Assembly (NCBI GenBank): GCA_012295275.1
Contig: CM022668.1
Coordinates: forward strand, 2,790,001-2,854,000
Length of the DNA stretch: 64,000 bases
Reading direction: 5' to 3'
DNA from: Chrysomallon squamiferum
Taxonomy: Eukaryota; Animalia; Mollusca
Shown: piece after piece, positions 1 through 64,000 of the stretch
How positions within the stretch are numbered: position 1 is the first letter of the stretch
How the letters are laid out: the number at the start of each line of letters is the position of its first letter
Made by a program: the position numbers and the translations under genes
The notes under the pieces: generated by a model
Seen by the model: only the letters and a program-made list of their open reading frames with translations
Databases searched by the model: none
What the model was told of the DNA's origin: nothing

Positions 1-82
1 TGGGTATTTAACTTTTGTTCTCTTTCTAAACTGAATCTTTAACACGTACAGATATTTATTTGTTTTTCCATGTTTATTGAAG

Positions 83-305
83 GCTTCTGTCCACAAGGCG
101 ATCAGCCAGGCATCATTTGGAACAACTACACATGCGCAGAACTGGTGCTTCACGAACCGGAAATGTGCTACGATCGAAATACTCGTGTTCGCTGTTGTCA
201 GGCGTGTCATTCTATTTATAGAGATGTCAAAGGTTAGTTCCGTTTTATACCTGTCAATTTGTGTATGCGCGTTTTATTTATTTATTATTGTTGTTGTTGG
301 TGGTG

Positions 306-343
<38 letters not shown>

Positions 344-477
344 TCCAGGATGTGAGTACGGAGACAAAAGTTCCCAGTGCAGGAAAGACCTAGTTATACC
401 TATCGGTTGCTATAGTAACGAAAATCTATGTTGTGAGACGTGTAGTAAATTAAAAGATCTAACTAATCCAAGTAAGT

Positions 478-527
<50 letters not shown>

Positions 528-2151
528 ATCACAAACACACACACATATAGAAACAAAGTAACACACTGTAAAATTATCCTTTAACATAAAAATACATTTA
601 TATCTGGGAAGTAGCGTTTGGAACGGGAAACACAGAAAAATAATATTTTTATGTTTGTATTATGCAGCTTGCCCATTCGGTGATAAGAGCACGTGGTGCG
701 AGACGACGTTAAAACCGCCCTACGACTGCTACGACAACGAGGACCTTTGTTGCGGAACGTGCCAAAAATACCGTAATGTCTCTAATATAGGTAATCAGCA
801 CCCTACTGTTTTTATCAATAAAATACTATCAATGATGATGACAAAGACAAAAATACCGTAATGTCTCTAATATAGGTAATCAGCACTCAGATATTTTTAT
901 CAATAAAATACTATCTAATAATACAGTGACAAAGACAAAAATACCGTAATGTCTCTAATATAGGTAATCAGCACCCTGATACTTTTATCAGTAAAATACT
1001 ATCTAATAATACAGTGACAGAGACAAAAATACCGTAATGTCTCTAATATAGGTAATCAGCACCCTGATACTTTTATCAGTAAAATACTATCTAATAATAC
1101 AGTGACAGAGACAAAAATACCGTAATGTCTCTAATATAGGTAATCAGTACCCTGATACTTTTATCAATAAAATACTATCTAATAATACAGTGACAGAGAC
1201 AAAAATACCGTAATGTCTCTAATATATGTAATCAGTACTCTGATATTCTTTATCAATAAAATACTATCTGATAATACAGTGACAGACAAAAATACCAATG
1301 ATATAGGTAATGACAAAACTAAAATACAAAAATACCAGAGACAAAAATACCGTAATGTGTCTAATATAGGTAATCAGCACCCTCTAATCATTTTCAATGA
1401 TGATGACAATAATATTTTATCAATAAAATACTATCTGATAATAATCAGTACTCTAATTTTTTATCAATAAAATACTATCTAATAATACAGTGACAAAGGC
1501 AAAAATACCGTAATGTTTCTAATATAGGTAATCAGCACTCTAATATTATGTCAGTAAAATTACTATTATATTAATAAAAATAGTTAAAACTGTTAATATT
1601 AATATTATGACCAAAATACTGTTATGATGTTATATAATATACTGGTCAGTAAATTAATGTTAGTTTTACAATAATATGTAATATTTATTATTATTGTTGT
1701 TGTTGTAGTTGTATCAAAGGTACCGTATTGTCACCAATATAGATAATGATGACTACTTTTACGTTTAAAAGATTATTAATCGTAAATAATTTATTTATTT
1801 ATTTTTATTTTTTTGTTTTTATTTTATTTTTATTTTTTTTTCAGGTTGTGAATATGGGGATAAGCATATAGACTGTTCAGTTATCCAGTATCCTATTGGT
1901 TGCTATGACAACGAGGATTTATGCTGCAGTACATGTGCACTAATGAAAAATAATGATAGGCCAGGTGAGTTATTTACAGTAGTAGTAGTCGTAGTAGTAG
2001 TCGTAGTAGTAGTATTTATCTGTTACAGTAAACATGGAGTCATAAATAATCTAAAAATAAATAAATAAATAAATTAGATTTGAGTGTTCCACGAGTAATA
2101 AATAATAAAATAAGTAAATAAATAAATATAAATATAAAAATAATAAATACA

Positions 2152-2182
<31 letters not shown>

Positions 2183-2766
2183 ATATAAAAATTTTAATAA
2201 CAAGTTTGACTTTCACGTTACGAATATGGAGTAATATATATAATAAAACAAAGAAACAAACAAAATAAATAAATAAATAAATAGACAGACAGACAAAGAA
2301 ATGTAAAGTGTTAAAAAATGAGGTTTCACTGTTTCAGACTGCGAATATGGGGACAGGTCGACTTGGTGCGAAACTGAACTCAACCCCGAGTTCGACTGCC
2401 ACCTCAACAAAAAACTCTGCTGCGCCACGTGCAAATATGGCGACCTCTATGGAGGTCAGAGCGGATATCGTAAGTTTGAAAACTTTTACTCCATCTTTCT
2501 TTTTATTTATTTATTTATTTATTTATTTATTATTTCGCTTTTTCTTGTTTCCGTTTCCGTTTTTTGGGGTTTTTTTTTTTGGATTCACTGAAAATTGTAT
2601 AAATGAGTGCAATATATACTTAGTAACTGAACGTTTTTGTCAAGTTTTTTTTTTTTTTTAAGTGTATTTTTGTTTTTACGATATTTATTTACTAGATTCA
2701 ACCAATTTAACTTGTTCACATATACTTTCTCTTAAGTATTGCGTTATTATTACACTGCTGTTGTTG

Positions 2767-2827
<61 letters not shown>

Positions 2828-2936
2828 CGCTGTTGTTGTTATTATCATTTTATTTATTATTATTGTTATTATTATTATTATTTTTTTTTTTTGTTGTTTG
2901 TTTATTTATTTATTTTCTTTTTCAGTGCCATACTAG
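83..2936 (+). CDS. 3' part of a gene with five tandem six-Cys PLAC-like modules, probably the C-terminus of an ADAM/ADAMTS-like (M12B) secreted metalloprotease; 5' end outside the window
   Basis: AG/GT-bounded, phase-1 exons splice into one open frame: 83-232 (FCPQGDQPG...CCQAC), 349-471 (GCEYGDKSSQC...CCETC), 668-790 (CPFGDKSTWC...CCGTC), 1845-1964 (GCEYGDKHIDC...CCSTC), 2338-2469 (CEYGDRSTWC...CCATC), 2926-2936 (LPY-stop). AATAAA at 2978-2983. The metalloprotease identity is inferred from module type only. Confidence 0.8.
763..1560 (+). repeat. about 88-bp minisatellite (about 8 copies) containing the end of exon 668-790 and its splice donor
   Basis: Unit CAAAAATACCGTAATGTCTCTAATATAG|GTAATCAGCAC... 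starts at 763, 848, 936, 1024, 1112, 1200, then degenerates (about 1342, 1500). Confidence 0.9.
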
Positions 2937-3224
2937 TGAAGATCAAGTTTGTTCAGTACATTTTAATATTGAGATTAAATAAAAGGTTTTTATTTTTTTA
3001 ATATATTCCCCACATCTACATGTTTTTCTTCTAACTAGTGCTTGAAAATCATATATTTATTTTGAAAATTATTTCTGCTGTGATTATTACTTATTATTAT
3101 TATTTGTTGTTGTTATTATTATTAGAATACTATTATTTATTTATTATTATATTATTATTATTATTGTTATTACACTATTATTTATTTAATTATTATTATT
3201 ATTGTTATTACACTATTATTTATT

Positions 3225-3292
<68 letters not shown>

Positions 3293-3990
3293 AAGGAATA
3301 AGAGCTAGTGCAATTTTTGGTTTCTAGTTTTGTAGGAACTGTGATGTACAAAATGTAGCAGAAATTTGTAATAGTTTTCAGTTCATACATAAACATACAC
3401 AGATCCAAAATAAATAAAATATAAACATTTCCAGTTACTGGAAAGTGAACTTAGCAATGTGCATGATTTATAGAAAGATTTATAAAAATTGTCATTGTAA
3501 CTTTCAGAAAAAAAAAAAAATCTGAGCCTAATTACAAAACCAAAATAAAAAAATAAATAAATAAAAATAAATAATTATCTGAAATATTATACACATGCAA
3601 TGAAACAGTAAAAACAAAAAAAAAAACAAAAAAGTAAAAGCAAAAAATAGAAGAAAAGGAGAAAGGGAAAAAAATAATAGAGAAATGTATGAAATTACAG
3701 CTGGATTATTAAAAAAAAATGTGTTTTATCCTCATCTGAATTTTTTAGTACAGTAAACTATAAAAATTTTATTTATTACTTTTGTCATTTGATTTACTTT
3801 TACGATCATTGTCATCATTTTATTATTATTTTATTATCTCCTTGAAATGTAAATGAAAAATATTAAAAAACTGTAATTTTATGAGCATTTTCTGTTCAAA
3901 ATTTAATATTATTCATGTCTCAACAAATACTCAACAAAGCCATGATATAAATAACAGTGTAGATATCAGACTTTGATGCTGACTGTAAAT

Positions 3991-4157
3991 ACAGGCAGAC
4001 ATACAGAAATTAAATGGGGGAGTGCATAGGCTCAGATGCATGCCCTCCTGAAACATTATAAAATCTAAAATGAAGGAGAAACATTCTTGGAAATGAGACC
4101 ATGGGGAGGGGGTGGGGTCTACATGCACCCTTCCCACTTCCCTGAATACCTGCCTGA
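3991..4157. mobile_element. possible degenerate MITE-like element
   Basis: GC-richer island with imperfect inverted ends: CAGGCAGACATACAG...GGGGAGTGCAT on the left, ATGCACCCTTCC...CTGAATACCTGCCTG on the right. Confidence 0.3.
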
Positions 4158-4473
4158 CATATTCAAAATTAAGAGTTATGTGGGTTTTTATTTTTTTTTT
4201 TTATTTCAAATATTTTTGCATGGTCTGTTTCATTTTTTTAAATTATTTTTTCTTTGTTATGTTCATGGAATTTCTCCTCTCTTCCTAAGTACAGCTTGTT
4301 TTAAGACAATAGTAGCATTAATTGTTTGTTCAGCAATGATGTCATAAAATTTAAAAAATTCAGAATATTAAAGATAATGGCTTTTCCAAAACTGTTTGAA
4401 AATAATTCTCAGTCCAAGAGGTTTTTTTAAATTTCAGCAATAACAGAAGTTATTTTATTAATTTTTTTTTTTT

Positions 4474-4509
<36 letters not shown>

Positions 4510-6169
4510 CAGCAACAGCTGAAGTTATTTAATTAAACCAGAACATTATCATCTATGAAAATGTTAAATGAATAATGTTTATGAACAAAAGATAATGAAA
4601 ATACTAGAATAACTTGCATTTCTAAAAAAAAATTAAATATACATTATTTATTTATTTAGTTTTATTTATTATTATTGACTGACTTAATAACATCTGAAAG
4701 GACCAACAAACAGCAGATTCCAAATGAATAAGGCTTTCTCTAACATACTAACAAGCTAACCAAATATTTAAATACTTTCTTTTTATCTATGCATTTATGT
4801 ATGTAATTTGCAAAAACAAAATAAATAAAATAAAACAAAGTAAAATAAAATAATAAACAAACAAACAAAATGAAACAAAACAAAACAAGCTAAATAAAAT
4901 AAAACAAACTTTATTATTGTGAAGCATTTATGGAATGTTTACTATGATCAAAGCCTGATTAAATAATTTGTTTAAAATAATTTATTAAGAGTACTGCATA
5001 CAAATGCATCTGTTTGAAACATAATAATAACAAATAAATCAAAAAGGCATCAAGATATTTTAAAATATTAAAATATTTTCTAAATATCATGTAAACGAAA
5101 TAGTAAAATCTTTTTTTTTTAAATAACTTAAAATTCACTAATTACTAGTAATCTGAATAACAACAAAATTAGAAATATCATATTATATGTGTTGATAACT
5201 TTCAACTTGCTAACATTCATAAACAGTATTAAATATAATATTTGTTCACAGTTCATTATCTGAAGTGGATCATAAAGTATTTATTAAGGATTCATGATCT
5301 TTATTAATAATTATTTCGCTCTATATATTGTGAATTTTGCCAACTGTTTGCTCACTGAGGGTGCAAATCCCTGATGTGGTTTTTTGTTTATAATTCAAAT
5401 ACATCGCAACATTTCAACTGCCCTGGAAGCTCTATTCTGATATGTAAACCATCTTAAAATCTATATATATATAATTATTAAAAATAAAAATAAAAATAAT
5501 AATCATAATAATAATAATAGTAATAATAATGTTTTATCAAAATTGTACAAGTTTTTTGTTATGTTTGTAACACAGTTAAATTTTTGAATAAAACAGACTA
5601 GAAGGAATCGCAAAAGTTCTATGATACAAATTCATGTATTAAAGCTTAAATAATAATAAGTTTTGTTGTACACCGAACAATTATGTGACTATAAATAGTA
5701 TTAAAAAAAAAAAAAAAACAATTTATTATTTAATGGTAATAAAAAAAATAAAATTAAAAACTAGGAGAAATATTTAATTCATGAAAAAAAAGACAACAGA
5801 AGTATAATCATGAATACATAAGGACAAATTGCAAAAAAATAAAATTTTATGATAAAGACTGTCACCACAGATTTAATATTCAAATTTAAGTGTCCCAGTT
5901 TTTTTAAAGTTTTTTTTAAATTAACACATTATTTCAAATGATAAAATTTTGATATTATCAGTTGGTAGTATCAATTATCTTTGAAACCAGAACACCATAC
6001 ATGAAAATTTGATAAAAATAAGGACATTATTATACAAGAATATTAAGTAGTCTAGAAATACAAACACATATTTTCTCATTGAGTATTTTCTTTAATCCAC
6101 TGATGAGCAAACATTTTCATTTACTGACTGAACCAGACTTTAACTTGTATGCTGAATGTTATATATGTG

Positions 6170-6250
<81 letters not shown>

Positions 6251-7562
6251 TTTTGCAGACTTGTGTTAGTAATAAACAGACACTTTACAAAATAAAAATT
6301 TATTATGTGAAGAAATTAACTATATTACTGAATAGACTAATTTTTGTTAAATAAAATAAATATAAAAATGACTGCAGTTACCACACTAAAGAAAAAATTG
6401 ATGGAAAAATCTCAGAAATGACTTAATAAAAATTCACATTTTATCTAAAATGTTTTAGCCAAAATTATGTTTCTCCAGTGTAGTAATCTGACATGTAAAA
6501 AATATTTGAATATAATTAATTCGGTTTAAAAAAAAAAAGAGCATTTGTAACGATAAATATATATATAATTTTGTTGATCTAGAATATTCAAAATGGATAT
6601 ATATATATATATAAAAAAAAAAATGTATGTGACTAGAGACATACTAAAATGCTTTTTTTTTTTTTACAGTAAAAATTTAAATAAATAAATAAAATAATGA
6701 TAATAATAATAGTAATAGCAATATAATTTTTATTTAATACATTCAGATACAAAACACAGCACCATGTAAACACATCTATCAATACAAAGCAATTCATACA
6801 CAATTTTTAGTTACACATCTATAGCAGTTTTGATCTTCTAAAAATCTATCTTATATTACTAATTTTATAATTTATTCTAATTTCTGCCAAAACTATTAAA
6901 ATACTAAGTCTTGATAAAAAAAATTTAATTAATAAATCAACAAAAGAAAAACGAAAATTTTGATATTATTTTCAAATTATTAATTTAAACATTTTGATTC
7001 TACTTTCTGCAAGAGAAAGTAAATGTTATGTATCATTTTCAAATGTGTGAGCATGTGAGCAATATTTATGGATAAAGTATAAAGTTTCTTGATGCTTAAT
7101 AAAAAGTTTCAGAATTTTTTTCCATAAAATGATCAAAAATGTTTTTCTATTGCATTAAATTTGTTCGAGATACAAATTTTATTAAAACTGTTATCAGTTT
7201 AAACAAAATGACAACAAAATAATGTTTAACCAATCTTAACTGAGAATGATTTCATTACAATATTATTTTTAAAATTTTAATTAACATAGTAAAGCACCTC
7301 TGTAATCTAAGTAATAATAATAAAAAATAATAATAATAATTATTATTATTATTTAATGACTGCATAAGTTCATAAATGGGGTATATATATATATACATTA
7401 CAAGCATATTAAAAAAAATAATAAAAAATTACAAGTTGTTCACAAATTAAAAAAGCTAAAACATATCTTCATTCTTAACAGTTTATAAAAATATTTCAGT
7501 AAAGGTTTTGACAGAAATTAGACTGACTGTGTTAATATACTACACTATTTTTTATACAGATA

Positions 7563-7730
7563 TTACAGTTCATCGTGTTTCGGTCCACTGAATTCTTCAT
7601 GAGAAATGAAGCCATCTTTGTCTTTATCTTCACTTGCAAAAATTTCATTGACCATTTTTGTGTTATCTTCATTTGATCCTTCAGCCTGCGCCTCTTCACC
7701 ATGCATCTGATCTCCAATAAATTTTACAAC
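7563..7730 (-). CDS. FKBP14: FKBP alternative terminal exon F (most distal, most FKBP14-like): EF-hand 2 + HDEL
   Basis: tttcag|GTT...; [55 protein letters not shown]; 168 nt. Confidence 0.9.
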   Translation of the reverse strand, partial: VVKFIGDQMHGEEAQAEGSNEDNTKMVNEIFASEDKDKDGFISHEEFSGPKHDEL

Positions 7731-7765
7731 CTGAAATAGAAAACCAGATTTGTTTATAAATAATA

Positions 7766-7797
<32 letters not shown>

Positions 7798-10700
7798 ACA
7801 AATATATAAATAAATAAAAGTTCTATGTTAAATAACAGGACAAACAAAAATATGTAGTGTTAACATTTGTTTTGTTTTGTTTTTTTTTGGCTGATGCTAA
7901 TGATATTAACAAAGAATGATAAAGAAACAGATAAAGAGAGAGAGATAGAGATAGAGATTGAGATTGAGATTTGAGAGATTTAAGCAGAGTCAAGAAAGCT
8001 GATTATGGTTACAAGCTGGGATCAAAGCAAAGTCTGCAAATCTGAATAAAACAGACAGTAAAAAGTAAACAAACCACAGCAGAAAGTTTAAATTACAACA
8101 ACATTTGCAACTGTAAATTCACACATATAAACACAGGTAAGTATACACATACACATATATAAACACACACAGGTAAGTATACACATACACATATATAAAC
8201 ACACACAGGTAAGTATACACATACACATGTATAAACACACACAGGTAAGTATATACATATATATACATATACACCTAGAGAAACATTCTTTTTCACTCTC
8301 TAAATGTGGTTTTAAATTAAATTAAAGTTTAAAAAATAATGTAACATTTAATCCCAGTCATCAGTACAAATACAAGTTTACTACTTGTGACAGCAGAAAA
8401 CAAACACTGATACAACTAACACAAACCTGTTCATGCATGATTGTGTGTTTGTATAAACAAAATATATACCACCTTCAAAGTAACGTATAATAATAATAAT
8501 AAGAACAGTAATACTGACAATAGTATGATGTTGATAAAAATAACAGTAATAAAATAATAATAATTTTAATAATAATATGATGCTGATGATAAAACAATAA
8601 TAAAATTGTAAATAATAAAATTGCTTAGTAATATTAATAATAATTACACTGTCTTAGGTATATATTTAGTTCAATTACATGCACAAGTTCCCACAAAAAT
8701 GGATAAAACCTTTTAGAAACCCACACTTACATATATACAGACATACTTACACATATAAAAATGTGGGTAAACAACAATGATTCTGTAAAGCATTCATACA
8801 TAGCAAATATCTCATATCAACTGCACCGAGATAAAAACAACAACAACCAAATCAATTCAAAGAATTTTAAAAGTTTAAAGAAATATTACCTTTAATAAAT
8901 GAAATACTGAATGAACAAGTTACAGGCAAAGTGAGTGAATTACATAGACACATTTTTTAATCTTGAATAAGTAACTCCAAATAAACAGAGAAAAAGTTTC
9001 TTGAATAAAAAATATAAATCTTTACTGACAACAATTTTTCAAATGAGTAAATCTATTTTGTACTTATAACTGTTATTTCACAGAAATTCTTGTGATTAAC
9101 GTATTATTTTGTTCTTACTATAATAAGTAAGTATCTCTTTTCTTCTTAAGTTGGCAACTAGTTCTAGTAACTCTTTACTTCTTAAATGAATAGGAAACTG
9201 AACTATAAAATTAATTCTCAACAATCTAATGTTAAGTAATTTAATTTTTCAGGTTCACTTGAATTAATTCTGTGTTCAAACATGCCTTAGACCATCAATA
9301 TATGCGTGTGTGTGTGTGTGTGTGTTGTGTGTGTGTGTCTGGGGGTGTATGTTTACATACACATACATGTGCATATGTCAGATGCAGAAGAACCAAACCA
9401 CAAAAGTAAACAAAAAATAGCAAAGACGACACAAAAAAAGACAATAACACCTGATAAGAAACCTGCATAAAGAACAGTTTACCTGAACCCAGACAGAAAA
9501 CAGAAAGAATTAAAAAAAACTGTAATACATACCATGTGACTAACTCAATGTCACAGGTGAGAAACCACCAGAAATAAATGACCAAGCTGGTTTTATGACA
9601 TCAAACAAATGGTTTACAATGTATACAATGAAAAAACGAAACTGGACTGCATCCACATGATGGTTATTTTTTCATCTAACAGCAGATAACTTTTACAGGA
9701 AGGTCACAACATGACTTTGATATGTAAACTAAGAGGTAAAACAATTTAAGTTTTAATTTTAATTTCAGAGTCCCATTTTCTTTGTTTTGCCATCTTTTCT
9801 TTTGTGCTAAGCTAAGCCTCCTGTTACAGGTTTGACATCACATCATGTTAAGGAATGCTATATTATTATATCATATCCTATTATAATAATTTATTATTCT
9901 ATTAGCCAAGTTTAATTACAGCTGTGTTCCTTGCTATATGTGTATTTGTATGTCCTTTTTTTTTTTTTACAGTTGTTAATTTATTAAAGAGCACAAGTAT
10001 AAGACAATAAGTGAGAGGGAGAGAGAGAATGAAAGAGAAAAAATCCAAACTGAAAATGCAAGAATGGCATCAAGAAAAATGTAAGGGAAACCGGAGAAAA
10101 TAATTTTTAAAAAAAAAGTAAAATCGAAGAATCATTCAGCATGGATATCAATGAATATTATTAAAAATATTTTTAAAAAAAATCATTTTAACTTCTGAAA
10201 GAGACAATCAGATGAGAATTAATTACATATGTAATTGAAAAATATTAAATTGTAAAACAATGGATTCAGAAATGTCTTTTAATGAGAAGCAAATAATGTA
10301 ATTAGATAATGGATTATGCATATTTAAAAAAAAAAAAAAAAAAAAATATGTTTTTTATAATTCGCCACGACGGTCATGATACTCGGAATCTGTTATGAAT
10401 CCATTTTTGTCTAAATCGTAGTAACTCATGAGATTTTTAACATAGGTCTGATGTTCACTGCCATCCACTTTGAAATCTTTCTGTGAAGACATTACTTTTT
10501 TCACATAATGATTAATCTAAAAAACAGAAAAATACTTTTAAAATAAAAATGAAAAAAAAAAAAAAAAATAAATACGATAAAATAGACGACAGCTAGGTAA
10601 ACAGATAAAAAAAAAATAATAAAAAAAATAAAATAAAATAAAATAAAATGATAAAATAATAGATATAAATATGGTTTTGTTTTACCAATAACTCAAGTAT

Positions 10701-11887
10701 TACTGTTAACAATAAAAATAAAATAACCAAATAACAGAGATAAACATAAATTATTATTAAAAAAAAAAAAAAAAAAAAAATGAATAGGTTTAAATAGTTT
10801 TGTTTAGAATTACACAAGAACTGAAATTTTATTATTAGAAAATATATATAATAAAGGAAAAAAATAGTAAGAAGAATGAATGAGGAAAGAAACACAGAAA
10901 CAATCAATCAAAACGGAAGCAAACAGATAAAGCAAGAATAGTCGTAAGTAAAATAGAAAGAAAAAATAAATAAAAAGGAAGAAGAAGAAAAAACAAAAGG
11001 AAATAAAACTGAATCATGGGTATCTGGATATATTATTAAAATTAAAAATTATAAATTAACAAAAATAGTTAATAAGCGTAGGAAAATAAATTATTCTCTT
11101 ATATAATATTATAAATAAAAAGATGAAATTTGTAACATTAAAATAAATAAATAATTAATTACAATATGTATTGTTAAAACAGGGAATTTTAAACAATCAA
11201 ACAGTTAAGAAATTAATTATATAAAAAGAAATTTAATTAAAAACGATGAAAGAATTTACAAATATTTGTAATGTTATCAGTTAATGTACTAAGTGTATTT
11301 CTTAAATTTAGTTTTTATTTAAAGTTCATCTCTGACAGTTTTCAGATATTCAGAATTTGATACAAATCCATTTTTGTCTTTGTCTAAATGGTTCATGATA
11401 TTTTCTACATTGTTTTCATGTTCCCTGCTTTCTGTGTTATAACCTTCATGCACAGACATGTGTGTTTTCACATAATCACTAATCTAAAAAGCAAATAAAG
11501 AAATAAAACAAGAAATTATAAAAAAAAATAATAAAAAAATAATAATAATAAAAAAAATAATAATAAAATAAAATAAAAATTTATAAAATAAACAAGCAAA
11601 AAATAAAATAAAAAAAATAAATAAGAAAAAATAATTAAATGACAAATAAAAAAAAAAAAAACAAACAAATAAATGTAATATAAATAAAGAAAGTGTCTGT
11701 GTGTGTGTGTTCATGTGTGAGCATCCATGCACGTGTGTGTGTGATAAAACAAATAAAATTTAAAAAATGCTCTGAAAAATAAAGGCTCCCATGTGTATGA
11801 CTTGTATAAAAATCATCCATCAGAAATCATTCAGCCTAAACCAATAAATGACAGACTTTTCATGCAACAATTTGTTATCAAACATTA

Positions 11888-11946
<59 letters not shown>

Positions 11947-14900
11947 ACAGAAAAACTGACATGTTTGGCTTTAACATCAAGTGTTGTGTGTAAAAGCAAT
12001 GATACATGTAAGAAACCAACGCTGTATAATAAAAAAATAAGAAAAGAAAAAAGGAAAGGAAAAAAAAAAAGAAAGAAAGAAAGAAAAGGTAAAGATGACA
12101 GAACAGGCTTGTCATTTCATGCATCAGAAAGATACATGATCATCATTCATTTTAAAATGCACTGAAAGAGCTAAGTACAAGAAAACAATGTGAAATAAAA
12201 ATAAATACCAACATGTGCTCTGTGGTGAAGTGTATAAAAACACTACCAGAACTAAAACAAAATTATAATTTAACTGTGGAGATTTTCAACAGTTTAAACA
12301 CCACCAGAAATAAACATAAGTGGTGTGTTTACAATTTAACTTTGATAGTCTTCGAAGCCAGTTTTTGTGTTCACCAATCACCACAAACAAATATCTGTTC
12401 TCATTCCAATGTTGTGAAAAAACACCACATTACACAAAACATGTTAAATGTTCTTAATTTAGCTGTGCAGATTTAAGGTATGTTGTGACAAAATATACAA
12501 AAAAATCAACATAAGTGTTCATACTTTAACTACAGTGGCATCAAAAGCCTATTTGATACTCAAAAACAAACATAAATGAATATATATTAACGTGGTGGTT
12601 TCAAAAGTGTTTTCAGTGACTCAAACATCAAAGAAAAACAAATATATTTATGTGTTGATAAATTAGTTGTGCTGGTTATAGAAGTCACTAACACTGAAGA
12701 AACAAACAAATAAGCTCACATTTTTCTTCAGAAGACTTTTTTTGCTCAAACATCACAGAAAAATGAACATCTTAATGAACAAATGATGTATTCATAATTT
12801 CACAATAGTGTTTTTAAAATTCTGTTTTATGTGCAAACATAAATTAAATAAATGAGTGCACTCATAACTTCACCAGTTTGATATTAAAACTTGCACTGCT
12901 TTCAGAAAACATCAAACAATAACAGACACCATGGTGCAAAATTTCAGCAAAATAATAAAAAAAAAAATTCCAGAAAACCAACCCCAAAATGAAAATAAAC
13001 ACAGAACATATTTTAATTTTTTTCATTGTGGTTAGTTCTTCACCTGTATGCAGACACTACCAAACAAAAATAAACATATCAATGATGATGTGATCATTCA
13101 GACTTTTAAAGTCAGTGTTGCTAAAATAAAACTTGAAAATAAACATCAGGTGTTCACAATTTCAGTGTGGTCATTTAAAAAAACTTTGCTGTTAAAAAAT
13201 ATAAGCATATGTGCATGAACATGTGCTTGTATTTTGTTTTAGACAAAACAAACAAAAACAAGTCCTTTTGTGCGGTCACTTTTGTACAGTCAAGTTGTTG
13301 TGTGATCATACAACAAACTTGTGCTCATAATGTGGTCATTTGTCAAGCACAGTGTGCATACAGCAAACACCACACAAAAATTAAACCAGTGAACATGTTC
13401 ATAATCTGACTGCCATCAATTCTGAAACCTTCAATACCAGCAGAAACTGGACACAAACAATCACGTCAAAGTACTCATAATTATTAACTTTGTCTCTTGT
13501 TAACCCATTGTGCAGGCAGACGCCAAATAAGGATAAATGTGTCCATACAAGGCGTGCTTGATCCTAAAGCTGCACACCAGACAGTGTTAACATTACCAAC
13601 TCTTGCAGTTCTGTTGAAATGAAATGTTTTTGTGCTACATTCCACCCTTTGTAAAATACAGAACAAATGTGAAAAAGGAAGAAATGGTTTTCACATAAGA
13701 TGTAATATTTTCGTGCTACATTCTGCCATAAAAACAATGTCCAGAAAGTTTCCAAAATGAAGCAGATTATTTCTAAACAAGATTCTTTCTGTGCTACTCT
13801 TAACAGCAGACATTTGTGAACATAAAACATATGGTGGAAAAACACTTTTGTGCTACATTCTGCCCTTTTACAAAATATTTTCAAAAATACCCAAAAAAGG
13901 AGCAGATTTTTTTCTTCCAAATACGATGGGAAAATGTTTACTTTAAAGTTCATCATGCTGAGAGTGGAACTCTTCATGAGATATAAACCCATCACTGTCA
14001 AAGTCTCCATGTTTCATCATCTCAGAGATGACAAACTCGTAATCCTGTTCCTTACCACCGGAATTTTTCTTTAAAGCCTTTTTCACAGAGTGAAGAATCT
14101 GTAAAGTAAACGACACTCTCAGTTTCTCTCTCTCTCCAGATTCCAGTCTGTGAGAACAGTGCTCATGCATGACTGCCATGGGCACATATATTTAAAAAAA
14201 CAAAATTTAAATCAATTTTTAAACTTTGCCCATGAAATGATTGCTGTTTCATGACTCAAGGGTCAAAGTTAACAGGTGCATGCACCTAGAAATGCTTCTT
14301 TCTGCAATTGTAATGTGCCTGTATTTTTATCTGTTGAGAACAATGATTTGTACTAATAATATCTGCTTGGTTACCAAATTAGGTAACATTTTAAATTTAA
14401 ATGTTAAATCTGATAAATTATATAAAAAAAAACAAGATTATTAATATATCAATTTGGTTTAATTTAAAACTGAGTTGAATAATAATTTAAAAAATAAATA
14501 TAAAATTATAAAAAATGTCCCATTCTGAGTGTTGATGCTGTTTTTTTTTCACCAGTACACTGGTACTGGAGGATTAATTTATTAATTAATTATAATTAAT
14601 TCAATGCAGGTGTAATAACAAATGATTCCTGGTTGTGATCTGAATGTTAAATACCTGTAAAAACATCACTTGTCAAACATGTTAATATGTATTATTTTTT
14701 ACTACTATTTTACATAACAAATTTTTTAAAAAAAAAAATAAAATAAAATGAAATAAAATAATAAAATCAATTTACAGAATAATAAAATGAAAAAAAATAA
14801 TAATAAAAAAAAAAAAAAAAATAAAAAGTAAAAAATAATAATAATAAAAAAGCAAATCAATAAAAAAATAAATAAATAAATAAATAAATATAATTTATAA

Positions 14901-17273
14901 AGTAACAACAACAACAACAACAACAAAAAAGTAACAATAATACAAAACAAAACAAAACAAAGCAAAATAATAAAATAAAATAAAATAAATAATTTAAAAT
15001 TATCTGTCACTTCTAAAATCTACTTGGCTTCTTTCTGAAAAGAAATGACCAAGTTTCTAAAACACTGACTGAATACACACTATGTACAGAATCACTGCAA
15101 AGTTCAAATACAAATAACAAAAATTTCAAACCAGACTTTAATACTTTAAAATATGTGCATGATTTTATATAAATTTAAAAATAACAACTTCAAAGATTTA
15201 AATGGACATGCAGATAAATTTAAAAATATTGAAAGAAAAAGGAGAAAGATATTGATAATCTTTAGAATGATAAATAACAGAAGTCAACCAAAAAAACAAG
15301 ATATGAAACTTGAAAGTATGAAATCTGAAAGTAAACTGAAATTATTAACTTTACTCATAAAAACGTCTATTAAAATTCAGTTTTATCACAATTAATTCAC
15401 CACTGACTTATCAATAAAAATAAAGAAAAGCTCAAAATCATTGATTTCAGAGATATAAACCCACAAATGTTTTAGCAATAAAAAAAATCTCAAAAATATA
15501 CAGCAAAATAACAAAATTTTAAATTTTTGTGACCATTCAATCAAAAATACCATGATTTAAATTACCACTGATAAAAACATCAGTTTTAACTTTGATTCAG
15601 TAAAAACATTCCTTAACCTCATTTAAATAAAAAAAAATATCTTTTAACCTCATTACATCAAACTTAAAAATCTCTTATCCTGATGTCAAACATGATAAAA
15701 ACTTATTTACCCTCATGTCAAGTATTGGTAAAATGTTAACCTCAGATCAAATAATAAAAATATTTTTAACCTCATATCAAGTAATGATAAAATTGTTTAA
15801 CCTCAGATCACATACTGATAAAATTGTTTTAAAATTATATCAAATGATAATAAAAATATTTTAACCTTATATAAGGATAAAAATGTCATTAACATGGAAA
15901 ACACACACACAGATATATACATATATATATATGTATCAAATGTGGTTTATAGCATGTCAATAACAGATGACTTCATATTAAATTTAAACATGATAAAAAC
16001 ACCATATGACATCATTAAAACCTTTTTTGATTTTTTTTTTTTTTTTTAAAACCATCAACTCCAATGCCACAGAAACTTTCATTTTACTTTCACATAAACA
16101 CATTTCAACAAGATGTTTATGAACTCTTCAGTTTTGAAGTTCAAATACTTTCAAGGACCAGATCCAAATGCATGGCCCTTTCAGAGGCAATAACAGTTGA
16201 TGAATGCAAAGAAAACTGGAAGACAAAACATATGATTCACTTCAGTGCTTTGAAAACAAACAAATCTCTATGTTCTCACACATTTCAGGGTAGAAAGCAG
16301 CTACCCTTAATGGAGGGGACAAGAATTTTTGGTACATGGTGACCTGGCCACATGACATGCCAAAAATAAATTTTCTGATAGATATTCAAATGGTGAAAAA
16401 AAAAAGAAATCAAAACTTTGTCGTTTGTTTTGGGGTTTTGGGGCAGGGTGGAGATGTTATGAATATTTACTTAACTTATTAAAACTTTTATGAAATTTAA
16501 GATATTCAATTTGATGTCTTTGAATTTGAAGATTCTTTCAGTTTTTAATAATCTGCAGAAACCGTGTTTTATTGTAACAGATATGTTTTTACGTACCTAC
16601 CCTACGACCAGGTAACAAGTATCATCAAAAATACCATCATGATAAAAATTCCTAGTCTCATATCAAACATTTAAAATAAACTGCATATAAAAGATGATAA
16701 AAATGTCTGACCCCATAACAAGAAGTAAATTATACAAAAATAAAAACCAAAAAAGTGGAAGAACTATATCCAGAAAAATGATGATGATTCAGAACAAATT
16801 TACATGAATATAAAGTTATATAACACAAATCTGAAAACAAATAAATAGAATAAAAAGATATATATATATATATATATATACATACTTCAAATAATGGAAT
16901 GTTTTCTGATAGATTTTAAGGGAATGCCAAGTTAAGATAAATAATTGAAAGAATTAGAAAAATTAAGCACAAAAAAAAAGAGAAGTAAACAAGCTAGATA
17001 AATTATATAAATTTAAAAACAAATTTTGTTATGCAAAATATTTTTAATCTATTGAAACTCATTGTATTAAAATTTTTGTTATTTTAAATTTTCTCTCTGT
17101 TATTTCATTATTTCTGGTTAAAAAAAAAAAAAAAAAAAAAAAAATTAAAATTGTTTAGTTACTCTGTTATTTTTATTTCAGAATTTATCAGTTACAATTT
17201 TATGTTTTTACATGGTAATGTTTTATTTGGTTTTTATTATTAAAGCTGTGGTTTCATAATAATAATAATAATC

Positions 17274-17306
<33 letters not shown>

Positions 17307-20300
17307 GTATAAATAAATAAATAAATAAATATTTACATAGAAGAAAAACTAATACAAAATGATAATTTATTTTAAAATATTTCAAAATGAAGGCAAAGAT
17401 CAATGATCAAGTGATTGATTTTAAATTATATATAGATGTGTGTACCATTTTATTTTATTATTATTTTACTTTGTTATTTCACTTATTTCCATTATTTTTA
17501 TCAACATATTTTATTATCCTTTATCTTTCTAATATTTCACTAAAAAAAGAAGAAAAAAAGCCCCAGACAAAACAAAATGCTTTACAGTGCAAAACACACA
17601 TACATATGATACACAACACAAACAGCACACTAAAACCACCATTTAAATGATAATTTAAAACAAAAATTAAAAAAATTAAATGATAAAGTTTTTCAAAGTT
17701 CATCATGTTTTGGTCCACTAAATTCGTGAAAAGCGATAACTCCATCATTATCTTTATCTTCAGTTTTGAAAATATGTTCAATCAAGTTTTCATGGGCCTC
17801 GGCATCAGGCTCAGGCTGTCCAGTTAATTTGAGCTGCGCCTTCAGATAATCAGATATCTACAAGAGAACAGTGACCACAACCATCAGTTTCATCAGTAAC
17901 CATGGCAACACAAGATTACCCTCAAAACCGGCCTCTTTCAGAAATGCGAAAATTAAACAAATAAAAAAAATAAAAAATAAAAAATAAAAATAAAAATAAA
18001 AACCCAGTATGAATGAAATGTAAAATAATCGCAATAATTCATAGTCCATTTATATATATCTATGTATTTTACAATAACCATAAAACTGCAATATATTTTA
18101 AACTTAGAAAAAAACATCTTCAAACTGGTGTATATTTTATTCTATGGAAGACATCCTGAAATTGGCTTAAATTTTTTTGCACTGCAGAAATCATCTTAAA
18201 ACTGGCATAAATTCCACACTCAAAATTGGGCCAAAAGTGACGATACATTTTGTGCTCAAAATCAGCTGCAATTTAGCACAAATTCTGCACTTGCCAAAAA
18301 ATCACCCCAAAACTGGCAAAAACAAAATGCACTGCCAAAATCAGCTTGAAAGTGATATACATTTTACACTATGCAAATCACTGTGAACTGAAATTTTTGT
18401 ACACTAAAATCAGTAATAATTAAATGCCTCATTCACTTTATTTTTTTTTTTAAACCAAAAAAAAGAAGAATGTATGCAGGATATTTAAATATAATTTTCT
18501 AAAAACAAAAGAGAAGAAAGGAAGGGACTGTTCATTTTGTAAATGTTTCTGCTTGAATATAAACACAAAAGTAAATAAATGAATAAAACATTTAAAAATT
18601 AGCATTAAACATCCTCTTTCATGATTTCTCCTAACAAAATAAAAATTAATTAACAACCAAGGACTGTTAATTAGAAGTTATATAAATTTACAAACATAAT
18701 GTCACAAAACATTTGTTATAAAATACCTAATTCACTTATCAACAAAATAACATATGCTTTTATGACATAGATAAGTCATAGGTAAATAATGATTTATTAT
18801 TATATATATATGAAAACTACAAATAAAATGCATCTGAAATTATTATAAAAGACATGAAACATTTAAACAGAATAAAACATCAGTTGTCTGAGCTGAAATG
18901 TTTTTTAAAAATATTAGATAATAACTTTTATGTGCAAAATGTCAAATAAAAACTGTTTTAGTAAAAAACCAATCTCCCTGAAATTTGAAAAAAGATAAAA
19001 AGAAAACAAAACAAAAATAAAAGCAAAGTTTAGGTGCCTCTCCAATTATTTGCTGAAAGTTTTCAAACAAAAACAAACAAACACATATTGACTCACAACC
19101 TCTCTCTTAGTCACACACACATACTGACACCTGGATGTACAAAAATCTTCAACTTCAATCCAAAATAAACCCCTTCAGCTGAAAGATATTTTTGCCATAT
19201 CATCCATTATCATTAATTAAAAACAAATCCATGAAAATGATTAGTTGTTTGCTTTCTTTCTGTTTCAATAAAAGTTTTTTTAAAAGTGTTAGTTTAAGGA
19301 CAAATCATCCATAACCATATTTGTTTTTAGTCAACTGTTTAAAGAAACCCAATAACACTGCCATGTTACAAAATAAAACAAAAACATCTGTGGACTGCAA
19401 AGGCTGTAAATAATTCATGTTAGTTCTGAACCCAATTAAAAAATAAACTATCATTTCCATTTCAAAACTTGTTACAAAAATAACAGGAAGTTTCCAAAAA
19501 ACCCAAAACAAAAGAACAGGAACTTTTTAAAGAAAGTTAACCTCAAAATTCATCATGTTTTGGACCGGGGAACTCCTCATGGGAGATAACTCCATCAAGG
19601 TCTCTGTCGTTAAATTTAAAAACATCATTAATAAACTTTCGGTGGGCATCTTCATTAACTTCGGGTACAGGTTCCCCTCGCTTTTTTGCTTCTTCATTGA
19701 ATTTGCGAACATACGCAGAGAACTAGAAAGAACAGACAAAACAAAGGATACTACCAACTGTCAGACATTTTGAGTAAGGATAAATATTCACTAGTTTCAC
19801 AAGATGGGGTCAATGTCCATAAAATCAATCTGAGATAATTCACAGATTATCCAGACGTGTTCCAAGAAAAATTCGCACACGATGCCAAGCCCTCTCAACA
19901 TTTAAATCCTGTGTTTTAAACAGTTTCAAGAAAAAAATAATAATTTAGAAAAATGCATTCAGTATGAGTAAATTGTATTTTTATTTATTTATTTTTTATT
20001 ATCTGTGAAATAAGGTGCAATAAAGTTACATATTAAAATTATGTTAACGTTTTTTAAAATCAAAATATTTCAGAAAGGTTGGATTATTAAGGAAAACTTT
20101 TTTTATTATTATAAGCCAGTGACAATTATTTATTTATTTATTATATATATATATTTTTTATTATCACATGTGAAATAATGGATAACATATCACCAAACAA
20201 ACTTTTTAAAACTGTTTCAAAAGAACTAAATATTAGAAAATTTTGAAAATTATTGCAATATAAACAAACCTACATATTTACAAATTACAATATCATATTT

Positions 20301-21910
20301 TCAAGATTTCATGGCATCTCCTGTGAAATAAGTTGGTTATAGTCACCAATTAAATTTTTTATTTTAAATCATTTGAACAGAATTAAAAATTTTAAGATTT
20401 TGAATTATCAACTGTGAAATAAGGACTGATTCAAACACCAATTAAATTCTTTATTCTTATATCATTTGAGAATAGTTTCAGAATAATAGGGAGTTACTAA
20501 AAATAAATCTAATATTAAAAATGGTTTCAGAAGGGACAGAAAATGTTCAAACCAACTTTTATTTTTATTATAATTAAACCAACTTTTAAACTATAAATTT
20601 TATTTTTACTTTTCACATTTCTATCACCTGAGAAATAAGCTGTCACTGATTTCAATAAAAATGTTCATAACCAGGCATAAAACTGCTAACTTAGAATTAA
20701 ACCCAATTTTATATCATTTTAACAGCAAACAGATGAGAAATGTGACAGTTATACAATTTAATAATAAAAACATTGCAGAGATTTTCAAATCTTAACCAGT
20801 GAAATGTAATCAGGGGAGAGTACTCTGTAAGGTCATAGGTCACTGTATTATTGTCAACTGCCTTTAGTGTATACTGAGTTTTCAATGATGAGATAATAAA
20901 AATGTTTTGCTAGTGAAGGCTACATAATGTGAATACAAGATTTCTTTTTCATTACTGTCATAATAATTTTACAAACTAAAATATAATCATAAACATCTGA
21001 AATAAATATTTTATTTCTTTTGTATTTAACAAAAAATATTTCTTCAGATTATTCTCTCAACCTAGTAACAATATTTTAACATACTGCAGATATATTCCGA
21101 TTTTTTAAAAACTGTAATGACACTTAAATTAATTTATTTGTATAAAACAATGTGCAGCAGTAATGTGAATATGTTCATTTTAGATCATGTAAGCTTTCAA
21201 AATGCACATGAAACCACACACTATTTTATTTATAACTGCACAATCATTATATAAAAACATAAAAGCACATTTCTGGTACTGTAAAAGAAAATTCAATAGT
21301 TTTTCATTACAAATGATGAAAATAAAATTTTTACTTTAATAATTTATATATTTTGTATCATGCAGATAATAAAGTAATATAAAAATAATATCAAACTAAT
21401 GATTTCAAATATATATATGGGTTTTGATCTTTTCTTTAACAAAGTGTTATATCTTGTACATTCTCATGAAATAAAAATAACTAAATTAACTAAATGTATT
21501 AAAAAATAAATAATAAATGAATGGATGACTGTATAAATAAAATAAAATAAAATAAATAAACTATTACTATACTACTAAAGGTCAATACAAAATGCCTGAA
21601 TTTCGGAACTCAGCCGTTTTCATAAAAAGCAAATATTAAAGTGTTAGTACTGTAATTTTCAACTTTTACTAATTAATTAAAACTAGCTACTCTTGTTAAC
21701 TTTTAAAACTTTCACTCACCTCATCCTTGGACAGCTTGTTGTCGCCATCAGTATCAATTTCCTTGAAGATGTTCTTGGGTGGGGGCCCATCTTTAATCGA
21801 AAGCAGCTCAACTTCAAAAACCAGAGTTGATCCACCTGGAATCTTATCTCCTGTGAAGAAGTCAAAAAAGTGAATGTAGTTTTATCTGTTAACCTGAGAT
21901 GGGACAATAA

Positions 21911-21947
<37 letters not shown>

Positions 21948-22221
21948 AGAACAGTTTCATTTTTTTGTTCACAGTTAATATAACAGCCATTAAATCATAT
22001 TACAATTTTGAATATTCTCTTAATTCTGGTCTTTGGTGACTTCATTGGAATTATGATTTTGAGATTTCAGTTATAACAGAATCTCTGGCATATGACATCA
22101 CATATTCATTAATTTATTATAATCCTGTATATTATCTGCTTTCACCAGAAGTCAAGTTTTTGCTATTAAATGAACCCATTTGCTCAGAAACTTCTGTGAA
22201 GGGTTTTAAAGTAACAATGAC

Positions 22222-22282
<61 letters not shown>

Positions 22283-22690
22283 AACACACAAAAAAACCAC
22301 ATTCTACCTATCCTTAAAGTAACAGTAATCAATTATGTATATATGCCACAGTCACACCTTTTTCTTTTTTGCTTCAGGCCATTATTCAGTTTATTACAAT
22401 ATCACTTGTTTTCACCTATGTTGCTCAAACAGTAATAATTTTATAATTTTTTCACTTTCTCAAGGCATGTAAAACAGAAGGTTAGTAACTGTAACAACAA
22501 ATCAGAAAGATATAAATCTTTTCACTACTGACATACTTAACATCTGTTACTATGGTAACAGACAGATGAAAAATATGAAACAATTAATGAAGGCTGTTGG
22601 AAGTCAACATACTGATAACAACTACTACTTTTGATAAGCTTATTTGTAACTTGCTATTTCACTTAAGAAAACTATATTACCAACTTTTAC

Positions 22691-22775
<85 letters not shown>

Positions 22776-24678
22776 GTAATAAGACATTTCCATTTAGTAT
22801 TCAGTTATTCATATCCTCACATAATAATGATAATTAACTTGTAAAATACAACATTTCAAATTGTTGGATGTCAGGAGTATGTGAGTAATATATGTAGAAG
22901 TCATTGTACTATGTGAACATTTGTAAACATAACATTGTTTGCGACAATAATATAGCGATATACTTTGCCATTTTCTTTCTTTTTTTTGACAAAATATTTT
23001 TATGGGTTGTGCAGGGTTTTTTCTTAACAAACAAAAATAAATTTTGATATTACTGTGCCCTTCATATGCCCTTGGTAATCAGTACCATCAAACTGGCCAT
23101 AAAAACAGTCTGCCATTTTTTTTTATTCTTCTAGACACTATTTTTATATTTTAGTCTCATCGTAAGAGATTTTGTATTCACATTTTGTACTCTGATTATT
23201 TTAATTCAGAACTGTGAGAGATTAACAGCAAAATTTCTAGAAAAACGTTACAGATATTACAATTTCTAGGAAGGAATAGAATATGTTAAGTCAAGGTGTT
23301 TTTATTTAACACCTGTAGGTTGACCCACCTGCACCTTGATCCCCGTATGCCAGGTGAGGGGGGATGGTCAGTTTTCTCTTTTCGCCTACACACATTCCCA
23401 GCAGCCCCTGGTCCCAGCCTTTGATCACCTGACCAATTCCAATCTGGAACTCAAACGGTTCATTTCTGTCCAAACTGAAAAATTAAATTTTTTAAAATTA
23501 TTTAAAACGTAATAAATGTCTGAGTATAAGTATTATCTGTGTTTGACATGTCTACGTGCAAGCAACAAATTTGCTTTGACACATTATTTTATTTTTACTG
23601 AAAAAAAATCCCTAACTTCAGACATTGATAATAAAATTGATAATAAAATTAATGTTCCAAAAAACAATAATTAAACAGTTTTTCATTTTTTAAAAATCTT
23701 TGACTATAGACACTGATAATAAAATGAATATTTTAAACTATAAAAATGCCAAAAATAATGACATTACTAAATATTTATTCATATATATTAGTACAATATT
23801 ACTTTTTCTTTCTTTCTTTCTTTTTCTTTGTCTTTTTCCTATTAATGTTTCTGCAGCAGTTTGTCATTTCACAAGTTCACTGATATATTCATAATATTGC
23901 TTATCATATTTTTTTTTTTACAGAAAACAAGTTCGATTAACAACAGCTTGTAGATGGAATGTATCTGCTTTATCTGTCTGATTTACGATAACTATCTGTT
24001 TACTCTGATAGAGAATATATTTACAAAACCACTGATACTGTACATGCAATTATGAAGCTCACAGAATTGTGACAAATTATACTAATACAATCATACAGTA
24101 GTGTATAAATTATTATGGAGACATTAATCTGATTATGAATTATTTCCTGTTTCTGGTTGATCAAATACTGAGGCTTATGATATCCTGAAAGTAGCAACTT
24201 TCTTTATCTGCAAATGATCTTTAAAAAGTTTAGCTTTCCTTATTGGATGGTATTATACCTTGGATGTAATTGAAAGGGAAATTAAGATAAAATATTTTTT
24301 TCAGAAAAGAGAAAAACAATAATTTTTATATTATTATTTATTATTATTTATTTGTTATGCTCTAGATAAGCTACGTTTCAAGGAATGTACTTTAAAATCA
24401 GCTTATATTTTACACATATAACTAAACATACGACACATTTCTTAATTTCATATTAAATACCATATGGAAATTGTATATCTTTACCTCGAGTCAAATTTTG
24501 TACCGTCTTTTTCCAAAGTTCCTGTATAGTGCATTTTCAGCTGATCTCCCTTTTTCACTTGTCGATCGCAGTTATCAACTTTTTTTAAGTGTTCTATTTT
24601 AACATCTTCGTCGGCTTGTAGTGAATGAAATTGGAGAAGAAGTATCAAAAACACCGAAACACAAGTTACGGACGCCAT
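7563..24678 (-). CDS. FKBP14: ER-resident FK506-binding protein / peptidyl-prolyl isomerase of FKBP14/FKBP7 type (signal peptide, FKBP domain, two EF-hands, ER-retrieval tail), with six alternative last exons; about 208-216 aa per isoform
   Basis: Shared exons 24485-24678, 23329-23474 and 21720-21850 splice in frame to 157 codons and end in phase 0. Six downstream phase-0 exons each complete the protein. FKBP motifs [44 protein letters not shown] are present. Confidence 0.92.
8125..8262. repeat. 36-bp tandem repeat, 4 copies
   Basis: CAGGTAAGTAT at 8134, 8170, 8206, 8242 inside a CA/TA-rich unit. Confidence 0.85.
10355..10516 (-). CDS. FKBP14: FKBP alternative terminal exon E: EF-hand 2 + RGEL
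   Basis: tttctgttttttag|ATT...; [53 protein letters not shown]; 162 nt; absent from the supplied ORF track. Confidence 0.82.
   Translation of the reverse strand: MNHYVKKVMSSQKDFKVDGSEHQTYVKNLMSYYDLDKNGFITDSEYHDRRGEL
11319..11483 (-). CDS. FKBP14: FKBP alternative terminal exon D: EF-hand 2 + RDEL
   Basis: ttgctttttag|ATT...; [54 protein letters not shown]; 165 nt; AATAAA overlaps the stop (TAAATAAA). Confidence 0.85.
   Translation of the reverse strand: MSDYVKTHMSVHEGYNTESREHENNVENIMNHLDKDKNGFVSNSEYLKTVRDEL
13943..14098 (-). CDS. FKBP14: FKBP alternative terminal exon C: EF-hand 2 + HDEL
   Basis: tttactttacag|ATT...; [51 protein letters not shown]; 156 nt. Confidence 0.87.
   Translation of the reverse strand: MLHSVKKALKKNSGGKEQDYEFVISEMMKHGDFDSDGFISHEEFHSQHDEL
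15565..15890. repeat. degenerate tandem repeat, unit about 30 bp
   Basis: Recurring GATAAAA...TTTAACCTCATATCAA core. Confidence 0.6.
17693..17857 (-). CDS. FKBP14: FKBP alternative terminal exon B: EF-hand 2 + HDEL
   Basis: tgttctcttgtag|ATA...; [54 protein letters not shown]; 165 nt. Confidence 0.9.
   Translation of the reverse strand: MSDYLKAQLKLTGQPEPDAEAHENLIEHIFKTEDKDNDGVIAFHEFSGPKHDEL
19543..19722 (-). CDS. FKBP14: FKBP alternative terminal exon A (most proximal): EF-hand 2 + HDEF
   Basis: tgttctttctag|TTC...; [59 protein letters not shown]; 180 nt. Confidence 0.88.
   Translation of the reverse strand, partial: FSAYVRKFNEEAKKRGEPVPEVNEDAHRKFINDVFKFNDRDLDGVISHEEFPGPKHDEF
21720..21850 (-). 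CDS. FKBP14: FKBP shared exon 3: end of FKBP domain and EF-hand 1; carries the single donor for all terminal exons
   Basis: cacag|GA GAT AAG...; (G)[43 protein letters not shown]|gtgagt; phase-0 end. Confidence 0.93.
23329..23474 (-). CDS. FKBP14: FKBP shared exon 2: PPIase core
   Basis: tttcag|T TTG GAC...; (S)[48 protein letters not shown](G)|gtgggt. Confidence 0.93.
24485..24678 (-). CDS. FKBP14: FKBP shared exon 1: signal peptide and start of FKBP domain
   Basis: [64 protein letters not shown]; donor AG|gtaaag. Confidence 0.93.
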
Positions 24679-24739
24679 GTTCGAAGTGAAAATGGTGTAA
24701 ATGTAAAAGACAAGATAAGACAAATTGCTGTCGGATCTT

Positions 24740-24880
24740 CCCTCAACGTGGCTATTTGTCTACCAGCGGAAGTCTTCAGTGCAACGTTCTCATTTTCGAT
24801 TGGTTGATTGGAAACTATTTTTAGCAGTATTCCACGTGTTTGTCCACATGTCGCTCAAGGCAAAACAAACAGCCACGTTT
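24740..24880 (-). promoter_or_regulatory. FKBP proximal promoter with CCAAT boxes and CCACGT (XBP1/ATF6-type) cores
   Basis: CpG-enriched patch just 5' of the ATG. CCAAT on the - strand at 24799-24803 and 24807-24811; ACGTGGC 24746-24752; CCACGTG 24832-24838; GCCACGT 24872-24878; ETS-like GCGGAAGT 24766-24773. Confidence 0.55.
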
Positions 24881-26070
24881 TAAGTTCTTAATTTGGGGCA
24901 CACCAGGTGGTTCGTTTGTGAAACGAAACGTTTTATCTCTTTCGATTTCAAAAAGTTATTTATCTAATGGTTATTCATGCAGCTTTGAGGCATTACAACT
25001 AATAAAAGTATTATTACATTTAATAAAAACCTGTTAAAACAAATGTCACAATAACATGGCATAATCAGCAGGTGATATGTAGACAGCCATATGGTAGTTC
25101 CATCAAACTTTAAATTCTCTCTCTCTCTCTCTCTCTATATATATCTTTCCATCACATTTCTTTATTTCAGTTTTACAGCTAAGTAAAGTATGCTAGTAAT
25201 TAAGGTGGTGGCCTAATCAAAGAGAAAAGTGAAAATAGTTTGTGGGTGTGATTTAAAACGTATGGTGTCATAATTTTATCAAATTTTTCTGGGGACATAA
25301 TAAAACGAATATAATTAATTTAAAGTAGAGATCATGTATGTATGTGTATCGTGTGTGTGCATGTGTGTTACATGAATGTGTGTATGTTTATATACATATA
25401 TAATCAGACATTGAAAAATTACAAATCAATGATACTAATAAAATTATAATTCAGTTAAGGAAAGGCTTCATTTACATGAGGCAAGATCCTGTTTTGCAAG
25501 TTTTAATAAGAGATTAGTGTTTGTGTTAAACTGAATATCACAGAATCCTGCTCTGACAGCAAAGCTTTTACAAGTAGATTTATTTTTTTAATTTACATCC
25601 AGCCTTCATAGATTTATTTTAGAAAATGATTAATTAGTGATGTAGATAAAATACAATTAAAGAGTACTTTTGAATCATATCATATAATAAACACATTGCA
25701 CATAATCCCATGTATCAGTGTTTATTAATAATAAAGTCTGTTAGAACTTACACATACAGAAATTGACACACACAGAGAAAGAGCTGCTACCACAAGTTAT
25801 GAAGGAAGGAATGATAGAAGGAAAGAAGGAAGAAAAAATAATTTTTTATTTTAATAATGCACTCAGTATGTATTTAATTTATTTATAGTTTTATGGTTAA
25901 AAACATCTCAATCAATGTTAGAGAAAATTAGCATAAGGTATAGTATTCAATAGGATCATGGGCAGGTAACATAGGCTTTAAAAATCAGACATTAAAAGTA
26001 TAGTACAATCATAACATAGGATAGTACATAAAACAAAACCTTTTGTCAGGTTAAAAAAAAAAATGAAAAA

Positions 26071-26228
<158 letters not shown>

Positions 26229-27476
26229 ACACATAGGTATGTGGTCATCATCTTAACCAGACTTTGACTTGATCATTTTGTTAACAGAAGAGACTTGTAC
26301 ATCAGTTTTCCTTAGATAGGAAATTGCAGATTACTGCCTTTCATAAAATTAATGAGTAACTGGTTTGAAAATAGCTAAATATATGTTATATACACATGCT
26401 TCCTTCAAGTTATAAGTAGATTTTTATTACCTGAAGGGAAAAAAAAAAAAAAAAAAAAAGAAAGTAAAATCATTTTGTAAATATTTTAAAAAACACTGAA
26501 TTGTAAAATAATGTGTTACTGCAAGCTGTTGTACATTTGAATGCAGCCTATCACCCTGTGTCAATGTACTTGTTTATTAATCACCAGAACAACAGATAAT
26601 ATTCTCTGTCAAATGTTAGCAAAATGTCGAAACATGTTGTGCAATACAAATACTGTAGCAGATGGTGTTTTATATTCAAGACTCATCCAGTTTTACTGAA
26701 GCCTTTTCTGATACTTATTTGATATGTTGAAATAGCAAAATAAATATTTTCCAATATGATTAAATTATTTTGATGCTCATACTTATATCTTGGTCCATAT
26801 TAACCCCCTTAGTTGGAAAAAAAAAAAAAATAGTGAAATTTTTTTATTTCATTTTTAATTATTTATGGGGTTAGCAGTTCACTATCTCTCACTGAAAAAA
26901 ACTTTGATCTGCCCCATATTTAAATATGAACATGAAATTGATAACTACAGATATAATTTCTTTCTAGTTTGTGAAATTTTAATTAATTATTTTGGTGTTA
27001 GGGTGTCCTTAGAGTATTAAACAGCCTTTAAAAATATTTAATGACACAGAAATTAACTGAAATGTCTAAACTGTCTACTTCAGATAAATACTAATCATAA
27101 ATGCCCTAGGCAAGTTTTTTTTATTTTTTAAAATCATTTGATAAGTGTTGAATATTTTAATGTGTTGTAAATTTCATTTAATGATTTTGATAAGAATCTG
27201 TGTGTAGATGGAAGATTATGAGCATACTTTTGATAGGTTTTACAATTTAGTAACTTGATTTCTTGTTATTATTGTCTGATTTTGTTATTTTTGTCTCTTT
27301 GTTGTTGTTATTTTCTTTATCATTGTTTTTGTTATTATTTGTTATTATTTTTTGTTACTGATATTGTTTCATGTTATTATTTCTCTTTGTTGTTAGTTAT
27401 TGTTGTTGTTTTTGTGTTATTGTCTGTTGCCATTATTACCATTTTTTTTTATGTTTATTATTTTTATTATTATTTA

Positions 27477-27554
<78 letters not shown>

Positions 27555-27691
27555 GCTTCTTATAGTGCTGTTCAAGGTACACAACATATTTCCCATGATG
27601 CCGTTCAGTCCACCATAGATGGGACAAGCACGCAGTAACACGAGAGCAGAATGAATTAAAATGTAAATTCTTACAAGTAATGTTAATAGTG

Positions 27692-28045
27692 ATGGCTAAA
27701 GCTTCTAAAGACAATACTATTTATAGGGAAAGACTTGAAACAGATGTACGAGTAAGATATGAAACAAAATCAGAATTAATTGATGGGACTGATCCATATG
27801 AGCTGAAAGGATTGTAATAAAACGTAGACATTTTGCCAGGCAATAACGTTCGTTCACGTTGTTAATTATTTAGTTTTTTTGCCAAGTCTTTGTACTGCTG
27901 ATGATCTGAAGTCATACAGAGGATTGGATGTATACAACCAGTTTGTGTCTGGGTGGGTTAGAGAGACAGCTGCCACAGAATTTCAAGACAAAATTTTAGT
28001 CATTTCTTACAGCCATTGTCACGATTGTAATTGTACATCATCCCG

Positions 28046-28091
<46 letters not shown>

Positions 28092-29340
28092 TTTTATATA
28101 TTTTTTTAAATTCTATATATATATATATATATATGTCCACACACACTCACACACACACACACACACACTGAGGTCTAGACAAAATTATCACATTTACATT
28201 AAAATGTTGTTACCAGTAAAATTTTCACAAATCAAGGACTAAGCCAGGAATTAAAAAGAGGACTGTAATGTTACCCAGTGAACTCACCACTACAGCTAAC
28301 TAAACTTCTATCATTAGACTGAAAGTGTTACTGCAGTTTTATTAAATCCTTGTTGGTATGTTTCAGGTACTTCATTCCCAAAGGTTACAAGTAAAGTTAC
28401 TGAGACATGGATTACTGCAAGCAGAGGATGATGTGGTGAAGCAGCTCACTGCAACTGTATGGTTGGACTTGGATGAGCTGTTCGCATAGTGCTGCTCTGC
28501 TGAGAGACCATTGTGAGAATCCAAGATTCCAAAACAGTTCCAAAACATCCTGCTTACTGGATGCTTCCTGCAGCCATTAAGAGTGTGTTTCTATGGAAAT
28601 GAGAGATAAAGACTTCAGATCAGCTAAAGATTTGAACAGGAAATTAGATGACAGAATTTCTGATGTGCATGTGATTATGTATCAAACACTAGAACCATCT
28701 CCACTGAATGGAATGTCTTGTTGACACCACCATCTCAATGTCAGCTGGATACTTTTTCAGAAACTTACATTTGACAGGTACAAAGCCAGGTTTGTTAGCT
28801 ACCACTGAACCACACTCAGATTCTTATGTTCCTAAATCTGTCACAGCAGACTTTCCTACAACTCTTACTGACTTGAGAGACGACAATTAGATTGCTTTGG
28901 ACTCTGCTGATTTACTAAATAAATGTAATAAAATCAAGTTAGAAGTGAATGCTGATCAAGTAACTGAAAGTGGAGTTGGCTACCCAGGCCCAGTCACAAT
29001 CAAAAACATGGTTCAGATTTCTAGCAGGTAGGATTACAGCATCAGAAACCAAGGAGGTTTGTAATACAGATCCATCTAATCCTTCACAGAGTCTAATAAC
29101 TGGAATCTGTTATCCAGAGGCAACAAAGTTTTCAAATGCAGCTACTTGTTGGGGACATGATCAGGAAAAAGAAGCTGAAGCTGGTTTTGGGAGAAAAAAT
29201 GGGACCTTTCCATGACAATCTGACAATTAAAGAGTGAATTTATCATCAGTGTTGAAATCCCTCATCTAGAAGATTCACCAGATGGGATTGTTTCTTGTGA
29301 CTATTGCAGGAAAGTTTGTTTAGAAATTAAATGCCCCTTT
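27692..29340 (+). pseudogene. decayed SWIM zinc finger + YqaJ-like (PD-(D/E)xK) nuclease gene, the accessory-ORF type of ISL2EU / PIF-Harbinger-related DNA transposons
   Basis: Fragments in order: MAKASKDN...DGTDPYEL; LKSYRGLDVYNQFVSGWVRE; tttcag|VLHSQR (28367); AAHCNCMVGLG*..CSHSAAL (28441-28500); TQAQSQSKTWFRFLAGRITAS...ICYP...AATCWG; SPDGIVSCDYC..CLEIKCP (to 29337). Multiple stops and frameshifts. Confidence 0.78.
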
Positions 29341-29825
29341 TTCCAAGAAAAGATGAAGTATTAGACAAGTCCCTAGATACTAACATTAGTAGTAGTTTAG
29401 ATAGTAGGGTTTAATTATAATTTTTGTTATCTGTTACGTGTTGTATGCTATTGAAATAAAATCAAACTTTTTTAATTATTCCTCACCACTGTAAATTACT
29501 ATTATTATTTTTATCAAAATGTGCATTTCATTATTTAAATAATCTGTACCTTAAATGCAGTGACAGTGAGTCACCTGGTGAGTGATCAGCCTCCCCCCCC
29601 ACCTCAGTGTGGCTAACATGGAATTACTCATACTTGAAAATGTGCTATCCTGGGGGGGTGTTTCACCTTAGGTACAGGACACAAAAGATCTGTGACAAAT
29701 TTAGTTTGAAAATATCTAAATTACATTTCAAATATAGAATGATCTGGGGTGAAAGACACTAGAACAACAACAACAACAACAAAAAAAATAATAATAATAT
29801 TAAACAAAATATAAAATAAAAATGA

Positions 29826-29867
<42 letters not shown>

Positions 29868-30158
29868 TTAATAGTGCTAATTAATAATTAAATAAATAAA
29901 TAAAAATGATAAAATTAAAAATAAAATATTTCAAATGAAACCAAAAGATAAAATTCTTATATAAAGTGAAGAAATAACATTCGAACATACAGTATATATA
30001 AACAAACAACAGAAACACATATTTGTTATAGTAGAACATTTTTATTAAAACAACTTTGATACACCTGAGAACTAAAAAAAAAGAATGTATGATAATGTGC
30101 ACTATTCGCTTTAATCATTGCAGAAAAGAAAAAAAAAAAAAAAAAAATCTAACTTCAA

Positions 30159-30314
30159 GGGAGATAATTCTAAATACAATAAAATAAAAATTTGCGATAT
30201 GTATGTTCTACAAAACTGATTTTGACAGCATCTACACTGCAAAACCTACTCCTATATTTTTGTTAATAAATACTTTTCCTGAGCAATTTTTACAAACTAA
30301 AAGAATTATCTCCC
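30159..30314. mobile_element. short element bounded by 13-bp inverted repeats GGGAGATAATTCT / AGAATTATCTCCC
   Basis: Arms at 30159-30171 and 30302-30314; same motif family as the arms of the hairpin at 55836-56068. Confidence 0.45.
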
Positions 30315-30481
30315 CTGTACGTGATTTTCTGTAAAGAGGTAAAATAAGTAATTGGTTCTCAGCCCTCTGCTGAATTCTAAACAAATTTTAAATTCAGAAA
30401 AAAAAAAAAATAAAAAATAAAAAAATTAAATTTAAAAATTAAAAATTAAAATAACAAAAATATTTAACAAAATAAATAAAA

Positions 30482-30560
<79 letters not shown>

Positions 30561-31316
30561 TGAAATATTTGAACCAAAATTGATAATCCTTTTATAGATA
30601 ATAATTATTTTAAAAAATATAAATATCAGAAGAAAAGGAAAAAAAAAAAATCTTAATACATTCTTAACTTTAACAATTTCAAAAGTAGAGAAAAAAAAAA
30701 AAATGGACCATTGAGAAAGGCACACATTTGCTCAACCAACAGTCACATAGTCCATAAACATTTGGTGGGTTTACAACTCATCTATGTACATACTCCAACC
30801 CAGAATCTGTCATTGATAGTTGATTGTGAGAAAAAGAAAAAAAAAAAAAAAAAAAAAAAATCTGATATGAAATAATATAACTTGGATTATCTCAAATGAT
30901 AAACTAAGCTGGATTATCCAGTATGATAATCTGCCCTGGATTATCTGATATGATAAAATTATTAACATTATCTGATAATTTGATAACTGAATCCCCAGAT
31001 TATCTGATAGAATAATCTGATATGGATTACCCGATATGACAAAAATTATTAACTTTATCTGTAACAAGAATCTGTGAACTGGTAATCTAATCCAGATTTC
31101 CTGAAATATGTTAATCTTTAATCCAGGTTATGTTTGTAAGCAAAGCACCTTTAATACAAGCAATACACATAATAGTAACAAAGACATTTTAAATTATTGC
31201 ATAGATATGTTCATCAGTAAATATTTGTTTCTATATATAGATTAACATTATGCATGCAACAACATTTTACAACAGAAGTATTTACATATAGTTACAATAA
31301 CAACACAGACATTTGT

Positions 31317-31347
<31 letters not shown>

Positions 31348-32533
31348 GTATTTGTTCAATCATTTCTTATTTGTTTTTTTATTTCTTAATTTCTGATCAT
31401 TAATATTTATATATTTATTTATTTATTTATTTATTTAATTATTTGTATTTGTTTACTTATTTACAGTATAATCTTTATTTTCCAGTGTATGCTCACAAAA
31501 AAAACAACTTTACATTTAATTTTTGAACGTAATTTTTTTAAAACATAAATTTCTATTTTATATTATTCACTGGTGTATTTTCTGTTTATAAATTCAAACT
31601 ACCTAAGAGTGAAGATTTAAAAATAAAAAAATAAAACATAAAATAGTTTCAACAATTATGCTTTTATTATCAACACTTTTGACAGAGAAGTAAGATATAT
31701 GTATATAGGTATGTATGTATGTGTGTACTTAAAAATATATAATTTTAGTCTTTATGGCCTTGCTAGATTGAGTAACATTTTTTAGAATTAGTTCTGTATT
31801 TACAGGTATTGACAAAGAAACAAAATTTCAAGGGCAAACTGTCAGTGAACTCAACATGCAAATGTTAATTTTCACTGAATTCAACATACTAAACGTTAAT
31901 TACTGATCTGAACATACAGACGGTTAATCTTCAATGACATCAGCACAGAAAGGATTAATTGTCAGTGAAGCTGAAATAAAAAACTAAAAATATCACTCAG
32001 ACTACAAAATACACACAATGAAACAAGGGAAGTAACTGGCCTACAAAACATTTTAAATTGAGCAAAATATTAATTTTTTTCTCAGCTACCTGATGTTTTT
32101 ATTTAATATGATAAAAAAAAACAAAAAAAAAACTTCTCTTTTTTTCCTTTTTTTTTTATATTTACATCAATTTGATGAAAACCAGCTGTCAATTTGAATT
32201 ATTTAATAATTTTTTTTTTTTTAATTTAAAATATTTCTTTTCAAATGTTTTCTTTAAATTGTTTTATATTACTTTATTTGTTTGTTTATTTATTTATTTA
32301 TTTAATTTATCACTTTTATTATTTTCTTCCTTTGTAAAACCCCCTTTTCTCGATAAACAAACAAACAAAAAGAAACCCTTAAATAAAAACACCATTAAAA
32401 TTATATAATCTATTATTAATACACATAAAATACAGTATTATGAACAAGACATTCAAATATCACAATATTTTAGGAAATGATGAAATGGTTAAAAATTAAT
32501 TAAAAATTCATGTCCATATTAGGTGGGATCAAA

Positions 32534-32564
<31 letters not shown>

Positions 32565-34135
32565 TGTAATAAAAAAAATTATAATCAAATGAAAAATTAT
32601 GAGGTTAAAAATGTCTTATAAATCTAATAATTAAATAAAAAAAAAAAAAAAAAATAAAAAATCCTAATGTGTGGCAGTGTTACTAACTACATGATATAAT
32701 ATATTAATTTTTTTACAAATACATACATCACTAAAAATTGTGCTTATTCACAAAACAACACATGAATGAATTTTTTTTTTTTTCCCCAACCATGCTGCAT
32801 AGGTGTTTTTTGTCTTCTCCATCTCCTGTTTTCCCAATCCGACATATGTCCTTGCCTTATTAATGATTAAATTATGACAGTGAGTTGTATTATGTTGCTT
32901 TCAAATGTTTGTTTATGTCAGTAAATATAATTATTATTATGTTGTTTTATTTTTTTTCTTCAGAATATAAGATTGATTTTATATCAGGATTACAGAAATT
33001 GTTAAAAACAGAGAGATAGAAAACATATTAAATTTTATCATACCAGTCTATATTTATTTACTATGTTATAACACTATTATTAATCATTTTATATATATAT
33101 TTTTTTTAAATCAGATATGTTTTCCTTTTGCAACTAGACTGAGAAAAAAAATCAAGAATTAAACTTTAAATCACAACATTTAAACGTCCAAAAATAAATT
33201 TTTCGACAATTTTAAAATCACTGCAGAAAACATGAAACTGCCCACAAATTAAGCTTAATTCATCAGTTTTGAAATCAAAATTTTAAAATTCAAAATCTTT
33301 AATTTTGAAATCGGCTAACTGTAAACAAGCTTGATGATAATTACATAAATACACTTAAAAGAAATGTTTAGACTTTAACATTGTGGAAAAATATTGTATC
33401 TGCAAGTGTATCTGAAATGAAGTATTTATAAATACAGTGTGTTAGTTTTACAATGTTAAATGATATCACAATAGTAATCATCATGTTTAATACACTTTTA
33501 TATTACATGGATAAAAAGAAAGTGGTTTATAACACACATGTAATAAAATTCTATAACAAAATATCAGTAATAAATTTCATAATAAAAGTTTCATAATAAT
33601 AACAACAGTATTTTATAATAGAAGTAGTATTAAAATAATAATAATGACAATAATAACATTATTTAAAATTAAAAAAAATAAAAAATTTATCATTTAAAAA
33701 AAGAAATGTAATAATAATAAAATAAATAAATAAATAAATAAATAAAATGGAAAACAGTTGCATCTATCAAAACCCCCAATGTATAATAATTACAAAAAAA
33801 AGAGTAAAATATAAAATTTATAAAAGCAAAAAGAACAATACACAAAAACCCAGTGTTGTCACATTACCAACATGTAACACATACAGTGATATTAGCTGTG
33901 AAATATTCAAAATATATGAGCTACATATTAAAAATTTAAAATATTTTGATTCAGTAACAATAAACATGCCCTCCAAAAGCAGAATTTCACTGCTGCATAA
34001 TATTAATTGTGACCATGAAATATCAATGATATAAAGTTTTAAATATTACAGTTCAATGATTCAACAATATCCTTTTTTTTTTAACATTTTTTTTTTTTTT
34101 TATTACTGAAGCTGAATATTAAGCTGAAAATTGAA

Positions 34136-34168
<33 letters not shown>

Positions 34169-35826
34169 TAATAATAATAATAATAAAAGTTAGCGAGATG
34201 TTACATCTTTTTTCATAGAAATTTATTTAGTGACTTAGGCAGACATTTGTTAGATTAATTCAGAGTTAAAGTAAACTGGTATTTATTTGTTGTTTAAAAT
34301 AGACTGGTACTTTACTCAAATACACTGTTTCTTCTACATGCGCTAACTTCATCATGATATTATAAACATCACACATTCTTTTCTAAGGCAATTTTCTGAT
34401 TTTATCACGCAAAAATACACCAGTAAGAAAATAATAATAATAATAACAATGAAATATTTTTTAAATCTTTATCTTCATCTTTTAAAATTAATGACTGCCA
34501 GTTTAAATTTTTAATATTTTACAACAATTATCAGTCTAGATTTATTACAACTCTTAAATATAAAAACTGCTCAACAGGTGAAAATACAGGTGTTCCATTC
34601 AGTAACTGTAACTCTTGGCAATTCTCAGTGATATAATGTGTATAAAAAAATATCCAAAAATATTTCTCTTTGTATCATTGTCAAATCTGCCACCTGATCT
34701 TAAATAATTACTGAATTTGTCAAAAATTTTAATAATTTTAAAATTTTAATTTTAATAAAAATATATTTATTTGAACAAGCATCAAACTACTATTTCTTAC
34801 ACACTGATTTTTAAAAATATTTCACAAACAGAAAATTTATAACAGTCTTTTTAAATTAATAAAAATTAAAAAAAAATGTATCTTTTATCATGCTTAAATT
34901 TTTGCAAAATTTATTTAGAGAATATTATTCAAGCATTTTTATATTTATCATTACAAAATTAATTTTTTTAGGAATTCTACTTCAGTATCAAAGAATATTT
35001 TCTTTATGGCTTTTTATTCAGTTTTCTGTGATATACAAAAGATTAAAATTTTCTTTGATCAGTAGAATATCTCTGTTTTTGTCTTCATATTAATCAATTC
35101 TTTCTCTAGTGCCCAAGCTGATGAATTTCAACAACTTATAACTGTCTTATATAACATGTAAAAAAAAAATGTTAGTAGATGTTTAGAAAATCTTGGCTTG
35201 TTAAAGTGCTTTGAAAGAACAAAACAACAAAAATCAATTCTAAAAGTTTTGTAAGTGTTCATAATTTGTCTGTCTGGTAACATCACAATTCCTAACTCCT
35301 ATATACAGAAATCGTTCAGAAATGAAAAATAAAAAATAAAAAATTGAAAATAAAAAAATCACAATTTCTTATTAATCAAATGATCCAGAAGTGAATATTG
35401 ATGGTTTCACTGATTATGTTTTTTTGTCTTTTTTAAAAATTTCAGAAATAATATTTCACAGCTGGTGATTCACTATAACGAAGAAGAAATTGCTGCAGAA
35501 AGAACATCCACCCTTTTCTCACAACAAGTTTTAATTTTAATTAATTCATGTGAGTGTGAATACTGCAATCTCCATTTTCTTCATAAATCCAGTGAACAGA
35601 AAATGAACAAGTCTTCACTTTCTGCTGATCTCTGCTGATAAACTGAGCGCCAAGTGAGGACAAACAAACACAACAAGCTGATATCACAATTTCAGCTCAC
35701 TCTGAATAAAAACTGTGCAGAAACGAAATGCAAAAATCTCCGTTTGAATAGTAAGAATTTGATCCAGCAGAGAAATTTGCCACATTGACGTCGCTACAGT
35801 CTGGTGTCACAACACAACATCGACTA

Positions 35827-60838
<25,012 letters not shown>

Positions 60839-61245
60839 CTGAAATATAGAATATTGTTGTTGTTATTATTATTATTATTGTTATGATTATTAATGATATA
60901 GTGACTATAATTAATGACAGTATAATCCTTTAATCTGAAACAAAACTGATATTTACGTAAGTAACAAAATTATTATAATACCAAAATATTAAAATATTGG
61001 TAATGTATGATTTATCAAAGGGAGAGTACTCTAAATGTAATTCTAAATGTACAAAGATGAATACAAAGATAGACAGAGAGAGGGAAAAAGCAATTGATAC
61101 TGCTGAATTGATGAGCTCATTAAAATACTTACAAATGAATTATAAAGAAATCAAAAACAAAACAAAAAAAAATAAATAAATGTGCAATTATTAATGTAAA
61201 ATATGATCAAATAAAATAAATGATTGAACAATAGACATGCCCAAG

Positions 61246-61331
<86 letters not shown>

Positions 61332-61841
61332 GACACTTGACATTTATAAGCTAAATGCAAAACCAAAGATAACTGACAGTTAATACAGTATTGCAAAGTG
61401 TATAAATAATAAATGAAATCTGCTTTGTGATGTTAAATAAATTGTGTCTGCAAATTTCTATCATCAGTGTCGCATTTACATCCACTCATTTACATTGTTG
61501 AAGATCTTCCATCTTTAAAATTCATGCAATTACTAAATCAAAGACAAGAATACGACAATCTGCAGTCACAGAACATCTGAATATTAATCTTGGAGAAAGT
61601 GTCTCCTGTTATCATGCAATACAGCTGAGGTTCAATGACATGTGGGTTGATATACAGAATACTGCATGCTGCACATTCACCTATTTATGTGTTTGTCTGT
61701 TCAAGTTTGGAAGCTACTGCAAGTAAGAAAGGAACTGGGGGGAAAAAAAGAAAAGCTTTGATCAAGACAAAAATGGTTTCTGTATTCTTTTCTTTTATTC
61801 TTTTCTGAACTGGATAGTTTACAAGCAGAAGATATTTTTGT

Positions 61842-61882
<41 letters not shown>

Positions 61883-62649
61883 ATATGTGTATGTATGTAT
61901 GTATGTATGTATGTATGTATGAATGTATGTTTATATGTATGTATGTATGTATGAATGTACGTATGTATGAATGTATGTATGTATGAATGTATGTATGAAT
62001 GTATGTATGTGTGTATGTATGTATGTGTATGTATGTATGTATGTATGTGTGAATGTATGTATGTGTGTATGTAGGTGTGCATGTAGGTGTGCATGTAGGT
62101 GTGCATGTCTTTGTTTATGTATTTGAATATATGTGTCTCCTGGTTCACTCTTGTTTACTAGCAACATAATATGTTTTACATGTACCTGTCTGTAAACAGG
62201 AAAGAACAAATCATTGTCACCCACTCCTTGAAACCTGGGATTGGTCTCATACCAGTGTTTATTTATTTACAATTCTTTCATAGTAAACATAACAATAACA
62301 ATAACAATAGTATTATTAATAATAGTAATAGTAATAATAATAATAGTAGTAGTAGTACTAGTAGTAGTAGTGGTGGTAGCAGCAATAATTAAAATTAAAA
62401 AAACCTTAACATCTAAGTAAGATAATTTCCTGTCATTCTGTAACTTGCAATAAAAATCTTTTATGAATGTTGTAAACATTTATATTTGAATACTGTAGTA
62501 AAAAGATTTATATTTATTTTTTAAAGTCAATATTTTTCAATAAAAAATTATTATTAAGCTAAGTACACACCAGAAAATGAACTTTAATTAACAATTTTTA
62601 TTTATTATAAAACTAAGTTTATCTGTTACCCTAACTAGATATATAATTA

Positions 62650-63110
62650 CTTTGACCCAAGCAGGGCCTCACTGTTATTAAGCAATCAGAAACAAGCATT
62701 CAGATTCAAAATGGACCAATCATTTAAATTTATTTTGATATTAATGGTAATTGGTCATTCATTTATATTATTTAATAAAGATATTAAAGATGAAATCTGC
62801 AACAGACATTTAAGTGTCTAGCCAAACCGATTATTTGATAACCCAAACAAGGCCTCAAAATGACCTTAAGAAAAAAACATCTCTAATTACATCATCACCT
62901 AAAATGGGCCTCGCAGTGATCAAACCATAATTTTTTTTAGGAGAAACCTATAAAAATACAAATTAACACGAAATGTTTCTACCACCCAAACAGGGCCTCA
63001 TAACTAAACCATCGAAACCTATAAAAGAAAACCAATTGAGACTAATTATTCCATCACCCACGCAGGGCCTCGTGATGATTGAGCCATCAAAGAGTGAGAA
63101 GAACCTATAG
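62650..63110. repeat. degenerate dispersed/tandem repeat with ACCCAAACAGGGCCTC core
   Basis: GGCCTC core near 62664, 62851, 62906, 62993 and 63065, often followed by AACCAT...AAACCTATA. Confidence 0.55.
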
Positions 63111-64000
63111 GTTTTTCATTACACACCTTCCCCCTCCAACATAAACGCCTGTCAATAAATTAGCCAGGTATACAGTCTATGATGTCGAGGGGATGGGGGA
63201 GGAAACAAAAAAAGAACACCTCATAAACTGGCCATACCACTTGTTAATAAACAGTTCAATTCTTAAAGGGGCACCCGCGCTATGATAGCGATCGCTACAT
63301 CACTGGAATGTTGGCACGGGGTAAGACTTTACGTTAAAGTAATTAACTTACGTTTTTTGTTGTTTTTTTCGTTTTTTAAGTGGGGAAATCTTTGTGGAAA
63401 TAGTTGATACATAACACGTGGCTAATATTCATACCTGCATGATGCAGGCAGTTAAAGTAATTTGCTGTATTGCACTGCCAGCGCTTAATTAATTAGGTTA
63501 TTGTATTACCAGGGAGAAGTAATTATGGCAAATTGCACATGACATGGTATAAGGTGGTAATTCTTTGGTTTAAAGTTATTGAGCTATTTTGTCTTTTTTT
63601 TTTTTTAAATATATTTAAAAGATGATGAAGAAAAATGAAGATGATGATGATGATGATGATGATGATGACAGTAATGATGATGTTAGATAATAATAGTAAG
63701 AAAAAAAGAAAGAAAGTTTCTTTTACACCTTTAATTCCAGTTACTGCAACAACAAAAATATAAAAAATATAAAAATAAAATAAAAAATAAAAAATAAAAA
63801 ATTGATAAAATAAAGTTTATAAAAGAAAAACAAAACAAAACAAAATCAAAAGTAAAAAAAATAATAAACATTTTTAGTTTTTTTCTCTTTTTTTTTTAAT
63901 TTTATTTCTTTTTATAGGACTCAAATGTATTTACTCTTTGTACAGAAGTTCAAAGGAAACAGATATAAATCTTCTTTGATTGCAATATTTTTGTGTTTTC

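What the first reader, a model, noticed from the sequence alone, without database searches (positions are those of the whole stretch)
7563..21850. Six-way array of alternative terminal exons diversifying the EF-hand/ER-retrieval module of an FKBP14-type foldase
Seen: one promoter and one set of exons 1-3 (signal peptide, PPIase domain, EF-hand 1, phase-0 donor at 21719) are followed over 12 kb by six homologous exons. Each has a polypyrimidine+AG acceptor in phase 0, an open frame of 51-59 aa, a 12-residue EF loop, and a stop directly after a KDEL-like tetrapeptide. I found no other copy of exons 1-3 between them, so they are not separate genes. The exons are highly diverged yet none has a stop or frameshift, which argues for selection on all six. 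Known: vertebrate FKBP14 and FKBP7 have this architecture with a single C-terminal module, and FKBP14 assists collagen folding. Inference: a constant-region/variable-tail locus making six mutually exclusive ER chaperone isoforms by alternative splicing and polyadenylation, possibly tuned to different secretory tissues or clients (matrix, mucus, shell). I do not know a description of this arrangement.
Basis: partly seen in the sequence, partly recalled or inferred. Interest (0 to 1): 0.92.

Follow-up and report, generated by a model that had tools for sequence, protein, structure and literature searches.

The report
Six swappable tails on ER foldase
A snail's gene for an FKBP14-type protein-folding enzyme carries six duplicated, intact last exons; RNA shows two of them spliced in as alternatives and a related snail's gene models use three, so one gene likely makes up to six enzymes with the same catalytic part but different calcium-binding, ER-retrieval tails.

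Summary
Observation confirmed. One minus-strand FKBP14/FKBP22-type gene (three constant exons, 157 aa) is followed by six homologous phase-0 terminal exons (T1-T6, 51-59 aa, 23-49% identical), each with an EF loop and a KDEL-like end; there is no second FKBP exon in the window. RNA contigs join exon 3 to T6 in 3 of 3 runs laid and to T1 in 1 of 3, all from one study. Gigantopelta aegis RefSeq isoforms X1/X3/X2 carry counterparts of T1/T2/T6 at the same joint, and five oyster species have two alternative tails there. T3-T5 have no RNA or orthologue support, but dN/dS below 1 and neutral simulations show selection. Tandem alternative last exons are a known kind (Drosophila pip, PGRP-LC; 77 human cases); I found no paper on an FKBP case. 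Tuning to collagen, mucus or shell clients is unsupported: in human FKBP22 the FKBP domain, constant here, binds collagen. The tails more likely tune calcium-dependent partner contacts, ER retrieval and 3'UTR control. The scan had noted a similar EF-hand exon swap in another gene, not this one.

The parts
24485..24678 (-). Constant exon 1 (coding part): ATG, signal-peptide-like N-terminus, start of FKBP domain
   Evidence: Pfam FKBP_C E 8.7e-6; signal peptide read by eye from the hydrophobic N-terminus
23329..23474 (-). Constant exon 2: FKBP domain core (QVIKGW)
   Evidence: FKBP_C E 1.3e-20; exon 2 to exon 3 joint in 3 of 3 RNA runs (loose ends behind 21853)
21720..21850 (-). Constant exon 3: end of FKBP domain, entry helix and loop of EF-hand 1; common phase-0 donor
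   Evidence: RNA contigs cover only this exon, not the flanking introns; 7 of 7 letter differences seen in it are synonymous
19543..19722 (-). T1 terminal exon, 59 aa, ends HDEF
   Evidence: Joined to exon 3 in RNA run X1 (29 of 30 loose letters match); 48/59 identical to G. aegis X1 tail; starred pair 100/100
17693..17857 (-). T2 terminal exon, 54 aa, ends HDEL
   Evidence: 34/54 identical to G. aegis X3 tail; starred pair 97/90; no junction in the 3 RNA runs laid
13943..14098 (-). T3 terminal exon, 51 aa, ends HDEL
   Evidence: Intact acceptor, frame, EF loop and end; no orthologue or transcript found
11319..11483 (-). T4 terminal exon, 54 aa, ends RDEL
   Evidence: Intact; 69% nucleotide identity to T5 over 139 nt; T4/T5 dS 1.11, dN/dS 0.36; no orthologue or transcript found
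10355..10516 (-). T5 terminal exon, 53 aa, ends RGEL (non-canonical retrieval signal)
   Evidence: Intact; groups with T4 at 93/93, not starred; no orthologue or transcript found
7563..7730 (-). T6 terminal exon, 55 aa, ends HDEL; the form seen in every RNA run laid
   Evidence: Joined to exon 3 in runs X1, X2 and X3; 39/55 identical to G. aegis X2 tail
7352..7357 (-). Candidate poly(A) signal ATTAAA of the T6 transcript
   Evidence: Contigs of X2 and X3 run 403 and 402 nt past the joint and so would end about 25 nt after this hexamer if colinear; weak, since an (AAT)n run also lies there

Best explanation
This is one FKBP14/FKBP22-type prolyl isomerase gene whose last coding exon lies in six tandem copies; RNA shows the common donor spliced to the first or the sixth copy, and the other four are likely used the same way, which would give up to six enzymes with one catalytic domain and different calcium-binding, ER-retrieval tails. 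Shown: the anatomy, the E3-T1 and E3-T6 joints, and conserved counterparts of T1, T2 and T6 in another snail. Inferred: each exon carries its own stop and 3' end, so choosing one acceptor and ending the transcript behind it excludes the others without special machinery. T6 is likely the default form and T1-T5 regulated or tissue-restricted forms. The variable part (exit helix of EF-hand 1, linker, EF-hand 2, retrieval signal, 3'UTR) most likely tunes calcium-dependent partner contacts (BiP-type, by analogy with FKBP7), strength of ER retrieval (HDEL > HDEF, RDEL; RGEL possibly leaky) and mRNA control, rather than which collagen is bound.
For: RNA: exon 3 to T6 in 3 of 3 RNA runs laid, and exon 3 to T1 in 1 of 3. 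In X1 the 554-nt constant contig stops exactly at 21720, and two contigs overlapping it by 30-32 nt go on into T6 (depth 27.8) and T1 (depth 16.4), as a branch would give. G. aegis XP_041374469/70/71 share 156 aa and differ only after the same residue. Their tails match T1, T6 and T2 one to one (48/59, 39/55, 34/54; the best non-matching pairs give 26-27 identities). Five oyster species have two tails at this joint. All 10 estimable tail pairs of 15 have dN/dS 0.11-0.71; 5 are saturated at synonymous sites. Under simulated neutral drift, T3-T5 keep acceptor, frame, EF loop and xxE[LF]-stop together in at most 0.22% of 4000 runs at 0.25 changes per site and in 0 of 4000 at 0.55. HDEF is retained less well than HDEL, and RDEL binds about 10-fold weaker than HDEL (PMC7617889, passages). 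FKBP7 modulates BiP in a calcium-dependent way (10.64898/2026.01.18.700172, passage). PMC6191721 section 17 says plain scanning can pick one 3' cassette.
Against: No relative of T3-T5 beyond generic tails, and G. aegis is annotated with three tails only. At 0.1 changes per site, 1.7-6.8% of neutral copies still look intact, so recent death of a copy is not excluded. No function of any tail was tested; the role of FKBP22's EF-hands is 'mostly unknown' (PMC6965642). RefSeq isoforms are models, not experiments.
Confidence: 0.7

Rival explanations
1. Only three tails (T1, T2, T6) are in use; T3, T4 and T5 are lineage-specific copies that were under selection for most of their history but are now silent or nearly so.
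For: No transcript and no orthologue for T3-T5. They have long branches (3.5, 0.7, 2.44), have lost the GPK before the retrieval signal, and T5 ends RGEL. A short spell of neutrality leaves 1.7-6.8% of copies intact-looking.
Against: All three are intact at once; the T4/T5 pair has dS 1.11 and dN/dS 0.36; EF-loop ligands are kept. The RNA sample is three small runs of one study.
Confidence: 0.2
2. The tails choose among secretory clients (collagens, mucus, shell or sclerite matrix proteins).
For: Human FKBP22 is collagen-type selective (PMC6965642). The tails differ in charge and linker length. Extra tails were seen only in molluscs, among 120 listed hits of 2080.
Against: EF-hand disruption changed neither PPIase activity nor collagen III refolding, and the FKBP domain is held responsible for collagen binding (PMC6965642, passage citing earlier work); that domain is constant here. 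No tissue data were available.
Confidence: 0.2
3. The protein differences are largely neutral; the array is kept because each exon brings its own 3'UTR and poly(A) site, which set mRNA level or location by tissue.
For: All tails keep the same EF-loop consensus and a retrieval-type end; the stretches downstream of the stops are unrelated to each other apart from simple repeats.
Against: T1 keeps its distinct features (5-residue longer linker, HDEF end) at 48/59 identity in G. aegis, as high as the constant region (126/156), while differing from T2 and T6 at over half its sites. That points to selection on tail-specific protein sequence.
Confidence: 0.12
4. The six exons belong to separate genes, are read through in series, or come from an assembly artefact.
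For: No whole genome was held, so the assembly could not be cross-checked.
Against: No further FKBP exons in the window. Each exon ends in a stop. The copies are only 23-49% identical, so they are not collapsed haplotypes. RNA branches at the donor, and the order-independent match to G. aegis isoforms holds.
Confidence: 0.02

Closest known systems
Human FKBP14/FKBP22 (PDB 4MSP) and FKBP7/FKBP23
   Same: Signal peptide, one FKBP domain, two EF-hands, C-terminal retrieval signal. 4MSP is the best PDB match of the G. aegis isoforms by sequence (E 8.9e-46 over residues 23-210) and by fold (E 2.4e-21).
   Different: No FKBP gene is in the human catalogues of tandem-exon substitutions (0 hits in the supplements of PMC9741552 and PMC8373072, with TPM1 present as control). 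Here the last exon is six-fold.
RefSeq isoform sets of 'FK506-binding protein 2-like' in Gigantopelta aegis (XP_041374469-71) and oysters (Magallana gigas, M. angulata, Crassostrea virginica, Saccostrea cucullata, S. echinata)
   Same: The same gene, the same joint after the EF-hand 1 loop, and homologous alternative tails.
   Different: Three tails annotated in G. aegis and two in oysters, against six here. These are automatic models; no paper on them was found. Whether the oyster pair and the snail array share one origin is unresolved.
Drosophila 3' variable regions: pip (10 cassettes), PGRP-LC (3), CG42235
   Same: Constant 5' part spliced to one of several tandem-duplicated 3' cassettes over more than 12 kb; tissue-differential in pip (PMC6191721, abstract and passages).
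   Different: Those cassettes can hold two to four exons and are chosen through docking/selector RNA pairing. Here each is one exon, and no such pairing stood above controls.
Human tandem duplicated exon substitutions, C-terminal class (77 of 236 events; e.g. TPM1; internal EF-hand swaps in ACTN1/ACTN4)
   Same: Homologous C-terminal regions exchanged by mutually exclusive exons; EF-hand swaps that alter calcium binding are known (PMC9741552, passages).
   Different: A different gene family; here the EF-hand pair is completed in six ways and the localisation signal changes with it.

Membership tests
ER-luminal FKBP with EF-hands (FKBP14/FKBP7 type) | One FKBP-type PPIase domain | tested here: met
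   Pfam FKBP_C on exon 1 (E 8.7e-6) and exon 2 (E 1.3e-20); motifs MHYTG, KFDSS, QVIKGW present
ER-luminal FKBP with EF-hands (FKBP14/FKBP7 type) | Two C-terminal EF-hand motifs | tested here: met
   EF1 loop [12 protein letters not shown] in exon 3 and a 12-residue loop in 6 of 6 tails; Pfam hits below cut-off on the short pieces; helix-loop-helix pair in the model of G. aegis X1, mean pLDDT 88.9
ER-luminal FKBP with EF-hands (FKBP14/FKBP7 type) | N-terminal signal peptide | tested here: inconclusive
   Hydrophobic N-terminus of about 22 residues read by eye; no signal-peptide predictor was run
ER-luminal FKBP with EF-hands (FKBP14/FKBP7 type) | C-terminal KDEL-type retrieval signal | tested here: met
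   HDEL in 3 of 6, HDEF and RDEL in one each (functional variants in PMC7617889); RGEL in T5 is not covered by that paper's passages
ER-luminal FKBP with EF-hands (FKBP14/FKBP7 type) | PPIase activity, Ca2+ binding, ER residence | not testable with these tools
   Needs bench work
Tandem-duplicated mutually exclusive last exons (3' variable region) | Homologous exons in tandem behind one common donor, same phase, each with its own stop | tested here: met
Tandem-duplicated mutually exclusive last exons (3' variable region) | Transcripts join the common donor to different copies | tested here: met
   T1 and T6 joints in RNA: 2 of 6 copies; the other 4 not seen in 3 runs
Tandem-duplicated mutually exclusive last exons (3' variable region) | Separate 3' end for each copy | tested here: inconclusive
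   Hexamers at background density; weak hint for T6 only
pip/PGRP-LC-type choice by competing RNA pairings | One docking site complementary to selector sequences before several cassettes | tested here: not met
   261 windows of 24 nt in 21719-20130 against the 400 nt before each acceptor: best shared pairing no stronger than sets drawn from 31 control segments (58-91% of control sets were as strong); limited range, no cross-species alignment

The most novel reading that the evidence does not exclude
All six tails are expressed in different tissues of a vent-type snail, and the same exon was duplicated independently in oysters. The EF-hand module of FKBP14 would then be a repeatedly diversified interaction surface in molluscs. 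Isoforms would pair through it in different combinations (the human protein crystallised as an EF-hand dimer; recalled, paper not held), and the RGEL form would escape retrieval and travel on with secreted matrix. The locus would be a natural variant series for the open question of what the EF-hands of the Ehlers-Danlos protein FKBP22 do.
Probability: 0.2. Interest if true: 0.72.

Novelty: new member of a known kind. Interest (0 to 1): 0.5.

Why it matters
The function of the EF-hands of FKBP22, the protein lost in kyphoscoliotic Ehlers-Danlos syndrome, is 'mostly unknown' beyond binding calcium (PMC6965642). Here one constant catalytic domain is paired with up to six selected versions of that module, which can be expressed and compared directly. 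The same exon is also duplicated in oysters, so the tail seems to be a target of diversification in molluscs. The splicing architecture itself is not new, and three of the tails already stand unremarked in a relative's RefSeq models.

Tried and rejected
No whole genome was held, so hidden copies were excluded only within the 64 kb window. Reads could be laid on exon 3 only, so cover of the tails themselves and their 3' ends was not seen. The absence of T2-T5 joints in three small contig sets is not evidence of silence. Relatives of T3-T5: no candidate among proteins of 28-95 aa; none in metagenome contigs with T4 (217 pattern matches, 0 confirmed). A profile against 1.84 billion representatives gave 798 hits at E <= 0.001, 150 listed, mostly multi-EF-hand proteins; the 11 I read were ordinary ..GPKHDEL tails. 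Origin of the arrays: a tree of 38 tails on 55 columns left 21 of 35 inner branches open. Four one-clade tests rejected nothing (oyster X1 + T1 p 0.086; all snail-array tails 0.205; all oyster tails 0.127; oyster X2 + T2 0.413; groups named after seeing the tree). Docking/selector pairing: none above controls; the repeat search gave only simple AT-rich repeats. Poly(A) hexamers are uninformative at 3.6 per kb. Complex prediction of G. aegis X2 with X1: no answer, score 0.00, alignments not used; evidence neither way. A signal-peptide-like match at +35069-35125 (E 1.5) has no start codon or following exon and was taken as chance. The first simulation timed out and was rerun. The FKBP22 structure paper was not held. 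PMC2447506, PMC5763155, PMC6290070, PMC5870485 and PMC12668782 gave nothing on alternative tails or on the dimer in the passages shown.
Full report
Observation. The minus strand holds an FKBP gene with constant exons at 24678-24485, 23474-23329 and 21850-21720. They have GT/AG borders and give 157 codons: a hydrophobic N-terminus, an FKBP domain and the loop of a first EF-hand. Six homologous exons follow at 19722, 17857, 14098, 11483, 10516 and 7730 (T1-T6). Each has an AG acceptor in phase 0, 51-59 open codons and a stop after HDEF, HDEL, HDEL, RDEL, RGEL or HDEL. tblastn and blastn find no second copy of exons 1-3 in the 64 kb, and an HMM of the tails finds six segments and nothing else below E 0.28. 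The tails are 23-49% identical to each other and all keep EF-loop positions 1, 3, 5, 6 and 12. No whole genome was held.

RNA. Five runs hold part of the gene; four are on record as RNA, all of one study. Three RNA runs and the fifth run were laid on exon 3 with short flanks. The RNA contigs cover the exon and not the flanking introns; the fifth run covers the introns and behaves as DNA. Beyond the donor, the loose letters are the start of T6 in 3 of 3 RNA runs. In X1 a second contig has 207 loose letters, of which the 30 shown match T1 at 29 (one synonymous difference). In X1 the 554-nt constant contig ends at 21720 and both branch contigs overlap it by 30-32 nt, as an assembly branch would. 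So 2 of 6 joints are shown. T2-T5 were not seen, but contigs of small runs drop rare forms. All 7 letter differences seen in exon 3 are synonymous.

Relatives. Exon 1 found 2 proteins among 32 candidates, both from Gigantopelta aegis; a third isoform lay in one cluster. XP_041374469, -70 and -71 share 156 residues and diverge at exactly this joint. The constant parts are 126/156 identical to the window's, and the tails pair one to one: T1-X1 48/59, T6-X2 39/55, T2-X3 34/54. T1-X1 and T2-X3 are starred pairs; T6 and X2 fall in an open group of five. The window is therefore likely from a snail close to G. aegis; the species was not determined. A search with the full protein gave 2080 hits, of which 120 were listed. 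Among the 142 proteins then held, pairs with a near-identical constant part and unlike tails occurred only in G. aegis and in oyster-type sequences. Magallana gigas, M. angulata, Crassostrea virginica, Saccostrea cucullata and S. echinata each have two tails, about 48-57% alike, at the same joint. One of the two oyster forms stands full-length on many Logan contigs, the other as 63-aa pieces; one old model (K1PUI4) fuses both tails, as tandem exons would allow. The named entries read for Haliotis (3 species), Patella (2), Biomphalaria (2), Aplysia, Pomacea, Babylonia (2 loci), Lingula and Limulus carry no isoform label; that is not proof of a single exon. The tree puts both oyster tails together with two unnamed sequences (84/95, not starred), which hints at a separate duplication, but none of four one-clade tests rejected anything. 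The origin is open.

Are T3-T5 alive? They have no transcript or orthologue here. Of 15 tail pairs, 5 are saturated at synonymous sites and the other 10 give dN/dS 0.11-0.71; T4/T5, the closest pair, has dS 1.11 and dN/dS 0.36 (short alignments, rough values). Simulated neutral drift from each of T3-T5 (4000 runs per setting) keeps acceptor, frame, EF loop and end together in 1.7-6.8% at 0.1 changes per site, in at most 0.22% at 0.25, and in 0 of 4000 at 0.55 (the criteria were written so that the real exons pass). They were thus under selection for most of their history; very recent silencing is not excluded.

How it likely works. Each exon brings its own stop and downstream sequence, so splicing the common donor to one acceptor and ending the transcript there excludes the rest (inference). 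PMC6191721 section 17 says such scanning suffices for simple 3' arrays. I found no docking/selector pairing above controls. T6 is likely the default form, since it is the one in every run laid. Poly(A) hexamers are at background density. A model of G. aegis X1 (mean pLDDT 88.9; best match 4MSP) shows that the variable exon starts inside helix 154-170, so it supplies the exit helix of EF-hand 1, the linker and EF-hand 2: most of the EF-hand pair. For human FKBP22, EF-hand disruption changed neither PPIase activity nor collagen III refolding, the FKBP domain is held to bind collagen, and the EF-hands' role is mostly unknown (PMC6965642, passages). That speaks against client tuning. FKBP7 acts on BiP in a calcium-dependent way (10.64898/2026.01.18.700172, passages). 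HDEF is retained less well than HDEL, and RDEL binds about ten-fold weaker (PMC7617889, passages; vertebrate receptor). From memory, not from a call, the FKBP22 crystal is a dimer through its EF-hands (paper not held; 4MSP has two chains). My best reading is that the tails tune calcium-dependent partner contacts, retrieval strength and UTR control. T1 is as conserved as the constant region while differing from T2 and T6 at over half its sites, which argues that tail-specific protein sequence matters. None of this function is tested.

Comparison and novelty. Tandem-duplicated alternative last exons are a known kind. Drosophila pip has 10 cassettes over more than 12 kb, and PGRP-LC has three (PMC6191721: abstract, passages, section 17; PMC9013439, passages). 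In humans, 77 of 236 tandem-exon substitutions are C-terminal (PMC9741552, passages). No FKBP occurs in the main text of PMC9741552 or in the one supplementary file each of PMC9741552 and PMC8373072 (of PMC8373072 I saw only the listing and that file). Searches for a description of this locus: FKBP14 + alternative + isoforms + EF-hand (2 papers); alternative last exon / duplicated exons / mollusc (18 papers, 16 listed); FKBP + Gigantopelta (0); peptidyl-prolyl + FKBP14 + oyster (0); scaly-foot / alternative splicing / FK506 (834, 12 listed, none of them with the first term). None of the listings describes it. The library lacks most subscription journals, and bioRxiv supplements are closed. PMC5589949 (oyster alternative oxidase, duplicated exon) was seen as a listing only. 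PMC5870485, PMC12668782, PMC2447506, PMC5763155 and PMC6290070 were seen as passages. The scan's own notes hold no match by sequence or place, and one note on alternative EF-hand exons in a reticulocalbin gene of another genome, which I did not check.

Verdict. The array is real, selected and partly confirmed by RNA. It is a new member of a known kind, with six copies where the relatives' models show two or three. Interest 0.5: well supported and a handy natural series for an open question on FKBP22, but the splicing design is familiar and the function of the tails is untested.

Noticed in passing
window 24746-24878: Three ACGTGG hexamers within 135 nt just upstream of the FKBP start codon (9 in the whole window, 3.7 expected), with two CCAAT near 24810. 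They resemble unfolded-protein-response elements (recalled).
   Followed up: partly
window +351-470, +670-789, +1847-1963, +2340-2468: Four homologous 39-43-codon exons with six cysteines (C.YGDK...C......C......CC.TC), the 3' part of a convergent gene; no Pfam hit up to E 1; PLAC-like spacing by recall.
   Followed up: partly
window - strand, about 61000-35800: EGFR-like receptor tyrosine kinase gene upstream in the same orientation (open frames; kinase exon PF07714 E 1.7e-15).
   Followed up: partly
P0192: An unnamed 296-aa FKBP14-type protein in which the EF1+EF2 module is duplicated in frame (..GPKHDEAPKPPNVF..), a different outcome of duplicating the same region.
   Followed up: no
P0041/P0065 and P0063/P0090: Babylonia areolata and Nucella lapillus each have two whole-gene FKBP14-type paralogues rather than alternative tails.
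   Followed up: no
window 26430 (- strand): A long pyrimidine tract with AG about 1.75 kb upstream of the FKBP start; possibly an acceptor of an untranslated exon of this or the upstream gene.
   Followed up: no
window 28300-29330: A higher-GC stretch with broken frames between the two genes, possibly a decayed mobile element.
   Followed up: no
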